DNA from: Lachnospiraceae bacterium
GTDB lineage: Bacteria; Bacillota; Clostridia; Lachnospirales; Lachnospiraceae
Direction: 5' to 3'
Length of the DNA: 64,000 bases
Assembly (NCBI GenBank): GCA_021199475.1
Contig: JAJQHZ010000085.1
Span: 34,089 to 98,088, forward strand
In this document: piece by piece, positions 1-64,000 of the stretch
Layout of the letters: every line of letters starts with the position of its first letter
Position numbering within the stretch: position 1 is the first letter of the stretch
Translations under genes and position numbers: made by a program
Notes under the pieces: model-generated
Databases searched by the model: none
Told to the model about the DNA's origin: nothing
Seen by the model: the letters and a program-made list of their open reading frames with translations, nothing else

Positions 1-70
1 GAAAGGCGCTGTTCCGGGACCGAAGAAGGCACTCGTTACATTGAAGAATACCGTTAAGAGCGGTAAATAA
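1..70 (+). CDS. rplC: 50S ribosomal protein L3, C-terminal end (gene begins upstream of window)
   Basis: Frame 2 reads KGAVPGPKKALVTLKNTVKSGK then TAA at 68-70; lies directly upstream of rplD as in S10 operons. Confidence 0.8.
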   Translation, partial: KGAVPGPKKALVTLKNTVKSGK

Positions 71-100
71 GCCTTAGGACAGGAAAGGAGGAGAACACAG

Positions 101-721
101 ATGGCAAACGTAGCTGTTTATAATATGGAAGGCAAAGAAGTAGGCCAGATGGAGCTGAATGATGCCGTGTTTGGTGTGGAAGTGAATGAACATCTCGTAC
201 ACCTCGCGGTCGTGAGCCTGCTTGCAGGCAAGCGCCAGGGCACCCAGAAGGCAAAGACCAGCTCTGAGGTTTCCGGCGGCGGCAAGAAGCCGTGGAGACA
301 GAAGGGCACCGGCCACGCGAGACAGGGTTCAATCCGTGCTCCGCAGTGGAAGGGCGGCGGCGTTGTATTCGCACCGGTACCGAGAGATTACTCGTTCAAG
401 ATGAACAAGAAGGAAAAGAGACTGGCTCTGAAGTCTGCTCTGACCTCCAGAGTACAGGAGAACAAGTTGATCGTTCTTGATGAGCTGAAGCTTGCGGAGA
501 TCAAGACGAAGAACATGAAGGCGGTTCTGGATGCGCTGAAGCTTGAGAAGGCGCTGGTAGTGATCGAGGAAAATGATCAGAATGTCGTTCTTTCCGCACG
601 GAACCTTCCGGATGTGAAGACGGCGCTCATCAATACGATCAATGTATATGACATTCTGAAATACAACACCGTAGTGGTTACAAAGGCTGCAGTGGAGGCA
701 ATCGAGGAGGTGTATGCGTAA
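101..721 (+). CDS. rplD: 50S ribosomal protein L4
   Basis: 206-aa ORF, L4 signature [22 protein letters not shown], strong GGAGG RBS, operon position. Confidence 0.97.
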
Positions 722-1020
722 TGGCTGATATCAAGTATTATGACGTAATCCTGAAGCCGGTGATTACGGAGAAAAGCATGAATTCCATGGCGGATAAAAA
801 GTACACGTTCCTGGTGCATCCGGATGTGACGAAGTCTCAGATCAAAGAGGCGGTTGAGAAGATGTTTGACGGCACGAAGGTGGCAAGCGTCAACACGATG
901 AATCTCGAGGGCAAGCCAAAGCGCCGCGGGATGACGACCGGCAAGACGGCGAAGAGGAAGAAAGCGATTGTTCAGCTGACCGAGGACAGCAAGGACATCG
1001 AGATCTTCGAGGGACTGTAA
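721..1020 (+). CDS. rplW: 50S ribosomal protein L23
   Basis: 99-aa ORF, start overlaps rplD stop (TAATG), L23-like sequence and position. Confidence 0.96.
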
Positions 1021-1147
1021 TCAGCCGTTTTCTATGACACACGGCGGTGGGACGCCGGACGGATAACATCCGGACCGGGAAGGACACACCCCGATGTGTT
1101 GTAAACTATCTGTCAAAAGGCAGGATAAAGAGAAAAGGAGAAACATC

Positions 1148-1987
1148 ATGGGAATCAAAACCTATAATCCATATACGCCTTCAAGAAGGCATATGACCGG
1201 TTCTGATTTTTCAGAGATTACGAAGTCGACTCCGGAAAAGGCGCTGACCGTAACCCTGAAGAAGAAATCCGGCCGGAACAATCAGGGCAAGATTACCGTC
1301 AGACATCAGGGCGGTGGTAACAGAAGAAAATACAGACTGGTGGATTTCAAGAGAACGAAGGACGGCGTTCCGGCAAAGGTTCTCGGTATCGAGTATGATC
1401 CGAACCGCAGCGCCAACATCGCGCTGATCTGCTATGCGGACGGTCAGAAGTCCTATATCCTTGCTCCGGCGGGTATGCAGGTAGGCTGGACAGTCATGAA
1501 CGGCCCGGAGGCAGAGGTTCGTGTCGGCAACTGCCTGCCGCTCTCCGCGATTGCTGTTGGTACTATGGTTCACAATGTTGAGCTTTACCCGGGTCACGGC
1601 GGACAGCTGGTTCGCTCAGCCGGCAACGGTGCGCAGCTGATGGCGAAGGAAGGCAAGTACGCGACCTTAAGACTTCCGTCCGGTGAGATGAGAATGGTTC
1701 CGATCGAGTGCCGCGCGACCGTAGGTGTTGTCGGTAATGGCGAGCACAACCTGATCAATATCGGCAAGGCAGGAAGAAAGCGTCACATGGGTATCCGCCC
1801 GACCGTCCGCGGTTCTGTTATGAACCCGAACGACCACCCGCATGGCGGCGGCGAGGGCAGGGCTCCGGTAGGACGTCCGGGTCCGAGCACACCGTGGGGC
1901 AAGCCTGCGATGGGTCTGAAGACGAGAAAGAAGAAAAAAGCTTCCAACAAGCTGATTGTAAGAAGAAGAGACGGCAAGGCCGTATGA
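1148..1987 (+). CDS. rplB: 50S ribosomal protein L2
   Basis: ORF 1094-1987; ATG at 1148 ([16 protein letters not shown]) preceded by AAGGAG; GHGGGEGR motif. Confidence 0.97.
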
Positions 1988-1993
1988 TGCATG

Positions 1994-2034
1994 CGGCCGC
2001 GTGAAAGCGGGGCTGCCGCGCAGCCCTGCGGCCG
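1994..2034 (+). repeat. nested-hairpin module (A-type) in rplB-rpsS spacer
   Basis: Outer CGGCCGC/GCGGCCG, 9-nt 5' spacer, inner GGGCTG-CCGCG-CAGCCC, 1-nt 3' spacer. Confidence 0.6.
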
Positions 2035-2089
2035 GTGTTAAGGAGACGACGGAAGGTCGTTTGCCATGAATAGTTTAAGGAGGGTAACA

Positions 2090-2371
2090 ATGGCTCGTTC
2101 ACTGAAAAAAGGACCGTTTGCTGATGAGAGTCTGCTGAAGAAAATAGATGCAATGAACGCTTCGGGAAGCAAGCAGGTCATCAAGACCTGGTCCCGCCGT
2201 TCCACCATTTTCCCGCAGATGGTTGGTCATACCATTGCGGTACATGATGGAAGGAAGCATGTTCCGGTATATATCACAGAGGATATGGTAGGGCACAAGC
2301 TTGGCGAATTCGTAGTCACCAGAACTTACAGAGGCCATAGCAAGGACGAGAAGAAGTCCCGTGCCAGGTAG
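2090..2371 (+). CDS. rpsS: 30S ribosomal protein S19
   Basis: ORF 2066-2371; ATG at 2090 ([10 protein letters not shown]) after AGGAGGG RBS. Confidence 0.97.
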
Positions 2372-2403
2372 GGGAATTTAATTTTCGAAAGGAGACGAAT
2401 CCA

Positions 2404-2790
2404 ATGGCAAAAGGACATAGATCCCAGATCAAGAGAGAGAGAAATGCCCAGAAGGATACGAGACCGTCTGCGAAGGTTTCTTACGCACGGGTATCTGTCC
2501 GCAAGGCATGTTACGTTTTGGATGCCATCCGCGGGAAGGATGTGCAGACTGCGCTCGGCATTCTGACATACAACCCGAGATACGCATCAGAAGTGATTCT
2601 GAAGCTTCTGAAATCCGCGATCGCGAACGCGGAGAACAACAATGGTTTGAAAGCGGAGAACCTGTATATCGAAGAGTGTTTTGCGAATAAGGGTCCGACA
2701 ATGAAGAGAATCAGACCGAGGGCACAGGGCAGAGCATACCGCATTGAGAAGCGTATGAGCCACATCACAATCGTGCTGAATGAGAAGTAA
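2404..2790 (+). CDS. rplV: 50S ribosomal protein L22
   Basis: 128-aa ORF, L22-like, operon order. Confidence 0.96.
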
Positions 2791-2801
2791 GGAGGACTGG
2801 C

Positions 2802-3452
2802 ATGGGACAGAAAGTTAATCCGCATGGTCTTAGAGTTGGTATTATCAAGGACTGGGATTCCAAATGGTATGCAGAAGCAGATTTCGCTGATTGCCTGATT
2901 GAGGACCACGAGATCCGCACGTATCTGAAAAAGAGATTATACAGCGCAGGTGTTTCGACGATTGAGATCGAGCGGGCATCTGACAGAGTAAAGGTAATCA
3001 TCCACACGGCGAAGCCGGGCGTTGTCATCGGCAAGGGCGGCAAGGAGATTGAGGAGCTCAGAAAAGACCTCCAGAAGAAGCTCTCCAAGAAGCTGATTGT
3101 GGATGTGAAGGAGATCAAGAGACCGGATAAGGATGCACAGCTGGTAGCGGAGAACATCGCAGCGCAGCTGGAGAACCGTGTGTCATTCCGCCGCGCGATG
3201 AAGTCCGCGATGAGCAGAACGATGAAGTCCGGTGCACTGGGCATTAAGACCGCTGCGTCCGGCCGTCTTGGCGGCGCGGATATGGCGCGTTCTGAGTTCT
3301 ACAGCGAGGGTACCATCCCGCTTCAGACACTGAGAGCTGATATTGACTATGGATTCGCCGAGGCAAACACCACATACGGCAAGGTTGGCGTAAAGGTATG
3401 GATTTACAAGGGCGAAATACTTCCATCTAAGAAAGAAGGGAGCGATAAATAA
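2802..3452 (+). CDS. rpsC: 30S ribosomal protein S3
   Basis: 216-aa [17 protein letters not shown]..., KH domain GKGGKEIE. Confidence 0.97.
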
Positions 3453-3889
3453 TGTTAATGCCGAAAAGAACAAAACACCGCAAGCAGTTCCGTGGCTCCA
3501 TGAAGGGCAAGGCTCTCAGAGGCAACACGATTTCGAACGGTGAGTATGGCCTGGTGGCTCTTGAGCCGTGTTGGATTAAGTCGAACCAGATTGAGGCGGC
3601 CCGTGTCGCGATGACCCGTTATATCAAGCGTGGCGGTAAAGTTTGGATTAAGATTTTCCCGGATAAGCCTGTGACAACGAAGCCGGCTGAGACCCGAATG
3701 GGTTCCGGAAAAGGTACCCTGGAATACTGGGTTGCAGTTGTAAAGCCGGGACGTGTTATGTTCGAGCTGGCCGGAGTACCGGATGATGTTGCCCGTGAGG
3801 CGCTGCGTCTCGCTATGCACAAATTACCCTGCAAATGTAAAATCGTTTCTCGTGCAGACTTAGAAGGCGGTGATAACAGTGAAGAGTAA
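3452..3889 (+). CDS. rplP: 50S ribosomal protein L16
   Basis: 145-aa [18 protein letters not shown], start overlaps rpsC stop. Confidence 0.97.
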
Positions 3890-4082
3890 GAAGTATGTAG
3901 AAAGCTTAGAGAGCAAGTCCGCGGCAGAATTACAGGAAGAACTGGTAGCCGCGAAAAAAGAACTTTTCAATCTGAGATTCCAGAACGCGACGAACCAGCT
4001 GGATAACACGGGCAGAATCAAAGAAGTTCGCAAGAACATCGCCAGAATTCAGACTGTTATCACAGAAAAGGCGAATGCGTGA
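3870..4082 (+). CDS. rpmC: 50S ribosomal protein L29
   Basis: 70-aa ORF with GTG start (3870 or 3879), [19 protein letters not shown] typical of L29. Confidence 0.9.
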
Positions 4083-4094
4083 TCCGCGTCCCTG

Positions 4095-4160
4095 GTTCAA
4101 TGTTTAACATCATATGAATCGGGACATTCCGCGTCACAGATCCTTTGCAGGATTTATGAC
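4095..4160 (+). repeat. composite hairpin element (H1 + GGGACATTC linker + B hairpin 4133-4160) in rpmC-rpsQ spacer
   Basis: B: GTCACAGATCCT-TTGC-AGGATTTATGAC, 12 bp with a C.A mispair at position 5. Confidence 0.7.
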
Positions 4161-4182
4161 AATATAAGAAAGGAGAATTTCC

Positions 4183-4437
4183 GTGGAAAGAAATCTTAGA
4201 AAAACCCGTACGGGCAAGGTTGTCAGCGATAGAATGGATAAGACGATCGTTGTAGCTGTAGAGGATCACGTAAAGCATCCGCTCTACAACAAAATCGTGA
4301 AGAAGACATACAAGCTGAAGGCGCATGATGAGAATAATGAGTGCAACATCGGCGATACCGTAAAGGTTATGGAGACAAGACCGCTGTCTAAGGACAAGAG
4401 ATGGAGGCTTGTGGAAATCGTTGAGAAGGTTAAATAA
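4183..4437 (+). CDS. rpsQ: 30S ribosomal protein S17
   Basis: 84-aa ORF, GTG start after AAAGGAG, S17-like [19 protein letters not shown]. Confidence 0.95.
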
Positions 4438-4455
4438 CAGAGGAGGTATATCGGC

Positions 4456-4824
4456 ATGATACAGCAGGAATCCAGACTCAGGGTTGCTGATAATACTGGT
4501 GCGAAAGAGATTCTCTGCATCCGTGTTATGGGCGGTTCCACCAGAAGATATGCGACTGTTGGCGATACCATTATTGCTACGGTCAAAGATGCAACGCCAG
4601 GCGGTGTTGTCAAAAAAGGCGATGTCGTTAAGGCAGTTGTCGTTCGGACGGTAAAGGGCATCCGCCGCAAGGACGGTTCCTATATCCGATTTGACGAGAA
4701 CGCGGCAGTCATCATCAAGGATGACCTTACCCCGCGCGGAACCCGTATTTTCGGACCGGTAGCGAGAGAGCTTCGTGACAAGAAATTCATGAAGATTGTC
4801 TCCCTGGCGCCGGAGGTATTATAA
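4456..4824 (+). CDS. rplN: 50S ribosomal protein L14
   Basis: 122-aa [21 protein letters not shown]. Confidence 0.97.
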
Positions 4825-4837
4825 GGAGGACCGGAAC

Positions 4838-5137
4838 ATGAATAAGATTAAGACGGGCGATACGGTAAAGGTAATCGCCGGCAAGGAAAAAGGCAAGGAT
4901 GGCAAGGTCCTGGCGGTAAAGGACGGCAAGGTCCTGATTGAGGGTGTCAACATGGTGACGAAGCATACGAAGCCGTCTGCCGCGAATCAGAATGGCGGGA
5001 TTGTGCAGAAAGAAGCTTTTCTTGACGCGTCGAATGTGATGTATCTCCACAAGGGTCAGACGACCAGAATCGGCTTTAAGCTGGATGGAGACAAGAAGGT
5101 CCGCGTGGCAAAATCCACCGGAGACGTAATTGACTAA
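4838..5137 (+). CDS. rplX: 50S ribosomal protein L24
   Basis: ORF 4796-5137; ATG at 4838 ([23 protein letters not shown] motif) after AGGAGG. Confidence 0.95.
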
Positions 5138-5159
5138 TCAGGAGAGGAGGGTGCACAAG

Positions 5160-5699
5160 TTGAGCAGACTGAAAGAAGTATATCAGAATGAGATCGTAGA
5201 TGCTATGATCAAAAAATTTGGATATAAAAATATCATGGAAGTGCCGAAGCTTGAGAAGGTAGTAGTCAACATGGGCGTTGGCGAAGCAAAGGAGAATGCG
5301 AAAATCCTGGACTCCGCGGTCAGCGATATGGAAATCATTACCGGTCAGAAGGCAGTCAAGACAAAGGCAAAGAACTCCGTCGCAAACTTCAAGATCAGAG
5401 AGGGTATGCAGATCGGATGTAAGACGACACTTCGCGGTGAGAAGATGTATGATTTTGTAGATCGTCTCATCAACCTTGCACTGCCGCGTGTACGTGACTT
5501 CCGGGGTGTGAACCCGAACGCGTTTGACGGCAGAGGAAACTACGCACTGGGCATTAAGGAACAGCTGATTTTCCCGGAGATCGAGTATGACAAGATCGAC
5601 AAGGTGCGCGGCATGGACGTAATTTTCGTTACGACCGCGAAGACCGACGAGGAAGCCAGAGAGTTGCTGAGACTGTTCAATATGCCGTTTATGAAGTAG
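5160..5699 (+). CDS. rplE: 50S ribosomal protein L5
   Basis: ORF 5130-5699. Likely TTG start at 5160 ([12 protein letters not shown]) about 10 nt after AGGAGAGGAGG; GTG at 5151 is an alternative. Confidence 0.92.
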
Positions 5700-5711
5700 G
5701 AGGGAAGTTCC

Positions 5712-5897
5712 ATGGCAAAGACTTCAATGAAAATTAAGCAGCAGCGCAAACCGAAATTCTCAACGAGAGCGTACACGCGCTGCAGAATCTGCGGCCGTCC
5801 GCATTCCGTTCTGAGAAAATACGGGATCTGCCGCGTCTGCTTCCGTGAGCTGGCATACAAGGGCCAGATTCCGGGCGTGAAGAAAGCAAGCTGGTAA
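5712..5897 (+). CDS. rpsN: 30S ribosomal protein S14, type Z (zinc form)
   Basis: 61-aa ORF with CRICGRP...CRVC two CxxC pairs. Confidence 0.95.
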
Positions 5898-5919
5898 AAT
5901 AAGAAATAGATGAGGGAAA

Positions 5920-6008
5920 GCCACCGCCAAAGGCGGCGGGGCGCGTCCTCGATTCATTGTATGAATCGGGACATTCTACGTCGTACATTTGCTTCGCAAA
6001 TATATGAC
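5920..6008 (+). repeat. composite hairpin element in rpsN-rpsH spacer (short A-like 5920-5942, H1 5950-5968, B 5980-6008)
   Basis: H1 CGATTCAT-TGT-ATGAATCG; linker GGACATTCTAC; B GTCGTACATTTGC-TTC-GCAAATATATGAC. Confidence 0.7.
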
Positions 6009-6049
6009 ATGGCATGTAAAGTCTGAGGAGAGACGAGGAGGAAACTTAC

Positions 6050-6451
6050 ATGACGATTTCAGATCCGATTGCGGATATGCTCACGAGAATCCGCAATGCA
6101 AATACTGCAAAGCATGATACAGTCGATGTTCCGGCGTCCAAGATGAAGATCGCGATTGCGAACATTCTGGTCGATGAAGGATATATCAAAAAATACGAGC
6201 TGAAGGGAAATGGTGTTTCGAAGGACATTCATATCACCCTGAAATATGGCGCGGATAAGAACGAGAAGGTCATCACCGGCCTGAAGAGAATCTCCAAACC
6301 GGGTCTGCGTGTATATGCAGGCAAGGAGAATCTGCCGAGAGTCCTTGGCGGACTTGGTATCGCGATTCTGTCTACAAACCAGGGCGTGATCACCGACAAG
6401 CAGGCGAGAAAGCTGCAGGTTGGCGGCGAAGTGCTCGCGTTTGTGTGGTAA
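6050..6451 (+). CDS. rpsH: 30S ribosomal protein S8
   Basis: 133-aa [20 protein letters not shown]. Confidence 0.97.
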
Positions 6452-6461
6452 GATAAGGAGA

Positions 6462-6612
6462 GCCATCGCATGCTTTGTGCAAAGGAGGGGCCCGACTTGC
6501 CGGGAAGATTCCTTGGCACTGGCGCGTAAGCGCTGCGATGGCCTGGGTGTTCTCGATTTACTGCGTAAATCGGAACATTCTACGTCGCAAATTTGCCTTG
6601 CAAATTTACGAC
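6462..6612 (+). repeat. composite hairpin element in rpsH-rplF spacer (long A-like 6462-6542, H1 6554-6572, B 6584-6612)
   Basis: GCCATCGCA ... TGCGATGGC; H1 CGATTTAC-TGC-GTAAATCG; linker GAACATTCTAC; B GTCGCAAATTTGC-CTT-GCAAATTTACGAC. Confidence 0.7.
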
Positions 6613-6677
6613 ATTTACTGAAAACAGAAGGGGCGCGCAGTCCCTTCCGAAAATCTAAGTAAGGAGGACATACAGGC

Positions 6678-7217
6678 ATGTCACGTATAGGAAGAATGCC
6701 AGTGGCAATCCCGGCAGGCGTTACTGTCACGATTGCGGAAGGAAATGAAGTAACAGTGAAGGGTCCGAAAGGAACGCTCGTGCGGGCGCTTCCGAAGGAG
6801 ATGGAGATTAAGCTTGAGGATGGCCATGTGGTTGTCTCCAGACCGAATGATCTGAAAAGGATGAAATCTCTCCACGGACTTACCAGAACCCTGATTCATA
6901 ATATGGTTGTCGGCGTCAGCGAGGGCTACACCAAGACGCTCGAGATCAACGGTGTCGGCTATCGTGCGCAGAAATCAGGCAAGAAGCTTACGCTGACCCT
7001 TGGCTATTCTCATCCGGTTGAGATGGAAGACCCGGCGGATATCGAGACAAAGGTAGATGGCAACAAGATTATCGTATCCGGTATCAGCAAGGAGAAGGTC
7101 GGCCAGTATGCGGCGGAGATCCGGGAGAAGAGAAAGCCGGAGCCGTATAAGGGCAAGGGCATCAAGTATGCGGATGAGGTAATCAGACGCAAGGTTGGTA
7201 AGACTGGTAAGAAATAA
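6678..7217 (+). CDS. rplF: 50S ribosomal protein L6
   Basis: 179-aa [18 protein letters not shown]. Confidence 0.97.
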
Positions 7218-7234
7218 GTGAGGAGAGTGCGAAG

Positions 7235-7603
7235 ATGATTAATAAGAAATCAAGAACAGAAGTTCGTGTGAAAAAACATAAAAGAATTCGCAACCGTTAC
7301 AGCGGTACAGCCGAGAGACCGCGTCTTGCCGTATTCCGGAGCAACAAGCATATGTATGCGCAGGTCATCGACGATACGGTTGGACACACTCTGGTATCCG
7401 CCAGCACCCTGCAGAAGGATGTCAAAGCAGAGCTGGAGCAGACCGATGACGTAGCCGCAGCTGCATATCTTGGCAAGGTAATTGCCCAGAGAGCGCTTGA
7501 AAAAGGCATCAAAGAAGTCGTCTTTGACAGAGGCGGGTTCATCTATCAGGGCAAGGTGAAGGCTCTGGCTGAGGCAGCCAGAGAAGCCGGGCTGGAATTC
7601 TAA
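7235..7603 (+). CDS. rplR: 50S ribosomal protein L18
   Basis: 122-aa ORF, L18-like [18 protein letters not shown]. Confidence 0.96.
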
Positions 7604-7618
7604 GAGGAGGAAAGACAC

Positions 7619-8134
7619 ATGAGACATGAGATCATTGACCCGAAGCAGTTCGGAGAAGAGCTGACTGATAAGGTTGTGGCAATTAAGCGTGTATCCAAGA
7701 CTGTAAAGGGTGGACGTACCATGCGTTTTACTGCTCTTGTAGTGGTTGGCGACGGCAACGGTCATATCGGGGCAGGACTTGGCAAGGCGATTGAGATTCC
7801 GGAAGCAATCCGGAAAGGAAAAGAAGATGCAATGAAGAAGCTGATGACCATTCCGATGAATGAGGATTCCAGCGTACCGTATGATGTGATCGGTAAATTC
7901 GGCGGCGCAAGCGTACTGCTGAAGAGAGCTCCGGAAGGTACCGGTATCATCGCAGGCGGTCCGGTCCGCAGCGTCCTGGAGACCGCGGGTATCAAAAATA
8001 TCCGTACAAAGTCACTTGGCTCGAACAACAAGCAGAACGTAGTTCTGGCGACACTGGAAGCACTGAAGCAGATGAAATCCCCGGAGGAGGTAGCAAGACT
8101 TCGCGGGAAATCTGTAGAGGAGATTCTGGGATAA
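7619..8134 (+). CDS. rpsE: 30S ribosomal protein S5
   Basis: 171-aa ORF, S5-like [27 protein letters not shown]. Confidence 0.97.
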
Positions 8135-8140
8135 TAGTGA

Positions 8141-8263
8141 GCCATCGCAACGGAGATCAGGCTTGCGCCTGAAGGCGATGGCCTTCGTCCATGATTTCTG
8201 CGAAATCACGGACATATAGAGAGCCATCGCAATGAAGATCAGGCTTGCGCCTGATGGCGATGG
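8141..8263 (+). repeat. A - B - A hairpin triplet in rpsE-rpmD spacer (A1 8141-8182, B 8187-8213, A2 8224-8263)
   Basis: A: GCCATCGC..CAGGC-TTGC-GCCTG..GCGATGGC, twice; B: GTCCATGATTTC-TGC-GAAATCACGGAC. Confidence 0.75.
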
Positions 8264-8283
8264 GTATAGAGAGGAGGCCAGTC

Positions 8284-8466
8284 ATGGCAGACAAGGTAAA
8301 GGTTACACTGGTGAAGTCACCAATTGGTGCTATCCCAAAGCATCGCGCGACGGTGAAAGCACTTGGTCTTACCAAGCTGAACAAGACCGTGGAGCTTCCG
8401 AATAACGATGCCACAAAGGGCATGGTTCGGCAGGTTGCTCATCTGGTGAAGGTAGAAGAGGCGTAA
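8284..8466 (+). CDS. rpmD: 50S ribosomal protein L30
   Basis: ORF 8245-8466; ATG at 8284 ([15 protein letters not shown]) after GAGGAGG. Confidence 0.94.
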
Positions 8467-8477
8467 AGGAGGACATT

Positions 8478-8918
8478 ATGGATTTATCGAATTTAAGTCC
8501 GGCCGAGGGAAGCGTTCACAGCAATAACTTCAGACGTGGGCGCGGACACGGATCCGGAAATGGAAAGACGGCCGGCAAGGGCCACAAAGGACAGAAGGCG
8601 CGTTCCGGAGCACCGAGAATCGGTTTTGAGGGTGGTCAGATGCCTCTGTACAGACGTCTTCCGAAGAGAGGCTTCTATAATCGGAATTCTCTGGACATCG
8701 TTGTGGTTAATATTGGTGATCTGGAACGGTTTGAGGATGGGTCGGTTGTCACGATCGATACCCTGCTGGAGAACCGGATGATCAAAAAGCCGGGAGACGG
8801 CGTAAAGGTACTTGGAAATGGAACGCTCACAAAGAAGCTGACCGTGCAGGTGAATGCATTCAGCGAGGGCGCAAAAGCTAAGATCGAGGAGCTCGGTGGA
8901 AAAGCAGAGGTGATCTAA
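8478..8918 (+). CDS. rplO: 50S ribosomal protein L15
   Basis: 146-aa ORF, glycine/basic-rich N-terminus typical of L15. Confidence 0.96.
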
Positions 8919-8919
8919 T

Positions 8920-10233
8920 ATGTTAGAGACACTCAAAAATATGTTCCGGATTAAAGATATCCGGAAAAAGCTGTTCTATACCTTCCTGATGATTATTGTG
9001 ATCCGATTTGGCTCACAGCTTCCGGTTCCGGGTGTGGACAGAGACTATTTTGCATCGTGGTTTTCATCATACTCCAATGATGCGTTCAACTTTTTCTCGG
9101 CGTTCACGGGCGGCTCCTTTGAGAATATGTCAATATTCGCGCTGAGCATTACCCCGTATATTACTTCCTCCATTATTATCCAGCTTCTCACGATTGCCAT
9201 CCCGGCACTTGAGGAGATGCACAGAGATGGGGAGGACGGCCGGAAGAAAATTACGCAGATTACGCGCTACACGACCGTTGGTCTTGCGCTGATTGAGAGT
9301 ATTGCGATGACCATCGGCTTTGGCAGAAGCGGCCTTCTCGAGGAGTTCAACGCACTGAATGCGATTACGGTCGTTGTGGCACTCGTTGCGGGCAGTACCC
9401 TGCTGATGTGGATCGGTGAGCGGATCACGGAAAACGGTGTCGGCAATGGTATCTCCATCGTCCTGATGGTCAATATCCTTTCCAGCGTACCGTCTGATTT
9501 TGTCAGCCTGTATGAGCTGTTCGTAAAGGGAAAGACCATCGCCAGAGGCGGACTTGCCGCGCTGATCATCATCGCGGTGGTACTCGTCACAGTTGTGCTG
9601 GTTATTTTCCTGAATGACGGTGAGAGAAGGATTCCGGTACAGTATGCGAAGAAGATGCAGGGCAGAAATATGGTGGGCGGTCAGTCTACACACATTCCGC
9701 TGAAGGTCAACACCGCAGGCGTAATCCCGGTCATCTTCGCTTCGTCGCTGATGTCGATTCCGTCGATGATCATTTCCTTCGCGGGAATCAGCACATCCGG
9801 AATTTCTGCTACGCTGGTCAGCATGCTGAGCCAGAACAACTGGTTCAACTTCAGCCATCCGGAGTATTCCATTGGCCTGATTCTGTATATCGTTCTGATT
9901 GTCTTCTTTGCGTATTTCTACACGTCAATCACATTCAACCCGATTGAGGTGTCAGACAATATCAAGAAGCAGGGCGGTTTTATCCCGGGTATTCGTCCGG
10001 GCAAGCCAACCACCGAATATCTGGATAAGGTGCTGAGCAACCTGGTATTCATCGGTGCGGTTGGCCTGATTATCGTCGTTCTGGTCCCGATTTTCTTTAA
10101 CGGTGTATTCGGAGCGTCAGTTTCCTTCGGCGGTACCTCGATCATCATTATCGTAGGTGTCATCCTGGAGACGCTGAAGCAGATTGAATCTCAGATGGTA
10201 GTCCGCAATTACAGGGGCTTCCTGATGGACTAA
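8920..10233 (+). CDS. secY: preprotein translocase subunit SecY
   Basis: 437-aa polytopic membrane ORF, SecY-like, canonical position after rplO. Confidence 0.96.
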   Translation: MLETLKNMFRIKDIRKKLFYTFLMIIVIRFGSQLPVPGVDRDYFASWFSSYSNDAFNFFSAFTGGSFENMSIFALSITPYITSSIIIQLLTIAIPALEEMHRDGEDGRKKITQITRYTTVGLALIESIAMTIGFGRSGLLEEFNALNAITVVVALVAGSTLLMWIGERITENGVGNGISIVLMVNILSSVPSDFVSLYELFVKGKTIARGGLAALIIIAVVLVTVVLVIFLNDGERRIPVQYAKKMQGRNMVGGQSTHIPLKVNTAGVIPVIFASSLMSIPSMIISFAGISTSGISATLVSMLSQNNWFNFSHPEYSIGLILYIVLIVFFAYFYTSITFNPIEVSDNIKKQGGFIPGIRPGKPTTEYLDKVLSNLVFIGAVGLIIVVLVPIFFNGVFGASVSFGGTSIIIIVGVILETLKQIESQMVVRNYRGFLMD

Positions 10234-10614
10234 AGCGGAATAATAGAATTGAAAAAGTGTACTCTCAACAGATCAGAAGGACTCCCTTGAGCTTATCTGA
10301 TGAAAGACCATTTATCTGACAGACTGTATGGTAATGAACTGTGTGCAATGCACAGGAAATTGTGGAATCGCTCCTTGACGAAGCACATACAGACCGCTGG
10401 AAAATGGTCAGCCGAGAGTACACTAAAATGGGTTATAGGGAAATTTATGGTATCTGTATTATGAACGCGAAACGAACACACGACGCAGTGTATTTAGGAA
10501 GAAACGAGAAATGATATATCATACCATTTTGCTGATTCAATGATTGAGTGATACTGAGGTCAAGCCATAAGGTATCATAAAATCGTCTAAATGGAAAGAA
10601 AAGAGGACGCGGAA

Positions 10615-11259
10615 ATGAAGATCGTCATGTTAGGCGCGCCGGGAGCGGGCAAAGGGACGCAGGCAAAAATGATTGCGGCGAAATATCAGGTGCCGCATAT
10701 CTCTTCCGGAGACATTTTCCGGACCAATATCAAAAATGGTACGGAGCTCGGGAAGAAAGCGAAGGAGTACATGGATCAGGGGCTTCTGGTTCCGGATGAA
10801 CTGACAGTAGACCTGGTGATTGACCGGGTATCCTGGGATGACTGCAAAAACGGCTATATTCTGGACGGGTTTCCGCGGACGATTCCGCAGGCCGAGGCGC
10901 TGGATGCGGCTCTGAAAAAGGCTGGTTCAGGTCTTGACTTTGCCATCAATGTAGATGTGCCGGATGAGAATATAGTCACAAGAATGTCAGGCAGAAGAGC
11001 GTGCACGGGCTGCGGCGCTACGTATCACATCGTGTACAATCCGTCGAAAACGGGCGATGTGTGCGAGGTATGCGGTGACAAGCTGATTCTTCGCGATGAT
11101 GACAAGCCGGAGACAGTGCAGAAAAGACTGAGCGTGTACCATGATCAGACCCAGCCGCTGATTGAGTACTATGATGGACAGAATATTCTGAAGACAGTGG
11201 ATGGCACACAGGACATGAACGATGTGTTTGCTGCGATTGTCACGATTCTGGAGGCGTGA
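10615..11259 (+). CDS. adk: adenylate kinase (4-Cys zinc lid)
   Basis: ORF 10591-11259; ATG at 10615 (MKIVMLGAPGAGKGTQ P-loop); lid CTGC...CEVC. Confidence 0.96.
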   Translation: MKIVMLGAPGAGKGTQAKMIAAKYQVPHISSGDIFRTNIKNGTELGKKAKEYMDQGLLVPDELTVDLVIDRVSWDDCKNGYILDGFPRTIPQAEALDAALKKAGSGLDFAINVDVPDENIVTRMSGRRACTGCGATYHIVYNPSKTGDVCEVCGDKLILRDDDKPETVQKRLSVYHDQTQPLIEYYDGQNILKTVDGTQDMNDVFAAIVTILEA

Positions 11260-11260
11260 A

Positions 11261-12016
11261 ATGGCGGTATCGATCAAATCCCGGCATGAAATTGAGCTGA
11301 TGAGAGAAGCCGGAAGATTATTAAATATTGTGCACAAGGAATTGGCAGCCGCAATCCGTCCGGGTGTATCGACCTGGGAACTGAACAAGATTGGGGAGCA
11401 GGTTATCCGCAGCTTCGGATGTACCGCAAACTTTCTGAATTACAACGGATTTCCGGCATCGTTTTGCATTTCTATCAATGAGGAAGTCGTGCATGGGATC
11501 CCGCACAAGGGTCGGATTTTGCACGAAGGAGATATTGTAAGCGTTGACGCGGGTCTGATTTATAAAGGAATGCATTCAGATGCGGCACGCACCTACGGGG
11601 TCGGACAGATTTCACCGGAGGCACAAAAGCTGATTGATGTGACCCAGGAGAGCTTTTTCCGCGGAATCAAAATGGCAAAGGAAGGACACCGGCTGCATGA
11701 AATCTCCGCAGCGGTCAATGATTATGTAGATCAGTTTGGCTATGGCGTCGTGCGGGATCTGGTCGGACACGGCATCGGACACGCGCTTCACGAGGATCCG
11801 CAGATACCGAATTTCCGTCAGAGGACCAGAGGCATACGGCTGGTAAAGGGCATGACGCTGGCGGTGGAGCCGATGATTACTGCCGGAAGGCCGGATGTGG
11901 AATGGCTGGATGATAACTGGACCGTCGTGACCGAGGATGGAAGCCTTGCGGCACATTATGAGAATACGATCCTGATCACGGATGGCGAGCCGGAGATATT
12001 GTCCCTGACAGAGTAG
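11261..12016 (+). CDS. map: type I methionine aminopeptidase
   Basis: ORF 11222-12016; ATG at 11261 two nt after adk stop; MAVSIKSRHEIELMREAG and metal-ligand motifs. Confidence 0.95.
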   Translation: MAVSIKSRHEIELMREAGRLLNIVHKELAAAIRPGVSTWELNKIGEQVIRSFGCTANFLNYNGFPASFCISINEEVVHGIPHKGRILHEGDIVSVDAGLIYKGMHSDAARTYGVGQISPEAQKLIDVTQESFFRGIKMAKEGHRLHEISAAVNDYVDQFGYGVVRDLVGHGIGHALHEDPQIPNFRQRTRGIRLVKGMTLAVEPMITAGRPDVEWLDDNWTVVTEDGSLAAHYENTILITDGEPEILSLTE

Positions 12017-12161
12017 AGAACGAACTGCACCGCCAGCTCTCTGCACTTACGAGCGAGGTCACAGGTGGAGCGGGATGGATGATGGTAGTTTCTACGCAGC
12101 AGCACAGCGAATTGCCGTGTGGAACGTTTACTGAAAAACGAGAGGAAAGGACGGCCGGAGG

Positions 12162-12524
12162 ATGAAGGTTTGGACGTCAAGGATGCTGGCAGTTTCTCTG
12201 GCCGGACATGATAAAGGGAAGCTATACGCCGTGGTTGAAGAGGTATCGGCAGATGGCGTGGGAGTCCCGAAAACCGGGAATCAGGTTCTTCCCACAGGCA
12301 AAAAGACTGCAGACTCTGATTTACATGAGAGGATTGTGACAGAAAACTCATATCTGCTCCTGGCGGACGGAAAAAGCCGGACTCTGGAGCATCCGAAACG
12401 AAAAAAGCGGAAGCATGTGCAGCTCATTACGCACTTGCCGCAGCCGCTTCTTGCGAGAATGAGCGAGATTACATTGGACGCACACGTGCGAAAAATAGTA
12501 AGGCAGTATAGAGAGATTGAATGA
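12162..12524 (+). CDS. KOW domain-containing RNA-binding protein (map-infA gene typical of Clostridia)
   Basis: 120-aa ORF with AGHDKGKLYAVV ... LLLADGKSRTLEHPKRKKRKHVQLI. Start could be the ATG at 12183. Confidence 0.75.
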   Translation: MKVWTSRMLAVSLAGHDKGKLYAVVEEVSADGVGVPKTGNQVLPTGKKTADSDLHERIVTENSYLLLADGKSRTLEHPKRKKRKHVQLITHLPQPLLARMSEITLDAHVRKIVRQYREIE

Positions 12525-12539
12525 CGAATGGAGGTAAAT

Positions 12540-12758
12540 ATGTCGAAGGCAGATGTCATTGAAGTAGAAGGAAAAGTGATTGAGAAGCTTCCGAACGCGA
12601 TGTTTCGCGTAGAACTGGAGAATAAGCATGTTGTGCTCGCGCACATCAGCGGAAAGCTTCGCATGAACTTTATCCGTATCCTTCCCGGTGATAAGGTTAC
12701 AATCGAATTGTCGCCGTATGATCTGACCAAGGGAAGAATCATCTGGAGAGATAAATAA
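12540..12758 (+). CDS. infA: translation initiation factor IF-1
   Basis: ORF 12528-12758; [41 protein letters not shown] is unmistakably IF-1. Confidence 0.97.
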
Positions 12759-12764
12759 TACGAA

Positions 12765-14261
12765 ATGGAAAATGGGTTACAGCCTGGATTGCTGCTTTTT
12801 TTCTCGGTATTCGTATGGATCATGTATGGCACTGTGTTTTTATCGGATCCAAAGAACCGGATTAATCAATGGTGTCTGATCTGCGGACTGATTCTGAGTC
12901 TTGGAGTATTTAAGGAATTCCTGGTAGGTGCGGGAATATGTGCTGGTATGAGAGTATATGTATTCGGAATCAGTCGTGATCTGGAGGATATGCTTAATTC
13001 AATTCTGACCGCAATTTTGTATTACCTGGCCATGCCCTGTGTGATGGTTTTTACATTCTATTTCTGCCGGTTGGATAAGGAAAAGTCGAAGCTGTTTTTG
13101 CTGCTTTGTGGAATCCTGTATGTTCCGGCAGTTACTTTTGCGTTTGCTTATTCGCCGCTCCAGACGCGGGAGATTGCGCAGGCACAGCCGGATGCGTTCC
13201 GGAATGTGGCGATCTATAACCTGATCTACGGAGCTGCCTCGGCTTTGCTAATCTGCATTTCTCTGGCCAAAGAACGGAATACTCCGCAGTTTGGTCAAAG
13301 GCGTATGGTGGTGTTTATCGTTCTGATTCCGGTTGATTACTGGCTGATCACGCTTTTCGGATTCCATCTGTTAAAGCTGGAGAAGCTGTATAAGATGTGG
13401 CAGGGAAATATTATCATACTTCCGGTATTATTTCTGTTCTATGTGCGGCAGATGTTTCAAGACGGAGCATGGGGGCTGCGGCTGCAAAAGGAACATTTTG
13501 ACTGGACGGAGGGGGAAAGCAGTCAGGCAAAAGCTTCCTCTTACCTGATGCATATGGTGAAAAACGAAACTGCGAAAATACGCTGGTGCGCGGATGCCAT
13601 CCGCGATCCGGAGCTGCGGGACAGTCATGCAGAAGCAGATATTATCAATCGTTCTGTAGATCAGATTGAGGCGTTGCTGCAGCGCAGCAGCAGATATGAG
13701 AAAGAAATTGTTCCGCAGTGCCGGGAAGTGATAGTTTATCAATTGTTTCAGGAAATCAGAGAGGAACGTCTGAAAAACTGGAATGGGCGGGTTATTATTA
13801 ACGTAGAAAACACACAGTCTTCTGTATTCTGCGATTATAGTCTGATGAAAGAGGTTTTGGTAAATTTGGTTGAAAATGCGATGGAGGCCATGGTTCCGGG
13901 CGAGGAAGGTATGCTCACGCTTCGATTTACAAAACCTGTTCGGCATCGACCATTACATAGAAGGAAGCAGCCGAGACGTTCGAATCAGAAAACAAACATG
14001 GTTCGCATTGAAGTCGAGGATAATGGAAAAGGAATTCCGGAGGAAATACAGCAGAAGGTATTTCAACCATATTATACAAATAAAAAGGATGACATGCATT
14101 TTGGCCTGGGACTTTCCTGGTGTCAGAAGGTTGTGCGCAGGCATGGTGGGACAATCGAGGTAAAATCCCCGGCAACAATGGATGGAAAGGGAACAGTATT
14201 TACACTTTACCTGCCTAATGAGCGCAGAAAGCAGAGGACACATCATGAGCACAATTCATGA
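12765..14261 (+). CDS. sensor histidine kinase, polytopic N-terminal sensor domain
   Basis: 498-aa ORF. About 240 aa of hydrophobic helices, candidate H-box YLMHMVKNE, N-box LVNLVENAMEAM, G-boxes DNGKGI and GLGLSW. A basic insert (HRPLHRRKQPRRSNQK) lies between N and G1 boxes. ATG is only 6 nt after the infA stop, with no obvious SD. Confidence 0.85.
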   Translation: MENGLQPGLLLFFSVFVWIMYGTVFLSDPKNRINQWCLICGLILSLGVFKEFLVGAGICAGMRVYVFGISRDLEDMLNSILTAILYYLAMPCVMVFTFYFCRLDKEKSKLFLLLCGILYVPAVTFAFAYSPLQTREIAQAQPDAFRNVAIYNLIYGAASALLICISLAKERNTPQFGQRRMVVFIVLIPVDYWLITLFGFHLLKLEKLYKMWQGNIIILPVLFLFYVRQMFQDGAWGLRLQKEHFDWTEGESSQAKASSYLMHMVKNETAKIRWCADAIRDPELRDSHAEADIINRSVDQIEALLQRSSRYEKEIVPQCREVIVYQLFQEIREERLKNWNGRVIINVENTQSSVFCDYSLMKEVLVNLVENAMEAMVPGEEGMLTLRFTKPVRHRPLHRRKQPRRSNQKTNMVRIEVEDNGKGIPEEIQQKVFQPYYTNKKDDMHFGLGLSWCQKVVRRHGGTIEVKSPATMDGKGTVFTLYLPNERRKQRTHHEHNS

Positions 14262-14844
14262 GCAGGAACAAATAAGACTGATGGTTGTAGATGATGATCC
14301 GGATTTTCTGTACCTGATTCAGAAAACACTCAAAAAATCCCCGGAATTCGAAGTGGTCGGATGCTGTGGCGATGAGGAATCCGCTGTCAGCATGGCCTGC
14401 CGGGATCAGCCGGATGTTGTTTTGATGGATTTGAATCTGGGAAATTCGTTCTCTGATGGCATACGAGCGTCAAGGGAAATCCGCATTATGACAGATGCTA
14501 AAGTGCTGATATTGACAGCAATCGATGCACCAGATGTGATTTTGAAGGCCTGCAAAGAGGCCTTTGCTTCCGGGTACATATTTAAAGGACAGCATGAGCT
14601 TCTCGCAGCGACCGTAAGGGAGCTTTCACAGGGGTATACCGCGCAGGAATATGTAATAGCACAATCCGCGATCTCCTGTCTTTCGGAGGCGGAAATGGCG
14701 GTGTTTTCTAATCTGATGGGAAAAGATGTGCAGCTGCAGTCTACACGGAAAACCATTCAGAATCAGACAACCAGTATCCTGAAAAAGCTGGGTCTTGAGA
14801 ATAAAACGGATCTGCTTCATGTATTCCGGATTTTTATGGAATAA
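14245..14844 (+). CDS. response regulator, LuxR/NarL-type HTH output
   Basis: ORF 14182-14844; ATG at 14245 overlaps the kinase 3' end. Receiver motifs VVDDDP, VVLMDLNL, GYIFKG; C-terminal GerE-like helix-turn-helix. Confidence 0.85.
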   Translation: MSTIHEQEQIRLMVVDDDPDFLYLIQKTLKKSPEFEVVGCCGDEESAVSMACRDQPDVVLMDLNLGNSFSDGIRASREIRIMTDAKVLILTAIDAPDVILKACKEAFASGYIFKGQHELLAATVRELSQGYTAQEYVIAQSAISCLSEAEMAVFSNLMGKDVQLQSTRKTIQNQTTSILKKLGLENKTDLLHVFRIFME

Positions 14845-14870
14845 ACGGGAACGACGAAGGGCATAAAGCT

Positions 14871-14905
14871 AAGAATCCCATAATATTTGGGATTCTTATT
14901 TTTTG
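14871..14905 (+). terminator. rho-independent terminator after response regulator
   Basis: AAGAATCCC / GGGATTCTT 9-bp stem followed by ATTTTTT. Confidence 0.8.
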
Positions 14906-14971
14906 AAAAGAAACGATGCTATAATTGGTTCAGATATATAAACAGAAGTTTTCCCGGAAGGAGAAATTGGT

Positions 14972-17428
14972 ATGAAAAAGAGAATATTACGTCCGTTTTT
15001 TTTGATGATTGCGCTGTTGTTATTTTCTGCATCGGCCTCAGCCGCTACTACACTGACGGTAGGAAGAACTACTACGCTGACCGCATCCCAGCCGGAAACC
15101 AGCTATAGCGCTTACGGTGGTGTAAGCTATACCTATGTGTGGTCCAGCTCTGATAGCAGCGTGGTCAGTATTTCTGGAAGCGGGCAATCCCGCACAATCA
15201 AAGGAGAATCAGCAGGAACCGCTACGGTATCCTGTATCGTTTCCATGAGTTATTACAGCTATGATTCCCGATTAGGGACATTACAGTCCCGGTACGAGAC
15301 AAAAAGCGGCGGCGGATGGACGATCACTGTCACGGCAGCTGGCGGGAACTCCAGCTCTAGTTCAGGGACCGCTTCCACATCCTCTGTTGCCGCATCAAAA
15401 CTCTCATGGTCCTCCAGCCGCGCTGAGATGGCTTTGAACGAGCAGATCAGGTTCACTGTCACGCAGTATCCATCCGGGGCAAATTCGTCCGTTTCATGGA
15501 TGAGCAGTGATGTATCCGTTGCTTCCGTCGATGCGAACGGGGTCGTCACGGCGAAGAAAAGAGGAACTACGACGATTACGGCAAGTACATCCAACAATAT
15601 TTCCGTCTCCTGTAAGGTCACCGTAAAGAAAAAAGCAAAGAAAATTGTGCTTAAAAGTACCTCAATATCTTTGAATAAGGGAAAAACAAAACAGCTCAAA
15701 TACTCATTGTCTCCTTCCGGCTCCACCGCATCACTGACGTTCAGCAGCAGCGATTCGAGCGTTGCGTCTGTTGATTCAACTGGAACAATTACCGCAAATA
15801 AAGCAGGAACAGCGACCATCACTGTTTCCTCGTCAGGTGGTCTGACAGCGAAATGTAAAGTAAAAGTAAAGGTGAAAGCAAAAAGCGTGAAGCTTGAGAC
15901 CTCCAGTCTTAAAATGGGTGTCGGCGGAACCAGAACGCTGACCGCGACTGTGAAACCGCTGGACACCACGCAAAAAATTTCCTGGAGCAGCAGCAATTCC
16001 AGCGTTGTATCCGTAAATAAAAACGGAAAGCTGGTTGCCAAAAAGACCGGAACGGCGACTATTACGGCTAAAATTTCAGGTGACGTAAGCGCAACGTGTA
16101 AAGTTACAGTTAAGAAAAAGGTTACTAAGATCAAGCTTACTAAATCAAAGCTGTCTATGAATAAGGGTGACACACAGAAGCTGAAATATAAGCTGTCACC
16201 GTCTGGTTCATATGGAGATGTCACGTGGACGAGCTCTAATTCATCTGTCGCGACAGTCAGTTCAGATGGTACGATATCAGCAACAGGGGCTGGAACAACA
16301 ACGATTAAAGCAAAAATATCAGGCAAAATATCTGCTAAATGTGTAGTCACGGTTTCCGTTCCTGCTACCGGAGTTTCTCTTGATAGTACGAGCCTGACGC
16401 TCAGCATTGGTGAAACCTGTTCCCTTGGCCATACAATTACACCTGGGGATACCACAGATACCGCTGTCTGGTCGACAGATACAGCCAGTGTTGTCACGGT
16501 GGATCAGAATGGAACGCTACATGCAACCGGGCTGGGCACCGCAAAGGTTACGGTGAAGGTGGGTTCATACTCTGCCAACTGTGAGATAAAAGTAGTGTCT
16601 GAGATTCCGGCTACAGGCCTTTCCTTTGGAGAGTCAGATCCGGCTGTTATAAAAGGACATTCTCTTACCATCCCTGTTGTGCTGGAGGGCGCTTCGAATA
16701 TGACGGATCAGGCAAGTGATGTGACCTGGTCGTCCAGCAATCCTGGCATCGCCACCGTAGACGCAAATGGAACGGTCTATGGCGTAAGCGAGGGCGTAAC
16801 GACAATCACCGCTTCCCTGCGGAACTATACCTCGACACGTACGATTGTAGTCGCAAAAGGTGCGTGGATTGATTTGTCTAAGGGAATCGCATGGATTGAA
16901 GGCAACAGAGCCAAAACCGGATCCGGATCTTATTTCGCATATTCGTCAGCCACTGGTCTGACACTGGTACAGAGTGATCCGAGTAAAACCTACAATGTCT
17001 ACTTTTCCACATCCTCAACAGACATAGACTCCCGTTATATTATTTTAGCTGGGGTCACTATACCGAACAAACTGGATACAGGCCTGGAAACTATTATCAT
17101 TGAGGCAATGGAAGGAACCGAAAATGTATTTAATAATTCTGTTTCTACATCTTACTCAAAATCAGCCATTACCTTTACGGGGAGCGGAACACTTACCATT
17201 AACAGCACCGGAAACGCGATCCAGGCAAAATCTGTTAATTTCGCAGGGGGTGATGTGACAGTCAAAACCAGCAGTAAATCAGCAACTGTTATAAATGCAA
17301 AGTCACTCACTGTGCAGCGGGGAGTTACCGTGAATGTCATTGGCGGGGCCAAAGCATATGAACCAGCTAGTTCATCAAATGGATATGTGCGAAATATCTA
17401 TGGAACTCTGAATTATAGTTCTAACTAA
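14972..17428 (+). CDS. secreted surface protein with about 7 bacterial Ig-like (Big_2-type) repeats
   Basis: 818-aa ORF. Signal peptide MKKRILRPFFLMIALLLFSASASA; repeated units of the form SS(S/D)xSVA(S/T)VDxxGxxTAxxxGTATIT. No LPXTG or other anchor recognised. Confidence 0.85.
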   Translation: MKKRILRPFFLMIALLLFSASASAATTLTVGRTTTLTASQPETSYSAYGGVSYTYVWSSSDSSVVSISGSGQSRTIKGESAGTATVSCIVSMSYYSYDSRLGTLQSRYETKSGGGWTITVTAAGGNSSSSSGTASTSSVAASKLSWSSSRAEMALNEQIRFTVTQYPSGANSSVSWMSSDVSVASVDANGVVTAKKRGTTTITASTSNNISVSCKVTVKKKAKKIVLKSTSISLNKGKTKQLKYSLSPSGSTASLTFSSSDSSVASVDSTGTITANKAGTATITVSSSGGLTAKCKVKVKVKAKSVKLETSSLKMGVGGTRTLTATVKPLDTTQKISWSSSNSSVVSVNKNGKLVAKKTGTATITAKISGDVSATCKVTVKKKVTKIKLTKSKLSMNKGDTQKLKYKLSPSGSYGDVTWTSSNSSVATVSSDGTISATGAGTTTIKAKISGKISAKCVVTVSVPATGVSLDSTSLTLSIGETCSLGHTITPGDTTDTAVWSTDTASVVTVDQNGTLHATGLGTAKVTVKVGSYSANCEIKVVSEIPATGLSFGESDPAVIKGHSLTIPVVLEGASNMTDQASDVTWSSSNPGIATVDANGTVYGVSEGVTTITASLRNYTSTRTIVVAKGAWIDLSKGIAWIEGNRAKTGSGSYFAYSSATGLTLVQSDPSKTYNVYFSTSSTDIDSRYIILAGVTIPNKLDTGLETIIIEAMEGTENVFNNSVSTSYSKSAITFTGSGTLTINSTGNAIQAKSVNFAGGDVTVKTSSKSATVINAKSLTVQRGVTVNVIGGAKAYEPASSSNGYVRNIYGTLNYSSN

Positions 17429-17697
17429 GGAATTGTTGCATAATAACATACCCGGATTTTGCCGGATAACGTATGAAACACAGACCATAAAAAACAGGCG
17501 CAGCGGGGCGTAGAGCGTCGAGGTTTTTATGATCTTCGATTCGCGCGTTAGGCGGTGCAAGATGGGCAGGTAATTTCGTGACAGCTCCTACGGATTATTA
17601 CAGTCTGTGATTCGCACGATAACTGTGTAAGAAGCATAAGGTATTTTGCTGAAGACTTTTGAATATAAGCACGGTAATAATGAAAGAAGCCGTTAAA

Positions 17698-17729
17698 AGA
17701 GGGTGCTATAGACAATAGCACCCTCTTTG
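17698..17729 (+). terminator. stem-loop, possible terminator downstream of surface-protein gene
   Basis: AGAGGGTGCT / AGCACCCTCT 10-bp perfect stem with only a short T tail. Confidence 0.45.
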
Positions 17730-17976
17730 CCGGTGTACAGAGAAATGACCAGGAGGTTTATGAGCAATTTAACACTTACGTTCATCCATTAAGGAACTGT
17801 CGAAAGGTGCTTGTAAAAATCGTGAATATACCGAAAATATATTTTAATAATCAATTAATAAAATAAATATTGACTAAGCGCATGATATAGGTTAGATTAT
17901 AGACAGGTATTTATGTGTGTGTTTACAATTTCCCCATATTTCTGCATCCCGGGGTGGTTTGTTGTGTAACCATCAA

Positions 17977-19248
17977 ATGAATGAAGAAAAAAGAAATGGA
18001 AAGCAGGCAGCATCTGCGGGTAATATTCTTTCACCCAAAGAGAAGACTGTTAACAGAGAAATTGATGGGAAAATCCCCGGTCAGGGGAAGCCAAAAGATT
18101 CTGCGACTTCTGTTATTTTTGAGAATAATGAGAATGTCGCAGATGTTTTCAACCATGCGGTGTTTGCGCCGGTTCCTGTCGAGGCAGCGGATATTTCCGA
18201 CGATAATATTAAGGAAGTTTCGCTTTTGCGGGTGAAGGAACAGAGCCATACGACGCTTACGAATTACCGCGATGTTATTAAGAAGCTTGGCTCTGAGCAG
18301 GTGCTGGCTATTTTAGGAATAGAGAATCAGGAGAGCGATTCTTTCCTGATGCCTTTCCGTGTGATGGAAGTTGATTTCATCAACTATGCGCGCCAGGTTC
18401 GAACGATTACAGACCGAAATGCTGCCTTATTGAACAAGAAAAAGGATTCTCTTCCGGGAGAGGATATTCCCGCATCCGGAAAGTCAGGCGGGGAATTCCT
18501 TGGAAGGTTTCTGGCAGAGGATCGAATCATTCCATGTATTACTCTCGTGATTTACTGGGGAATGGAACCATGGAAGGGACCCCGGCGCCTGTCCGAGATG
18601 TTTTTGGACAGTTCGTGGGCACCATATGCGTCGGATTATGAGATGCATTTACTCGAGGTTAATAAAATCAGCGATGCGGAACTCGAAACATATGGCAAGG
18701 AGCTTCGTGCTGTTTTTGGATTTGTAAAATATTCTCGCGATAAGGTTAAATTAAAGCAGTACCTCGAACAAAATGAGGATGCATTTTCTAACTTGCCGGG
18801 AGTAATCGTTGACGCGATTTCGGAATTGACGGATTCCAGAGAAATAAAAACACTGATGGCACGAAATGACACAGCACAATGTGGGAAGGGAGATGGAGTG
18901 AATATGTGTGAAGCACTTAGAGACTGGATGGAAGATTTGAAAAATGAGGCATTGAATGAAGGCATGACACAAGGGTTGACTGTGGGTATGGAGAAAGGAA
19001 TAGCGGAAGGCCGGGAGAAAGGAATAATCGAAGGCCGGGAGAAAGGAATGATTGAAGGCCGTGCAGAAGGCCGTGCAGAAGGCCGTGCAGAAGGAATTAT
19101 TGAGGGAAGGAAAGAAGAACGAGAGAATACGGAGCGGGAACGAAAAAATGCAGAGATGGAACGGCAGAGAGCAGACAGGGCTGAAGAACGTGCATTGCGT
19201 GCGGAGACAGAGCTTATGAAACTGAAAGCGCAGCTTGGATATACCTGA
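17977..19248 (+). CDS. Rpn family recombination-promoting nuclease / putative transposase (YhgA-like PD-(D/E)xK)
   Basis: ORF 17917-19248, ATG at 17977. Rpn-like motifs (NVADVFN, GIENQESD, FRVMEVD, CITLVIYWG) recognised from memory. C-terminal EGREKG/EGRAEG tandem repeats typical of gut Firmicutes Rpn proteins. Confidence 0.75.
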   Translation: MNEEKRNGKQAASAGNILSPKEKTVNREIDGKIPGQGKPKDSATSVIFENNENVADVFNHAVFAPVPVEAADISDDNIKEVSLLRVKEQSHTTLTNYRDVIKKLGSEQVLAILGIENQESDSFLMPFRVMEVDFINYARQVRTITDRNAALLNKKKDSLPGEDIPASGKSGGEFLGRFLAEDRIIPCITLVIYWGMEPWKGPRRLSEMFLDSSWAPYASDYEMHLLEVNKISDAELETYGKELRAVFGFVKYSRDKVKLKQYLEQNEDAFSNLPGVIVDAISELTDSREIKTLMARNDTAQCGKGDGVNMCEALRDWMEDLKNEALNEGMTQGLTVGMEKGIAEGREKGIIEGREKGMIEGRAEGRAEGRAEGIIEGRKEERENTERERKNAEMERQRADRAEERALRAETELMKLKAQLGYT

Positions 19249-19360
19249 ACGTGTGAATAATGCCTGAAAGCCGCACGAAAAGTGCATGAGATACATGAAA
19301 GCGTGCCCGAAAGGCTGGGCAAAGAAAAGGCAAGAACAGACGGCAAGAGCGGCAAGAAAA

Positions 19361-19398
19361 GCCAGGAAAAATCCGAAAAGCCAGGAAAAATCCGAAAA
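19361..19398 (+). repeat. perfect 19-nt direct repeat x2 (GCCAGGAAAAATCCGAAAA)
   Basis: Read directly from the sequence. Confidence 0.95.
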
Positions 19399-19448
19399 AC
19401 CGCTTGCTTTTCCAATATCTGTATGGTATACTGACAAATGCTTTTTGC

Positions 19449-19474
19449 AGAGGCACTATCTCTGTGCCTTTTTG
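19449..19474 (+). terminator. rho-independent terminator after Rpn gene
   Basis: AGGCAC / GTGCCT stem followed by TTTTT. Confidence 0.6.
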
Positions 19475-19557
19475 TGACTGAAAAAAAATACAGCGCATAG
19501 CGAAAAGCCGTCGCTTTTGAGAAAAAAGGCGGCACATGAGCGAAAGGAGGATTGAAC

Positions 19558-19671
19558 ATGAAAGTTCGGTCATCAGTGAAGCCCATCTGTGAGAAGTGCA
19601 AGGTAATCAAGAGAAAAGGCAGAATCATGATTATCTGCGAGAATCCGAAGCATAAGCAGAGACAGGGGTAA
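19558..19671 (+). CDS. rpmJ: 50S ribosomal protein L36 (zinc form)
   Basis: Not in ORF track (37 aa). ATG after AAAGGAGG gives [37 protein letters not shown], stop TAA at 19669-19671. Confidence 0.95.
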
Positions 19672-20280
19672 CACGAAACAACTGGCGGTACCGACAGGAA
19701 ACAGCTGCAAAATACAGCGAAGTGCTGTCGAAGAACAATAGAACGATGGAATAAAGAGGGATTCATGCGATAGGATGATCGAATGAAACCGAATGAAATC
19801 AAATTTCATTCGACAACAGATTCGGTGTGAATATAAACTCTTACTTATATATAGCAGGTACTGTTTGGCTGGATGGATCTGGCCGGAAGGATGGTGAACG
19901 ATTTCGTTTTACCGCTGCCACTGTTTTATAAGTCAGGATTGCGCAGATTTATTTCGTTGTGATATTGCTTTTAATACCGGCACAGGAACAGGCAGTGCCT
20001 GGTCTCCCCAATGTACACCGCCGGGGAGCAGCGCGCGTTCCGAAAGAGAACGGATGCGCAGGCAGATGCCGCGCAAGGCAAGTTTGTGCGAAGGCGCAGA
20101 TATCCCTTTGGCAGGAAAGGAATGGGAAGCTTCCGAACAATCGGATTCGGTTTTCGATTGCTTTTGTATGCCAGGGTGAGCGCAGGCAGAATCAGGGCCA
20201 TGGCTTAATGGGCCGGAAAGGTCGCCGTATGGCGGCTGGGCGTACTGGTTTACGCCCCAGTTAGAAACAACATCAGGAGA

Positions 20281-20317
20281 GCATCTGCAAATAAAATTGC
20301 ATCGCAATGGCAGATGC
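20281..20317 (+). repeat. 37-nt nested-hairpin module (A-type) in rpmJ-rpsM spacer
   Basis: GCATCTGC-AAATAAA-ATTGC-ATC-GCAAT-G-GCAGATGC; same segment lengths as the copy at 50281. Confidence 0.65.
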
Positions 20318-20468
20318 GCAGGTAATACATCCGAAATGTGATCAGGGATGACACCGGAAGAGTGTGTGAGGAGTTAGACGGAGCGCCAGCTTTGCTATGA
20401 ACACTCTTGAGAAAACGGCGGCAGACTGACAAAGAAGATGTATTACAGGAAATGGAGGAACAAAACAC

Positions 20469-20837
20469 ATGGCACGTATTTCTGGTATCGATTTACCAAG
20501 AGAAAAGCGCGTGGAGATCGGTTTGACCTACATCTACGGGATTGGCAGAACGAGTTCAAACAAGATTCTCGCCGCGGCGAATGTGAATCCTGACACACGC
20601 GTCAGAGACCTGACGGATGAGGAAGTCAGAAGAATTCAGGATGTCATCAGCGAGCATTATATCGTAGAAGGTGATCTCAGAAGAGAGACCGCGCTGAACA
20701 TCAAGAGACTTCAGGAGATTGGATGCTACAGAGGAATCCGTCACAGGAGAAGCCTTCCGGTTCGTGGACAGAACACGAAGAATAATGCGAGAACGCGCAA
20801 GGGTCCGAGGAGGACGGTAGCGAACAAGAAGAAGTAA
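20469..20837 (+). CDS. rpsM: 30S ribosomal protein S13
   Basis: 122-aa [29 protein letters not shown]. Confidence 0.97.
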
Positions 20838-20911
20838 TGCAGTGACAGATTACAGACTGCATTCGTGAAACAATCGTTAAATTCATTCGAAGAAAGCAGG
20901 TTAATTCAGAT

Positions 20912-21310
20912 ATGGCAGCTAAGAAAGTTACGAAAAAAGTGACAAAGAGACGTGTTAAGAAGAACGTCGAGCGCGGACAGGCACATATCAAGTCCTCCTT
21001 CAACAATACGATCGTTACGTTGACGGACGCGCAGGGGAACGCTTTATCATGGGCAAGTGCCGGCGGACTCGGATTCAGAGGTTCGAGAAAATCGACTCCG
21101 TACGCAGCACAGATGGCTGCGGAGACCGCGACCAAGGCAGCTCTGATTCATGGCTTGAAGACGGTAGATGTATTTGTAAAGGGACCGGGTTCGGGAAGAG
21201 AAGCAGCGATTCGCGCGCTTTCCGCAAATGGTCTTGAAGTTACCAGTATTCGCGACGTGACGCCGGTTCCGCACAACGGATGCCGTCCGCCGAAGCGCAG
21301 AAGAGTCTAA
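20912..21310 (+). CDS. rpsK: 30S ribosomal protein S11
   Basis: 132-aa ORF with [18 protein letters not shown]. Confidence 0.97.
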
Positions 21311-21328
21311 TCAGGGAGGTCTATCAAA

Positions 21329-21922
21329 ATGGCAGTTAACAGAGTTCCTGTTCTTAAAAGATGCAGATCGCTCGGCCTGGAGCCGACCGTTCTGGGGTAT
21401 GACAAGAAGTCCAGAAGAGAGCTGAAGAGATCCAACCGCAAGGTAAGTGAGTATGGACTGCAGCTCCGCGAGAAACAGAAAGCAAAATTTATCTACGGCG
21501 TGCTGGAGAAGCCGTTCCGCAATTATTATAAGAAGGCTGACAAGATGCAGGGCCAGACCGGTACGAACCTGATGGTTATGCTGGAGAGCCGCCTGGACAA
21601 TGTCCTTTTCCGCCTTGGGTTTGCCAGGACGAGAAAGGAAGCGCGTCAGATCGTTGACCACAAGCATGTCCTTGTGAATGGCAAGCAGGTGAACATCCCG
21701 TCCTACCTTGTGAAGGCCGGTGATACGATTGAGATCAAAGAGAAATGCAAGAGCTCCCAGAGATATAAGGACATTCTTGCATCGACCGGCGGCCGTCTGG
21801 TACCGGAGTGGCTGGAGGCAGATCCGGAGGCACTGAAGGGAACCGTCAAGGAGCTTCCGTCCAGAGAAGCGATCGATGTTCCGGTCAACGAGGTGCTTAT
21901 TGTCGAGCTCTATTCTAAGTAA
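21329..21922 (+). CDS. rpsD: 30S ribosomal protein S4
   Basis: 197-aa ORF, S4 domain RLDNVLFRLGFARTRKEARQ. Confidence 0.96.
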   Translation: MAVNRVPVLKRCRSLGLEPTVLGYDKKSRRELKRSNRKVSEYGLQLREKQKAKFIYGVLEKPFRNYYKKADKMQGQTGTNLMVMLESRLDNVLFRLGFARTRKEARQIVDHKHVLVNGKQVNIPSYLVKAGDTIEIKEKCKSSQRYKDILASTGGRLVPEWLEADPEALKGTVKELPSREAIDVPVNEVLIVELYSK

Positions 21923-21973
21923 TATGTGCGTGAAAACCCTCAGTCAATTAACCCAAAAAGGAGGGGCTATAGA

Positions 21974-22933
21974 GTGCTTGATTTTAACAAACCCAAAATT
22001 GAAATTGCAGAAATGTCAGAAGATAAACGATTTGGCCGTTTTGTGGTCGAGCCGCTGGAGCGTGGTTACGGGACAACCCTTGGCAATTCGCTGAGAAGGA
22101 TTATGCTTTCTTCTCTGCCGGGCGCGGCTGTGAGTCAGGTCAAGATCGAAGGCGTGCTGCATGAATTCAGCTCTATCCCTGGTGTCAAAGAGGATGTTAC
22201 AGAGATTATCATGAACATCAAATCGCTGGCGATCAAGAATACCAGCGAGACAGATGAGGCTAAGATCGCGTACATCGAATTTGAAGGGGAAGGTGTCGTG
22301 ACGGGCGCGGATATTCAGGTCGATCAGGACATCGAGATTATGAATCCGGATCAGGTCATTGCGACACTGAACGGTGGACCGGACTCCAGACTTTTCATGG
22401 AGCTGACCATCACAAAGGGCCGTGGGTATGTCAGCGCGGAGAAAGGCAAGAGCGAGGATATGCCGATCGGCGTGATCGCGGTGGATGCAATCTATACGCC
22501 GGTAGAGAGGGTAAACCTCACCATCGAGGATACACGTGTGGGTCAGGTTACCGATTACGATAAACTGACGCTGGATGTTTATACAAATGCGACGCTGGAG
22601 CCGGACGAGGCGGTGAGCCTTGCGGCAAAGGTGCTGAGCGCACACCTGGGGCTGTTTATTGATCTCTCCGAGAACGCAAAGTCGGTAGAGATCATGAACG
22701 AGAAGGAAGACAATGAGAAGGAGAAGGTTCTGGAGATGAACATTGATGAACTGGAGCTTTCTGTCCGCTCGTTCAACTGCCTGAAGCGTGCCGGCATCAA
22801 TACGGTAGAAGAGCTTTGCAACCGGACATCTGAGGATATGATGAAGGTTCGGAATCTGGGCCGCAAATCACTCGAGGAAGTGCTTGGAAAGCTGAAGGAG
22901 TTTGGCCTGTCGCTGAACCCAAGTGAAGAGTGA
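21974..22933 (+). CDS. rpoA: DNA-directed RNA polymerase subunit alpha
   Basis: ORF 21926-22933; GTG at 21974 ([12 protein letters not shown]) after AAAGGAGGGG; C-terminal [16 protein letters not shown]. Confidence 0.95.
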
Positions 22934-23195
22934 GAATCTATACTCTGAACCGGAACAGATAAAAATGTATAGAGCAGGTCACTGCGAAGACACGGAACAG
23001 TGATCGGTTACAGTAACAGTATATTCAGGAGGTGCGTGAAAAAACGCTCCTTCTCGCGCCGCCAGTAAGACCGAAGCGCGTGGCGGTGTGTATGCGCGGC
23101 TCCGGCTCTGTCAGGAGCGGAGAATCTGCGCCATCCATCTGGCGGGTGAATCGATACGCCCGCAAGCAGGTGAAGGACACAGGGAGGAATACCAT

Positions 23196-23732
23196 ATGTC
23201 AGGATATAGAAAACTCAGCAGAACATCTGACCAGAGAAAGGCTCTGCTTCGCAATCAGGTGACCGCTCTGATTTACAGAGGCAGAATCATCACCACTGAG
23301 GCGAAGGCAAAGGAAGTCCGCAGAATCGCGGAGCATCTGATTGCACTGGCAGTTCGCGAAAGAGATAATTACGAGACCGTTACGGTTACCGCAAAGGTAG
23401 CGCGCAAGGACAAGGACGGCAAGCGTGTAAAGGAAGTTCAGGACGGCAAGAAGGTTACCGTTTATGACGAGGTGGAGAAGCAGATCAAGAAGGATAAGCC
23501 GAGCCGCCTGCATGCGAGACGCCAGATGCTCAAGGTGCTCTATCCGGTAAAGGAAGTCCCGAAGGAGACTGCCGGCAGGAAGAAGAACACGAAGGACATC
23601 GATCTGACGGCAAAGCTGTTCGATGAGATCGCTCCGAAGTACGCGGACCGCAATGGTGGTTACACCAGAATTGTGAAGATCGGGCAGCGCAGAGGTGACG
23701 GTGCTCCGACCGTTGTGCTTGAGCTGGTATAA
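23196..23732 (+). CDS. rplQ: 50S ribosomal protein L17 (expanded, 178 aa)
   Basis: ORF 23088-23732; ATG at 23196 ([20 protein letters not shown]) after GGGAGGAA; C-terminal [18 protein letters not shown]. Confidence 0.95.
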
Positions 23733-23826
23733 TGTTATAATGCACAGAGAGACTGACGCAATGGGCAGATGACAGCAGCTATAAAATAACGGAAGTTGTT
23801 TTTTGATAGTTTTGTGATTCGTAGAT

Positions 23827-23858
23827 CCGTCTGCCGGAGAGGGCAGGCGGATTTTTGT
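23827..23858 (+). terminator. rho-independent terminator of the alpha operon
   Basis: CCGTCTGCC / GGCAGGCGG stem followed by ATTTTTG. Confidence 0.85.
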
Positions 23859-24125
23859 CTTTTATGCGCAGGGCTGCGTAAGGAGTTTTCCGGCTGAAGC
23901 CGGACGCTGTCTCCGCTCCGCTTCGGTCGTTGCTAAACGTGTGCCACTGGCACACAGCAACCGCGCGGGCGAGTAGGAGCCGACAAGCCGCCTCCTACTC
24001 GATTGCGTAGGGGCGCGCAAGGCGCGGCTTTTAGGACCTGCGATTTGCGTATTCGGCGGGGCAGGATGCAGGAGTTCGTTTGTGGCGGATCCTTAGAGGG
24101 GAATTTCAGATAAGGGGGAATTTTG

Positions 24126-25637
24126 ATGGAACGAGGAGTTATTTTTCGAAAACGTTTGCTGATAGCCATTTTTCTGTTTTTCATGCTTTCTCTGGCGGGG
24201 AGCAGACCGGCGAAGGCGGCAAAATATGTGGACCAGGCGAACACGACGGTCAGCATTACATCCAATAAGACCGGCTGGGTGAAGGTGAACGGCAACTGGT
24301 ACTATTACGATAAAAACGGGAAGATGCGCTGGGGCTCCATCAAATACAAGAAGCAGTATTACTATTGCTCGTCCGATGGCGTCCGGAAAACAGGTTTTGT
24401 AAAACGCGGCGGCTCCCTGTACTATTACTCCAAAAAAGCAGGTAAGATGCTTCATGGGAAATGGCTGGTGAAAAGCGGCAAAACCTATTACCTCTCGAGC
24501 AGCGGAAAGGCGATCACCAGCGGATGGCTGTCAAAGTCCGGGAAGAAATACTATTTTGACAGCAATTCCCAGATGGTGACCGGGCTGACGAAAATCAGCG
24601 GCAAGCTGTACTATTTTAACTCCAAGGGCGTGATGTATGTCAGCAAGTGGCATACGGATTCGAGCACCGGAAACCGGTATTATTTCAGCAAAACCGGCCG
24701 GGCAGTGACCGGCAAGTGGCTGTCGAAATCCGGCAAAAAGTATTATTTTGACGAAAATTCGGTGGCAGTGACCGGATGGTATGAGATTGACGGATATTAC
24801 TACTACTTTAATAAAAAGGGCGTCATGCAGAAAAACAAGTGGGTCGGCATTTATTATGTAGATTCGAACGGCCGCCGCACGGATCAGACGAAAGAGGGCG
24901 TCACAACCGCAAACGAGGATAAGTCGAAATATACCTACACCAGCTCTACGCTGAGTATTACACTGCAGAAAAAGACGAAACATAGTACGTCGTACTGGGT
25001 GGCGGAAATCACGACGGCGGATGCCAGCACTCAGCTGAAATCGGCGCTTTCCTATGATTCCTACGGAGGGACCTTGCAGAAGACGTCCAGCGCAGTATCC
25101 TCGCATAACGGAATTATCGGCATCAACGGCAGCGGATTTGATTCAACAGGCAAGCCGCGTGCGGACAGTATGTGTATCAAGAACGGCGTCGTATATTCGG
25201 ACAAGTCGACCGGATACAATGTGATGTGCGTCACCTCAGACGGGACGATGTTTGCCGCGGAGCAGGGACTGCGGGCGGCGGATCTGTTAAAGCTGGATGT
25301 GAAGGATACGTATGTGTTCGGGCCGGTGCTGATCTCAAACGGAGTTGCGCAGGGACGACTGGATGATTCCTATGATGAGGTGCTGAAGTATTATCCGCGC
25401 ACCGCGGTCGGCATGGTGAGCCAGAACCATTATGTCATCGTGGTAACGAACACGGGAAGCTATAATGGGTTGAACGGCTCCGATCTGGTCAGCATCTTCC
25501 AGTCCTATGGATGCCAGTTTGCCTACAATCTCGACGGAGGCGGATCCTCCACGCTGTATTTTGACGGGCAGGTCATGAATGCGCTGCTCTCTGAAGGCGA
25601 GCGCGCATGCGCGGATTTCCTGTATTTTACAAATTAA
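24126..25637 (+). CDS. cell-wall-binding-repeat protein with C-terminal phosphodiester glycosidase (NAGPA-like) domain
   Basis: Signal peptide, multiple GW/YYF choline-binding-type repeats (GWxKxxGKWYYFxxxGxM), C-terminal INGSGF ... YNLDGGGSSTLYFDG. Confidence 0.8.
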   Translation: MERGVIFRKRLLIAIFLFFMLSLAGSRPAKAAKYVDQANTTVSITSNKTGWVKVNGNWYYYDKNGKMRWGSIKYKKQYYYCSSDGVRKTGFVKRGGSLYYYSKKAGKMLHGKWLVKSGKTYYLSSSGKAITSGWLSKSGKKYYFDSNSQMVTGLTKISGKLYYFNSKGVMYVSKWHTDSSTGNRYYFSKTGRAVTGKWLSKSGKKYYFDENSVAVTGWYEIDGYYYYFNKKGVMQKNKWVGIYYVDSNGRRTDQTKEGVTTANEDKSKYTYTSSTLSITLQKKTKHSTSYWVAEITTADASTQLKSALSYDSYGGTLQKTSSAVSSHNGIIGINGSGFDSTGKPRADSMCIKNGVVYSDKSTGYNVMCVTSDGTMFAAEQGLRAADLLKLDVKDTYVFGPVLISNGVAQGRLDDSYDEVLKYYPRTAVGMVSQNHYVIVVTNTGSYNGLNGSDLVSIFQSYGCQFAYNLDGGGSSTLYFDGQVMNALLSEGERACADFLYFTN

Positions 25638-25639
25638 GG

Positions 25640-25690
25640 AACTGTTCAGAAGACCTAACTGTTCAGAAGAGTTAACTGCTCAGAAGAGCA
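25640..25690 (+). repeat. 17-nt period direct repeat x3 (AACTGYTCAGAAGA)
   Basis: Read directly; lies immediately after the stop of the preceding gene. Confidence 0.9.
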
Positions 25691-25776
25691 GGCCGTATCT
25701 CCGCGGCCGTTGCTCATTGCGGCCGAACAGGCCGGAGCTTAGAAGTGAAGCGATATCCGGAATGGAACTGTGGTTG

Positions 25777-25817
25777 AGAAGAAATGGAAACACGATTAGA
25801 AGAAATGGAAACACGAT
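25777..25817 (+). repeat. 21-nt direct repeat x2 (AGAAGAAATGGAAACACGAT)
   Basis: Read directly. Confidence 0.9.
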
Positions 25818-25829
25818 GAAAAAATGGGA

Positions 25830-25847
25830 TACGCAAGCGGTTGCGCA
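25830..25847. promoter_or_regulatory. imperfect LacI-family-type operator (TACGCAAGCGGTTGCGCA)
   Basis: Related to the perfect palindrome at 25990-26008, with two mismatches in the left half. Confidence 0.45.
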
Positions 25848-25942
25848 TCCCATTTTTCTCTTGACAGATAGCGAAAATATGAAGAACCAGAACTGTGCAA
25901 TATGCACAAAAAAATGAAAGCAATACTGTCTAATTAGTATAG

Positions 25943-25971
25943 TTGACATGAACAAACAGATAGGGTATACT
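25943..25971 (+). promoter_or_regulatory. sigma-A-type promoter of the sugar ABC operon
   Basis: TTGACA - 17 nt - TATACT. Confidence 0.7.
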
Positions 25972-25989
25972 AACGATATGGGCAAAGAA

Positions 25990-26008
25990 TTGCGCAACGG
26001 TTGCGCAA
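25990..26008. promoter_or_regulatory. 19-nt perfect palindromic operator, LacI/CcpA-family type
   Basis: TTGCGCAAC-G-GTTGCGCAA with CG-centred symmetry, about 20 nt downstream of the -10. Confidence 0.65.
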
Positions 26009-26127
26009 CATTGAGTCACTGTTCGTGGAACGGTACCTGCGCGGCAAACGCAGGGAGACAGGACGGCGGGCCCGTACCTGTTTATTACTTAATTACCCTA
26101 CAATACCGAATTAAGGAGGACAAACAC

Positions 26128-27357
26128 ATGAAAAGCAAAAAAGTTCTTGCGGTTGCACTGGCAGCGGGCATGGTTATGAGCGTGGCTCCGGTTGCATCGG
26201 CGGATGAGATTGAGTATGGCGAAGGCACCATCACAATCTGGGTGGCAGATGAAGTTACAGCATTCACACAGGAGAAGGCAGAGGAGTTCCTCGCTTCGAA
26301 TGAGAATTATTCCGGTTACACCGTGACGGTTGAGTCCGTTGGCGAAGGCGATGCGGCGAGCAACATGATCACGGACGTTGAGGCTGGCGCTGATATCTAT
26401 GGATTTGCGCAGGATCAGATGGCACGTCTGGTAAGCGCGGGCGCTCTGATGGAGTTGACCGGCGACTATGCGACCTTCGTTGCTGAGAACAATGACGACG
26501 GCGCGGCATTGGCGGCAATGTCCGGCGAGTCTACCTATGCATTCCCGCTGACCTCTGACAATGGCTATTTCCTGTATTATGACAGCAGCGTGATCACGGA
26601 TGCTTCTACTCTGGAGCAGATCCTTGCGGATTGCGAAGCGGCTGGCAAGGGCTTTTACATGGAGATTAACAGTGGCTGGTATCAGCCGGCATTCTTCTTC
26701 GCTACCGGCTGCACGGCGACCTATGAGTCCGATGAGACGGGTGCGTTTGTGAGCTCCGATATCACCTACGCTACGGATGAAGGCGTAGCAGCTTTCAAGA
26801 AGATCATCGAGCTGACAAGTTCTTCCGCATTCTATAATGGTTCCTCCGTAGGCGATGCGACCAACGCTGCAGCGATCGTCAGCGGTACCTGGGATTCTTC
26901 CGCAGCACAGGAGCTGTTTGGCGACAACTACGCATGCGCGAAGCTTCCGACCTTTACCGTAGACGATACCGAGTATCAGATGAGCGGCTTCGGCGGATTC
27001 AAGCTGATGGGCGTAAAGCCGCAGACCGAAGTTGGCAAGGCAGTTGTATGCATGGAACTTGCTGAGTATCTCACCAGCGCAGAAGTACAGCTTGCACGTT
27101 ACAATGAAGTAGGCTGGGGTCCGTCGAACCTCGAGGCACAGGCTGATGAAGCGGTACAGGCCGATGAGGCTCTTTCCGCACTGGCTGAGCAGCTGGCTTT
27201 CACGATCCCGCAGGGTCAGTATCCGGATGACTTCTGGACACTTTCTACCTCTTTTGGCGATGACATCATCGCTGGCACCTACAATGACAGCTCTGACGAG
27301 GATCTGCTCGCGGCTCTGACGACATTCCAGGAGACGCTGCAGAGCTACGCTGGCTGA
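26128..27357 (+). CDS. ABC transporter extracellular sugar (maltodextrin-type) binding protein
   Basis: ORF 25948-27357; ATG at 26128 after AAGGAGG; signal peptide MKSKKVLAVALAAGMVMSVAPVASA without a lipobox Cys; SBP family 1-like. Confidence 0.85.
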   Translation: MKSKKVLAVALAAGMVMSVAPVASADEIEYGEGTITIWVADEVTAFTQEKAEEFLASNENYSGYTVTVESVGEGDAASNMITDVEAGADIYGFAQDQMARLVSAGALMELTGDYATFVAENNDDGAALAAMSGESTYAFPLTSDNGYFLYYDSSVITDASTLEQILADCEAAGKGFYMEINSGWYQPAFFFATGCTATYESDETGAFVSSDITYATDEGVAAFKKIIELTSSSAFYNGSSVGDATNAAAIVSGTWDSSAAQELFGDNYACAKLPTFTVDDTEYQMSGFGGFKLMGVKPQTEVGKAVVCMELAEYLTSAEVQLARYNEVGWGPSNLEAQADEAVQADEALSALAEQLAFTIPQGQYPDDFWTLSTSFGDDIIAGTYNDSSDEDLLAALTTFQETLQSYAG

Positions 27358-27489
27358 GATTTGCTGGGATCATTTTCGAAAATATTCTGAAATAATCATA
27401 TGGTACAGACCGTCGATTGGCGGTCTGTACTGATATAGGGGTATTTTTGGAAAAACAACGTTTTACTGAAAGGGAGGGTGAAGGCCGCA

Positions 27490-28893
27490 ATGAGTGAGAA
27501 AAAAGGGCTTTCTTCCGGCGTCAGCCGTTTTTTTGCGCAGCTGGGCAGGAATATCGCGGAAATAGGTACGACCTTCAAGGAAGGTGACTGGACCGCAAAG
27601 CTGTCCTTTGTAATCATGGGATTTGGACAGCTGGTGCACCGGCAGTTTCTGCGCGGTGTGCTGTTTCTGGCGCTGGAGATTTTATTTATTTATTATATGG
27701 TGACATTCGGCGCCGGCTATCTGGCAAAGCTTCCGACACTGGGCACCGTGGAATCCTACATTGACAAAAGCGGCATTGTGCCGATCACCGTATACGGGGA
27801 CAACAGTTTTCTGATCCTGCTGTATGGTATTCTGAGCATATTTGTCGTGATTGCGTTTGTTTACATCTGGAGAATGAATGTCGGGCAGCAGAGACGGATT
27901 CAGAAGGCGCTCGAGGCCGGGAAGGAACTGCCGACCGGTCGGCAGGATCTGAAGTCTCTTCTGAATGAGCGTTTCCACATTACGCTGCTGGCAATTCCGA
28001 ATCTGGGCGTGTTTGTGTTTGTGATCCTGCCGATTATCTTCATGATCTGTGTTGCGTTTACGAATTATGACGCGGATCATCAGTCGCCGACGAACCTGTT
28101 CTGGTGGGTCGGACTGGAGAACTTTAAGAATCTGTTCTCCGTGGGGACATCCGGGTTTGGCTCTACCTTTGTCACGGTATTGGGATGGACCCTGGTCTGG
28201 GCGTTCTTTGCGACCTTCCTGAACTTTTTCCTTGGCCTTGGCGTGGCAATCATGATTAACAAAAAGGGGATTAAATTTAAGAAGCTGTGGAGAACAATTC
28301 TGGTCGTGACCATCGCAGTTCCGCAGTTTGTATCCCTGCTGTATATGTACAAGATGTTCGCGAATGACGGACTGGTGAACACGTATCTGATAAAATGGGG
28401 GATTATACAGAATTACATACCATTCTGGTCGAATGCGATGTACTCGCGGGTGCTGATCATTCTGATCAATGTGTGGATCGGTATTCCTTACATGATGCTG
28501 ATGACGACCGGTATTTTGATGAACATCCCCGAGGATCTCTATGAGAGTGCCAGGATTGACGGGGCGAATGCATGGCAGATGTTCCGGAAGATCACGCTTC
28601 CGTATATGCTTTTCGTGCTCGGACCGTATCTGCTGACATCCTTTACCGGCAACCTGAACAACTTCAATGTCATTTACCTGCTGACGCAGGGCAATCCGAC
28701 TTCGATGAATCTGTCAGGCGGCGCGGGCTACACGGATCTGCTGATCACCTGGCTGTACAAGCTGACTGTGAACGATACAAACTACCGTATGGCGGCTGTC
28801 ATCGGTATTATGGTATTTGTGGTAACGGCTGTGATTTCTCTGGTTGTATACCGGATCCTGCCGTCTGTAAGAGATGAGGAGGGATTCCAATAA
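27490..28893 (+). CDS. sugar ABC transporter permease (MalF-like)
   Basis: ORF 27478-28893, polytopic, EAA-type loop (ESARIDGANAWQMFRKITLP). Confidence 0.88.
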   Translation: MSEKKGLSSGVSRFFAQLGRNIAEIGTTFKEGDWTAKLSFVIMGFGQLVHRQFLRGVLFLALEILFIYYMVTFGAGYLAKLPTLGTVESYIDKSGIVPITVYGDNSFLILLYGILSIFVVIAFVYIWRMNVGQQRRIQKALEAGKELPTGRQDLKSLLNERFHITLLAIPNLGVFVFVILPIIFMICVAFTNYDADHQSPTNLFWWVGLENFKNLFSVGTSGFGSTFVTVLGWTLVWAFFATFLNFFLGLGVAIMINKKGIKFKKLWRTILVVTIAVPQFVSLLYMYKMFANDGLVNTYLIKWGIIQNYIPFWSNAMYSRVLIILINVWIGIPYMMLMTTGILMNIPEDLYESARIDGANAWQMFRKITLPYMLFVLGPYLLTSFTGNLNNFNVIYLLTQGNPTSMNLSGGAGYTDLLITWLYKLTVNDTNYRMAAVIGIMVFVVTAVISLVVYRILPSVRDEEGFQ

Positions 28894-29768
28894 TGAATGA
28901 GAAGAAATTGAGATCTCAAAGCGGACATAACCGGATGATCAATACGATTATTTACATCGCGCTTATTCTCATCAGCATTGTCTGGCTGTTCCCCTTTGTA
29001 GGGCTGGTGCTGCAGAGCTTCCGTTCCTACGCGACAGAATATGGCGGGATGGTGGCATATTTTGTGCCGAAGGAGTTCTCCCTTGATAATTATACCTGGC
29101 TGTTCGGTTCGGAGAGTTCGTTCCCGAAATGGTATCTGAACACGTTGGTGATCGCGATTTTCGTGGCGATTCTGAATACAATTATGATTGTGGGTGTGGC
29201 TTATGCGCTGTCCAGATCCCGCTTTGCGGGAAGACAGGCCATGATGCAGCTCTGGCTGATCCTGGGCATGTTCCCCGGATTCCTGACCATGATCTGCCTG
29301 TATTTCCTGTTAAAGCAGTTCGGGCTGACGCAGGCGGGTGCGATCCCGGGCTTGATCCTGGTGACGTGCGCAAGCTCCGGCATGGGCTATTATGTGTGCA
29401 AGGGCTATTTTGATACGATCCCGAAAGCGCTGGACGAGGCAGCCCGTATTGACGGCGCTTCCAACGCGCGGATTATGATGACGATCATCATGCCGCTGAC
29501 CAAGCCGATCATCATCTATACGGCTTTGACTGCGTTCATGGCGCCATGGTGTGATTATGTGATGGCTTCCTACGTGGCGTTCGGCTACAGCGACAGCTAC
29601 AACGTGGCGGTTGCGCTGACGCGCTGGGTATGGACGAACGATTATCAGGGCTACTACACAAGGTTCTGCGCGGGCGGTGTGCTCGTCGCTATCCCGGTGA
29701 CGATCCTGTTCATGTGCCTGCAGAAGTACTATGTAGAGGGCGTGACCGGCGGCGCAGTGAAGGGCTGA
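28893..29768 (+). CDS. sugar ABC transporter permease (MalG-like)
   Basis: 291-aa polytopic ORF, EAARIDGASNARIMMTIIMP loop, start overlaps the previous stop. Confidence 0.88.
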   Translation: MNEKKLRSQSGHNRMINTIIYIALILISIVWLFPFVGLVLQSFRSYATEYGGMVAYFVPKEFSLDNYTWLFGSESSFPKWYLNTLVIAIFVAILNTIMIVGVAYALSRSRFAGRQAMMQLWLILGMFPGFLTMICLYFLLKQFGLTQAGAIPGLILVTCASSGMGYYVCKGYFDTIPKALDEAARIDGASNARIMMTIIMPLTKPIIIYTALTAFMAPWCDYVMASYVAFGYSDSYNVAVALTRWVWTNDYQGYYTRFCAGGVLVAIPVTILFMCLQKYYVEGVTGGAVKG

Positions 29769-29870
29769 CATTTGGCAGTGGCTGTGCGAAGGGGTTACTG
29801 TTATGAAGATTCCCTGCTTCAAATGGAAGGAAGGGAGCCAATTAAGAAAGGCAGAGGCCTGGGGAACAGA

Positions 29871-31847
29871 ATGAGAAATCACGCATATGAGATGGCGTCT
29901 TCTGCTCTGTCTGCTGCTTTCTGGCGAAAACGGAAAGTGACCGGCAGAGGGTTCAATCACCTGTTGCCGGTTCTGTTTTTGGCAGTCGCTTTGTGCTTCG
30001 GGCAGGCGGCTCCGGTCCTGGCAGAGGCGGGGACGGGAACGGCTGCCAGTGAGGACACGGAATTACCGGAGACGGAAATATCTGACGCTGGTATGGCTGA
30101 TTTGCCGGAGATGAAGCAGGAAGATGCCGAATTATCGGCGGTGGAAACGACAGCTGATAATTACCGCAATTATTACGAGATTTTTGTCTACTCGTTTTAT
30201 GATTCGGACGGCGATGGCATCGGCGATCTGAATGGCGTGCGGGAAAAGCTTGATTATATCGAAGAGATGGGCTTTGACGGAATCTGGCTGATGCCGGTGA
30301 TGCCGTCGACGACGTACCATAAATACGATGTGACAGATTATTACGGCATCGATGAAGAGTATGGCACGCTGGAGGAATTTCAGGCTCTGGTGGAGGAATG
30401 CCATGAGCGCGGGATAAAGGTTGTGATTGATTTTGTGATTAATCATACCTCCTCGCAGCATGAGTGGTTCCAGGAGGCCTGTGCGTATCTTGCTGCGCTG
30501 GAGGACGGGGAAGAGCCGGATGAGAATGAATGTCCTTATGTGGGATATTATCATTTTTCAAGGGAACAGCAGAGCAGCAGCTATTATGAAATTCCTACTG
30601 CGAGCGGAGACGCTGCATCGACGGCCGATGCGGAAACAGATCAGGAAGCAGCGGCTGATGAAGAAGCAGCAAAGGAGTCGGCGGCAGAGCTGGAGGACAA
30701 TGTCTCCGGGACGGAATTCGCCGGGAGTACCTGGTACTATGAGGGCGTATTCTGGTCGGAGATGCCGGATCTCGATCTTTCCAATGAGGCATTGCGCGCG
30801 GAGCTGGAAGAGATTGCCGCTTACTGGATCAACATGGGTGTGGACGGCTTCCGCATGGACGCAGCACTGCATTTTGAGGAGAGCGACACGGCGTTTAATA
30901 CGGAAGTTCTGAACTGGCTGTATTCGTACTGCCTGAGCCTGGATCCGGATTTTTATATGGTGTCTGAGGTCTGGGCCAATGAGGCGACCATCACGGATTA
31001 CTACGCGAGCGGGACGCCGAGTATGTTTAATTTCGACATGGCGGAAGCGGAAGGAAAGCTGATTAAGGCGGCGCGGGGAACGCTTAAGATCTCCAGCCTG
31101 ATGGATTCCATGCTCCAGTGGCAGGAGGATTTTTCCGCGGAAAACGCTGATTATATCGATGCCGCTTTTATATCCAACCATGATACCGGACGTATTTCCA
31201 ACGCGCTGGTCTCGGATGAGAACGATATGAAAATGGCGGCGGGTCTGCTGATGACCATGAGCGGGAACACCTTTGTCTATTATGGCGAAGAGATCGGCAT
31301 GAAGAGCAAGGGAAGCGCGGATGAGAACAAGCGTCTCCCGATGTACTGGTCGGATGTGGACACCGAAGGGATGACGAATGGCCCGGAGGATGCTGAGGAA
31401 GGAATCACCTCGTCCTTTGCGGCTGCGGATGAGCAGCTTGTAGATGAGACATCGATCCTGAATTATTATAAGCGTGCGATTGCGCTTCGGAACGAGAATC
31501 CGGAAATCACGCGGGGCACGGTTGAGAAGGTCGAGGAGCTTTGTGACGGGAATGCAAAGGTATCTGTTTCTGCTGATTTAGCAGCAGACGGCGGCGGCTC
31601 TGATGAGAGCGCTTCGGAATCTGCTTCAGAACATGCGGATTCGATCGCGGCGATTTTAAAAACCTGGAATGACAGTACGATTGCGATTCTGTATAACACA
31701 TCGGATGATGTGGTGGATGTCGACCTGACAGGAACTTCGCTCGCCGGAATGGAAATCAGCGGGTATCTGACGCTGAATGGGGAAGAGATCACATTCTCGG
31801 AGGATACGGTCCGGATGCCGGCGCAGTCGATTCTGGTGCTGAGGTGA
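29871..31847 (+). CDS. secreted GH13 alpha-amylase family glycoside hydrolase
   Basis: ORF 29772-31847. GH13 motifs DGDGIGDLNGV, GFDGIWLMPV, VIDFVINHTS, GVDGFRMDAA, FISNHD. Hydrophobic signal region; start approximate. Confidence 0.85.
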   Translation: MRNHAYEMASSALSAAFWRKRKVTGRGFNHLLPVLFLAVALCFGQAAPVLAEAGTGTAASEDTELPETEISDAGMADLPEMKQEDAELSAVETTADNYRNYYEIFVYSFYDSDGDGIGDLNGVREKLDYIEEMGFDGIWLMPVMPSTTYHKYDVTDYYGIDEEYGTLEEFQALVEECHERGIKVVIDFVINHTSSQHEWFQEACAYLAALEDGEEPDENECPYVGYYHFSREQQSSSYYEIPTASGDAASTADAETDQEAAADEEAAKESAAELEDNVSGTEFAGSTWYYEGVFWSEMPDLDLSNEALRAELEEIAAYWINMGVDGFRMDAALHFEESDTAFNTEVLNWLYSYCLSLDPDFYMVSEVWANEATITDYYASGTPSMFNFDMAEAEGKLIKAARGTLKISSLMDSMLQWQEDFSAENADYIDAAFISNHDTGRISNALVSDENDMKMAAGLLMTMSGNTFVYYGEEIGMKSKGSADENKRLPMYWSDVDTEGMTNGPEDAEEGITSSFAAADEQLVDETSILNYYKRAIALRNENPEITRGTVEKVEELCDGNAKVSVSADLAADGGGSDESASESASEHADSIAAILKTWNDSTIAILYNTSDDVVDVDLTGTSLAGMEISGYLTLNGEEITFSEDTVRMPAQSILVLR

Positions 31848-31994
31848 GGAGCTGCGGCAGACACAGGATGGAGCCGCACGGATGATATTTGCACCGCTCG
31901 ATCTGAAAAAAGGTTAGAAGGAGATACATGAAACGGCAATGTGCTGCCTGAAGAGAAGGTAACAATGAAGAGCATGACAGGATAGGAGAAAATT

Positions 31995-33944
31995 ATGGAC
32001 AAATTTGTTGTAAACATTATCCACCGCCCGGAGATGGTGCCAGAGTACGCCGAGAAGGTGACCGGCCACGGGAAAGCGGAGGATATCGGGAGCAGGGAGC
32101 TGCTGACGGAGAATCTTGATATTTTTAAGACGCAGCAGGAATGTGCGCACAAGAATGGCTTAAAGACGACGATTGAGATGACCTACGCCAGCCTGTTTAA
32201 TGAAGAGGCGATTGCGCTGGCGAAGGAGCATCATGAAAAATACGGCGACGAGATTGCGCTGACGCTGCTCGGCCTGCCGTGTGAGGAGTTTCGCGAAAAA
32301 TATAAGACAAAGGATTTTTGCATCTGGATGTTTTCGATGGAGGACAAAAAGGCGATTGTGCAGGATGTGTTCGAAAAATTCCACGACTGCTTCGGCTTTT
32401 ATCCGGAATCGACCGGCTCGTATTATATGGATGCAGAGCTGACAAACTACATCAAAGAAAAATATCCGTCGGTTAAATGTGCGGTGGCGACCTGCTGGGA
32501 GGAAGGCCCGAAGGCCTACCATACCTGCAACAACAGCTGGTATACGTTTATGGACGGCGGTCCCTGGGCGCCGTGGATTCCGTCGAAGCAGAATACGCAT
32601 GCACCGGCGGCGAATGAGGCGGAGGATTCCGGCATTGTGGCCATCCCGCATTTAAGCCGCGACCTGATCGCGTGTTACGACGGCAACGGCTCGAATTTCG
32701 GCACACATCCGCAGAACGTGCTGCGCGGCATGATTTACGATACGGAGACCTGGGAATATCCGTACCTTTACAATCTGGTTGACCAGTACCGCTATCAGGC
32801 AAAGTTTAACGATGGCTATTCCTACAATATGATGTTTGTGGGACCGGGCTGGATGAATAAGATGGGGCGCTGGGAGGCCCCGTACGAGCTGCTGCTCAAG
32901 TCCTACGAGGACGGCTGCGCGTACTATGGCAAGCTGAAAAAAGAAGGCAAGCTGATCGATATGACGATGAGCGAGTTTGCGGATTATTATCGTCAGAAAA
33001 AGTCCTACACGGAGCCGGAGTGCGCGCTCTGGAGAGATATTCTGTACGGCAGCAAAAAGCAGGTGTTCTGGTACTGTGATCCGTATATGCGCGCAGGCGT
33101 GAATATGGATCAGGGCGGCGCAATCGTTGACCTGCGCCCGTATGTGGCAAAGCTGAACTGGCCGGTTGGCATCGGCACGCCGCACATTCAGGACGCGAGC
33201 TATCCGTTCCTGATTCAGGAAAAATACCGCGCGGGTTACTTCACTCATTATGCGGGTGAGGGTACCGTCCGCAGCGCGAAAATCTGCCACAACGGCGAGG
33301 AGGTGGATCTCTGCCTCTGCCGCACGAAGGCACATTTTTCGGAGGAAGTAATCGCTGATGATGGCGCAGCAGCTGCAGGATTGGTTTCCGATGCGGGCTG
33401 CGGCGCGGCGAAGAAGGCGGCGAAGAACCGCATTCTGACGCTGGATCCGGTGGACATCGAGTTCTCCGACCTGACCGTGAAGCTTCAGACGGTGATGACG
33501 TTTATCGAAGGAACGGGCCGCATCCGCATCGACCGGAAGGTGCTGTCCATCACACCGGCTGACGGGGCAAATGCAGGCGACCAGGATATGGATGGAGCGG
33601 TGGCAGACATTACTATCAATGAGTATATGGTGGGCTGCTACGGCACGACCGAGTACACGGAGGATATGTCCAGCCTGACGCTGAGCCTGACAAAGGGCGA
33701 TGAGAAGACGGAGATTCCCTATGAATATAAATGCCGTGAGGCATCTTTGGCGGGAGCGGATCAGGCGACCTGTGTTGTACCGCCGATTGAGACGGTAGTT
33801 TCCATGACCTGCGAAGGCCGGGACAAAGCGGGATATATCAAAGAGGGCTATGCGTTCAGCCCGATGTTCACGATCGGTTACACCGGAAAATTATGTGAGA
33901 AGGAGGTCTTCACGACATGGCTCAATCTGGAAAAGGCAAATTAA
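31995..33944 (+). CDS. hypothetical cytoplasmic protein, 649 aa, family not recognised (possible carbohydrate-active enzyme by context)
   Basis: Long ORF with RBS GGAGAA, no signal peptide, last large gene of the sugar operon. Confidence 0.7.
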   Translation: MDKFVVNIIHRPEMVPEYAEKVTGHGKAEDIGSRELLTENLDIFKTQQECAHKNGLKTTIEMTYASLFNEEAIALAKEHHEKYGDEIALTLLGLPCEEFREKYKTKDFCIWMFSMEDKKAIVQDVFEKFHDCFGFYPESTGSYYMDAELTNYIKEKYPSVKCAVATCWEEGPKAYHTCNNSWYTFMDGGPWAPWIPSKQNTHAPAANEAEDSGIVAIPHLSRDLIACYDGNGSNFGTHPQNVLRGMIYDTETWEYPYLYNLVDQYRYQAKFNDGYSYNMMFVGPGWMNKMGRWEAPYELLLKSYEDGCAYYGKLKKEGKLIDMTMSEFADYYRQKKSYTEPECALWRDILYGSKKQVFWYCDPYMRAGVNMDQGGAIVDLRPYVAKLNWPVGIGTPHIQDASYPFLIQEKYRAGYFTHYAGEGTVRSAKICHNGEEVDLCLCRTKAHFSEEVIADDGAAAAGLVSDAGCGAAKKAAKNRILTLDPVDIEFSDLTVKLQTVMTFIEGTGRIRIDRKVLSITPADGANAGDQDMDGAVADITINEYMVGCYGTTEYTEDMSSLTLSLTKGDEKTEIPYEYKCREASLAGADQATCVVPPIETVVSMTCEGRDKAGYIKEGYAFSPMFTIGYTGKLCEKEVFTTWLNLEKAN

Positions 33945-34150
33945 ATTATCGCTGTCCGTCCTGCTTTATGCGAGACCTGGATCTGGATATGTTTTACGAT
34001 AAGGAAAAGAAGGAATATTACTGCATCCGCTGTCAGTACCGCGGCAGTGAGGAAGACGTGCTGGAGAAAAACCAGATGGCACGGTTCCGCTACGGTGCGA
34101 TGATGAGGCGCTTTGAGGAGAAGGATTTTGAAGACTTCTCGGAGGGCTGA
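33917..34150 (+). CDS. small zinc-ribbon protein (CxxC ... CxxC), 77 aa
   Basis: YRCPSCF ... YCIRCQY; overlaps the upstream gene by 28 nt; followed by a strong terminator. Confidence 0.6.
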   Translation: MAQSGKGKLNYRCPSCFMRDLDLDMFYDKEKKEYYCIRCQYRGSEEDVLEKNQMARFRYGAMMRRFEEKDFEDFSEG

Positions 34151-34170
34151 GGATATGTAATTCTATATAA

Positions 34171-34202
34171 AGACCGGGGCGTTTCATGCCCCGGTCTTTT
34201 GT
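34171..34202 (+). terminator. rho-independent terminator of sugar operon
   Basis: AGACCGGGGC / GCCCCGGTCT 10-bp stem followed by TTTT. Confidence 0.9.
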
Positions 34203-34240
34203 ATATAACTCACAAATCTCAAAAATATTTACATATCATA

Positions 34241-34268
34241 TTTACAAAATAAAATTCTGTGATATAAT
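34241..34268 (+). promoter_or_regulatory. candidate promoter of Tad locus (extended -10)
   Basis: TTTACA - 16 nt - TGaTATAAT in an AT-rich region. Confidence 0.6.
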
Positions 34269-34524
34269 CGTTTCTACAACACATCAAAACATCATATAAT
34301 GCATCTTTTTAATATATCAGATTTGTTCTTAATCGAATCGGTGCACATACCAAAGATAATGAGACGGCGAGAGCCGACAAGGAAAAAACGGAAAAATAGA
34401 GAGAGAAGGAACGGAAAGCGATAATGGCAAGCGGAAACAGAAAACAATAACGATAAGCGGAAAAGGCGGGGAGAACAGCATTAAAAACAGGAGTCTGGTT
34501 GTAAGACAGAGAAGGGAGACGGAA

Positions 34525-35541
34525 ATGAAAAAAAGCATTTTTGCGGTTTGTGATCTGGATGCTTCGTATGCGTGTAATCTTACGGAATATCTGAATGAGC
34601 GAAAAACGACGCCGTTTGAGGTGCAGGCCTTTACGAATGTAGAGAGTCTGGAGAAGTTTGCGAAGGAAAATGAGATTGAGATTCTGCTGATTTCCACGCG
34701 GGCGATGTGCAATGAGATTCGGGAGCTGCCGATCAGCCGCACGATTATTCTATCGGAGGGCGAACCGATTTCGGATCTGGGATATCCGCTTGTTTACAAG
34801 TATCAGTCTTCGGACGATATTCTTTCGGAGGTAATGGAATATTATGTGCAGGATCACCCGCAGCCGCATATTCTGTCGCTGAATAAGAAGAAGACGAAGC
34901 TTTACGGGGTTTATTCGCCGATAGGAAGAACACGGAAGACCTCGTTTGCAATTGCATTGGGAGAGATTCTGGCAGAGACAAAGAAGGTACTGTATCTGAA
35001 TTTTGAAGAGTATTCGGGATTTGAGGAACTGTTTCAGGTTCAGTACCGGATGGATATTTCAGATCTGATTTACTTTTCCAGACAGAAGGAGAGCGGCCTG
35101 ATTTACAAAATGAATTCCGTGATTCAGACGTTCTATGAGCTGGAATATGTTCCGCCGGCCATTTCGCCTGCGGATGTAAGGGATGTGACAGGCGAGGAAT
35201 GGCTGGCTTTTCTGCAGCAGATCATGTCGTTTCGGGAGTATGATGTGATGATTCTGGATCTGAGCGAGCAGGTAGATGATCTGTTTCGGCTTCTGAAGGA
35301 GTGCGACCGCATTTATATGCCCGTCCAGGACGATATGATTTCTCAGGCCAAGCTGAAGCAGTATGATCACCTGGTTCATATGCTCGATATGGAAGCAATT
35401 CAGGAGCGAACATTCCGGATTCATCCGCCGGTACAGCCGCTGGTGCGGGATGGCGGCGACCTGACACAGCAGCTGGTGTGGGGCGAGATGGGAAGCTTTG
35501 TCCGCAAGCTGCTCTGGGAGGAGGACGGGCAAAATGGATGA
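34525..35541 (+). CDS. TadZ/CpaE-like pilus assembly protein (receiver-like N-domain + degenerate ParA/MinD ATPase fold)
   Basis: 338-aa ORF. Position before cpaF; P-loop-like GVYSPIGRTRKTSFAIALGE lacks the canonical GxxGxGKT/S. Confidence 0.65.
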   Translation: MKKSIFAVCDLDASYACNLTEYLNERKTTPFEVQAFTNVESLEKFAKENEIEILLISTRAMCNEIRELPISRTIILSEGEPISDLGYPLVYKYQSSDDILSEVMEYYVQDHPQPHILSLNKKKTKLYGVYSPIGRTRKTSFAIALGEILAETKKVLYLNFEEYSGFEELFQVQYRMDISDLIYFSRQKESGLIYKMNSVIQTFYELEYVPPAISPADVRDVTGEEWLAFLQQIMSFREYDVMILDLSEQVDDLFRLLKECDRIYMPVQDDMISQAKLKQYDHLVHMLDMEAIQERTFRIHPPVQPLVRDGGDLTQQLVWGEMGSFVRKLLWEEDGQNG

Positions 35542-36763
35542 ACGAAGATTTACGGCGATGCGCAGAAGGCTTCTGGAGAGCCTGGAGGGCTGCCGTGAGC
35601 TTCAGGATTCCGATATTTATCAGCGCATTGACGAGTTGATTCTCGAAACCGGGGCGGAGCACTATATCCCGCTTTCGGAAAAAGTCAGTCTGCGCCAGGA
35701 GCTTTTTAACTCCCTCCGCAGGCTGGACATTCTGCAGGAGCTGATTGACGATGATTCCGTCACAGAGATTATGGTGAACGGCACAGATGGCATTTACATT
35801 GAGCGTGGCGGAAGGCTGAGCCTCTGGAGCAAGTGTTTTCACACAAAGGAACGGCTGGAGGATATCGCGCAGCAGATTGTTGGCCGGTGCAACCGTATTG
35901 TGAACGAGTCGGTGCCGATTGTAGACGCGAGGCTGGAGAATGGAGCCAGAGTAAATATTGTCATGCCGCCGGTGGCGCTGAACGGGCCGATCATCACGAT
36001 CCGCCGCTTTCCGGATCATCCGATACTGATGGAGCAGCTGATCCGGTGGGGAACGATTACACAGGAGGCGGCGGAATTTCTGGAGCTGCTTGTGCGCGCG
36101 GGCTACAACACGTTTATTTCAGGTGGAACGGGAAGCGGAAAGACCACGTTTATGAATGCGCTTTCCAACTACATTCCAAAGGATGAGCGGATTATCACCA
36201 TTGAGGATAATGCGGAGCTGCAGCTGCAGGGCGTTTCGAACCTGGTGCGTATGGAGGCGCGGAATGCAAATGCGGAGGGCGAAAAGGAAATCAGCATCCG
36301 GGATCTGATCCGCTCAAGCCTGCGGATGCGGCCGGACCGGATCCTTGTCGGCGAGGTGCGCGGAAGTGAGGCGATTGATCTGCTGCAGGCGCTGAATACC
36401 GGGCATGACGGCTCCATCAGCACCGGTCACGCGAACAGCCCGCGGGATATGCTTTCGAGACTGGAAACGATGGTGCTGATGGGGATGGAGATTCCGCTGC
36501 AGGCCGTGCGGCGGCAGATTGCATCGGGGATTGATGTGATCGTACATGTTGGAAGGATGCGGGATAAGACACGAAAGGTGCTGCAGATTCTGGAACTGAC
36601 CGGGTATGACAGAGCCAGCGGGGAGATTCAGACGCAGACTTTGTATGAATTTGAGGAAGAGGGGGAAGACGGATGCCAAAGAGTGACTGGAACATTGCGG
36701 AGAATCAACCCGCTGCGAAACAGACAGAAGCTCGAACGGGCGGGTATTTCACTGGAGGATTGA
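35534..36763 (+). CDS. cpaF: CpaF/TadA family type IV pilus secretion ATPase
   Basis: ORF 35498-36763, ATG at 35534; Walker [15 protein letters not shown], Asp box, His box [13 protein letters not shown]. Confidence 0.92.
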
Positions 36764-37836
36764 GCGGACTGCCGGAGGAGAACTCCAGAAAAATAAATGC
36801 AGGAAGAGAAGGAAAATCCTGGTTTTATAATAAAAGCAGCCGGGACGTATTGAAAAACCAGTCAGGGAGATTGGGAAACGGGAAAGCAGCGGGGAATCGG
36901 CCTGGACGGATGCGGCGAAGAGAAGCGGCATGGAATCAGCCGGAGAGAATGCGCCGTGGAGGCACGGCGCGGAAGCTACCTGGAGGATTGAACGAAAATG
37001 GCTTGGGAAGGAATTCGCCGGGGAGGGTCAGTCGTAAAGAGTCGGAGCGGAAGCTTCCCAGAGGTGTGAACGGACAAAATAAGCCACGCGATAAACCGGA
37101 TGATTATTCGGTGTATTCTTTTTCAAATGGAGAACGGGCGAAATATCTGGTTTTGTACGCATTGCTGGACGCCTGCGTGAGTTACCTGTTTTTTTGCTCC
37201 GCGATTGCGTTTCTGCTGCTGTTTCCCGGAGCTGCGCTGTTTTTTCATGAGCAGAGAAAGGTGCTTTTGCGGAAGCGAAGGAAGGAAATCTCACAGCAGT
37301 TCCTGGATGGGATTCAGCTGATGCTGGCTGCTTTGCAGGCTGGTTATTCTCCCGAAAATGCGATTGGCGAGGCGGCGGCAGAGCTGCGGAAGATTTATCC
37401 TTCGGATGCGGTCATTGTGCGGGAATTTTACTGGATGGATGCGCAGGTACGGATGAGTCGGCCGCTGGAGGATCTGATGCTGGATTTTGGGAGGCGCACG
37501 GATATTCCGGATATCGTAAGCTTTGGCGAGGTCTTTCAGACTGCGAAGCGCACGGGCGGGGATCTGATCGCAATCATCCGGAACACCGTTTCCTGCATCC
37601 GGCAGAAGCAGGAGACTCTGCAGGAAATTGAAACCTGCCTGGCGGGAAAGGTGATGGAGCAGAATATCATGAGCGCGATCCCGATTCTGATACTGGCTTA
37701 TGTGAAACTGTCTTCACCGGGATTTCTGAGCATTATGTATGAGACGACTGCGGGACTGACCGTGATGGTGATCTGCTTTGGCGTGTATGTGCTGGCATTT
37801 TTCTGGGGACAGAGTATTGTGCGTATCGAAGTGTGA
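36673..37836 (+). CDS. type II secretion system F family protein (TadB-like); start uncertain
   Basis: T2SSF-like core from about 37111 onward (possible GTG at 37111). The ORF stays open for 146 further codons upstream and overlaps cpaF by 91 nt. Confidence 0.75.
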   Translation: MPKSDWNIAENQPAAKQTEARTGGYFTGGLSGLPEENSRKINAGREGKSWFYNKSSRDVLKNQSGRLGNGKAAGNRPGRMRRREAAWNQPERMRRGGTARKLPGGLNENGLGRNSPGRVSRKESERKLPRGVNGQNKPRDKPDDYSVYSFSNGERAKYLVLYALLDACVSYLFFCSAIAFLLLFPGAALFFHEQRKVLLRKRRKEISQQFLDGIQLMLAALQAGYSPENAIGEAAAELRKIYPSDAVIVREFYWMDAQVRMSRPLEDLMLDFGRRTDIPDIVSFGEVFQTAKRTGGDLIAIIRNTVSCIRQKQETLQEIETCLAGKVMEQNIMSAIPILILAYVKLSSPGFLSIMYETTAGLTVMVICFGVYVLAFFWGQSIVRIEV

Positions 37837-37868
37837 GCGGATCGCCGGAGAGATGCAGGAGAAATGAC

Positions 37869-39257
37869 ATGGTTGGGAGAAGAATCAGAACGGTTTTTAA
37901 CAGAGCGGGTGTGCTCCTGGTGAATTGGCTTGGGCTGGATCGGCCGGGGAAGGGGAAGCAGGACCTGCAGCAGGAGCTGATTGCCCTGTCAGCGGGCAGT
38001 AAATCAGCGGTGACGGATTTTTATGTCAGGAAGGTGGCATCGGTCCTGGCAGTATTGGTCATCGGGGCGATGCTGACAATCCTCTGTTTGCTGGTATACG
38101 GTCCAAACAGAGGACAGACGACATTGGATTCTCTGCTGCGGCCCGGCTATGGGGAAGGCGACAGAACAGAAGAATTGACGGTGCAGATCGAGGATGACGA
38201 CGAGGCGCAGACACTTGAGGTCACAATTCAGGAAAGAAAGTACACGGATGAGGAAAAACAGCAATTCCTTGATCGTGCACTGGAAGAACTGGACGAACTT
38301 CTTCTTGGCGAAAATGAATCGCCGGATGCGGTGCGGACGAGTCTGGTGTTCCCGGAAAGCTTGCAGGATGGGGCGGTGCAGGTTGACTGGATGAAGTCCC
38401 CATATGGGATTATCGGGCAGGATGGAAGCATTGTTCTGGCAGACAATGAAGAAGGAACTCTGGTGGAAATACAGGCGACCCTGGAATGTGATGGCCTGGA
38501 AGCAATGTACCGTGTCTCTGTGATGGTTTATCCTCCAAATATGACTGAGGAGGAGCAGCTTCTTGCCGCGATCCGCGAGGAAGTGATACGGGCGGATGAG
38601 GAGAGCAGCTATGAAAGCGAACTCGTTTTGCCGACTTTGGCGGCGGGGAAGGAGCTGCTGTGGCTGGACGAATCGGACAATCCGTCATTCTATGTTCTGG
38701 CGCTGACACTTGTTCTGACCGTCTGTGTATACCTGCGGATGGATAATCAGGTGCACGAAAAAGCGGAGGAGCGAAAAAAACAGCTGCTTCTGGACTATCC
38801 GGATCTGATGTGGAAAATGACCATGCTGCTGGGGGCGGGGATGAGCCTTCGCGGGGTGTTTTCCAGAATATCGGAAGAGTATGAGCTTGAGAAAAACAAG
38901 GAAGCTGCGAAAGGAAAGAGAGCAGGCCGGATTCGGTATGTATATGAAGAGGTTACCTGCACCTGCCGGGAGATGCAGAGCGGAATCGGTGAGGCTCAGG
39001 CCTATGAACGGTTTGGGAAACGGTGTCAGCTGCCGGAATATATCCGCATCGGTTCGGTGCTCTCCCAGAATCTGCGCAAAGGCGCCAAGGGGCTGACGGA
39101 GCTTTTGGAATCGGAGGCGGAGACGTCATTGATCGATCGCAGAAATCACGCCAGAAAAATCGGGGAGCAGGCCGGGACCAGGCTTCTCCTGCCGATGATT
39201 CTGATGCTGGGAATCGTGCTTGCGATTCTGATGGTGCCGGCGTTTTTGTCCTTCTGA
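37869..39257 (+). CDS. type II secretion system F family protein (TadC-like) with large extracytoplasmic insert
   Basis: ORF 37833-39257; ATG at 37869 after AGGAG; C-terminal T2SSF domain (GIGEAQAYERFGKRC ... LLLPMILMLGIV). Confidence 0.8.
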   Translation: MVGRRIRTVFNRAGVLLVNWLGLDRPGKGKQDLQQELIALSAGSKSAVTDFYVRKVASVLAVLVIGAMLTILCLLVYGPNRGQTTLDSLLRPGYGEGDRTEELTVQIEDDDEAQTLEVTIQERKYTDEEKQQFLDRALEELDELLLGENESPDAVRTSLVFPESLQDGAVQVDWMKSPYGIIGQDGSIVLADNEEGTLVEIQATLECDGLEAMYRVSVMVYPPNMTEEEQLLAAIREEVIRADEESSYESELVLPTLAAGKELLWLDESDNPSFYVLALTLVLTVCVYLRMDNQVHEKAEERKKQLLLDYPDLMWKMTMLLGAGMSLRGVFSRISEEYELEKNKEAAKGKRAGRIRYVYEEVTCTCREMQSGIGEAQAYERFGKRCQLPEYIRIGSVLSQNLRKGAKGLTELLESEAETSLIDRRNHARKIGEQAGTRLLLPMILMLGIVLAILMVPAFLSF

Positions 39258-39418
39258 ATTATTGTAAAAACAGCCTGTGTCCACGATTCATAAACGAAAC
39301 ATGGACAGAATCGTACGATGCAAAGATTTTCGCCGCAGTTCGGACGGATCAAGCGGGGTGCAGAAGCCCGGAGTGCGAATACTGGTGGTGATTGAGCCCC
39401 TGCTGAGGGAGAGGAAGA

Positions 39419-39451
39419 TTCAGGAAAGGTTCAGGAAAGGTTCAGGAAAGG
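39419..39451 (+). repeat. perfect 11-nt tandem repeat x3 (TTCAGGAAAGG) abutting the flp RBS
   Basis: Read directly. Confidence 0.95.
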
Positions 39452-39464
39452 AGATGTTGCGAAG

Positions 39465-39632
39465 ATGGATCATATCAAAGCATTTCTGCGGGAAGAGGAA
39501 GGCGTTGGAGTAGTGGAAATCATTTTGATTCTTGTTGTGCTGATCAGTCTCGTACTGATTTTCAAAGAGCAGCTTACGAGCATCGTGAATTCCATTTTCA
39601 GTAAAATCACAAGTCAGAGCAATAGTGTGTAA
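39465..39632 (+). CDS. flp: Flp family type IVb pilin (55 aa)
   Basis: Not in ORF track. MDHIKAFLREEEGVGVVEIILILVVLISLVLIF...: the G/VGVVE processing motif plus a hydrophobic helix is typical of Flp prepilins. Confidence 0.85.
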   Translation: MDHIKAFLREEEGVGVVEIILILVVLISLVLIFKEQLTSIVNSIFSKITSQSNSV

Positions 39633-39688
39633 AGGCTTGTCAGAAGACAGATTTATGAGAGGAAAGGTCGCCGGACGGAGGAGAGCGT

Positions 39689-41248
39689 ATGAACAGGAAC
39701 GCGTACAAAGGGTCAATCACAATCTTTTTAAGCCTGGCATGCATATTGTTTCTTGCTCTGATCTGTGCGGTGACGGAATCCGCAAGAGTTCAGGGGGCAA
39801 AGGCGCAGTCGGCCAACATCACTGGCATGGGGACCGTTTCTCTGCTGAGTGAATTTGAACCAAAGCTTCTGGAAAAATATGAGATTTTTTCACTTGACGG
39901 GGCTGCCGGAGGGAGCTTTCGCATTCAGACGGTGAACAGTCGGTTTGAAGAGTTCATCACCCGAAATACGAACCCGAAGAGAGGGCTATTGATGTCGCTG
40001 ACCTTTGACCCCTGGTGTCTGGAATTAAAATCGTGCGAAATCACAGACTATGCACTTCTGACGGACGACAAAGGGGAGGCGTTCTATCAGCAGGCGGTTT
40101 CTTACATGAAAGCCAATGTCGGGGTCATTGCGCTGGAAGAGCTGCTGAAGCTGGCGAACAGCACGGATGAGATTGAAGAGAAGCAGGAGGCATATGAGAC
40201 AAGCCAGAATAGCAATGACGGGCAGATGTCCGGACTGGAGGAGGAAAAACAGGAAAAGCTGGAGGCTCTGGAATCGGAAGCGGCGGATTCCGGAAGCGAT
40301 ACATCGAATTCTGGAAGCGGCGCATCGAATTCCGGAAGCGACGCATCGGCTTCTGACCAGGCAGCGGGGAACCCGCTTACAGAAATCGCGAAGCTTCGAA
40401 AGAAGAGTACGCTGGAAATTGTAACCTGGGATAAAACCCTTTCCGAAAAGAGTGTAACACTGAACCAGCAGCCGTCGAAAAGCAATCTGCGTTCCGGAAG
40501 TCTTGATCTTGAGGCGGAACACAGCGGTCTGGTATCGAATGTGCTGTTCCGGGAATATCTGGTGCGCTTTTTCCCGAACTTTGTAAGTGGGGAGACAGGT
40601 GCGGGCCTTGACTATCAGCTCGAGTATATTCTCGGAGGAAAGGCAACGGATAAAAACAATCTGAAATATGTGGTGAACCGGCTTTTGCTGCTCCGGGAAG
40701 GTATGAACTACGCATTCAGTGTCAGCGACCAGACCATGAACAGCCAGGCAGGAGCGCTTGCAACGACACTGACCGGTTTTCTGGGAATCCCGGCTCTCAC
40801 GGAAGCGACAAAGCACGCTCTGCTGCTGGCCTGGTCATATGGGGAAAGTCTGATAGATGTGCGTGTCTTGCTGGATGGAGGTAAGATTCCGCTTGCCAAG
40901 GATGAAGACTCGTGGTCGCTGACCCTGGAAAACCTCGGAAGGGTGACGGAGGTGTTGCAGGCCGGAGCTGAGGAAAAAGAGGATGGATTATCCTATCAGG
41001 AATATATCCGGATTCTGCTGAATATGGGGAGTCTTCCAAATCAGAAAATGCGCGCGCTGGACCTGATTCAGACGGCGATGCGTGCGGAGGACGGGATGAG
41101 CGGATTTCAGGTACAGAATTGTATAGTGGGAGTCAAGGTTCGCGCGACGTATCAGTGCGGGCAGGTTTTCTGGGGGCTGTCAGCTGCAGTTCTGGGGGCT
41201 TCCGGCGGTAACCCTGCCTTTACACAAACAGCAGGGCTGGCATATTAA
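39689..41248 (+). CDS. Tad-locus membrane-anchored protein (DUF5702-like, from memory of Clostridia Tad loci)
   Basis: 519-aa ORF; N-terminal pseudopilin-like GSITIFLSLACILFLALICAVTESAR; acidic/Ser-rich linker. Confidence 0.6.
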   Translation: MNRNAYKGSITIFLSLACILFLALICAVTESARVQGAKAQSANITGMGTVSLLSEFEPKLLEKYEIFSLDGAAGGSFRIQTVNSRFEEFITRNTNPKRGLLMSLTFDPWCLELKSCEITDYALLTDDKGEAFYQQAVSYMKANVGVIALEELLKLANSTDEIEEKQEAYETSQNSNDGQMSGLEEEKQEKLEALESEAADSGSDTSNSGSGASNSGSDASASDQAAGNPLTEIAKLRKKSTLEIVTWDKTLSEKSVTLNQQPSKSNLRSGSLDLEAEHSGLVSNVLFREYLVRFFPNFVSGETGAGLDYQLEYILGGKATDKNNLKYVVNRLLLLREGMNYAFSVSDQTMNSQAGALATTLTGFLGIPALTEATKHALLLAWSYGESLIDVRVLLDGGKIPLAKDEDSWSLTLENLGRVTEVLQAGAEEKEDGLSYQEYIRILLNMGSLPNQKMRALDLIQTAMRAEDGMSGFQVQNCIVGVKVRATYQCGQVFWGLSAAVLGASGGNPAFTQTAGLAY

Positions 41249-41456
41249 TCGGAATTTGCGTAAATGGTGGATGTGTATCGGATTGGGGTGCGTGTAAATG
41301 ATGAGTGTTTGTCTGGATCGGGTTGTGCGCAGCCGACATATCTGGAAGCGAATCAGGAAAGCGGGGTGAAGAAGAGTGCTTTTGTGCCGAAAGACTGGAA
41401 GTTATTTTAACAGGGAATTATATGACTTTCGTTGGAGAAAAAAAGAACACACACAC

Positions 41457-42347
41457 ATGCATATGAATAAAATTGCGGATCAATGGATCAGCAGGTTTGA
41501 GAATCGATTCTATAGAAAGGAGAGAACGACCCCGGGGATTAAAATATTCTGTTTAGAGAGTGCAAAAACACTCCTTTTTGCCCCGCTTCGGGCAACACTC
41601 ACCGTAGAAGCGGCGCTGGTTCTGCCAATGTTTTTGTTTTGCATGGTCACAGCGCTGCAGTACTGCCGTGCGATGGAGACCGCGATTGGGCTCGGTACCG
41701 CTCTGTCGGAGACCGGAAAGAGTATGGCGGTGGCTGCCTATGCGACTGCGTATACGGGAGAGACCGGAACCGGCGCACAGCTTGCGGTGAGCGCTCTTTC
41801 TCTGGCCTATGCACAGAACAGTGTGACAAGCCGGGCAGCGGACACGTCTGTGATAAAAAATACGAATCTGGCCTTGTCCACTCTGATGCAGGAGGATGAA
41901 ATGATTGACCTCGTTTTGACGTATCAGATTTCATCGCCGTTTGGTGTGTGCAATCTGCCGGGAAGCTTTTTTCTCCAACGCGCGAGTGTGCGGGCCTGGG
42001 TTGGGCGGACGGAGGAAGAAGAATCGGAGGAGGAGAGCGGGGAGGACGATGTCATTGTTTATGTAACGCCGACCGGTACGGTTTATCACACGACTACGGA
42101 TTGCACATACCTGAAACTGTCCGTCCATACAATTGACTGGAACACGCTCTCGACGTTGCGGAATAACAGCGGAGAAATCTATCGGGCGTGTGAATTGTGC
42201 AATGCACAGCCCGGCGGCATCGTGTACATCACGAATGATGGCAACCGTTATCACAGCTCACTCTCATGCAGCGGTCTGAAGCGAACCGTGACTGCGGTGA
42301 AGCTGTCGGAGGTCGGGGACAGGCATGCATGTTCCAAATGCGGATGA
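41457..42347 (+). CDS. TadE-like pseudopilin with C-terminal double Cys/His module
   Basis: ORF 41376-42347, ATG at 41457. TadE-like TLTVEAALVLPMFLF; C-terminus has two YH-x4-C ... C-x2-C units. Confidence 0.7.
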   Translation: MHMNKIADQWISRFENRFYRKERTTPGIKIFCLESAKTLLFAPLRATLTVEAALVLPMFLFCMVTALQYCRAMETAIGLGTALSETGKSMAVAAYATAYTGETGTGAQLAVSALSLAYAQNSVTSRAADTSVIKNTNLALSTLMQEDEMIDLVLTYQISSPFGVCNLPGSFFLQRASVRAWVGRTEEEESEEESGEDDVIVYVTPTGTVYHTTTDCTYLKLSVHTIDWNTLSTLRNNSGEIYRACELCNAQPGGIVYITNDGNRYHSSLSCSGLKRTVTAVKLSEVGDRHACSKCG

Positions 42348-42398
42348 TACAGGAACAAATTAAGTAATGAACATTGGGAAAGAGGAGGAGAATGCAGC

Positions 42399-42839
42399 AT
42401 GATAGGTCAATATATTCTGACAGGGCTGGTGCTGGTGATCAGTGCGTATACGGATATCCGGTACCGGAAAATTTACAGAAGCGTGATTGTAATCCATCTG
42501 ATTGCGGCTCTCGTTTTGCATCTTGTGATGCAGGACTGCGAAGCATGGGCTGCGTTAATGGGGCTGGTGCCGGGACTGGGCTTCCTGCTGTTGGCGGTTA
42601 TCACACATGAGTCGGTGGGACTCGGAGACGGTTTTCTGATGTTGTCCTGCGGCTTTTCTCTTGGAACATGGAAATGGCTGGCTGTACTGTTTACCTCGTT
42701 CGTCTGTGTGGGGTTGTGGGCGCTTTATCTGATTTGCTTTCGGGGCGGAAAGCGAAAAACAGCAATCCCGTATGTGCCATTTTTGCTGATGGGAGCCGTC
42801 ATACAGGGAATTATACAGGTTATACAGGGGATTATGTGA
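42399..42839 (+). CDS. A24 family prepilin peptidase (TadV/CpaA-type, no methyltransferase domain)
   Basis: 146-aa polytopic ORF with AYTDIRYRKI and GLGDGFLM aspartate motifs. Confidence 0.85.
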   Translation: MIGQYILTGLVLVISAYTDIRYRKIYRSVIVIHLIAALVLHLVMQDCEAWAALMGLVPGLGFLLLAVITHESVGLGDGFLMLSCGFSLGTWKWLAVLFTSFVCVGLWALYLICFRGGKRKTAIPYVPFLLMGAVIQGIIQVIQGIM

Positions 42840-42842
42840 TAA

Positions 42843-43448
42843 ATGGCTGGGAAGGAGGCGTGTTCAGACAGGATGGGAATGATAAAAAATGAGTGGTTAC
42901 ATATTGGCGGCGTGAATCCGTCGGGAATGGGAGGGGCTGACAGGGGAGAGGAATGGGAAAGCAGAAGAACTTCTGCGGAAGCTGTCAAGAAAGGGAGAAA
43001 GCAAAATGACGCCTGGAAAGGGAGTTATACGGTAGAGGCGGCTATGGTTGTATCCATTACCGTTTTTGTACTGGGAGCATTGATGATTGCGACATTTTAT
43101 GTGCATGATCGGGCAGTTTTTCAGAGCCTTGTCTGTGAAATCGCAACTGCGGGAAGTATTCAGGCCACCCAAAGTGAAAACGCGGACGCAGCGGATGCTG
43201 GTAAGGCACAGATGACCGCGTCGAGATTTCTGGGAAGCAGGAGCCTGTCGGGAAGTGTTACCTCCGGGGCTGAGGAGGCGACGGCGAGCTGGAGCGCGGT
43301 TTACCCGGTGCCAGGATTTGCGATGCGCTATCTGGCGGATGGTAATCTTTCGATAGAAGCATCCTGGAGCAGCAGGATTGTAGATCCTACGGACACGATC
43401 CGTCTGATTCGGGGAGCGGGCGAACTGATTACCGGAGGAGATGACTGA
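42843..43448 (+). CDS. TadE-like pilus assembly protein; start uncertain
   Basis: GSYTVEAAMVVSITVFVLGALMIA pseudopilin-like N-terminal segment; in-frame ATGs at 42843, 42873, 42879, 42927. Confidence 0.6.
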   Translation: MAGKEACSDRMGMIKNEWLHIGGVNPSGMGGADRGEEWESRRTSAEAVKKGRKQNDAWKGSYTVEAAMVVSITVFVLGALMIATFYVHDRAVFQSLVCEIATAGSIQATQSENADAADAGKAQMTASRFLGSRSLSGSVTSGAEEATASWSAVYPVPGFAMRYLADGNLSIEASWSSRIVDPTDTIRLIRGAGELITGGDD

Positions 43449-45021
43449 TGTGAAAATAGAATATAGAAGCGATCTCCAAAACAATTATCTGGTTTTGGAA
43501 GTGCCGGAAATAAGCGAGGAAGAGGATTATGGGCTGCGGATGGTACAGCAGAACCGGGTGAAGGGATTGTTGCAGGTGCACGAGTCCGGAATGGATGGAA
43601 AACGGTATTTGAACTATGAAATCACATCCCGGCAAACGCTGGAGAGCCTGTATGAAAAGAAGGTGATGGGATATCAGGATATTCTTTTCATATTCTCCGG
43701 CATATACGATACACTGGAAGAGATGCGGAAGTATCTGCTTTCCTGGCAGCGGCTTCTGTTCGCACCCGAGTTGATCTATGTCCTTCCGGAGCGCAGAGGA
43801 TTGCTGCTGTGCTATTATGCGAAGGAAGACGAATATCCGGTTACGGCATTGGCGGAATTTATTCTAAAGCGGCTTGATCACAGAGATCGACAGGCGGTTG
43901 CATTGGGCTATGGTTTTTACCAGCAGATATCCGAAGCAAATTTCAGTCTGGCAAAAACGCTGAAAGAGATTCTGGCCGGGGCGCGGGAGAACGGACAAGG
44001 GAAACATGGTTCCGGCCGTCAGGCCGCGCCGGACGGCAAGGGCGGAGCGGGTGCTGCCTGGGAATATGGCCGCAGTGCCGCCCCGGATGACAGGGGAAGA
44101 GCGGGTGCTGCCTGGGAATATGGAAAGCAGTCTTTGCCGGACGGCAGGGGTGGAACGGATGCTGCCTGGGAATATGGCCGTCAGGCCGCGCCGGACGACA
44201 GGAACAGACCAGGTGCCGCCTGGGAATGCGGTCGGCAGGGGCTACCCGATGGGAGGAGGGTATCGGATGCAGATGAAGAGCCGGAAAATGAGTGGATGGG
44301 GTGGGATCACCTGGAAAACGGGAAATGTGATAATAGTCAGCCCTTTGCTCAAAAGAGAAGCCGTAAAAAGAAACGGGAAAAGGATCTGGCGGACTGGCTC
44401 TTTTCAAAGGTGCATCCGGTTATTATGATTACCTTTCTATGCTGCATGGTTGTTCTTGAAGTATTGCTCGTGTTTGGTCTGCTTGGCATAAGGGAGGCCG
44501 GAGGCTGCTTTTTCCTGATACTGTCGGCAGAGGCGCTGATGAACCGCCGCATATTACATAAGAACAAGAATGAAACTGAGGAATGGGAGGAGGAAAACGA
44601 GGAGGAAAACGAGGAGGAAGAATATCAGAAAATCCTTCAGGAAGTATATCAGGCGGAACCGGAGGCGGAGCATGAGCCTCTGGAGGAGACATGCTATCTG
44701 AATACGGAAAAAGAAGAGGAACCATTGCGTCTGGTCTGTGTATCAAACGAGAACTTCCCGGATATCTATCCCGGGGAAGCCCCGCTTTATATCGGAAAAA
44801 TCCGGGGAGATGCGGATATTCTGCTGAACGTATCTACTGTGAGCAGGATACACGCCAGACTGGAGGTGAGGGAGAAGGCTTGCTATCTGAGAGATATGAA
44901 CAGTAAAAACGGAACCTTCATTAATGGCAGACGGCTGCTGCCGCAGGAGGAGTGTGAGCTTGGGGCAGAGGATTCGGTCGCATTTGCGGAGGTCGAATAT
45001 CGGGTGGTGGCACAGCGTTAA
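43441..45021 (+). CDS. FHA domain-containing membrane protein of the Tad locus (DUF6382-like N-domain)
   Basis: 526 aa. N-domain, 18-aa repeats (AAWEYG), one TM helix, acidic stretch, C-terminal FHA (VSRIHARLEV ... LRDMNSKNGTFING). Confidence 0.8.
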   Translation: MTDVKIEYRSDLQNNYLVLEVPEISEEEDYGLRMVQQNRVKGLLQVHESGMDGKRYLNYEITSRQTLESLYEKKVMGYQDILFIFSGIYDTLEEMRKYLLSWQRLLFAPELIYVLPERRGLLLCYYAKEDEYPVTALAEFILKRLDHRDRQAVALGYGFYQQISEANFSLAKTLKEILAGARENGQGKHGSGRQAAPDGKGGAGAAWEYGRSAAPDDRGRAGAAWEYGKQSLPDGRGGTDAAWEYGRQAAPDDRNRPGAAWECGRQGLPDGRRVSDADEEPENEWMGWDHLENGKCDNSQPFAQKRSRKKKREKDLADWLFSKVHPVIMITFLCCMVVLEVLLVFGLLGIREAGGCFFLILSAEALMNRRILHKNKNETEEWEEENEEENEEEEYQKILQEVYQAEPEAEHEPLEETCYLNTEKEEEPLRLVCVSNENFPDIYPGEAPLYIGKIRGDADILLNVSTVSRIHARLEVREKACYLRDMNSKNGTFINGRRLLPQEECELGAEDSVAFAEVEYRVVAQR

Positions 45022-45062
45022 AAAATTGCATCATTAAAATGCAATCGAGGGAGCGCCGCAAG

Positions 45063-45266
45063 TATGCGAAGCGAAGCAGAACCGCAGGTCGATCGGGGGT
45101 GAAGCTGGTGCGTGTGACAGGAGGCGGATTAATGCGAAGCGAAGCAGAACCGCAGGTCGATCGGGGTGAAGCTGGCGCGTGTGACAGGAGGCGGATCAAT
45201 GCGAAGCGAAGCAGAACCGCAGGCCGATCTGGGGTGGGTCTGGCGCAACGTGACAGGAAGAGGTTC
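45063..45266. repeat. about 67-nt tandem repeat x3
   Basis: ATGCGAAGCGAAGCAGAACCGCAGGTCGATCGGGGTGAAGCTGG(Y)GCGTGTGACAGGAGGCGGAT(Y)A repeated; third copy diverged and abuts the GNAT gene 3' end. Confidence 0.9.
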
Positions 45267-46104
45267 ATCCGTCGATGAACGGAGGATTGGCGTGCACACG
45301 GAACCAGTAGGTATACAAATCCTCAAACCCAAGGGAGGTGTAAAGATTTTTGGCGATTGTATTTCCCTGGACAACCTGGAGATATGCATGGTTCGCCCCC
45401 TTTTTATGTGCTTCGGTAAGAAGCGTGCTGCAGATTGCTCGGGCGTAGCTTTTGTGACGGCAGCTGACATCCACATAAATGGCGTACAGGCCGACATGCC
45501 CGCGATCCAGAATTCCAAGTCCGGAAGCTACCATACGGCCATCGATTTCAATACTCGCAACAATGGTTTCCTTAGGGATGGCTTTGAACATAGAAGGCAC
45601 AATCCGGCGGAGGGTCGGATTGGTGGTGCCGTTCAGACGAAACAGAGACTGTATCCATTCGTCTGTGATGCGGTCCTGAAGCATGACGATGATATCCTCT
45701 GGATATACAACAAACGATGGCAGGCCTGAATTCCTGCCATAATATTCATACTCCGCCGATTCGGCAGGCCAGGGATGAAAATTCTGAAAATCCATGGTCA
45801 TCACTTCGGTGGTATGCTGAATTTCATAGCCCTTTTGTGTCAGAAGCCGGTCGAAGGACGGGTCAATCAGAGGGCTGATTTTAAAAATCGAAGGTGTGTG
45901 ATAATTCTGATATATTTTTTCACAGTAAGCGATTTTTTCTTCCACCGGGATCGAAGACGTGCCCACTTGCGTGACGCTGTTCGTGCGGTGTGTGTAATTG
46001 TGGGAAAAACGAATCAGCCAGCCGTCATAGAGCTCCATTTTATGGGATGGCCAGGCATTCAGGGAAATCTCCTCAATCAGTTTAATATATGCGGTGTTAT
46101 TCAT
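45265..46104 (-). CDS. GNAT family N-acetyltransferase
   Basis: 279-aa ORF with C-terminal acetyl-CoA-binding-like region (LYAIYVDVSCRHKSYARAICSTLL ... GFEDLYTYWFRV). Confidence 0.75.
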   Translation of the reverse strand: MNNTAYIKLIEEISLNAWPSHKMELYDGWLIRFSHNYTHRTNSVTQVGTSSIPVEEKIAYCEKIYQNYHTPSIFKISPLIDPSFDRLLTQKGYEIQHTTEVMTMDFQNFHPWPAESAEYEYYGRNSGLPSFVVYPEDIIVMLQDRITDEWIQSLFRLNGTTNPTLRRIVPSMFKAIPKETIVASIEIDGRMVASGLGILDRGHVGLYAIYVDVSCRHKSYARAICSTLLTEAHKKGANHAYLQVVQGNTIAKNLYTSLGFEDLYTYWFRVHANPPFIDG

Positions 46105-46337
46105 AATAGTACTCCTGTAAATGGCAGAATTCGGTTGTGTGTTTGCGGCACATTACCTGTTCATACATCACCAGCTCATCCATGCACAGAGGGCATGGAT
46201 GAAGACAAGGTCCCAGTTTCAAGAGGAGACCGTAGAGGTTCTGCACGAAATCGCGCGGCGATTATCAGCTGCACGGCTTTCAATGTATCATGAAACTGCG
46301 GTAGAATGCAAGAGGAAACAAAAAGGAAAACAGAAAG

Positions 46338-46464
46338 GACCAGGAAGGAGACCGAAAGGGACAGAAAGGAAATAGAAACGACCAGGAAGGAGACCGAAAG
46401 GGACAGAAAGGAAACAGAAACGACCAGGAAGGAGACAGAGGGGGGAGAGAAAGGAAACAGAAAC
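46338..46464 (+). repeat. 42-nt purine-rich tandem repeat x3 (third copy diverged)
   Basis: GACCAGGAAGGAGACCGAAAGGGACAGAAAGGAAAYAGAAAC. Confidence 0.9.
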
Positions 46465-46686
46465 GAAAAGACAGCGCCCGGTTGTTTTCAGCCGAAAAAT
46501 ATGTTATCCTGTCAGCATTCTAACAAACCGAATCGGGAAGCCTGCGAAAAAGAGCGGTCTATTGTGGCAATCTATATACGATTGACCGAATACGCAGTAT
46601 ACGTTGCGCTGGTGAATAGGTGCAGGTTCATTCGTGGCAATTCACACAGAGCTGTGAATCGCAGGAGCAGAGGCAGGAGGATAGAA

Positions 46687-47322
46687 ATGCAGGAAGCAAT
46701 TGATTTTTTGAAAAACAGACAGCCGGTCAATCTGGCGCTTGTTCTGGTCAATATTATTGTGTTTCTGGTGCTGAGCTTTATGGGCGATACGGAAAATGGT
46801 TATTTTATGCTGCTGCATGGAGCGGATTATGCGCCGTATGTGGTGGAATACGGACAATATTATCGGCTGGTCACCTGTATGTTTCTGCATTTTGGAATCC
46901 AGCATCTGTTCAACAATATGCTGGTGCTGATTTTTCTTGGGGATGATCTGGAAAGACTGGCCGGGAAGCTTCGGTTTCTGCTGATTTATTTTGGGGGCGG
47001 GATTGTCGGCAATATAGTATCCGTCGCTTACGATATGCGCACCGGGGAATACAGTGTCTCTGCGGGGGCTTCCGGCGCGGTTTTTGCCGTGATTGGTGCA
47101 CTGGCTGCGGTTGTGCTTCTGAATCGAGGGAAAATTCCGGCGTATACCAGAAAGCGAATGCTCCTGATGGTTTCCCTGTCGGTGCTGCAGGGACTGACCG
47201 CATCCGGTGTGGATAACTGTGCTCATATCGGAGGACTTGTCAGCGGCTTTTTGCTGGCAATGCTGTTCCATCGGAAGCTGACATTTGAGGCCAGAATACC
47301 GGTGGAGGATTTTCGGGACTGA
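46687..47322 (+). CDS. rhomboid family intramembrane serine protease
   Basis: ORF 46306-47322; ATG at 46687 after AGGAGG; motifs HFGIQHLFNNM, GASGAVFA, AHIGGL. Confidence 0.88.
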   Translation: MQEAIDFLKNRQPVNLALVLVNIIVFLVLSFMGDTENGYFMLLHGADYAPYVVEYGQYYRLVTCMFLHFGIQHLFNNMLVLIFLGDDLERLAGKLRFLLIYFGGGIVGNIVSVAYDMRTGEYSVSAGASGAVFAVIGALAAVVLLNRGKIPAYTRKRMLLMVSLSVLQGLTASGVDNCAHIGGLVSGFLLAMLFHRKLTFEARIPVEDFRD

Positions 47323-47433
47323 AAGGGTTACACGTAATGTAACCTTTGACCAATACCGGCGGATTCGAAATGCCTGATTGATATCGGTGCAAGCAGAACA
47401 TTTGACTTTTGTTACCTGAATCGGAATATTTGG

Positions 47434-47462
47434 TTGACAAATTTCGACAATTTTTTTAATAT
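47434..47462 (+). promoter_or_regulatory. sigma-A-type promoter upstream of HIT gene
   Basis: TTGACA - 17 nt - TAATAT. Confidence 0.6.
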
Positions 47463-47564
47463 GTCTATATAGTATGTAAAGCAAGCTTGTAACACAAGTA
47501 CCTGTATTCACGCAATGCAGTCCGGAAACTGTATTGCAGCAGCCTGAGGAAAGAAGGGATTATT

Positions 47565-47969
47565 TTGGAAGAAAACTGTATTTTCTGTAAAATCGCGAGG
47601 GGAGAGATTCCGTCAGCGACATTGTATGAGGATGAAGAGTTTCGTGTGATTCTGGATCTGGGGCCTGCCTCGAAAGGGCACGCGCTGGTGATTCCGAAGA
47701 TTCACGCGGCGAACCTGTTTGAACTGCCGGATGAGACAGCGGCGAAAGCGCTTGTGATAGCGAAGAAGGTTGCCACTCAGTTAAAAGAGGGTCTGCAGGC
47801 GGACGGATTAAATGTGGTTCAGAATAATGGAGCGGCGGCCGGACAGACCGTAGACCATTTCCATATTCATCTGATTCCGAGGTATGAGAATGATACGGTT
47901 AATGTGAAATGGGTGCCCGGAACCCTTGGCGAGGCAGATAAGGAGGATATTCTGAAATTATTCCGATAA
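47565..47969 (+). CDS. HIT family protein (histidine triad nucleotide-binding)
   Basis: 134-aa ORF (TTG start), CIFCKI and HFHIHLIPR triad. Confidence 0.9.
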   Translation: MEENCIFCKIARGEIPSATLYEDEEFRVILDLGPASKGHALVIPKIHAANLFELPDETAAKALVIAKKVATQLKEGLQADGLNVVQNNGAAAGQTVDHFHIHLIPRYENDTVNVKWVPGTLGEADKEDILKLFR

Positions 47970-47998
47970 GCATACTTGACGAAAGATAAAGGTGGATT

Positions 47999-48532
47999 AT
48001 GAAAAAGCGCTTTGAAGGGTGTTTTCGGAAATATCAGGATTTACTTATGTTTATTGTCTGGGAACGGACATCGGATTATGAGCTTGCGCAGGATATTCAG
48101 CAGCAGGAGTTTTGTGAGTTTTTGGTACACATGGAAGATGTGTCGCCAGAGTGGGAGAAAGCCTGGCTGATACGTTGCACGAAGAATGCCGTGGTCGATT
48201 ACCTGAGAGAAAAAGAGCGGTGGGGAGAGCTCCTGGCGGGTGATGAAAATGGCGACTGGATGGCGGCAGATTTTTCGGAGGACCTGAGCATCGAGGCTCT
48301 GGAGCTGAATCTCGTCACTAAGGAAATTGTCCAGCGCCTTCTTCACACGGTGAAGCATGTCAACATTCATTGGTATGAGGCTCTGAATCTGTATTTCATG
48401 GAGGATTTTACCTATGCGGAAACGGCAGAATACCTGAATGTATCTGAGCAGCTTGTGCGTTCGTGGGTATCCAGGGCAAAGGCATATGTAAAGGCAAAAC
48501 TCTGGAACGAATATTTGAAATGGAAACAGTAA
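47999..48532 (+). CDS. sigma-70 family (ECF-like) RNA polymerase sigma factor
   Basis: 177 aa; region 2-like (ELAQDIQQQEF ... WLIRCTKNAVVDYLR) and region 4 HTH (FTYAETAEYLNVSEQLVRSWVSRAK). Confidence 0.75.
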   Translation: MKKRFEGCFRKYQDLLMFIVWERTSDYELAQDIQQQEFCEFLVHMEDVSPEWEKAWLIRCTKNAVVDYLREKERWGELLAGDENGDWMAADFSEDLSIEALELNLVTKEIVQRLLHTVKHVNIHWYEALNLYFMEDFTYAETAEYLNVSEQLVRSWVSRAKAYVKAKLWNEYLKWKQ

Positions 48533-48551
48533 ATGCAGCCCGTGCGGGCGA

Positions 48552-48573
48552 GCCGGAGCCGTCAGGCTCCGGC
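48552..48573. terminator. hairpin between convergent sigma-factor gene and murG
   Basis: GCCGGAGCC / GGCTCCGGC 9-bp stem overlapping the murG stop. Confidence 0.5.
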
Positions 48574-49629
48574 AATTTCTTCAATCAGAGCAGTGATCTT
48601 CGCGACGGCATTGCTGGCGTCGCTGTGTTCCATAGCACTGATATAGGTCTCACGGTTCTGATAAAGGGTTTGGATTCGAGAGAGCAGAAGCTCGGGCGTG
48701 ATATCCTCTTCCATTAATACTTCGCTGAACCCCTGCTTTTCAAACGAACGGGAGTTTAATATCTGATCGCCGCGGCTGGAGGCTGCGGGCAGCGGAATCA
48801 GAAGATTTGGCTTGCGCAGATCAAGAAGCTCGCAGATGGCGTTGGCTCCTGCCCGGGAGACAACTACGTCAGCGAGTGCGAACAGATCCGGAAGCTCTTT
48901 CTGAATATATTCATATTGCACATATCCTGCGGTGTTCTCCAGGCTTTCATCCAGATTCCCTTTTCCGCAGAGATGGACGATCTGGAAGGTTTTCAGCAGC
49001 CCCGGTAGAATTCCGCGGATCGCCTGATTTACCGCCACCGAGCCAAGGCTGCCCCCGATGATGAGCAGTACAGGCTTTTCCTCCGTGAAACCACAGAAAC
49101 GCATCCCGGCGAGACGATTGCCGGCGTGAAGCTCTTCGCGGATAGGAGAGCCGGTGACAATAGCCTTTCCCTCGGGGAGAGAGGAGAGCGTCTCCGGGAA
49201 ATTACAGCAGATTTTTGTGGCTGCGGGGATAGAGAGCTTGTTTGCCAGCCCGGGTGTCATGTCCGATTCATGAATAATCACCGGTATATGCTGACTTTTT
49301 GCCGCCTGTACCACGGGGACCGCGACAAAGCCGCCTTTTGAGAAGATAATATTTGGCTGAAGCTTTTTTAACAGCTTTTTTGCCTCGGAATATCCCTTCA
49401 GTACACGGAACGGATCGGAAAAGTTTTTGAGGTCGAAATAACGGCGCAGCTTTCCGGAGGAAATACCGTAATAAGGAATGCCGAGATCTTCAATCAGCCC
49501 CTTTTCAATTCCATCATAGGAGCCAATGTAATGAATATCATAACCCAGTTCCCTCAGATGAGGCAAAAGTGCAATATTAGGTGTTACGTGTCCGGCAGTG
49601 CCGCCGCCGGTAAGAACAATTCGCTTCAT
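48562..49629 (-). CDS. murG: undecaprenyldiphospho-muramoylpentapeptide beta-N-acetylglucosaminyltransferase
   Basis: 355 aa, MKRIVLTGGGTAGHVTPNIAL, GT28 family features. Confidence 0.93.
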   Translation of the reverse strand: MKRIVLTGGGTAGHVTPNIALLPHLRELGYDIHYIGSYDGIEKGLIEDLGIPYYGISSGKLRRYFDLKNFSDPFRVLKGYSEAKKLLKKLQPNIIFSKGGFVAVPVVQAAKSQHIPVIIHESDMTPGLANKLSIPAATKICCNFPETLSSLPEGKAIVTGSPIREELHAGNRLAGMRFCGFTEEKPVLLIIGGSLGSVAVNQAIRGILPGLLKTFQIVHLCGKGNLDESLENTAGYVQYEYIQKELPDLFALADVVVSRAGANAICELLDLRKPNLLIPLPAASSRGDQILNSRSFEKQGFSEVLMEEDITPELLLSRIQTLYQNRETYISAMEHSDASNAVAKITALIEEIAGA

Positions 49630-50280
49630 TGAAATCCAATCTCCTTATTTTTCTCTTTATTCAATTCTGCCTGTTTATAGCAAACGACGTCAGTCGTTTT
49701 ACTTTGCGGCATTGCTTTCGTGCTATCTTTCCAGTTTACCCGTTCTCATAAAAAAGTCAAGAAAAGAATCGTTTGGCAGAGACTTAGCTGAAAAAACGTT
49801 CGGCAGCTGTTTGAAAATAACGCCAGGAAAATCGCCTGAGGAAAGATTATCAGAAAAAACTATATGAAAAAAATTGTGAGAAAATGACAGATTTTTACAA
49901 CAAATTACAAAAGTGGTGGTATGATGGCGAGTGACAATAATATTTTGTCTGTAACTATCATTATTGCGCATGGCCATCCGGAGGACGACAGTCGCCTGCA
50001 TTCGTCCAGTCCTTCTCTGGAGATCGTTCGAGGTTCTGCTCATCACTTTTATGGCTGGCGCAATGGCAAATGCTGTAAGACTGTTTGCCACCCTGATACA
50101 GGCGGATAGAAAGGGGGAATGGGATTCGGACGTCTGTAAAAGGGAAACTATTTCGTGCGGCAGAACCCGGTTTACTGTTGACTGATACGGGGACCTTGAA
50201 AAGCATTTACATACTACGCAGCAGCTGTTTTTCCGGGCGGAGGCTGGAATTCGGACGTACAATGATAAGATACAATGAAA

Positions 50281-50348
50281 GCCGCACAATGGAAAATCGC
50301 TTCGCGATTGGTGCGGCCTTCGTCCATACTCGCTTAGCGAGTACGGAC
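50281..50348 (+). repeat. A + B composite hairpin element outside the ribosomal operon
   Basis: A GCCGCAC-AATGGAA-AATCGC-TTC-GCGATT-G-GTGCGGC; linker CTTC; B GTCCATACTCGC-TTA-GCGAGTACGGAC then ATAAGA. Confidence 0.75.
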
Positions 50349-50547
50349 ATAAGATGCGTTACGTAAAACAGAATAGGAATCGATTAGGAAGGAATTTGTT
50401 TGGGGATGAACAAAAAAGCCTTCTTTTGCGCATTGAAATGTGCAGAATAGTAAGCGGAATATGCGGTATATTGGCGGGCCGGCAAGAATCCCCGGCCCGA
50501 ACCATTCTTGAAAAAATATTTCTGCCGCCCGCAAGCGGATGACTGGT

Positions 50548-50622
50548 GCAGATACCGGATGGCGCAGCTATGATGGTGTACAGAGCAGCAGATACCGGTT
50601 GGCGCGGTTAGGATGATGTACA
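50548..50622 (+). repeat. 35-nt direct repeat x2 at 40-nt period
   Basis: GCAGATACCGG(A/T)TGGCGC(A/G)G(C/T)TA(T/G)GATG(G/A)TGTACA. Confidence 0.85.
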
Positions 50623-50772
50623 ATGTAATTCTTTGTGGCTATTTTTGTGGGATGATGGTAGAATGGCATAAATGGAAGGAACATACAGCGATAGACAACA
50701 CGTTTGCTGCTTTAACGTATATGGATAGGATCGAACGCTGGAAATCGTTCGAAAAATGTTTCGACAGGCCAA

Positions 50773-50925
50773 AGATGAGAACGTATTAGAAGAGAAAGCG
50801 TCAGATGAGAAGGTATTAAATTGAGAAGACGTTAGAAGAGAAAGCGTCAGACGAGAAAACATTATTTGAGAAAGCATTACCTGAGAAAGTGTCGAATGAG
50901 AAATAATCAGATGAGAAAAAAATCA
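50773..50925 (+). repeat. array of ten 15-nt units each centred on GAGAA
   Basis: GAGAA at 50777, 50792, 50807, 50823, 50838, 50853, 50868, 50883, 50898, 50913 (spacing 15 nt, one of 16). Confidence 0.95.
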
Positions 50926-52200
50926 AAAACAGAATTTGATGATCAGAATATGCCGCGCGGGCGCTGGCTGCAGACGTTTGCGAGCATTCTTGTGCTGTGC
51001 GTAACGGTGGTGATCTGTGCATCATTGCTGTCGGGATATGGAATTGTGACGCGTGTGAAGTATCAGTTGACCGGCGGGGAGTCGACGTGGGAGCAGGCGG
51101 CAGAGGAGGAAGGATATGCTTCTGCAGCGGAGGAGTATTATTATGATAACCTGCCGGAGGAGCTGCATGAAGCGTACAGGGAGATTTATGTTCACCTGAT
51201 GCGCTATGAGGATTCTGGAGATTTCCTGACATCGGTGTCGGTGGATGATTTCTGGAGGACATATTATGCGGTTCTGGCGGATCATCCGGAGATTTTCTGG
51301 ACGGATACGAGTGCGCAGGTGGAGGAATCGGGTCTGACAGGGACTGTGGTGACGTATCATTTTGATGTGACGGTGGAAGTGGAGGATCGGGAGGCCATGC
51401 GCTCGGAGCTCGAAGCAGCGGCGGATGAGTGTATTGCGCAGATTCCATCTGATGCAACGGATTATGAAAAGATTAAGTCGGTCTATGAGTATATCATTGA
51501 TACGACGGATTATGACGCGGACAGCGTGGATTCACAGAATATCCAGAGCGCTCTTCTCTATCATTCTTCGGTCTGCGCCGGATATTCGAAAGCGTTTCAG
51601 TATATTCTTCACCGGATGGGGTTGTTTTGCACGTATATTACCGGAACGACGACCAACGGCGGAGATCATGGATGGAATATGGTGCGCATAGTGGATACGG
51701 AGCAATCGGAGGAGACGCTGGCAGGAATACCGGCGATAGAAGCGGAGGAAGCGTACTATTATGTGGATGTCACATGGGGCGATCCGGTCTTTGCGAGTGG
51801 TATGGGAGATTATGACACGGAAAGCACGATTAACTACAACTATCTTTGCTGCACCGAGTACGACCTTTTTAAAACGCATGTACCGGATGGCTCAATTGCA
51901 TTGCCGGAGTGTACTTCTGACGCTTATGACTACTACAAACGGAATGGATGCTACTATGAGCGCTTTGACTGGGATACAATCTACCAGGCGCTGATGGAAT
52001 CGGTTCAGGCGGGTGAGTCACGCATCATGATGAAGTTTGGAAGTGAGGAAGCTTATCAGGAGGCGCAGACCGAGCTCTTTGAGGGAACGCTGTTAAGCGA
52101 CGCGGGACAGTATCTGATGCGCCAGAACGGCGTGACCAGCTGGAATTACCGATACCATACGGATGATAACTTCTACCTGGTCACGATATATTGGAGCTGA
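50911..52200 (+). CDS. transglutaminase-like domain membrane-anchored protein
   Basis: ORF 50866-52200. Likely ATG at 50911 (MRKKSKTEF..., one TM). Cys-His-Asp core candidates VCAGYSKAF, DHGWNMV, DVTWGD. Confidence 0.75.
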   Translation: MRKKSKTEFDDQNMPRGRWLQTFASILVLCVTVVICASLLSGYGIVTRVKYQLTGGESTWEQAAEEEGYASAAEEYYYDNLPEELHEAYREIYVHLMRYEDSGDFLTSVSVDDFWRTYYAVLADHPEIFWTDTSAQVEESGLTGTVVTYHFDVTVEVEDREAMRSELEAAADECIAQIPSDATDYEKIKSVYEYIIDTTDYDADSVDSQNIQSALLYHSSVCAGYSKAFQYILHRMGLFCTYITGTTTNGGDHGWNMVRIVDTEQSEETLAGIPAIEAEEAYYYVDVTWGDPVFASGMGDYDTESTINYNYLCCTEYDLFKTHVPDGSIALPECTSDAYDYYKRNGCYYERFDWDTIYQALMESVQAGESRIMMKFGSEEAYQEAQTELFEGTLLSDAGQYLMRQNGVTSWNYRYHTDDNFYLVTIYWS

Positions 52201-52241
52201 TAGTTCGTATCGTCATTCCACTTACATTCGGCTGGGCAGAT

Positions 52242-52979
52242 TCACCGATAGGGATTCTGGTCTGCTTCGGCCAGCCAGGCGAGGATCCCCTCCACCAGCC
52301 GGACGCAGTGCCAGGCGGCTTCCCGTTCGAATGTTGGATAGTCCATGGAAGCGCTGTCATCTGCTTTATCAGAGATGGCACGCAGAATCACAAACGGAAG
52401 GTTGTTCAGGTAAGCGGCCTGCGCGATGGCTGCGCCTTCCATTTCCGTGCAGCTGCCGCCGAAATTCGTGATAATGCGGTTTTTCGTCTCTTTATCCGCG
52501 ATAAATTGGTCTCCGCTGGCAATTCTCCCATGAAATACGGAAATCTCCGGGTTCACCTCATGGCATACGCTCTCGGCCAATGCGGTCAGGTCCGGGTCTG
52601 CCTTGAAGGAAAAGACATTCATCTGTGGGATCTGTCCGAGCGGATATCCGAAATCCACTGCGTTCATATCATGGTGGAGGACATCCGTAGAAATCACAAT
52701 GTCGCCGATATCGATCTTTGCATCGAGCGAGCCGGCCACGCCGGTATTCATCACACAGTCCACACCGAACTCGTCCGCCAGAATCTGAGTGCATACGGCG
52801 GCGTTCACCTTGCCGATGCCGCTGCGAACGACGACAGCCGACATCCCGGACAGCGTGCCTTCACAGAAAACCATCTGTGCTTTTGTGACCTCGCGTGTGA
52901 CTGTCATATCTGCTTTCAATTGTTCAACTTCGATTTCCATCGCTCCGATGATTCCGATTTTTGTTATGGTGTTTTTCAT
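52242..52979 (-). CDS. mtnN: 5'-methylthioadenosine/S-adenosylhomocysteine nucleosidase
   Basis: 245 aa, KIGIIGAMEIEV ... GIGKVNAA ... TEMEGAAIAQ. Confidence 0.92.
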   Translation of the reverse strand: MKNTITKIGIIGAMEIEVEQLKADMTVTREVTKAQMVFCEGTLSGMSAVVVRSGIGKVNAAVCTQILADEFGVDCVMNTGVAGSLDAKIDIGDIVISTDVLHHDMNAVDFGYPLGQIPQMNVFSFKADPDLTALAESVCHEVNPEISVFHGRIASGDQFIADKETKNRIITNFGGSCTEMEGAAIAQAAYLNNLPFVILRAISDKADDSASMDYPTFEREAAWHCVRLVEGILAWLAEADQNPYR

Positions 52980-53218
52980 TTGAATGTCCTCTTTTCTTGA
53001 TGAGTTAGTATATCATATTGTAAAGAACGCTGATGCTGCTTTTTAATCGTTGTTCTGCTGTATTCCGGATATTTTCACAAATCCATTACATCTCATATCC
53101 GCTGCGCCTGCGAAGCTTCTCCTGTACGTTGCGTGAGCCGGTCCGGGAAGGAAGCGAAAACATGCAGTTTCAGGATTGCATGGATGGAAGGTATTATTCC
53201 CGCAAAACAAATTAAGGC

Positions 53219-53247
53219 TTGAATATCCCGGAGAAAAAGGATATACT
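53219..53247 (+). promoter_or_regulatory. sigma-A-type promoter
   Basis: TTGAAT - 17 nt - TATACT, 35 nt upstream of the next CDS. Confidence 0.65.
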
Positions 53248-53281
53248 CATAGGAAAGAAAAATCAGAAAGGAGACTTTCCT

Positions 53282-53524
53282 ATGGATTACAGGCCAAAGG
53301 GTGTCTGTTCCCAGAACATTCATATTGACATGGATGGAGAAACCATCAAACACGTAGAATTCCTGGGTGGCTGCTCCGGCAATACGCAGGGTGTGGCCCG
53401 TCTTGTTGAGGGGATGAAGGCGACGGATGCGATCGCAAAGCTTGAGGGCATTCGCTGCGGATTCAAACCGACGTCCTGTCCGGATCAGCTGGCACAGGCT
53501 TTGAAACTGGCGCTACAGCAGTAA
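53282..53524 (+). CDS. TSCPD-domain small protein (TIGR03905-like, 4 Cys)
   Basis: ORF 53219-53524, ATG at 53282; MDYRPKGVCSQNIHIDMDG ... GGCSGNTQG ... TSCPDQLA. Confidence 0.8.
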   Translation: MDYRPKGVCSQNIHIDMDGETIKHVEFLGGCSGNTQGVARLVEGMKATDAIAKLEGIRCGFKPTSCPDQLAQALKLALQQ

Positions 53525-53541
53525 TCTGCTGTAGCTTTTTT
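53512..53541 (+). terminator. rho-independent terminator
   Basis: GCTACAGCAG / CTGCTGTAGC 10-bp stem with the stop codon in the loop, then TTTTTT. Confidence 0.9.
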
Positions 53542-53598
53542 GATTAGAAATCTTTGCATTTCCTCTTTGGACATCTCTTCCATAAGTCCTCTTATCAT

Positions 53599-53754
53599 TT
53601 ATCCCTGTAAATCCTCTTCTAAATCCTTGAGTAGTTCGGTGATTTTTTTATCCGTATTTTCTTTATCAGGCTCCTCTTTTGCGTCCTTTAGCCCTCTGAT
53701 GATTTGCTTTATCCAGCTTTTGAACTGTAAATCAGTCATTCCCATTTCTTCCAT
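53599..53754 (-). CDS. hypothetical 51-aa protein
   Basis: Not in ORF track. Minus-strand ATG after GGAGAGGAGGA gives MEEMGMTDLQFKSWIKQIIRGLKDAKEEPDKENTDKKITELLKDLEEDLQG. Confidence 0.55.
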   Translation of the reverse strand: MEEMGMTDLQFKSWIKQIIRGLKDAKEEPDKENTDKKITELLKDLEEDLQG

Positions 53755-53885
53755 GGCTCCTCCTCTCCCATATTCCCAGTCTGCAACTCCGAAAGGCTGT
53801 ACTGTATTTCCATGTGTATTCTGCCTGTATGTCCGAAAGTATATGGAAAGATTCTCAGTACGGGTGGAACTGAACTGGTGACATG

Positions 53886-53914
53886 ATTATAATATATAGC
53901 GCACTATATTTCAA
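53886..53914 (-). promoter_or_regulatory. minus-strand consensus promoter with a palindromic operator in the spacer
   Basis: Minus strand reads TTGAAA - 17 nt - TATAAT; the spacer contains TATAGTGCGCTATA. Confidence 0.6.
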
Positions 53915-53932
53915 CTGGCAATTTACACAAGG

Positions 53933-53944
53933 TTAGCGCGCTAA
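53933..53944. promoter_or_regulatory. 12-nt perfect palindrome TTAGCGCGCTAA (operator candidate)
   Basis: The core TAGCGCGCTA recurs at 54221-54230, and as TAGCGCACTA at 53897-53906. Confidence 0.55.
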
Positions 53945-53950
53945 CTTTGG

Positions 53951-54154
53951 CTATTCTGCCGATTCCTTTTTCTGCAGCCGCTCTACCTTTTCATCCAGAG
54001 CTTCTATATAGAACTGCCGCATGCTCGGATAGCCGGCTTTCCTTGCCGCTGCCTCGTATTTTTCGTATTCCTCGGGCTTTACGCGAAAGCGGATCTCCTT
54101 AAGCTTTTCGAGGTATTTCATCAGATACTCTTTTTTCTTAGCATCGTAAGCCAT
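53951..54154 (-). CDS. ribbon-helix-helix (Arc/CopG-like) DNA-binding protein, 67 aa
   Basis: ORF 53951-54289 trimmed to the ATG at 54154 after GGAGGA. The IRFRVKPEEYEKYEAAARKAGYPSMRQFYIEAL pattern fits strand-helix-helix. Confidence 0.6.
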   Translation of the reverse strand: MAYDAKKKEYLMKYLEKLKEIRFRVKPEEYEKYEAAARKAGYPSMRQFYIEALDEKVERLQKKESAE

Positions 54155-54261
54155 GTCTGCGTCCTCCGTGGGAAAAGTATAGCATGACTTTTGCCTCTGC
54201 GCAATCCCTTTTTGCAAAATTAGCGCGCTATTTCTGCTCGCAGGTGAAATGCCGCTTCCGT

Positions 54262-54347
54262 GCCTGACACAACATGCCTGGCACAACATGTCTGACGCAA
54301 CATGCCTGACACTATATGCCTGACACTATATATCTGACACTGTCAGG
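54262..54347. repeat. six iteron-like direct repeats (about 14 nt, core CTGACAC)
   Basis: GCCTGACACAACAT, GCCTGGCACAACAT, GTCTGACGCAACAT, GCCTGACACTATAT, GCCTGACACTATATAT, CTGACACTGTCAGG. Confidence 0.9.
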
Positions 54348-54432
54348 ATCCGTAATGTTCACAATTATTTTCCGCCTGCTGTTTCTGAACTTCACAATAG
54401 ATGCCATGGAGAAAAAGTCGAACGATTTTGCT

Positions 54433-54460
54433 TTGCAAATGCCTGATTTATGGCTATAAT
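54433..54460 (+). promoter_or_regulatory. sigma-A-type promoter
   Basis: TTGCAA - 16 nt - TATAAT. Confidence 0.65.
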
Positions 54461-54626
54461 GGCGGCACCTGAGCGAACGCGGCAAAAGGCGCCTGGCCGC
54501 TTCCCGGGAAGAAACTGAGATAAGGAGGGACCCGCTTGCGGGAGGATTCCTTATCTCCTACGCAAAGCCCATCCGAACGAAGTGAGGATTTTGTTGGCTT
54601 TGCTCCATTATAAGGGGGAAATCGTT

Positions 54627-55574
54627 ATGTTACAATTCATCATGGAAAAAAATGTGTTGCTTTACTTGCTTGCGGCGGCCTGTGTGGTCGGGGTGGTCAG
54701 CCAGATGATTCTGCGGCGGATTTACGATGGATTATTGAAGGATACACGGAGCGACGGAGGGCCGGAAGGACGATTTTTGCAGCAATTGCGGCAAAGGTTT
54801 CAATATTGCAGTCATCTGAATGAGCGTGTGGGCGATGTGCAGGCATTGATTCAAAAAAGCCTGATTGAATATCGGGTATTTGGGTTCAGCCTGCATGGAT
54901 TTGCCCGGCTGGGCGGCGGTTGCCTGGCGGTCAGCCTGCTTTGCGCGTTTGCGGGGACGATGGTGCGCGTGCAGGGCGGTGCAACGGTCGTGACGGGAAA
55001 TGCTTATTTCTGGCTGGGAGCCGCAGCTGTTCTGCTGATGGCTGCCGCGTATGGAATTGCAGATACGGGGTACCGGAGCCGGACACTGCTGATCTGCCTG
55101 ACGGATTATCTGGAAAACAGCGGCATTCTTTCGGTCAGTGAGGAGGACGAGCTTCCTGAAATGGAATATGAGACGACGGTGGAGCGGACCCCGATTGTGT
55201 CTGTAGAGGAGGGACGCCGGGCGAAGCGGCGGATGAAAGCGGAGACGGCAACAGCTGCGTCTGTACGGGGACAAAAAAGCAAGGCAGAGCTGCTGCGGCT
55301 GCAACGGGATGGAGGAGATTCCCTGCGGGCACAACGAGAGGGAGAAGATTCCCTGCGGGCGCAGCGGGACAGGAGCGAGGGAAAGGAGCCTCTGACCCGC
55401 ACGCAGCGGGATAAGAATGAGACCAGGGATAACCTTGCGCGGGTGAAGGCCGGGATGAAGGAGAGCGCCGCTTCGGACGCGGAGCAATCGGGAGCGGATC
55501 TGCTTCGCCAGATGGATCCGAAGGATCAGGAACGTCTGGTGCGCGAGGTATTGAATGAATTCCTTGCCCGCTGA
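54627..55574 (+). CDS. hypothetical membrane protein with basic repeat-containing C-terminal tail
   Basis: ORF 54582-55574; ATG at 54627 after AAGGGGGA; 3-4 TM segments; C-terminal DSLRAQR(E/D) repeats. Confidence 0.65.
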   Translation: MLQFIMEKNVLLYLLAAACVVGVVSQMILRRIYDGLLKDTRSDGGPEGRFLQQLRQRFQYCSHLNERVGDVQALIQKSLIEYRVFGFSLHGFARLGGGCLAVSLLCAFAGTMVRVQGGATVVTGNAYFWLGAAAVLLMAAAYGIADTGYRSRTLLICLTDYLENSGILSVSEEDELPEMEYETTVERTPIVSVEEGRRAKRRMKAETATAASVRGQKSKAELLRLQRDGGDSLRAQREGEDSLRAQRDRSEGKEPLTRTQRDKNETRDNLARVKAGMKESAASDAEQSGADLLRQMDPKDQERLVREVLNEFLAR

Positions 55575-55856
55575 GGATGCGCGAATGGCGGCGGAGTTTC
55601 GGCTAATTCCAAGACGAAATGAATTTCCTGCGCATTAACCCTTGCGAAACTGCGGAGGGTCTGCTAAAATAAATTTCAAAGCGCTGTCATCCCGGAGCCG
55701 CTTCATGGTCTTCATGACTTTCATGGCTGCATGAAAGGAAACCGGTCACAGACAGAGGCTTTTGTAATGTGAGTGAAGAGCGAACCAAAGTGGAGACTGA
55801 CCGGCAGGAACAGGACCGTGTCAGCAAAACAAACAAAGATAAAAGGAGATGTGGAC

Positions 55857-57206
55857 ATGAGCAGTAAAGTGACATTTGATTATTCAAAGGCTGCCGGTTT
55901 TGTCGCGGAGAATGAAGTGGCATCCATGAAAAAGATTGTGGCTGCCGCAAAGGACGAGCTGACCTCCCGAACGGGAGCAGGCAATGATTTCCTCGGATGG
56001 GTGGACCTCCCGGTGAATTATGACAAAGAAGAGTTTGGCCGTATCAAAAAGGCGGCGGAAAAGATTCAGAGCGACAGCGAGGTTCTGCTGGTCATCGGAA
56101 TCGGCGGCTCGTATCTGGGTGCGCGGGCAGCGATTGAGTTTCTGCGCCACAGCTTCTACAACAATGTTTCCAAAGAGATCCGGAAGACTCCGGAGATTTA
56201 TTTCACGGGCAACAGCATCAGCAGCACCTACGTGCAGCATCTGATCGATGTCATCGGGGACCGCGATTTTTCTGTCAATATTATTTCCAAGTCAGGGACG
56301 ACGACGGAGCCGGCGATCGCGTTCCGCATTTTTAAGAAGATGCTCGAGGACAAGTATGGCAAGGCTGAGGCCGCGAAGCGGATTTACGCGACGACGGATA
56401 AGGCGAGAGGTGCGCTGAAGAATCTTGCGACAGAGGAGGGCTACGAGAGCTTCGTAGTACCGGACGATGTCGGTGGACGTTTTTCCGTACTGACAGCGGT
56501 GGGGCTTCTGCCGATCGCGGTCAGCGGTGCAGATATCGACCAGCTGATGGAGGGCGCTGCTTCCGGAAGAAAGCGCGCGCTGGAAGCGGATTTTGAGGAA
56601 AATGACGCCCTTCAGTACGCAGCCATCCGCAACATCCTGCACAGAAAGGGCAAGTCGGTCGAGGTGCTGGCCAACTACGAGCCGAGCCTGCACTATGTAT
56701 CTGAATGGTGGAAACAGTTGTACGGCGAGAGTGAAGGAAAAGACCAGAAGGGAATCTTCCCTGCTTCGGTAGATCTGACAACGGATCTCCACTCCATGGG
56801 TCAGTTTATCCAGGACGGCAGCCGTATCATGTTTGAGACAGTGGTCAATGTCGAGGAGTCCAGGTGCACACTTACGATCGGCGAGGAGCCGGTGGACCTT
56901 GACGGACTGAACTATCTGGCGGGAAAGACCGTGGATTTTGTAAATAAGAGTGCCATGAATGGAACGATCCTGGCGCATACGGACGGCAATGTACCGAATC
57001 TGATGGTGAGCATTCCGAAGCAGGATGAGTTCTATCTGGGCGAGCTGTTTTATTTCTTCGAGTTCGCCTGCGGCGTGAGCGGGTATGTTCTGGGCGTGAA
57101 CCCGTTCAACCAGCCTGGTGTGGAGAGCTACAAGAAGAATATGTTCGCGCTTCTTGGCAAGCCGGGCTATGAAAAAGAGAGAGAAGAGCTGCTGAAGAGA
57201 CTTTAA
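55857..57206 (+). CDS. pgi: glucose-6-phosphate isomerase
   Basis: ORF 55773-57206, ATG at 55857 after AAAGGAGA; Firmicutes-type PGI motifs ([27 protein letters not shown]). Confidence 0.94.
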
Positions 57207-57335
57207 AAGAGCTTTTCAAAATCGATGCGGGATATAGAAGGGGAGGGATGTTGTGAAAGCACGCTTGCGTTTCATAATATCTCTCCTTGCTATATGTCCG
57301 GCGGTGATTCAATTATGGAGGCCTTTTGACAGAAA

Positions 57336-59414
57336 ATGTCTGTACTGACAGAGAAATTCCGCCTGCTCTCTGAGAAAAAGCGTCTTTTCAGGGCAGTGCC
57401 GATTTTATTTACACTGGGTATGCTGATTTATTATTGCGCCCATCCGAAGCTGTATTCATCAGACGGAACAAAATCCATCCTGACGAGTGTGCGTACTTAT
57501 GAGATTATGCTTTTATCCGCAGCGCTGATTTCGCTGTGGCTGGTGACAAATGAATTAAGCGACCGCATGAACCGCATCCTTTCCTGGGTTTGGTTTCTGA
57601 TCGCACCGTTTGCGGTTTATTTTTCACTTCTTTATTTAAATGCGGATAAGTACAACATCGATTTTTTTGCGTTGGATAAAATCGCGCTCGCTCTCACGTT
57701 CGCGTTTCTGTATCTGGTACAGGGGATTTTGTTCGGGCTGACGGGCAGCATTCGATTTTCCGTCATTATCTACGCCGTGGCTGTCGCGGTGCTGGGGATT
57801 GCCAACTGCTTTGTCATTTCCTTCCGCGGGATGGCCATTTCCGCCGGGGATCTGTTTTCACTCAGTACAGCAGCGACGGTGGCTTCGGAATATACATACA
57901 GCCTCGACTGGTATATGATCATGGAGATTCTGTTTACATTTCTGATCTGTACGGTCAGTCTGAAGCTCCGGAAGGGGCGGATGCTGCCGCTGGCGGCGCG
58001 CGGGGCGTTTCTGGCGGTTTTTGTGATGCTGGCGGGCGGCTACTACTATCTGTGCGGGAAGACGACGTTTCTGGAGGACCATGATATCCGGTCTGAAGGC
58101 TTCACGCATCAGCTGCGGTATAAGAAGTACGATATGCTGTTCACAACGCTTGTCACCTGTTTTTATATGGTCGTGGATAAGCCTGACGGTTACTCGCTGG
58201 AGGCTGTGCAGGAGATCGCGGCGGACTACGTGATGGATGACACGGCGGAAGGCGCGGACGGCAGCGCAGCGGAGGATGCCGCGACCCCGAACCTCATCGT
58301 CATTATGAATGAGTCCTGGGCGGATTATACGGATATTGGAAATGGCCTGGAGCTCTCGGAGGACTATATGCCCTTTATCCGCAGTCTGACGGAGAATACG
58401 ATCAGGGGAACTGCGTATGCCTCTATTTTCGGCGCGAATACGCCGAATTCGGAGTATGAATTTCTGACGGGCAACACGAGGGCGTTCCTGCCGGCCTCGT
58501 CGGTCGGATTTAACCTGTTCGTCCGCGGGAATCTGCCGTCGCTGGCCTCGCAGCTCAAAACGCTCGGGTATTATACGCTGGCGATGCATCCGTACCGGGG
58601 CACGAATTACCGCAGAAATATTGTTTACCCGCAGATCGGATTTGACACGTATTATACGCGGGATGATTTCAGCTATCCTTATAAAATACGGAATTACATT
58701 TCGGACCGGACGCTGTTTGACCGGATCATACTGGAGTATGAGGAAAACCTGGATTCCGGGCAGCCGCTTTTCTCCTACAATGTTACGGTTCAGAACCACG
58801 GCGGATATTATACGTCCAACACAAAGAATATGTCCATGTCAATCAATGTGCTGAACACGGAATTCAGTACGACGCGGGCGGAAATCTATGTGAATCTGGT
58901 CAAGGCGACGGATGATGCGTTCAAAAATCTGATCGAATATTTTGAGGATGTGGACGATCCGACCGTTATTGTGATGTTCGGCGATCATCAGCCGGATATC
59001 GGCGACGGCGCGTATGAATATCTGCTCGGCGGCACGGAGGAGGACCTGACCAGCGAGGAGCTGATGGAAAAATATAAGGTGCCGTTTATCATTTGGGCGA
59101 ATTATGATATTGAGGAGGAGACCATCGAGGCGACCAGCCTGAACTATCTGTACAGCATCATGGCGGACCGGCTGGGGCTGTCAATGACAGGCTACCAGGA
59201 GTATCTGCTGGAGCTGAGCGAGGAGATTCCGGTGCTCAATTCCGTCGGCTACTGGGGCGCAGATGGGAATTTCTACGAGCTGGACGACGAGGAATCCCCG
59301 TACTATGAGCTGGTAAATGAGTATAACATTCTGGAATACAATGATATTTTCGGCGGAGATAACCGCTATTATGAATTCTTTACGCTGGATGACGACGAGG
59401 GCGCAGCGGGATGA
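57336..59414 (+). CDS. LTA synthase family protein (sulfatase-fold phosphoglycerol transferase)
   Basis: 692 aa; multi-TM N-terminus plus an extracellular sulfatase-like domain (NLIVIMNESW, MFGDHQP). Confidence 0.8.
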   Translation: MSVLTEKFRLLSEKKRLFRAVPILFTLGMLIYYCAHPKLYSSDGTKSILTSVRTYEIMLLSAALISLWLVTNELSDRMNRILSWVWFLIAPFAVYFSLLYLNADKYNIDFFALDKIALALTFAFLYLVQGILFGLTGSIRFSVIIYAVAVAVLGIANCFVISFRGMAISAGDLFSLSTAATVASEYTYSLDWYMIMEILFTFLICTVSLKLRKGRMLPLAARGAFLAVFVMLAGGYYYLCGKTTFLEDHDIRSEGFTHQLRYKKYDMLFTTLVTCFYMVVDKPDGYSLEAVQEIAADYVMDDTAEGADGSAAEDAATPNLIVIMNESWADYTDIGNGLELSEDYMPFIRSLTENTIRGTAYASIFGANTPNSEYEFLTGNTRAFLPASSVGFNLFVRGNLPSLASQLKTLGYYTLAMHPYRGTNYRRNIVYPQIGFDTYYTRDDFSYPYKIRNYISDRTLFDRIILEYEENLDSGQPLFSYNVTVQNHGGYYTSNTKNMSMSINVLNTEFSTTRAEIYVNLVKATDDAFKNLIEYFEDVDDPTVIVMFGDHQPDIGDGAYEYLLGGTEEDLTSEELMEKYKVPFIIWANYDIEEETIEATSLNYLYSIMADRLGLSMTGYQEYLLELSEEIPVLNSVGYWGADGNFYELDDEESPYYELVNEYNILEYNDIFGGDNRYYEFFTLDDDEGAAG

Positions 59415-60997
59415 GAAGGGATCAACCGCTGCAGGATGGAACCGCTCTTTTGCAGGAAATACGGGAAAAGCGGAGAAACGTTTATCTGACAGAAGATGAA
59501 AATGCGCTCGAAATAAGTTGTGACAGTGGAAAACCGCGAAACGGAGACTGGCTGGATTTGCCGGCATGGGACGGAGGCTTTATGGAAAAATCACCGCGAA
59601 AAAAGAAAAAAGGAGCCGGGATTCCGGTAAGGCTGTATTTGCTTGCGCTGCTGGCCGCCGCCGGGGTTGGAACGGGCTCTGCTGCGGGCACGGCTGGGGC
59701 GCTGCGGGCTTCTGCTATGGAAAATGCTGCAGACGAAACCACTGCCGATGAATCTGAGGCGGAAACGGAGTCGGAGAAAGGTATCGCAGACGAAACCTTT
59801 ACTGATGCATCTGAGACGAAAACGGAGTCGGAGAAAGGTATCGCAGGCGAAACCACTGTCGATGCATCTGAGACGGAAACGGAGCCAGAGAAAGGTATCG
59901 CAGGCGAAACCGCCGCCGGGGACGCGTCTGGGACGGAAACCGAGACGGAGGAGGGCACCGCAGGAGAGGCCGCTGAGACCTCTGCGCTGAGCGTTCCGGA
60001 TTTTTTGGGGCTGCAGATCGCGCAGATGATCGGCATTGAGACGGAAGCGGAGACCGAGACAGAGAACGAAACGGAGACGGAAATCGATCTCACAGATGAA
60101 ATCCATCGCGCGGTGCGCAGTCAGATCTGGGAGATACAGATGGGAAGCGAATTTCAGATTCCAATGGCTGCCTCGGAAACGGATCAGAGGCCGGCGCTCC
60201 CGGTGGTCTGGTCGTGCGGCCGGCTCTTTACCTGGTACTCGGGCGGGCTTTACCCGTGGCAGCAGGAACGGTCGATGGAAAGGCTGGAGCAGCTGGTCCG
60301 GGCGACGGTGGAGGATTACGACGGCAGCTGGTCGGTCTATGTGAAAAACCTGGACACCGATGAAAGCTTTGTCATCAACGATGAGCCAATGAAATCCGCG
60401 AGTGTAATGAAACTGTTTATCATGGGAACGGTGTATGCTGCGTTTGATGAAGGGGAACTGGAGCGGACGGACGAAATTATGTCTCTGATGAACCTGATGA
60501 TCAGCAACAGCGATAATACCGCCTCCAATCAGCTTTTGTATATTCTCGGAGATTCCAGCTACGCGGACGGCATCGCGAAGGTGAATGAATTTATACAGAG
60601 CCACGGCTACAGCGAGATGACCGTGGAATACAATGGCTTCAGCAATTCGGCGACGAACTCCGGTGAGGGCATCAATCAGGTGGCCGCAAAGGATGTGGGA
60701 GCGCTGCTTGAGGATATTTACCGGCGTACCTGGATGAACCGCGCAGACAGCAATGAGATGGAGGAAATGCTTCTGGCGCAGAACACACGCTACAAGATTC
60801 CGGCGGGGCTGCCGGACGGAGTGCTCTGCGGAAACAAAAGCGGCGAGATGAGCGATACACAGAATGATGCGGCTATCATCTATTCGGACGGGTGCGATTA
60901 TATTCTGGTCGTGCTTTCGAATGGATGGAGCAGCTCTGACACGGCAATTCAGAGGATAAAAAACATTTCCGCTCTGGTGTATGAGTATTTTAACTGA
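59411..60997 (+). CDS. serine hydrolase, class A beta-lactamase-related, with acidic tandem-repeat linker
   Basis: SxxK (SVMK), SDN and KSG motifs in the C-terminal domain. The ATGA overlap with the upstream gene suggests start 59411; the ATG at 59582 (MEKSPRKKKKG + TM) is an alternative. 57-nt repeats at 59753-59926. Confidence 0.75.
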   Translation: MRRDQPLQDGTALLQEIREKRRNVYLTEDENALEISCDSGKPRNGDWLDLPAWDGGFMEKSPRKKKKGAGIPVRLYLLALLAAAGVGTGSAAGTAGALRASAMENAADETTADESEAETESEKGIADETFTDASETKTESEKGIAGETTVDASETETEPEKGIAGETAAGDASGTETETEEGTAGEAAETSALSVPDFLGLQIAQMIGIETEAETETENETETEIDLTDEIHRAVRSQIWEIQMGSEFQIPMAASETDQRPALPVVWSCGRLFTWYSGGLYPWQQERSMERLEQLVRATVEDYDGSWSVYVKNLDTDESFVINDEPMKSASVMKLFIMGTVYAAFDEGELERTDEIMSLMNLMISNSDNTASNQLLYILGDSSYADGIAKVNEFIQSHGYSEMTVEYNGFSNSATNSGEGINQVAAKDVGALLEDIYRRTWMNRADSNEMEEMLLAQNTRYKIPAGLPDGVLCGNKSGEMSDTQNDAAIIYSDGCDYILVVLSNGWSSSDTAIQRIKNISALVYEYFN

Positions 60998-61012
60998 CAA
61001 CAGGAGAATCTT

Positions 61013-61279
61013 ATGTTTAAGCTTTGGGGAAAAATGTGGAAAGACAATCATATGCTGCGGGATACCGTGTATGAGGAAGAGAGCGGCGATACGCGCACAC
61101 ACAAAATCTTCCGCGGGCTGGATGAAATCTGCCATGAATTTGATCTGGAGCGGCCGATCTGGCTGGATAAAACAATATCGGAATTTCAGCGGCACAGCAA
61201 GACGCGCTTTTATCAGGACAGCTTTATAGAGGAGATTCCATTTGATTACCTGGAAATACAAGTGCTCGAGGAAGGCTGA
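61013..61279 (+). CDS. hypothetical 88-aa protein
   Basis: ORF with plausible coding composition; family not recognised. Confidence 0.5.
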   Translation: MFKLWGKMWKDNHMLRDTVYEEESGDTRTHKIFRGLDEICHEFDLERPIWLDKTISEFQRHSKTRFYQDSFIEEIPFDYLEIQVLEEG

Positions 61280-61309
61280 GAAATAGCCGCGAATGAATTG
61301 GGAGAGAGT

Positions 61310-62896
61310 ATGAATGAACAGCTCAGTAAAGTAAAAGATATCAAAGACCGTTCCGTAGACCGGGGCAAACGGGGCGTGCTGCAGGTCATTTTCGGGCGTA
61401 CCGGAATCTTGCTTTTCTGCCTTCTGACAGAGCTTCTGCTGTTATTTTTGATGCTCCACTATGTAGCGCAGTATATCTATGTATTCTTTGGGGGACATCT
61501 GGTCTTTGCGTTTCTGGTGCTTCTACTGATCATCAATCATGTGGAGCATCCGGCATTTCAGCTGGCATGGGCCTCACTGGTGCTGCTCTTTCCGATTTTC
61601 GGCGGGCTGCTCTACCTGTATCTGAAGCTTCAGCCGGGCATGCGGCTGATGGCCGGCCGGATGCAGGAAATCGACCGGCAGACGAGGGAACTTCTGCATC
61701 CAAACGCGGAAACGATGCGGGAGCTGTCTTTTGAGGATTCCCGTGTGGCTCAGCTGGCCTATTATATTCAGGAGAGACAGGGGTATCCGGTCTGCCGAAA
61801 CACGGAGGTCACTTATTTTGCCAGCGGCGAAGAAAAATTCGAGGAGCTGAAAAAGCAGCTGCTCGCGGCAAAACACTACATTTTTCTGGAATACTTCATT
61901 ATTTCGGAAGGATATATGTGGGACAGCGTACAGGCGATTCTGGAGCAGAAGGTACAGGAAGGCGTGGAGGTGCGTCTGCTGTATGACGGAATGAACGAGC
62001 TGAATAACCTGCCGCATGATTTTTCCAGGAGGATGAAGAACCTTGGGATTCGCTGCAAGGTCTTTTCACCGGTGTATCCCGTCATTTCCACCAGCTACAA
62101 CAACCGCGATCACCGCAAAATTGTCGTGGTGGACGGGCATACCGCATTCACCGGAGGCGTCAACCTTGCGGATGAGTATATCAACCGGAAGGAACGGTTC
62201 GGACACTGGAAGGATGCGGCAATTATGCTGCACGGCGAGGCTGTGCAGAGCTTTGTCGTCATGTTTTTGAAAATGTGGGATACGACAGAAAATCTGGAAA
62301 ACATTGCGGTTTATCTGAAGGAGACGCCGGCAGTGGAAACGGCAGGACAGGGTTTCGTACTTCCCTACGCGAAGAATCCGCTGGCTGAGACACAGACTGC
62401 GGAACGTGTTTATCTGGAAATTCTGAACAGTGCGACCAGATATGTCCATATCATGACGCCCTACCTGGTTCCCGACCATGAGCTCATGCAGGCGTTGATT
62501 TATGCGGCACAGCGCGGTGTTGATGTCAAGCTCATCCTGCCGCACATACCGGACAAAAAATATGCATTCGCCCTGGCTCACTCCTACTATAAAATCCTGG
62601 TTCGCTCCGGCGTGCGCATTTTCGAATACACCCCCGGCTTCATTCATTCCAAGGTCATGGTCAGCGACGACGAAAAGGGTGTCGTCGGCGCCATCAATCT
62701 GGATTACCGCAGCCTGTACCTGAACTTCGAGTGCGCGGTTTTTCTGTACAGGGTGCCGGAAATTCAGAATATCGAGGCGGACTTCAAAAAGACAGTGGTG
62801 GAGAGCCAGCTTGTAACGGAGTTTGATATCCGCCATGACAAGATCTCGCGCAGAATTGCCGGACATGTCCTGAAGGTGATGGCGCCGCTCATGTGA
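61310..62896 (+). CDS. cls: cardiolipin synthase
   Basis: ORF 61298-62896; two TM helices and two HKD motifs (HRKIVVVDG ... GGVNL; HSKVMVSDD ... GAINL). Confidence 0.92.
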   Translation: MNEQLSKVKDIKDRSVDRGKRGVLQVIFGRTGILLFCLLTELLLLFLMLHYVAQYIYVFFGGHLVFAFLVLLLIINHVEHPAFQLAWASLVLLFPIFGGLLYLYLKLQPGMRLMAGRMQEIDRQTRELLHPNAETMRELSFEDSRVAQLAYYIQERQGYPVCRNTEVTYFASGEEKFEELKKQLLAAKHYIFLEYFIISEGYMWDSVQAILEQKVQEGVEVRLLYDGMNELNNLPHDFSRRMKNLGIRCKVFSPVYPVISTSYNNRDHRKIVVVDGHTAFTGGVNLADEYINRKERFGHWKDAAIMLHGEAVQSFVVMFLKMWDTTENLENIAVYLKETPAVETAGQGFVLPYAKNPLAETQTAERVYLEILNSATRYVHIMTPYLVPDHELMQALIYAAQRGVDVKLILPHIPDKKYAFALAHSYYKILVRSGVRIFEYTPGFIHSKVMVSDDEKGVVGAINLDYRSLYLNFECAVFLYRVPEIQNIEADFKKTVVESQLVTEFDIRHDKISRRIAGHVLKVMAPLM

Positions 62897-62910
62897 TCCA
62901 CCAGTTTCGC

Positions 62911-62975
62911 ACATCAGAAAAATAGAAAGGCAGCCCATGCAGATTTATCTGCAATGGGATGAGTTTCTATTTTTG
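62911..62975. terminator. bidirectional-type terminator after cls (copy 1 of a duplicated element)
   Basis: AAAAATAGAAA ... CCCATGCAGAT-TT-ATCTGCAATGGG ... TTTCTATTTTT. Confidence 0.65.
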
Positions 62976-63087
62976 AATGGGCGGAACGCCCATTCAGCCA
63001 CAAACATATGACGCGCAAGCGGCATATAGCCTGCGAAGCAGGCGGTTTGCGGCCTGATGCGCGGGACCAGCGAAAAAGCTAAATGCA

Positions 63088-63150
63088 CATCAGAAAAATA
63101 GAAAGGCAGCCCATGCAGATTGATCTGCGATGGGCTGCCTGCTTCCCTTT
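63088..63150. terminator. bidirectional-type terminator after mecA (copy 2)
   Basis: GGCAGCCCATGCAGAT-TG-ATCTGCGATGGGCTGCC long stem flanked by A-rich and T-rich runs. Confidence 0.7.
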
Positions 63151-63155
63151 TTCCT

Positions 63156-63932
63156 CTATGAAATCGCCCGCAGGCTGTGCAGTGCATGCTCCGCGAGTAT
63201 CGTCTCAAAATGCTCCTGAAAGTACGCTTCCATGCCGACTGTGGAGTGGCAGGGAACGGCGTATTCGGAAAGAATATTGCACACCTTATTGAATTGTGTC
63301 GGCGAAACGGAGTCGTTTTTAAGCACAAGATAAAACATGCCATCTTCACTGCTTTTATACAGGGAATTCGGTCCGTCGTAAACAGAATCCAGGACGCCGG
63401 CCGCGCGAATCGCATCATCCAGTGTCCGGAACGAATACGCCCGCATCAGCTCCGGAATATTCTCCGAATCAATGGCGGCGTCCGTATCCTTCGCAGAATC
63501 CTCAAGCTCCTTTACAGGAGAATCCTTTTCGGAAGAATGCTTTCGTCCTTCGGAAATCCGACGGATCAGATCCAGAATATCGTCGGCTCCCTCAATATGC
63601 TCCCGGAGATCCGCAAACGAAAATCCGCTCTCCAAAGAGGAATTCTCCGGAGAAAATCGTGAAAAACGGGTATCCAGCTCCTCCGGATCCTCCACCTTAG
63701 TAACAATCAGTATAATCGTATCCATCGAAACCGGAATTGCTTCTATCACGAGAGGGATATTGTCCACCTCAAACCCGAAATCCTGAGCGGCAACCGTCAT
63801 CATATCCTGAAAAAGCTCTCTTGCCTTGTCAGAACCGTAGGCAAATTCTTTCAGATTAATATTTCGACTGGCCAGATCTTCTGTGGTCAATGTACAGCGA
63901 AGCTGCCGGTCATTAATTTTCTCAATCCTCAT
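63156..63932 (-). CDS. mecA: adaptor protein MecA
   Basis: ORF 63156-63971, ATG at 63932 (MRIEKINDRQLRCTLTTEDLASRNINLKEF ...), MecA-like N and C domains. Confidence 0.88.
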   Translation of the reverse strand: MRIEKINDRQLRCTLTTEDLASRNINLKEFAYGSDKARELFQDMMTVAAQDFGFEVDNIPLVIEAIPVSMDTIILIVTKVEDPEELDTRFSRFSPENSSLESGFSFADLREHIEGADDILDLIRRISEGRKHSSEKDSPVKELEDSAKDTDAAIDSENIPELMRAYSFRTLDDAIRAAGVLDSVYDGPNSLYKSSEDGMFYLVLKNDSVSPTQFNKVCNILSEYAVPCHSTVGMEAYFQEHFETILAEHALHSLRAIS

Positions 63933-64000
63933 CCAATCACATCCTTTACATAGCTGCCAGGATATCCGCAAAAGAATTATAGTATGCGATATCCTTTCAT

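Follow-up and report, generated by a model that had tools for sequence, protein, structure and literature searches.

The spc operon of this Lachnospiraceae bacterium carries imperfect hairpins in four of its intercistronic spacers, which raises the question of whether they are a control signal of the ribosomal-protein operon or copies of something that moves. Five GTC...GAC hairpins (termed H2 here) were confirmed in the window, i.e., the whole stretch of 64,000 nucleotides analysed, all on the plus strand with 12–13 pairs and a 3–4 nt loop. They were located at 4133–4160 in the rpmC-rpsQ spacer (12 pairs, C.A at pair 5 and G.T at pair 7), at 5980–6008 in the rpsN-rpsH spacer (13 pairs, C.A at pair 7), at 6584–6612 in the rpsH-rplF spacer (13 pairs, C.A at pair 5), at 8187–8213 in the rpsE-rpmD spacer (12 pairs, A.C at pair 5) and, outside the operon, at 50322–50348 (12 pairs, A.C at pair 5). 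Four copies thus have the C.A or A.C mispair at the fifth pair and one has it at the seventh, as had been noted; a structure with a positionally fixed irregularity is being preserved. The initial annotation had each copy starting with GTC and ending with GAC followed by AT; start and end were borne out, but the next two nucleotides are A[T/A] and not always AT. No T-tract follows any of the five, which are therefore not intrinsic terminators, as it had stated, none lies inside an ORF of the operon, and comparison with Rfam gave no family matching H2. The module with the 6584–6612 hairpin stops shortly ahead of the conserved rplF leader, and a leader-like motif which is truly conserved lies beside one of the hairpins.

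The non-random occurrence of the hairpins was verified by simulation and by a covariance model. When 200 first-order Markov sequences simulated from the window were scanned in the same way, they contained 0.43 hairpins on average over both strands and 3 at most, never 5 or more, compared with 5 observed. The model, built from 16 hairpins of the family and applied without filters to the entire window, returned E<1e-3 at exactly the five H2 sites (3e-9 at 4133, 3e-10 at 8187 and 2e-10 at 50322), and the two window copies outside its training set were recovered with E=2e-6 (6584) and 3e-4 (5980).

H2 was found to be the 3′ arm of a larger modular element, which on the plus strand is composed of H1, a linker, an optional UA hairpin and H2. 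The initial annotation was correct as to the existence of the hairpins but had overlooked the rest, namely the UA-shaped hairpins upstream and the GC-rich H1 hairpins. H1 often reads (GA)GCC[A/G][C/T]CGC...GCG..GGC; in the long form, the 5′ side bears an internal loop rich in purines, and TTC or TTGC closes the inner stem. The linker after H1 reads CT[A/G/T]C. The UA hairpin, of which there may be one or more, consists of GTYC, a bulged T, CGATTnnn/nnnAATCG and GRAC, then ATTCTAC, while H2 runs from GTC through 12–13 pairs to GAC and then A, its stem being irregular at one place, either four or six pairs up from the base.

Three further hairpins of the same shape as H2 lie just upstream of it, their stems interrupted above pair 4 by a bulged T or a small internal loop, and five GC-rich H1 hairpins were identified in the window, all on the plus strand and all by folding or sequence comparison. 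The rpmC-rpsQ spacer has a UA-like hairpin of the GTCC..GGAC type at 4088–4125, in which a small internal loop follows the base pairs and after which comes ATTCCGC, an arrangement also seen in one relative (L001). The rpsN-rpsH spacer has a short-form H1 at 5920–5942 (GCC-A-CCGCC AAA GGCGG-C-GG, with an A.C mismatch), whose GAGCCACCGC..GCGGCGGC unit recurs in L001, L002, L003, and L006, and a UA at 5945–5972 (GTCC-T(bulge)-CGATTCAT TGT ATGAATCG-GGAC, then ATTCTAC), the latter also supported by repeat comparison. Likewise, the rpsH-rplF spacer has an enlarged H1 at 6460–6542, in which GAGCCATCGC ... GCGATGGC closes a branched insert, and a UA at 6549–6576 (GTTC-T-CGATTTAC TGC GTAAATCG-GAAC, then ATTCTAC; fold and repeat comparison) with T-A for C-G at pair 3. 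Two H1 copies are present in the rpsE-rpmD spacer. H1a (8139–8182) is of the long form, with an 8-bp outer stem, a 6-bp inner stem, a TTGC loop, AACGGAGA as its purine-rich 5′ internal loop and the linker CTTC next; together with H2 (8139–8216) it gave an nhmmer E-value of 3.8e-12. H1b (8221–8263) is 92% identical to H1a and has no H2 after it (nhmmer E=0.046, H1 part only). The fifth H2 is preceded by a long-form H1 at 50281–50317 (GCCGCAC AATGGAA AATCGC TTC GCGATT G GTGCGGC, then the CTTC linker), the two together (50280–50351) giving E=3.6e-12. The claim that stem sequences differ almost completely between copies fails, as these share the consensus C GTC RYA MAT..AT.TRY GAC A; a 66-nt repeat (5945–6010 and 6549–6614) is 80% identical.

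On the basis of 16 distinct H2 hairpins from nine sources, 9 of the 12 pairs change on both sides with 90.6% of cells paired. None of 500 shuffles reached the observed values and all slid controls were far lower. Pairing is therefore kept by compensatory change, as had been suggested, but among paralogous repeat copies and not at orthologous sites of a conserved element. The conserved A/C mispair is likewise a real irregularity, but is better understood as a wobble of the complement, G.T (or G.U). Mismatch cells in 24 distinct H2 hairpins comprise 22 C.A or A.C against 4 G.T or T.G on the plus strand. Of 29 distinct copies, 23 are more stable on the complementary strand under RNA parameters (mean −2.3 kcal/mol), as are all three that were folded with DNA parameters. 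The copy in L137 has three plus-strand C/A mismatches, all of which are G.U on the other strand. Read on the complement, the linker is G[T/C/A]AG directly 5′ of the GCC stem. The plus strand is G-rich, with a GC skew of about +0.16; by our reasoning, the C-to-T changes usually invoked for such a skew would give G.T on the plus strand, not C.A. The orientation of the element follows the G-rich strand at most sites (exceptions being two copies in L155, 4817 in L177, and 2739 in L012). The better-folding strand is the leading-strand template, whereas in the IS608 paradigm it is reportedly the opposite strand, the lagging-strand template, which folds best.

The distribution of the element was found to be narrow and irregular. 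Apart from the window, the covariance model and structural scan detected H2 in only six of 80 Lachnospiraceae spc loci (L001, L002, L003, L006, L007, and L012), these being the closest relatives, the loci with S8 at least 91% identical, and not in the other 74. Module-bearing spacers differ between genomes, with orthologous sites filled in some and empty in others. The rpsH-rplF spacer is 226 nt in the window vs. 68–75 nt without the module in L006 and L012; the window's rpsE-rpmD spacer has 149 nt and that of L002 135 nt vs. 12–27 nt elsewhere among relatives; and the rpmC-rpsQ spacer is 100–119 nt when filled vs. 35 nt when empty. In L006, the rplW-rplB and rpsS-rplV spacers carry modules that these spacers lack in the window. 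A 42-nt segment with the fifth copy (50315–50356) is 93% identical to 16430–16471 of L001, an insertion at a non-orthologous site where the window is uninterrupted (around 12514). Even between very close relatives, the DNA thus shows gain, loss, duplication and shuffling of modules, which come to lie in various intercistronic spacers. The filled/empty site pairs compared revealed neither a target-site duplication nor a fixed target sequence, nor any conserved tetra- or pentanucleotide target at the compared insertion sites; the missing duplication fits HUH-type insertion and equally recombination or slippage. A MAG from the same study series provided a 20-kb non-ribosomal locus, picked independently of the element, which had no copy. 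All copies in ribosomal-protein operons of the window and the six relatives are in sense orientation, and four of the five window sites lie within 4 kb of the ribosomal operon. This sense-oriented clustering is not obviously predicted by a neutral dispersed repeat; re-insertion nearby, insertion coupled to transcription or selection for a role in RNA could each account for it.

Related organisms also carry modules inside genes, in either orientation. Metagenome copies were found in frame and stop-free in ileS, nth, a hydrolase, a pseudouridine synthase and AAA ATPases. The ileS copy (L149) lies between two tRNA-synt_1 stretches, an example of the insert-encoded peptide in IleRS being ESRAMQNRPAGDGAACVLDSQSESGQ; the alpha/beta hydrolase copy in L104 occurs again on three further contigs (L126, L196, and L200), and that of nth in L090 also in L201/L202 (NCBI and Logan assemblies). 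Antisense in-frame copies are those of a PseudoU_synth_2 gene (L161) and two AAA_35 paralogs (L155). The copies examined add whole codons, for example 27 in nth and 25–27 elsewhere; the 27 codons are missing from nth orthologs 88–90% identical outside the insert, and an empty site was also compared at the DNA level. The inserts are predicted to add a peptide segment without destroying the gene. Two orthologous nth inserts differ by paired T-A to C-G changes in the outer and inner H1 stem while their peptide changes at 7 of 25 residues; stems are thus kept by compensatory substitution even inside a gene.

These properties suggest that the five hairpins are probably the H2 stem-loops of a dispersed repeat that is modular and palindromic, belonging to the same kind as REPs or Rickettsia palindromic elements. 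Such a repeat is apparently undescribed so far in Firmicutes; a 2013 survey of REPs names none from this phylum (PMC3733652). REPs carry a GTAG or CGTC tag, the former being thought to be mobilised by RAYT/TnpA-REP Y1 transposases (PMC3733652). Like the element, GTAG-REPs are short imperfect intergenic palindromes, mostly between co-directional genes, with sub-families set apart by complementary stem changes, and the GTAG, GCAG or GAAG linker of the element, read on the complement, lies directly 5′ of a GCC-starting stem. In GTAG-24 REPs, position 5 of the 12–13 bp stem is mismatched (Di Nocera et al., 2013; PMC3733652), similar to the H2 stems of 12–13 bp broken at the fifth position. REPs and RPE-4/6 are also found in frame inside genes, including those for tRNA synthetase, pseudouridine synthase and DNA repair (PMC3733652), where the element has occasional copies too. 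Unlike GTAG-REPs, however, the element has two or three different hairpins (H1, UA, H2) arranged head-to-tail and not as inverted dimers (REPINs/BIMEs), its GAAG and GCGG linkers are outside the published tag variants, its host is a Firmicute and the fetched loci gave no RAYT match. The CGTC-REPs (Rickettsia RPE-4/RPE-6, Neisseria dRS3) resemble H2 in that a C precedes its GTC, giving ..CGTC.. on the plus strand; they too have in-frame intragenic members, as in R. conorii, and no dedicated transposase is known for them (PMC3733652). However, published CGTC families have an unpaired CGTC, 8–9 bp stems from A-T pairs, 4–5 nt loops and a CCA tail (PMC3733652), whereas GTC of the element pairs with GAC in 12–13 bp stems with 3–4 nt loops and an AT tail.

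Rickettsia RPE-1 and its relatives are also palindromes, of selfish DNA, found between genes and in frame within them, essential ones included, where they add a peptide segment and the gene is kept. RPE-1 is about 100–150 bp in length compared with ~75–80 nt for modules of the element, which has no sequence relation to it, belongs to a different host lineage (gut Lachnospiraceae) and is concentrated in ribosomal-protein operon spacers of the window's clade. IS200/IS605 ends are sub-terminal imperfect hairpins with a fixed irregularity recognised as ssDNA, and these elements insert without target duplication and with a biased orientation along the chromosome. Their ends and miniature derivatives (PATEs) share fixed-irregularity hairpins and an orientation trend with the element; however, left and right IS end hairpins resemble each other whereas H1 and H2 are dissimilar, and no conserved target was seen for the element, which folds better on the leading-strand and not the lagging-strand template. 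The r-leaders of Rfam (e.g., S4-Clostridia) are likewise structured RNA between ribosomal-protein genes, a true one being present at 20216–20265, but are fixed at one orthologous position across a taxon, which the hairpins are not.

It is unlikely, though conceivable, that the hairpins are instead a cis-acting RNA of the spc mRNA (RNase processing, exonuclease barrier or protein site) tuning individual cistrons. The sense orientation of all ribosomal-operon copies, the location of four of the five window sites in the spc operon and the stems held by compensatory change speak for this, as do highly expressed contexts elsewhere, namely the rpsS-rplV spacer and a site upstream of a gene whose product starts MKLAPLADRV (presumably groES). 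REPs of other bacteria, moreover, stabilise upstream mRNA. Such stabilisation is discussed in the 2013 survey (PMC3733652). Against an spc-operon RNA signal, most spc loci and the orthologous spacers of close relatives lack the hairpins, which also change position from genome to genome, and modules occur far from ribosomal genes, in coding sequence in both orientations and, in L186, antisense to the flanking genes. The mRNA is also the poorer fold, with C.A in sense vs. G.U in antisense. This asymmetry, with the complement fully paired but for one G.U in most copies and the better fold in 23 of 29, and with all three L137 mismatches becoming G.U, might point to a functional antisense RNA whose conserved G.U wobble is recognised by a protein. 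That is improbable, as no single transcript type carries an element present in both orientations to genes, and ssDNA hairpins predict the same asymmetry, G.T being the most stable DNA mismatch.

The intragenic copies are very improbably mini-introns or translational bypass elements parasitic at the RNA level. The element is compact, strongly structured and inside the essential gene ileS, and 8176–8229 (minus strand) weakly resembles the Hac1/Xbp1 intron of Rfam, although not significantly (E=3.1). However, all examined intragenic copies are stop-free in the host frame and made of whole codons, as needed for inserts that are translated and not spliced, a structure formed by RNA would be lost when the orientation is reversed and so could not serve both, and no ribozyme family matched in the Rfam comparison. 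Chance palindromes, leftover terminators or assembly artefacts have a negligible probability. Only the generally high hairpin background of bacterial DNA favours them (261 loose-scan matches vs. 145 in reversed-sequence controls), whereas the simulated expectation is far below the five observed, T-tracts are lacking and the same modules recur in independent assemblies from different projects; they were refuted by the covariation count, Markov simulations and covariance-model scan.

Of the roles put forward initially, an ssDNA hairpin bound by a protein thus seems to fit a dispersed palindromic repeat best, and a feature of spc-operon RNA does not. Selection would act on an ssDNA hairpin formed by the complement of the spc mRNA; as all spc copies are sense, the mRNA carries the weaker-folding version. 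Since hairpin-recognising HUH/Y1 enzymes (RAYT or IS200/IS605 TnpA type) use just such hairpins with a fixed irregularity, the element has probably been spread or maintained through an enzyme of this type working on ssDNA. No transposase was linked to it by tblastn, although this is a weak test, RAYT and IS200 TnpA queries of unconfirmed sequence giving nothing significant in 2.2 Mb of fetched partial-genome loci. The exceptions to the orientation trend and the better fold of the leading-strand template also speak against this reading. The spc-operon copies would be co-transcribed passengers upstream of the native leader and Shine-Dalgarno sequences, which may have acquired a secondary RNA role as mRNA stability barriers. 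The hairpins are thus probably arms of a mobile palindrome and not a dedicated control signal of the ribosomal operon.

All five hairpins reported in the initial annotation (of GTC...GAC form, and termed H2 here) were found on the + strand of the window, at 4133-4160, 5980-6008, 6584-6612, 8187-8213 and 50322-50348. The first four are situated in the spc operon, between rpmC and rpsQ, rpsN and rpsH, rpsH and rplF, and rpsE and rpmD, respectively, and the last (the fifth copy) lies outside it. The hairpins have 12-13 pairs and a loop of 3-4 nt, start with GTC and end with GAC, followed by A(T/A). The C.A or A.C mispair described for them was also seen, at pair 5 in four copies and at pair 7 in the copy at 5980. 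In agreement with the earlier reading, none of the five (0/5) has a T-tract on its 3' side, where the sequence is ATA, ATG, ATT, AAT or similar, and they were therefore not taken to be intrinsic terminators. Markov simulations of the window (n = 200) gave a mean of 0.43 such hairpins on both strands together, and never five or more, compared with the five observed. A covariance model of 16 H2 hairpins matched only the five known sites of the window, including two copies outside its training set. The proposed comparison with Rfam gave no family for the hairpins, either at the gathering threshold or in an E-value scan, which returned only chance-level matches across 3800-8500. A generic scan for hairpins closed by RTY..RAY gave too much background (261 matches vs. 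145 in reversed-sequence controls) and was replaced by nhmmer and the covariance model.

When the spacers were aligned and folded, hairpins beyond those already described came to light, and H2 is one arm of a larger multi-hairpin object, the module, which has the order H1-linker-(UA)-H2. There are 13 hairpin units at five sites in the window. The UA unit, a second hairpin of like design, lies directly upstream in three spacers (4088-4125, 5945-5972, and 6549-6576) and consists of GTYC, a bulged T, CGATT..AATCG and GRAC, followed by ATTCYRC. The GC-rich hairpin H1 occurs at four sites, one of which holds two copies (8139-8182 and 8221-8263); the others are 5920-5942, 6460-6542 and 50281-50317. 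A CT(A/G/T)C linker connects H1 to the hairpin that follows. In its long form, H1 has an outer stem of 8-10 bp, an internal loop on the 5' side that is rich in purines (AACGGAGA, AATGGAAA and the like), an inner stem of 5-6 bp and a TTC or TTGC cap. The ends of the module, GAGAGCC... and ...GGGACA, have no inverted-repeat relation. The copy at 8221-8263 is surrounded by ATAGAGAG repeats of 8-9 nt, giving the appearance of a local duplication. The statement that the stems differ almost completely between copies did not hold, as 80% identity was found between the segments 5945-6010 and 6549-6614, and 92% between the two H1 hairpins of the rpsE-rpmD spacer.

The suggested check for covariation supported a constrained structure. 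Among 16 distinct H2 hairpins, 9 of the 12 pairs carried double-sided changes and 90.6% of cells were paired, values which were attained in 0 of 500 shuffles and were far lower in slid controls. Pair 5 was non-standard in 14 of these 16 hairpins. The mismatches are strongly asymmetric between strands: the 24 distinct H2 hairpins compared contain 22 cells of the C.A/A.C type and 4 of the G.T/T.G type, and nearly all copies form a perfect hairpin with a single G.T on the complementary strand. With RNA parameters, this strand was predicted to fold more stably in 23 of 29 distinct copies, and with DNA parameters it did so in all three copies tested. G is enriched on the + strand, and the mutation bias behind this skew would yield G.T there rather than C.A; the asymmetry therefore suggests that folding of the complementary strand has been selected for. 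On the complementary strand, the GCC stem of H1 is preceded directly on its 5' side by the linker, which reads GTAG, GCAG, GAAG or GCGG.

The spc regions of 80 Lachnospiraceae were collected by means of the S8 protein. Both a structural scan and the covariance model found H2 hairpins to be missing from 74 of these loci and confined to the six closest relatives of the window (L001, L002, L003, L006, L007, and L012), where they lie on the sense strand every time. The six relatives contain more than 25 further hairpin units, and metagenome contigs hold additional modules. The rpsE-rpmD spacer is filled in both L002 and the window, and L006 has modules in its rplW-rplB and rpsS-rplV spacers. The rpsH-rplF spacer measures 68-75 nt without a module in L006 and L012, compared with 226 nt in the window. 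L001 carries an insertion of approximately 60 nt, 42 nt of which are 93% identical to the fifth copy of the window, at a site where the corresponding window sequence (around 12514) is unbroken. The variation in module position between genomes, together with this near-identical but non-orthologous copy, indicates a dispersed mobile or recombining repeat and not a conserved operon signal. No consistent target-site duplication or fixed target was seen at three filled/empty site pairs, and a 20-kb non-ribosomal locus from a metagenome-assembled genome (MAG) of the same study series contained zero copies of the element. Across the 80 loci, spacer lengths range from 12 to 335 nt (rpsN-rpsH), 18 to 452 nt (rpsH-rplF) and 5 to 149 nt (rpsE-rpmD). 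The spacers on either side of rpsH are long and hypervariable across the Lachnospiraceae and appear to be general sinks for small repeats. In L004, L008, L009, L010, L011 and many other loci without this family they contain other repeat-like sequences, e.g., gccgaaagcaacttggcgagttcgagccg... in L008 and L010.

Two conserved sequences of a different kind were observed next to the modules. A leader-like motif at 6618-6667, in the rpsH-rplF spacer and directly before the rplF Shine-Dalgarno sequence, is present in approximately 70 of 76 Lachnospiraceae spc loci. It consists of CUGAAAACAG, a covarying hairpin of 7-9 bp and C(C/U)GA(A/C/U)AAU(C/U)UAAGU; RNAalifold on 30 sequences gave seven pairs, six of them with compensatory changes, and no Rfam match was found. 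This motif may be an undescribed autoregulatory leader of a ribosomal protein (possibly S8 or L6), and the repeat modules are always inserted upstream of it. A block of the form (A)CATG(T/A)AAAGTCTGA...GGAGGAAACT, at about 6010-6049 before the rpsH start, is conserved in the window and in 12/12 relatives compared, whatever lies upstream, and could be a second conserved leader. The only Rfam match at gathering threshold in the window was an S4-Clostridia ribosomal protein leader at 20216-20265 (47.1 bits). The fifth module lies within approximately 1.2 kb (49630-50865) between murG on the - strand and the next + strand ORF, a region with no convincing ORF and no Rfam match; 15-nt periodic repeats at 50776-50924 extend into the start of the ORF downstream. 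Tandem-repeat arrays at 44028-44243, 45064-45246, 46323-46466, 54261-54338 and 59729-59971 (periods of 54, 67, 21, 14, and 57 nt, respectively) are unrelated to the hairpin family.

A scan of metagenomes with the UA pattern returned many matches, mostly to unrelated families from groundwater and the human gut, and filtering by flank and pairing left about twenty loci with the flanks of this family. Complete H1-linker-H2 modules were recovered in these loci with a profile of ten full modules. A single match in viral contigs is unable to form the hairpin and was attributed to chance. One of the other families, AATCGAGGATCC-TCGATTYGY-NNN-RCRAATCGGGAC, is a separate and abundant repeat of groundwater and sediment metagenomes (L085, L088, L089, L091, L092, L097, L101, L105-L107, and approximately 30 more loci) with a hairpin shape like that of UA, in which a base of 4 bp and a single bulged base are followed by a stem of 8 bp and a triloop. 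In L106 this repeat is found between tRNA-Ile and tRNA-Ala, and in L105 it adjoins tRNA-Arg. A human-gut repeat, GGTCTGTCC(T)TCGATTTACTCCGCAAATCGGGACCAGTACC (L084, L086, L102, L103, and L141), occurs as two tandem copies approximately 95 nt apart directly upstream of the ribosome-binding site of a gene, and may be distantly related to UA.

Several modules of the family itself are located inside genes. In-frame, stop-free modules were found in ileS of L149, between two tRNA-synt_1 domain stretches, and in a membrane alpha/beta hydrolase gene of L104, the latter recurring on three further contigs. Antisense modules, likewise in frame and stop-free, are present in a pseudouridine synthase (rluA-like) gene of L161, and L155 has such copies in two AAA_35 ATPase paralogues. 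Outside genes, modules were also found in an rpsS-rplV spacer and 3' of a histidine kinase gene, and one copy lies upstream of a putative groES, as judged from the first residues of that gene. In L186, four UA units follow one another head to tail at 3372-3515, repeating every 36 nt in an intergenic tandem array that is antisense to the genes on both sides. Two module copies are shared by the contigs with the hydrolase insert: they are direct and 3.5 kb apart on L104 and L126, and inverted and 0.8-2.8 kb apart on L196 and L200; this difference could be due to rearrangement between the copies, strain variation or misassembly.

The endonuclease III gene (nth) provides filled and empty alleles, whose DNA sites align cleanly. 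The nth gene of L090 contains a module which is in frame without stops across the insert, and the same insert is found in P0001, a protein of a Lachnospiraceae MAG annotated at NCBI as endonuclease III. Orthologues which are 88-90% identical outside the insert have exactly 27 codons fewer. Between the two orthologous inserts, paired T-A to C-G changes have occurred in both H1 stems and the peptide differs at 7 of 25 residues, from which it follows that the nucleic-acid fold is better conserved than the peptide. The frame of the L090 gene has a TAA approximately 40 nt upstream of the insert where orthologues encode Leu (IIER*KKEYP vs. IIERLKKEYP), and this copy may be a pseudogene or may be translated from a start further downstream; in L201/P0001 the allele is intact. 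When a profile of the element's six-frame translations was searched against a protein database, with too little power for matches of 25 residues, only one match had E < 1, a real endonuclease III with the insert.

REP/RPE-like palindromic repeats are known mainly from Proteobacteria and a few other phyla. REPs have been sorted into GTAG- and CGTC-tagged super-families, and Firmicutes are absent from the hosts covered (Di Nocera et al., 2013; PMC3733652). The module hairpins share broad features of REPs, being short imperfect palindromes (about 20-40 nt) in multiple dispersed copies, mostly extragenic between co-directional or convergent genes and variably present among strains or species. REPs in this sense also reach tens to hundreds of copies per genome; the count for the present genome covers the 64 kb of the window. 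The GTAG-24 family has 12-13 bp stems with position 5 unpaired (PMC3733652); among the module linkers, GTAG and GCAG match published tag variants whereas GAAG and GCGG fall outside them. CGTC REPs, among them Rickettsia RPE-4 and RPE-6, lack a known transposase and are characterized by an unpaired CGTC tag, an 8-9 bp stem beginning with A-T pairs, a 4-5 nt loop and a CCA tail (PMC3733652). The CGTC string does occur at H2, but its GTC pairs with GAC, and H2 has 12-13 bp stems, 3-4 nt loops and an AT tail. Insertion with an open reading frame (ileS, nth, hydrolase, rluA-like, and AAA_35) is a behavior shared with Rickettsia palindromic elements rather than a sign of homology. In-frame REPs are known from tRNA synthetase, pseudouridine synthase and repair genes (PMC3733652), classes which also carry the present modules. 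The head-to-tail, multi-hairpin architecture is unlike that of published REP families, and we place the family with the REP/RPE kind but outside every published family.

Other identities were weighed against this placement. The modules have no terminal inverted repeats and no clean target-site duplication at the three filled/empty pairs, which distinguishes them from MITEs, and kink-turn, attC, CRISPR-repeat and tRNA-minihelix readings were dropped, as their defining features appear to be missing from the sequence. The initial interpretation was right in that a constrained structure exists, and its suggestion of a single-stranded DNA hairpin bound by a protein is plausible; a reading as an RNA element specific to the spc operon does not stand. 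The lack of the hairpins in most spc loci, and their variable position in the rest, differ from what is seen in a ribosomal-protein leader or other cis-regulatory RNA, and an RNA function is unlikely to be the primary explanation of the hairpins, although the modules could serve secondarily as a stability barrier in the RNA. Modules are gained, lost, duplicated and dispersed at the DNA level, including in frame within genes, while their hairpins are maintained by compensatory changes and with strand asymmetry. By analogy with RAYT and IS200/IS605 systems, the hairpins would be recognized as single-stranded DNA by an enzyme of HUH/Y1 type, and the irregularity that is fixed four or six pairs up from the base would serve as a recognition feature. 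GTAG-tagged REP systems typically include a RAYT (Y1 transposase) gene with REPs on its flanks. A tblastn search with RAYT and IS200 TnpA queries, a weak test covering 2.2 Mb of loci which are fragments of genomes, gave no significant match (best E-value, 0.4). A weak transposase match beside the L186 tandem array lies within no ORF of that kind and was rejected. The sense-oriented concentration in the ribosomal-protein spacers of the window's clade could reflect local re-insertion, single-stranded DNA exposed by transcription, or selection for or against RNA hairpins in highly expressed mRNA.

It is a rather doubtful proposition that gut Lachnospiraceae carry an undescribed composite hairpin repeat which inserts in frame into essential genes, builds up specifically and invariably in sense in the ribosomal-protein super-operon spacers of one clade, and is kept folded by compensatory substitutions on the strand opposite the mRNA. 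If true, it would imply either a dedicated enzyme recognizing hairpins in single-stranded DNA in Firmicutes, other than a classical RAYT, or domestication of the element by the host as operon-internal punctuation. A false lead is removed, in that the hairpins do not appear to represent a novel regulatory RNA belonging to the spc operon, and annotators should treat the long variable spacers of these operons as repeat insertions. The clean filled/empty allele pairs and the strong strand asymmetry offer handles for finding the hairpin-recognizing enzyme and for testing operon expression or protein function. What is modestly new is a structurally distinct REP/RPE-like family active in abundant gut Firmicutes, which alters the distances separating ribosomal-protein genes from one near-identical species to another and lengthens proteins, among them IleRS and endonuclease III, by segments of 25-27 residues.

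Follow-up and report, generated by a model that had tools for sequence, protein, structure and literature searches.

The ribosomal gene cluster that extends from secE to the alpha operon is a textbook example of frozen gene order. When 204 genomes from the Gammaproteobacteria, the Bacilli, and their outgroups were surveyed, spc-alpha was the only operon pair that had not been disconnected in any of them (PMC8046335). The canonical contiguous order infA-rpmJ-rpsM is nevertheless missing from the gut Lachnospiraceae bacterium described here, in which infA is not followed directly by rpmJ. In the window (the whole 64,000-nucleotide stretch analyzed, numbered from its first letter), the last base of infA is 12758 and the first of rpmJ is 19558, a separation of 6.8 kb compared with a median gap of 145 bp in relatives whose site is empty. 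The question raised by this locus is how 6.6 kb of accessory DNA carrying four genes came to occupy this junction, and with what consequence for the genes on either side.

Gene calls and profile searches confirm the content and coordinates originally predicted for the block, which consist of a sensor histidine kinase, a response regulator, a secreted protein with Big_2 repeats, and a nuclease of the Rpn family. The block is preceded by infA (12540–12758; TIGR00008, 125.7 bits), which encodes IF-1 and closes the conserved part of the unit on the spc side. It is followed by rpmJ (19558–19671; L36, TIGR01022, 81.5 bits), an S4-Clostridia ribosomal leader (20216–20265; RF03140, 47.1 bits versus a gathering score of 37.5), and rpsM (20469–20837). 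The genes infA and rpmJ, the rpmJ promoter and leader hairpin, the S4-Clostridia leader, and the four genes, the terminator, the -10 element, the internal Rpn product, and the A-tract repeat described below are all on the + strand.

The explanation that best fits the available observations is that the block is a lineage-specific accessory islet, extending from 12759 to approximately 19350–19400, that a single event brought into the ancestor shared by the window organism and its sister species (probability about 0.78). The islet would have entered by insertion into the infA-rpmJ gap. Within the genus-level clade examined (at least 12 species), two species carry the islet, namely the window organism and its sister, L001, where it occupies the same junction. 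At least nine other species of the clade have an empty site and one carries a different cargo. The IF-1 protein is 100% identical in 11 other clade genomes by exact-sequence look-up, and ten genomes examined by this route comprise eight with an empty site, one islet carrier, and one whose cargo is different. The window organism and L001, which share 98.2% concatenated protein identity, are sisters in the trees and are nested among the empty-site species. Thus, the four genes do not occur at this junction throughout the family, in agreement with the proposal that the block is an acquired island. Composition points the same way, as the islet has a GC content of 0.456 (window mean 0.502, sd 0.019), the second lowest of 115 segments of the same size, and the third-highest tetranucleotide deviation of the 115. 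GC3 is also lower in the islet (0.44–0.50) than in the flanks (0.53–0.66), a difference for which weak expression, and not a foreign source, could be partly responsible because the flanking genes are highly expressed. Synonymous divergence between the two carriers is 0.53–0.97 in the islet versus 0.43–1.03 in flanking non-ribosomal genes, and dN/dS in the islet is approximately 0.13–0.15. Taken together, these values indicate a single gain followed by vertical inheritance and retention under selection. The carriers number two genomes only, with no donor or intermediate state visible.

Core-gene-flanked integration hotspots and genomic islets are a general concept, and the islet resembles them in its patchy distribution among close relatives, its atypical composition, and the presence of different cargos at one core interval in different lineages. 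In contrast to the usual cases, the interval lies within a ribosomal protein cluster, the leading cargo genes probably belong to the operon upstream, and the boundaries lack an integrase, a tRNA, a transposase, and repeats. Specifically, no direct repeats, inverted repeats, or target duplications are present at the borders, and profile and tRNA searches of the islet detected no tRNA and no integrase or transposase domain other than that of the non-autonomous Rpn gene.

The original prediction extended the block to 19557, placed a terminator behind the Rpn gene, and concluded that the insertion had deprived rpmJ and the alpha operon of transcription from the spc promoter. The left edge at 12759 stands. 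The supposed terminator, a hairpin with a T-run at 19446–19476, belongs instead to the rpmJ leader, as it lies 3′ of a conserved rpmJ promoter and is also present at empty sites. The promoter (19404–19432) consists of TTGCTT, a 17-nt spacer, and TGGTATACT, and is conserved in empty and occupied sites alike. Among 69 loci from the Lachnospiraceae, some of them empty, 62 have the pattern TTGnnn-N17-TGnTAnnnT upstream of rpmJ, versus 1.9% of random windows. A generic sigma-70 scan does not flag this promoter because its -35 element matches at only three of six positions. The leader hairpin itself (AGGCAC/GTGCCT, 19451–19469) is followed by a U-run; pairing is seen in 82% of cells when 14 sequences are compared, with covariation that is not significant. 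Since both elements are ancestral, the inserted DNA ends at approximately 19.35–19.40 kb, and rpmJ had a promoter of its own before the insertion. A tandem 19-nt A-tract repeat (19356–19393) marks this edge just upstream of the -35 element, and A-rich tracts occupy the corresponding position in relatives too. Furthermore, the empty-site relative L013 has a strong terminator after infA. A cut between rpmJ and the spc promoter is therefore not supported as an effect of the insertion. Assuming that the promoter is used as its conservation suggests, infA-rpmJ in the Lachnospiraceae would not be an intra-operon junction at all; rpmJ would be expressed family-wide from a strong promoter of the extended -10 type, with a leader of its own, some species would terminate transcription after infA, and DNA inserted between the two genes would not be polar on the essential genes downstream.

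Non-polar insertion would explain why unrelated cargos are found at this junction in many lineages. Scoring a junction as occupied when it holds more than about 0.8 kb, infA-rpmJ is occupied in 14 of 67 Lachnospiraceae species, while each of eight neighboring junctions is occupied in none or one. The cargos include an AraC regulator with MFS and GH2 genes, a GH43/Big_3 gene, a kinase with a solute-binding protein, an SPFH pair, NAT and NUDIX genes, and rhamnogalacturonan lyases. It is thus largely established that infA-rpmJ is an insertion hotspot in this family. As in the cases of the 204-genome survey, a few accessory genes have entered the most conserved bacterial cluster where one operon meets the next, with the ribosomal genes on either side intact and co-oriented. 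Unlike those cases, the break is at infA-rpmJ, the spc/alpha border, and it recurs with unrelated cargos. The insertion is genuine, but it is no more than moderately unusual, as the gap already had a downstream promoter and the insertion site is reused within the family. About one-fifth of the sampled Lachnospiraceae species have one junction of a frozen cluster that is open to accessory DNA, likely because rpmJ carries its own promoter. This offers a testable rule for where conserved operon clusters tolerate insertions, and suggests infA-rpmJ as a possible neutral locus at which these gut species could be engineered. There is also a caution for annotation in that the conserved rpmJ leader hairpin should not be taken for a terminator.

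The islet appears to comprise three modules, the first of which is a two-component pair that would form the 3′ part of a transcript shared with spc and infA. The kinase gene (12765–14261; HATPase_c, PF02518, E = 2e-22) encodes a polytopic protein with approximately seven hydrophobic or transmembrane segments between residues 8 and 200 by hydropathy and an H-box, MHMVKNE, near H263. Its homologues (40–49% identity) cover 94–100% of the 498 residues, so the long start is real. The regulator gene (14242–14844; PF00072, E = 8e-16) overlaps the kinase stop by 20 nt and encodes a REC domain with a putative, divergent NarL/LuxR-type output domain. The Pfam search did not detect PF00196 (GerE) in the regulator, but the protein aligns along its full length, through the output domain, to the structures of DesR (query residues 11–190), VraR, and DevR. 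The pair shares with NarL/DesR/VraR-type systems a REC domain plus a predicted C-terminal four-helix output domain and a membrane kinase gene directly upstream with overlapping stop and start. It departs from them in that the best matches of the kinase are to AtoS, NtrB, and PrsK-type kinases, in their DHp/CA regions, rather than to HisKA_3, the seven-transmembrane sensor has no Pfam match, and the putative helix-turn-helix of the regulator is too divergent for PF00196.

The kinase ATG lies 6 nt past the infA stop, which suggests that the two genes are co-transcribed and may be translationally coupled. No terminator is present from infA to 14870, where the intrinsic terminator that had been predicted behind the regulator is indeed found (14870–14898, annotated to 14908; an 11-bp stem followed by a T-run, conserved in L001). 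This terminator would end the spc/infA/kinase/regulator transcript. The earlier suggestion that a signaling/adhesin module sits within the most highly expressed operon of the cell is thus partly right: the kinase and regulator probably belong to the spc transcription unit, whereas the Big_2 and Rpn genes lie behind the terminator.

This arrangement raises the possibility that kinase-regulator dosage is tied to ribosome synthesis and that the regulator controls the Big_2 gene, resulting in growth-rate-linked surface remodeling. Both carriers have kept the 6-bp spacing and the absence of an intervening terminator, whereas cargo in the other occupied loci that were read begins 160–400 bp past infA. 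A 46%-identical kinase-regulator pair elsewhere adjoins a Big_2-repeat protein and an LRR/dockerin protein. Other homologous pairs, however, adjoin a Na+/H+ antiporter or unknown small genes, and the kinase Shine-Dalgarno sequence is poorly placed, 14 nt from the ATG. Additionally, the kinase is frameshifted in L001, which casts doubt on its present function in the sister species. Such rewiring is therefore a tentative proposal that is probably wrong, and the combined picture of infA-rpmJ as a promoter-insulated landing pad, at which a captured, spc-tied two-component system controls the Big_2/beta-helix protein, is equally doubtful. That the wiring to ribosome synthesis is adaptive is speculative.

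The second module of the accessory islet is the secreted protein, likely transcribed from its own promoter. An extended -10 element, TGCTATAAT (14917–14925), can be read just past the terminator within a block that is conserved in L001. The gene (14972–17428) encodes 818 residues beginning with a signal peptide, MKKRILRPFFLMIALLLFSASASA, followed by an array of Big_2 matches in six stretches (Pfam, E = 1e-61) and a C-terminal domain of 194 residues. Wall or membrane anchoring can depend on an LPXTG motif, a C-terminal transmembrane segment, or an S-layer or choline-binding module; a hydropathy and motif scan found no LPXTG-like motif and no C-terminal transmembrane or hydrophobic segment, and no such anchor was recognized. 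The C-terminal domain is predicted to form a beta-helix (AF2 model, pLDDT 89). This predicted fold is shared with Cthe_2159-like polysaccharide-binding proteins and Bacteroidales "putative adhesins" (4phb, 3ljy, 4opw), although the similarity is slight (TM 0.58, Foldseek E = 0.48, 14% identity). Only nine matches to this rare domain were obtained among 1.84 billion representatives, and all five Pfam-scanned matches that align in it carry the domain after a Big_2 array. The predicted architecture of a Big_2 stalk with a beta-helix head is likely that of an adhesin or glycan-binding protein.

The third module, the Rpn (YhgA-like) nuclease gene (17977–19248), bears on how the islet arrived, since it was initially proposed that this gene, at the distal edge, promoted the acquisition. 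The assignment to the family is based on a PF04754 (Transposase_31) match of 26.3 bits (cut-off 21) that spans profile positions 110–192 only. No NCBIfam Rpn model matched at E ≤ 0.01 and PADLOC gave no match. Homologues with up to 51% identity are named as Rpn family by NCBI, and PF04754 is present in most of the homologues listed, including nine of the ten closest. Residues R98, D99, E116, Q118, and D133 are invariant in an alignment of 21 homologues, and we take these to be the RpnA active-site residues, a PD-(D/E)xK-type family motif. Within the gene, an in-frame Met (18905) that is conserved and has a GGAG 5 nt upstream may initiate a shorter product (18905–19248) resembling the RpnS antitoxin. 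Approximately 15 four-residue repeats (NEAL...EKGI, AEGR) begin 13 residues after this Met, and their number differs in L001, in which the tract is longer and contains an N-gap. In RpnL/RpnS systems, variable four-residue repeats are located at the C-terminus and start 8–20 residues after the internal initiator Met (PMC10400941). The gene thus shares with these antiphage nucleases (PMC10400941; PMC5350276) PF04754 with a conserved D...E-x-Q core, C-terminal helical repeats of one hydrophobic plus charged or Gly residues, and a repeat number that varies between sister species. It differs in that its repeat tract is very long, and its internal product and toxin or defence activity are putative.

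The proposal that this nuclease drove insertion of the block by RecA-independent recombination has some basis, as E. coli RpnA is reported to raise RecA-independent horizontal acquisition (PMC5350276), and the gene lies at the right islet edge with its catalytic core conserved. Against this are the repeat-free borders noted above. Furthermore, tblastn found no Rpn homologue at the other occupied junctions (L008–L087), neither an integrase nor a transposase is present in the cargos that were sampled at them, and close Rpn homologues are solo genes scattered at unrelated chromosomal sites. Rpn genes are described as toxin-antitoxin or defence genes that are not autonomously mobile (PMC10400941), and purifying selection has acted on the copy here over the same period as on the rest of the islet. 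Rpn-driven capture is thus distinctly unlikely, and the gene looks like cargo with an RpnL/RpnS toxin-antitoxin or defence architecture. Genes of this kind should not be annotated as transposases.

An older origin, in which the ancestor of the genus or family already had the four genes between infA and rpmJ and its descendants lost them repeatedly, is highly improbable. The match of islet and flanking synonymous divergence, together with purifying selection, does mean that the islet is not recent relative to the split of its two carriers. However, because these carriers form one sister pair within a group that includes nine or more species with an empty site, several independent precise losses would be needed in place of one gain, and both the atypical composition of the islet and the location of distant kinase-regulator homologues (42–49% identity) outside ribosomal operons argue against an ancestral arrangement. 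A chimeric contig or binning error has a negligible probability, for although most related genomes are MAGs and L001 has its N-gap in the Rpn repeats, gene order is identical in GCA_021202075.1 and a Logan assembly, both junctions are spanned in the window and in GCA_021202075.1 (the left one also in the Logan assembly), and the blocks are collinear yet diverged at 80–85%.

Within the islet as delimited here, the region between the Big_2 and Rpn genes (17429–17976) is 84% identical to that of the sister species, which is above the prediction from neutral divergence. It contains a perfect 14-bp hairpin (17696–17728), a mini-ORF of 11 codons including the stop (17760–17792), and an AT-rich putative Rpn promoter region, with two promoter-like matches upstream of the Rpn gene. 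The AT-rich tract reported earlier at 17430–17916 is narrower than described, as GC content falls to 0.24–0.32 only at 17750–17950 and is 0.45–0.53 at 17450–17650.

The window holds the 3' part of the S10/spc ribosomal gene cluster, with secY (8920–10233), adk (10591–11259), map (11261–12016), and infA (12540–12758) on the upstream side of the islet. On the downstream side, rpmJ (19558–19671) is followed by an S4-Clostridia leader (RF03140, 20216–20265) and then by rpsM, rpsK, rpsD, rpoA, and rplQ in that order. The four genes that the original prediction placed between infA and rpmJ are all there and all on the + strand: a kinase gene with an H-box and a HATPase_c domain (12765–14261), a regulator gene with a REC domain (14242–14844), the gene for an 818-aa protein with a signal peptide and a Big_2 array (14972–17428), and an Rpn gene matching PF04754 (YhgA/Rpn; 17977–19248). 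Results from the comparisons described below confirm that this block is a genuine clade-specific accessory islet, and in kind it is an ordinary islet at a hotspot flanked by core genes.

The distribution of the islet was probed by taking the map–infA region from 80 species-level genomes, where the flanking genes were then located genome by genome. Only GCA_021202075.1 (locus L001) and a Logan assembly (L002) contain all four genes in the order of the window, which rules out an assembly artefact and bears out the claim of an acquired island, as the window organism and its sister species are the only carriers among the sampled genomes. GCA_021202075.1 and the window organism are sisters with 98.2% identity over eight concatenated proteins, and in the next relatives, L013 and L008, infA and rpmJ are separated by 324 and 280 bp. 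A look-up of the exact IF-1 sequence returned ten genomes from this genus-level clade: eight with an empty site, GCA_021202075.1, and GCA_021205225.1 (L110), which carries an entirely different cargo and shows that the junction has been used a second time, independently, in this genus. The latter cargo (9581–18219 of its locus) begins directly after infA and includes ABC permeases, a 511-aa protein, and two rhamnogalacturonan-lyase-like enzymes. Since the carriers form one sister pair nested among empty-site species in the clade tree, a single gain of the islet is far more parsimonious than several precise losses. Between the two carriers, the dS of the islet genes (0.53–0.97) equals that of the flanking non-ribosomal genes (0.43–1.03) and their dN/dS is 0.13–0.15, indicating that the islet has been inherited vertically under purifying selection and was not acquired recently, as measured by the divergence of the two carriers. 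The composition of the islet is moderately foreign, as expected from the original prediction. Its GC content is 0.456 compared with a window mean of 0.502 (sd 0.019, same-size segments), the second-lowest value among 115 segments, its tetranucleotide deviation is the third highest, and GC3 is 0.44–0.50 in the islet genes versus 0.53–0.66 in the flanking genes. A repeat search across 12000–20600 found neither the flanking direct repeats that had been proposed as a trace of insertion nor inverted repeats; the window contains no tRNAs and the islet no integrase.

The infA|rpmJ junction is occupied well beyond this clade. Of the species at loci L008–L087, 67 have both infA and rpmJ in view, and 14 of these carry more than about 0.8 kb between the two genes, while each of eight neighboring junctions from secY to rplQ in the same genomes shows 0 or 1 such gap. 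Four further loci extend more than 9.4 kb after infA with rpmJ not in view. The cargos are unrelated to one another and include an AraC regulator with an MFS transporter and a GH2 enzyme, a 1333-aa GH43/Big_3/FN3 protein, a His_kinase-family kinase with a DUF3502 solute-binding protein, a pair of SPFH (band 7) proteins common to several Blautia, an arylamine N-acetyltransferase, a NUDIX hydrolase, a 7-TM kinase with a LuxR-type regulator, and a rhamnogalacturonan-utilisation set. The SPFH pair (membrane proteins of ~350 and 290 aa) lies directly upstream of rpmJ in Blautia and related MAGs (L047, L049, L067, L069, and L076), with variable further genes inserted upstream of it. Because occupied and empty species interleave on the tree (L012 versus L009, L019 versus L020, and L110 versus L112–L116), the insertions are independent events. 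In a survey of 204 genomes, mainly Gammaproteobacteria and Bacilli, clusters usually began to break up with a few genes inserted between operons, and spc–alpha was the sole operon pair never disconnected (PMC8046335). The repeated occupation of this junction in Lachnospiraceae stands in contrast to that result and reveals a hotspot inside the most conserved bacterial gene cluster. Its permissiveness would have a simple, testable cause, namely that rpmJ has a promoter of its own and that insertions at infA|rpmJ would consequently be non-polar.

Evidence for this promoter comes from aligned rpmJ upstream regions. Taken from carriers, from species with an empty site, and from those with other cargos, they share a conserved element of the form cTTGCA-N17-TGnTATAaT. 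In the window it corresponds to TTGCTT (19404–19409) and TGGTATACT (19424–19432), an assignment made by conservation. Of 69 loci, 62 have an extended -10 promoter with 17-nt spacing no more than 200 nt from rpmJ, compared with 1.9% of random 200-nt windows. A generic sigma-70 scan did not call the rpmJ promoter, as its -35 matches only 3 of 6 positions, and the case for it rests on conservation. These alignments show rpmJ to have its own predicted promoter in Lachnospiraceae, with or without an upstream insertion. The promoter is followed by a leader (19433–19557) that is conserved in the upstream regions of L001, L008–L014, L019, and L020. It consists of a CUUUUUG element that immediately follows the predicted start, a hairpin (AGGCAC/GTGCCT, 19451–19469) with some compensatory changes, a U-run, AUGCCCAAAAAGCA in many relatives, and then GUGAAAGGAGG before the start codon. 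This hairpin had been taken for a terminator after the Rpn gene; since it sits downstream of the rpmJ promoter and occurs at loci with no Rpn gene, it belongs to the rpmJ 5' leader. Conservation of the hairpin structure is suggestive, with 82% of cells paired and three pairs showing double changes, a covariation signal that did not exceed shuffled controls (40–62 of 500) and is not significant. The leader could be an attenuator or an L36-responsive leader. Because promoter and leader are conserved at loci without the islet, the right end of the islet can be placed at ~19350–19400. Directly downstream of it is an A-tract region, which is found ahead of the rpmJ promoter in relatives as well.

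The infA|rpmJ gap would thus be a boundary between transcription units, and DNA landing there would not be polar on rpmJ, rpsM, rpsK, rpsD, rpoA, or rplQ, as rpmJ has its own predicted promoter. The idea that the islet cut rpmJ and the alpha operon off from the spc promoter does not hold, as the rpmJ promoter would have pre-existed the islet and is also found at empty sites. On the left border, the kinase ATG lies 6 nt past the infA stop in both carriers. This is the real start, because homologues at 40–49% identity cover 94–100% of the 498 residues; the database copy of the kinase has 423 aa, 85% of the ORF. As 6 bp is too short for a terminator or a promoter, transcription of the kinase and regulator would have to come from the spc operon and infA, by read-through. 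The nearest GGAG is 14 nt upstream of the kinase ATG, and the kinase is probably translated through coupling to infA. The spc/infA/kinase/regulator transcript is predicted to end at a strong terminator (14870–14898), which would functionally replace the terminator, with a 13-bp stem, that follows infA in L013, a relative with an empty site. Upstream of the Big_2 gene are a perfect extended -10 element, TGCTATAAT (14917–14925), and a good ribosome-binding site, and upstream of the Rpn gene is a conserved AT-rich stretch that contains two promoter-like matches; both genes appear to have their own expression signals. The proposal that the module sits in a highly expressed operon consequently fits the two-component pair, the only islet genes that seem to be embedded in the spc transcription unit, and fails for the Big_2 and Rpn genes.

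The Rpn gene matches PF04754 just above the gathering score and has homologues of up to 51% identity that carry the NCBI name Rpn family. In an alignment of 21 homologues R98, D99, E116, Q118, and D133 are invariant, which we take to be the D...E-x-Q core of the PD-(D/E)xK family. Acquisition of the islet through Rpn, as originally proposed, is not supported: close homologues are solo genes at unrelated sites, and tblastn detected no Rpn homologue in the other occupied junctions of L008–L087. For these reasons Rpn would be better explained as cargo, a defence or toxin–antitoxin passenger, although it may have taken part in the original recombination event (PMC5350276). There is no sign of a phage origin, as viral contigs hold only 13 distant relatives at 22–33% identity. 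RpnL/RpnS systems act in phage defence and pair a toxic nuclease with its inhibitor, a short protein made from an internal in-frame start; a four-residue repeat tract that varies between strains starts 8–20 residues past that point (PMC10400941). The Rpn protein of the window shares this layout. Its C-terminal part opens with a Met at 18905 (GGAG 5 nt upstream) that is kept in 19 of 21 homologues, and 13 residues further on there are about fifteen four-residue repeats (NEAL, NEGM, TQGL, TVGM, EKGI, AEGR ...). Their number differs in the sister species, where additional AEGR units were sufficient to break the assembly. PADLOC defence models gave no match for the kinase, regulator, Big_2 protein, or Rpn.

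The kinase contains about seven hydrophobic segments in residues 1–200 and an H-box (MHMVKNE) near residue 263, and its C-terminal domain is a HATPase_c. The regulator aligns end to end with the NarL/LuxR-type proteins DesR, VraR, and DevR; Pfam did not detect a GerE helix-turn-helix in it. In the sister species a frameshift within the ATPase domain, between its N-box and G-box regions, splits the kinase into ORFs of 417 and 83 aa. It is present in both assemblies (L001 11130–11540, L002 5330–5740) and reflects either sensor decay or a sequencing error common to the two. Distant homologues of the pair (42–49% identity) occur in unrelated chromosomal contexts. One of five homologous pairs examined, at 46% identity, adjoins a Big_2-repeat protein and an LRR/dockerin protein, and the other four have no Big_2 neighbor. 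The two closest Rpn homologues examined lie beside or near SpaA/Cna_B pilin or adhesin loci (L088 1–9050, L090 1–9029, and L093 351–7724 for both observations). There may be a recurring association of these genes with surface-protein genes, a weak lead from very few cases.

The 818-aa protein ends in a 194-residue domain that follows the Big_2 array and has no Pfam match, and the protein has neither an LPXTG motif nor a C-terminal anchor. A word-indexed protein search with the C-terminal domain found nothing, and an exhaustive search of 1.84 billion representative proteins recovered 9 relatives. Seven were scanned with Pfam, and a Big_2 array precedes the domain in all five whose match lies in it. 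The AlphaFold model of the domain is a beta-helix (pLDDT 89, pTM 0.87), whose best PDB match, the polysaccharide-lyase-like binder Cthe_2159, is weak (TM 0.58, E 0.48), with several Bacteroidales 'putative adhesins' also among the best, weak matches to the model. The 548-bp spacer between the Big_2 and Rpn genes (17429–17976) is unexpectedly conserved, with 84% identity to the sister species, the synonymous sites of the genes beside it being far more diverged (dS 0.5–0.7). It folds better than shuffled sequences on both strands (z -4.0 and -3.2) and contains a perfect 14-bp hairpin (17696–17728). Rfam, at gathering scores and E <= 1, gave no match in this spacer or in the rpmJ leader, the only match being the S4-Clostridia leader. 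Longer ORFs in the spacer are ruled out by indels of 1–2 nt. A mini-ORF within 17751–17792 (MSNLTLTFIH, 10 amino acids, 11 codons including the stop, with AGGAGG 3 nt upstream) is kept in the sister species as MSDFVFTFIH, and it may be a leader peptide or may have arisen by chance.

Two features of the flanks are also of interest. Between map and infA lies a fast-evolving 120-aa ORF (12162–12524) with no Pfam or NCBIfam match, which shares 73% amino-acid identity with its counterpart in the sister species (dN/dS 0.18), evolving much faster than its neighbors, and despite this its position is kept in many sampled Lachnospiraceae. The rpmJ–rpsM spacer (19672–20468) is 797 bp long, compared with a family median of 332 bp, and contains a 49-nt block (19948–19996) with 96% identity to L013; this block lies well upstream of the S4-Clostridia leader and could be either the promoter region of rpsM or an additional leader element.

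Follow-up and report, generated by a model that had tools for sequence, protein, structure and literature searches.

An S4-Clostridia leader element within a large structured RNA between rpmJ and rpsM in Lachnospiraceae

Leaders that regulate the synthesis of ribosomal proteins usually have a length of 50–150 nt. One example is the alpha operon leader of E. coli (Alpha_RBS, RF00140), about 110 nt that form a pseudoknot and span the start codon; S4 represses rpsM, and the downstream genes follow by coupling. Structured RNAs of a very different size are also known, i.e. OLE, ROOL, GOLLD, HEARO, and raiA, which have hundreds of nucleotides, many helices, conserved junctions, and variable insertions, and which are not leaders of ribosomal protein genes.

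The S4-Clostridia motif, as published, comprises 55 nt with two hairpins and extends from GAAAGG to UUAGG (Eckert & Weinberg 2020, PMC7247131). It was predicted to regulate rpsM-rpsK-rpsD-rpoA-rplQ, with S4 as the ligand predicted from the gene context (PMC7247131). In Bacillus, an autoregulatory mRNA structure for S4 precedes the monocistronic rpsD (Grundy & Henkin 1991/1992, as cited in PMC7247131). According to the account given there, this leader has a conserved GUAA that presumably mimics 16S rRNA, and a comparison with it is drawn for the GAAA of S4-Clostridia (PMC7247131).

The rpmJ–rpsM spacer and its S4-Clostridia element

The window (64 kb, the whole stretch of DNA that was analyzed) stems from a Lachnospiraceae bacterium and includes the alpha operon:

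19558–19671, + strand: rpmJ (ribosomal protein L36; Pfam Ribosomal_L36, 75.5 bits)
19672–20468, + strand: rpmJ–rpsM spacer, 797 nt, between the rpmJ stop (19671) and the rpsM start (20469)
20216–20265, + strand: S4-Clostridia ribosomal protein leader (Rfam RF03140, 47.1 bits), i.e. GAAAGG, the element's own hairpin P1, CUGG, its own hairpin P2, and CCCAGUUAGA
20452–20460, + strand: Shine-Dalgarno (SD) region of rpsM, AUGGAGGAA, invariant throughout the clade
20469–20837, + strand: rpsM (S13; Pfam Ribosomal_S13)
20912–21310, + strand: rpsK (S11; Pfam S11)
21329–21922, + strand: rpsD, which encodes S4 (Pfam S4)
21926–22933, + strand: rpoA (Pfam RpoA)
23088–23732, + strand: rplQ (L17; Pfam L17)
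20469–23732, + strand: alpha operon rpsM-rpsK-rpsD-rpoA-rplQ, the candidate regulated unit (Pfam)

The first-pass annotation had described the 797 nt between rpmJ and rpsM as non-coding, GC-rich, and dense in hairpins. Identification of both genes with Pfam showed that the coordinates are exact. The GC content is 48.6%, compared to 50.6% for the genome, and 52% is reached only in 19900–20330, so that the spacer is not GC-rich. The high density of hairpins was verified, i.e. the minimum free energy (MFE) is −267 kcal/mol, compared to −227 ± 4.8 kcal/mol for 20 dinucleotide shuffles (z = −8.4). The helices listed previously are present at 19790–19812, 20004–20028 (CTCCCC/GGGGAG), 20238–20257 (GGGCGTA/TACGCCC), and 20281–20317 (a nested module). 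GGCAC/GTGCC at 19979–19999 is also present in the sequence, but it is not a conserved pairing, because the respective bases belong to the helices Pc and P3 in the relatives (see below).

We translated 13 stretches of the spacer, among them each of the nine that are free of stops over at least 50 aa, and obtained no credible Pfam match; the sole match was CFAP77 with 15.3 bits at a cut-off of 24. The longest stop-free stretch has 146 codons. The translations show patches of similarity to relatives, spread over many frames and both strands, which points to conservation of nucleotides and not of a coding sequence. A decayed gene or a small ORF was rejected on these grounds, in accordance with the earlier assignment as non-coding, and no degraded gene was detectable with Pfam and the spacer translations. 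AUG-GAA-UAA inside the conserved block A (see below) has no SD sequence and was also rejected as a small ORF. In the 3.8-Mb assembly the spacer matches only itself, without a second copy, and the blocks A and B occur once each. A mobile palindromic repeat of the REP or MITE type was rejected, because dispersed copies are absent from the assembly. The 797-nt spacer is a non-coding RNA, the transcription of which was shown in a relative (see below).

An Rfam 15 scan of the 64-kb window, together with permissive scans of the spacer, yielded RF03140 as the sole credible match. The match comprises the full model (1–55 of 55) with 47.1 bits, compared to a gathering score of 37.5, and E = 4e-10. OLE, ROOL, GOLLD, group I and group II introns, RNase P, 6S, and tmRNA, to which no likeness had been seen by eye before, have no Rfam 15 match in the window or the spacer, and the same is true for HEARO and raiA. 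When 28 species are aligned with MAFFT, every cell of both hairpins of the element pairs; 3 pairs of one hairpin and 4 of the other have double changes, and across 18 other genera double changes are found in 10 of the 13 pairs. The gene order rpsM-rpsK-rpsD-rpoA-rplQ directly 3′ of the spacer is identical to the published context of S4-Clostridia, and the relatives are Lachnospiraceae. By Rfam, the spacer of the window is a member of the S4-Clostridia leader family. The element lends substance to the control by S4 that the first-pass annotation had considered; binding of S4, the predicted ligand, and repression of rpsM by the leader are predicted from the family assignment and the gene context.

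The position directly upstream of rpsM, a pseudoknot (a probable one in the window, see below), and S4 as the repressor (predicted here) are shared with the E. coli Alpha_RBS, but sequence and structure are unlike those of the window leader. RF00140 has no match in the window at E ≤ 10, and in one relative (L084) it reaches 19.5 bits over the rpsM start, compared to a gathering score of 38. The fold of the Bacillus rpsD leader is unrelated as well; common to both is that they are S4-type leaders of Firmicutes, with a predicted role of S4 in the case of the window. The size, the number of helices, the conserved junctions, and the expansion-prone insertions resemble OLE, ROOL, GOLLD, HEARO, and raiA. 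In contrast to these, the RNA described here is fixed at the rpmJ–rpsM locus and holds a known cis-regulatory core.

Distribution and scaffold helices

A 25-nt pattern of the conserved block B was scanned over the GTDB genome set with one genome per prokaryote species (185,579). It matches 49 species of Lachnospiraceae, including named ones of Choladousia, Choladocola, Parablautia, and Merdiplasma, among others. For all 48 species that have both genes on the contig, block B is located between rpmJ and rpsM, and the spacers range from 313 to 895 nt. Comparison with relatives had been suggested before, and the region turned out to be present and alignable in 48 related species. Nineteen congeners have rpmJ–rpsM spacers of 337–567 nt, in which invariant blocks are separated by variable hairpins; one congener contig, from a bin with 7% contamination, has a spacer of 26 nt. 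RF03140 was found in 72 of 301 sampled Lachnospiraceae genera, whereas a sample of 151 genomes from the whole order contained it in three genomes only. The spacers of 29 sampled Lachnospiraceae genera with RF03140 have lengths of 167–437 nt. Therefore, the earlier statement that rpmJ and rpsM are usually separated by tens of nucleotides does not apply to these genera or to the clade of the window.

The architecture was derived by running RNAalifold on trimmed alignments and by inspecting the sequences with the invariant blocks as anchors. In the 5′ to 3′ direction, it consists of GGCGG, P1, the 5′ strand of P2, a variable region, the 3′ strand of P2, the 5′ strand of P0, the 5′ strand of Pc, a junction domain, the 3′ strand of Pc, the Rfam element, the 3′ strand of P0, and the SD. 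The scaffold helices of the window are:

19693–19729, + strand: P1, a variable hairpin (GACAG...CUGUC), present at this place in all relatives with unrelated sequences, and part of the MFE fold
19736–19754, + strand: 5′ strand of P2 (block A), CAAUAGAACGAUGGAAUAA, pairs with 19949–19967, nearly invariant in 49 species
19949–19967, + strand: 3′ strand of P2 (5′ part of block B), invariant in 45 of 49 species, one C to U change in the window
19969–19975, + strand: 5′ strand of P0, UUUUAAU, pairs with 20260–20266
19978–19983, + strand: 5′ strand of Pc, CGGCAC, pairs with 20210–20215
20210–20215, + strand: 3′ strand of Pc, GGGCCG, pairs with 19978–19983
20260–20266, + strand: 3′ strand of P0, GUUAGAA, the tail of the S4 element, pairs with 19969–19975

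To quantify covariation, we used a sequence-only MAFFT alignment of 28 species with 39 pairs and 1073 cells (alignment A1). In this alignment 97.8% of the cells pair, compared to 87.4% with shuffled partners, and none of 500 shuffles reached the observed value. When the partner was slid by 1–3 columns, the fraction decreased to 32–45%. Compensatory double changes were found in 23 of the 39 tested pairs, so that covariation, the analysis of which had been proposed previously, is indeed present. Anchor-based pair counts on all 49 species agree with these results. The MFE fold of the window sequence alone recovers P1, P2, the helix P4 (see below), and both S4 hairpins.

P2 is a duplex of 17–19 bp with a 2 × 2 internal loop; of its 19 positions, 17 are paired in the clade consensus, three of them as G-U, and 16 are paired in the window. 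The two strands are identical in 33 of 49 species, and both are more strictly conserved than the neighboring coding sequence. The changes within the clade are one-sided only and retain pairing, e.g. G-U to A-U. Other genera have the strand pairs AAUAUUAUAAAG/CUUUAUAAUAUU, AAUAUACAAGGA/UCCUCGUAUAUU, and AAUAUAAUGCAA/UUGCAUUGUAUU, which are different yet complementary, showing that P2 covaries between genera. Due to the near-invariance within the clade, the pairing of P2 is based on this comparison between genera, on the one-sided changes, and on the energy.

The 3′ strand of P0 is what Rfam models as the “tail” of the S4 element, AUUAGAA in the clade architecture. All cells of P0 pair in the 28 species, with one-sided U-A/U-G changes only, and other genera have compensating variants, i.e. 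CUUAAU/AUUAGG, CUUAUAAU/AUUAGGG, CUUCUAAU/AUUAAAG, and, in genus g20, UUUGAU/AUCAAA. One RNAalifold pairing suggested that the SD is sequestered by CUUUUA; it consists mostly of G-U pairs and was rejected, whereas the alternative P0 is supported between genera. For Pc, double changes were found in 5 of the 6 pairs of alignment A1, and the anchor-based counts gave 88% canonical cells, compared to 69% with permuted partners. Elsewhere in Lachnospiraceae, Pc is a simple hairpin that encloses 11–65 nt, and 94% of the cells are canonical, compared to 60% with permuted partners. For 18 other genera aligned with MAFFT, RNAalifold recovered the two Rfam hairpins and nothing more; Pc was missed because MAFFT misaligned the Pc hairpins, and therefore Pc was counted by anchors instead.

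P2, P0, and the simple Pc hairpin thus recur in other Lachnospiraceae genera with RF03140. The recurrence of P0 and Pc places the two Rfam hairpins in a four-way junction, of which they form two arms and which the Rfam model does not include. In the most likely reading, P0 closes this junction, Pc is the fourth arm, and P2 stacks upstream.

Compared to the RF03140 family, the two hairpins, the GAAAGG 5′ end, the CUGG junction, the CCCARUUAG tail, the operon, and the predicted ligand S4 are shared. However, the published motif has 55 nt, whereas here a fold of 340–900 nt is built around it. Many Lachnospiraceae add P0 (which makes use of the “tail”), the arm Pc, and the long upstream P2 to the model, while the clade of the window alone also adds a junction domain of 85–243 nt and a probable pseudoknot. 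The S4-Clostridia motif is therefore incomplete as published, i.e. in Lachnospiraceae, which are abundant gut bacteria, it makes up no more than the core of a four-way junction, which is preceded by a long helix. This larger scaffold is covered neither by the Rfam model nor by PMC7247131, and the Rfam model and annotation could be extended. The scaffold is partly common to Lachnospiraceae (P0, Pc, and P2) and partly specific for the clade (junction domain and pseudoknot), and the genome of the window has its own insertions in addition.

Junction domain, probable pseudoknot, and insertions

The clade-specific domain in the loop of Pc and the two putative pseudoknot strands have the following parts in the window:

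19684–19689, + strand: 5′ strand of the probable pseudoknot, GGCGGU, 12 nt past the rpmJ stop, complementary to 20017–20022
19984–20209, + strand: junction domain, assigned by covariation and anchored blocks
19984–19987, + strand: AGGA
19991–19994 with 20067–20070, + strand: P3, double changes in 3 of 4 pairs
20004–20028, + strand: P4 hairpin, double changes in 5 of 6 pairs
20017–20022, + strand: P4 loop ACCGCC, the 3′ strand of the probable pseudoknot
20031–20059, + strand: extra hairpin
20073–20077, + strand: GCAAG
20077–20199, + strand: P5 with a long insertion, double changes in 3 of 4 pairs
20200–20210, + strand: junction strand AUGGCUUAAUG, the last G of which also opens the 3′ strand of Pc

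The length of the junction domain varies from 85 to 243 nt among the 49 species. The strictly conserved stretches within it are unpaired, i.e. AGGA, YGCAAG, CAYRGCUUAAUG, and the ACCGCYG loop. Rfam contains no family that matches the domain, and the shortest relative gave no match either. A covariance model (R1) built for the domain was scanned in 400 Lachnospiraceae genera with one genome each and found it in three of them. In the genome of the window R1 has a single match, at the rpmJ–rpsM locus, which is partial and has 18.6 bits; this low score is due to the long insertions, and the membership of the window is therefore based on the anchored blocks and the helices.

The GGCGG after the rpmJ stop probably pairs with the P4 loop to form a pseudoknot. 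In 50 species, 83% of the cells pair, compared to 21–58% when the partner is slid. The flanks covary (UAGCGG/CCGCUA, CAGCGG/CCGCUG, and UGGCGG/CCGCCG), and an A opposite a C was never seen. In 43 of the 50 species, the 5′ strand is located 7–14 nt past the rpmJ stop. The evidence consists of five invariant pairs and two or three independent compensatory events, and we grade the pseudoknot as probable because these events are few.

About 450 of the 797 nt are lineage-specific, fast-evolving hairpin insertions outside of the conserved core. The parts that are not contained in the lists above are:

19755–19948, + strand: variable region within P2, 195 nt here, compared to 15–204 nt in relatives
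19790–19812, + strand: 10-bp hairpin within the variable region, perfect pairing
19838–19854, + strand: semi-conserved CUCUUACUUAUAUAUAG within the variable region
20281–20317 and 20321–20449, + strand: two sub-clade-specific hairpins between the S4 element and the SD

The hairpin insertions within P2 differ in sequence even from those of the closest relative (L072). The Pc loop of the window has 225 nt, compared to 85–243 nt in relatives, and is enlarged by the hairpin 20031–20059 and by the long insertion in P5. The hairpins 20281–20317 and 20321–20449 are missing in most relatives, which have the SD about 10–15 nt after the S4 tail, and shorter forms exist in the nearest relatives L003–L007. 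Both hairpins form closed stems, which keeps the SD near the S4 element. L072, which has a spacer of 895 nt, has its insertions at these sites as well, with sequences that have diverged. The insertions are closed stems at places where the length varies freely across the clade, and those of the window behave like expansion segments at three tolerant sites, i.e. the interior of P2, the loop of P5, and the stretch between the S4 element and the SD.

By eye, UAAUAC, AGGA, GCAAG, GCUUAAUG, GAAAGG, and CUGGG resemble 16S rRNA at positions ~528–572, but a chain test at this site, performed with the 16S rRNA of a congener, gave about the null mean. The best chain between leader and the same 16S rRNA, with 29 of 38 matches, lies away from 528–572 and was reached by 6 of 300 shuffles, which is not significant. 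Mimicry of 16S rRNA by the extended leader is therefore not claimed.

Transcription and possible modes of action

The following candidate promoter precedes rpmJ:

19404–19432, + strand: candidate sigma-70 promoter of the rpmJ–alpha transcript, TTGCTT-17 nt-TATACT with TG before the −10 box, conserved in relatives

In 45 relatives out of 48, rpmJ is preceded by a TTGCAT/TTGCAA-N17-TATAAT/TATACT box at a distance of 99–162 nt. The predicted start site lies about 7 nt past the −10 box. Within the spacer, no −35/−10 pair is conserved across the clade. A promoter-like TCGACA-18-TAAACT is present at 19810–19839 in a window-specific insertion; this lone match, compared to a shuffle mean of 1.6, represents no excess and was rejected as an internal promoter. 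The TTGACT of some relatives was also rejected, because it is part of a hairpin stem and has a variable spacing.

No RNA run was found that contains the organism of the window, and contigs of DNA or untyped runs share only 6–15% of its words. Transcription was followed with assembled contigs of one relative (L070), for which transcript ends are not resolvable and DNA traces are possible. L070 has contigs in eight public runs, seven of which are metatranscriptomes. The metatranscriptome contigs extend from rpmJ into the spacer (4309–4557), along the spacer (4445–4693), and from the S4 element into rpsM (4667–4783). The depth is zero upstream of the promoter and starts about 40–70 nt before rpmJ. 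The spacer is an intercistronic part of the rpmJ–rpsM transcript and not a 5′ leader with its own promoter. The first-pass annotation had proposed a large structured RNA or a long leader of the alpha operon; RF03140 and the covarying helices bear out the regulatory and structured character, whereas the RNA is intercistronic, lacks its own promoter, and includes about 450 nt that are not core. In several metatranscriptomes, the contig depth dips in mid-spacer relative to rpmJ on one side and to the S4 element and rpsM on the other, and in one contig the 5′ adapter is joined at L070:4485, inside the 5′ strand of P2. Depth dip and adapter junction are too weak to claim processing.

The reading that we prefer, with a probability of about 70%, is that of one large RNA with an S4-Clostridia core, which is intercistronic in the rpmJ–alpha transcript and enables feedback of S4 on the alpha operon. 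A single transcript would start at the promoter upstream of rpmJ and extend through rpsM-rpsK-rpsD-rpoA-rplQ, with the spacer folding as a single large RNA. S4, encoded two genes downstream by rpsD, would bind to the S4-Clostridia element when it is in excess of free 16S rRNA, and the bound S4 would keep translation from initiating at the rpsM ribosome-binding site close by, with the downstream genes following rpsM through translational coupling. P0, Pc, P2, and the pseudoknot may pre-organize or extend the binding site of S4. In the clade of the window, the Pc arm would have grown into a three-helix junction domain, and pairing of the P4 loop with GGCGG past the rpmJ stop would tie the entire spacer into one fold, with one pseudoknot strand possibly within reach of ribosomes that terminate on rpmJ. 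The junction domain and the other additions may thus serve as a scaffold or as an added contact surface.

The conserved unpaired stretches around covarying stems are, however, the usual signature of a ligand pocket or a protein site, the invariance of the P2 strands exceeds what pairing alone requires, and a simple Pc hairpin suffices in most genera with RF03140. These features would fit to a junction domain that, with or without P2, is a separate sensor of a second ligand (e.g. S13, S11, L17, L36, the alpha subunit of RNA polymerase, an assembly factor, or a small molecule), so that the alpha operon would integrate two signals. We regard this as unlikely, because the domain has no Rfam match, is never found without the S4 element or at a second place in the genome, and sits in an arm of the S4 junction, where it may merely enlarge the contact surface for S4. 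Less probable still is a role of P2 as an endonuclease site, e.g. for RNase III, that splits rpmJ from the alpha operon mRNA, combined with remodeling of the leader by rpmJ-terminating ribosomes via the pseudoknot strand. A long, sequence-invariant duplex with a 2 × 2 internal loop, the depth dip, the adapter junction in P2, and the short distance of the pseudoknot strand from the rpmJ stop in 43 of 50 species are compatible with such a role, which could operate alongside control by S4. Yet contig depth is a poor measure, as conserved coding parts may gather reads of other species, the adapter junction occurred once in eight runs, and P2 is shorter than classic RNase III substrates.

That everything outside of the 50-nt S4 element is non-functional filler, i.e. 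REP- or MITE-like hairpin insertions in a tolerant gap, is suggested by the ~450 nt of hairpins that are specific for the lineage and unlike those of even the closest relative. It is very improbable for the RNA as a whole, since the core blocks are invariant over 49 species, four new helices covary, and no part of the spacer is duplicated in the genome; it suits the insertions only, while for the scaffold it is refuted by covariation. The lowest probability of all is given to an internal promoter of the alpha operon or a decayed gene. In other families of the order, the spacer itself has a clear TTGACA-17-TATAAT promoter, followed by a GCGGCUG motif, and the window has the promoter-like match at 19810–19839 as well as long stop-free stretches, but the match is confined to a window-specific insertion at a frequency expected from shuffles, no −35/−10 pair is conserved in the clade, and the stop-free stretches have neither Pfam matches nor more than patchy similarity in all frames.

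The preferred reading of S4 feedback could also be extended to a composite riboregulator, in which the junction domain and P2 would bind a second partner (a ribosomal protein, an assembly factor, or a metabolite) and ribosomes terminating on rpmJ would open the fold. This is doubtful, albeit less so than a second sensor by itself. If it were true, translation of the alpha operon would respond jointly to the S4 level, to a second signal, and to upstream translation, and the RNA, at 340–900 nt, would rank with the largest and most elaborate known cis-acting regulators of ribosomal proteins.

In one small clade, the junction has acquired a conserved domain of several covarying helices and, probably, a long-range pseudoknot. 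The Lachnospiraceae offer a natural series that leads from a simple hairpin via an intermediate expansion to the full junction domain with tolerated insertions, and this series bears on the growth of complexity in an RNA–protein feedback switch, on the tolerance of a scaffold towards expansion, and on the coupling to upstream termination.

Repeated and elaborated elements of the rpsM leader

Across the order, rpsM leaders contain a recurrent GCGGCUG motif that is followed by a hairpin (loci L022-L036 and L092-L119 of the genomes compared). In the families other than Lachnospiraceae (L022-L036), the motif and its hairpin lie within the spacer, directly downstream of the promoter. In Lachnospiraceae they are located 5′ of P2, the long spacer helix, so that each leader carries two CGGCUG-plus-hairpin units, one of which sits within RF03140, the Rfam S4-Clostridia ribosomal-protein leader. 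In the clade of the window, the upstream unit has the sequence GGCGG(A/U)A.

The Pc arm, which in that clade encloses a clade-specific junction domain, carries a different conserved expansion in several other Lachnospiraceae genera, i.e. CCGGCUCGUCAUUACCG, then a hairpin, and finally GGUGGCCGG (L099, L106, L116, L118, L119, and also L109), which suggests that elaboration of Pc occurred at least twice.

On a single metatranscriptome contig (run X7; one occurrence in eight runs), an Illumina small-RNA 5′ adapter is joined at position 4485 of the relative L070. This position lies in the 5′ strand of P2, at the internal loop.

Upstream context and 5′ leader of rpmJ

Two features upstream of rpmJ are as follows:

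12528-12758: infA
19433-19557: rpmJ 5′ leader, downstream of the conserved promoter

Between infA and rpmJ (12759-19557), genes for a histidine kinase, a response regulator, an 818-aa Big_2 repeat protein, and an Rpn/YhgA-like protein intervene. Therefore, rpmJ is separated from the spc operon and is reliant on the candidate promoter at 19404-19432.

The rpmJ 5′ leader contains, at 19441-19475, a hairpin and then a U-run (CUUUUUGCAGAGGCAC...GUGCCUUUUUGUG); the hairpin is conserved, with similar ones in the relatives L046, L061, L070, L072, L077, and L084. The hairpin has no Rfam match. The hairpin and its U-run resemble a terminator or attenuator and may constitute a second regulatory element on the rpmJ-rpsM transcript.

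Outlying loci and possible binning errors

One congener, L021 (G002), has an rpmJ-rpsM spacer of 26 nt and is the only one with so short a spacer; the identity of its rpsM, 80%, is the lowest among the congeners. The contig may stem from a different organism, because the contamination of the bin is 7%. At L091 (G018 contig C10), from the bin of a further congener, the 530-570 region of the 16S rRNA gene is Oscillospirales-like (GCGTTGTCCGGAATTACTGGGTGTAAAGGGAG), and in the other two congeners this region takes the Lachnospiraceae form; the L091 contig may be mis-binned. The gap separating rpmJ from rpsM at L025 (G035, from another family of the order) is 1494 nt long and may contain an inserted gene or an even larger leader.
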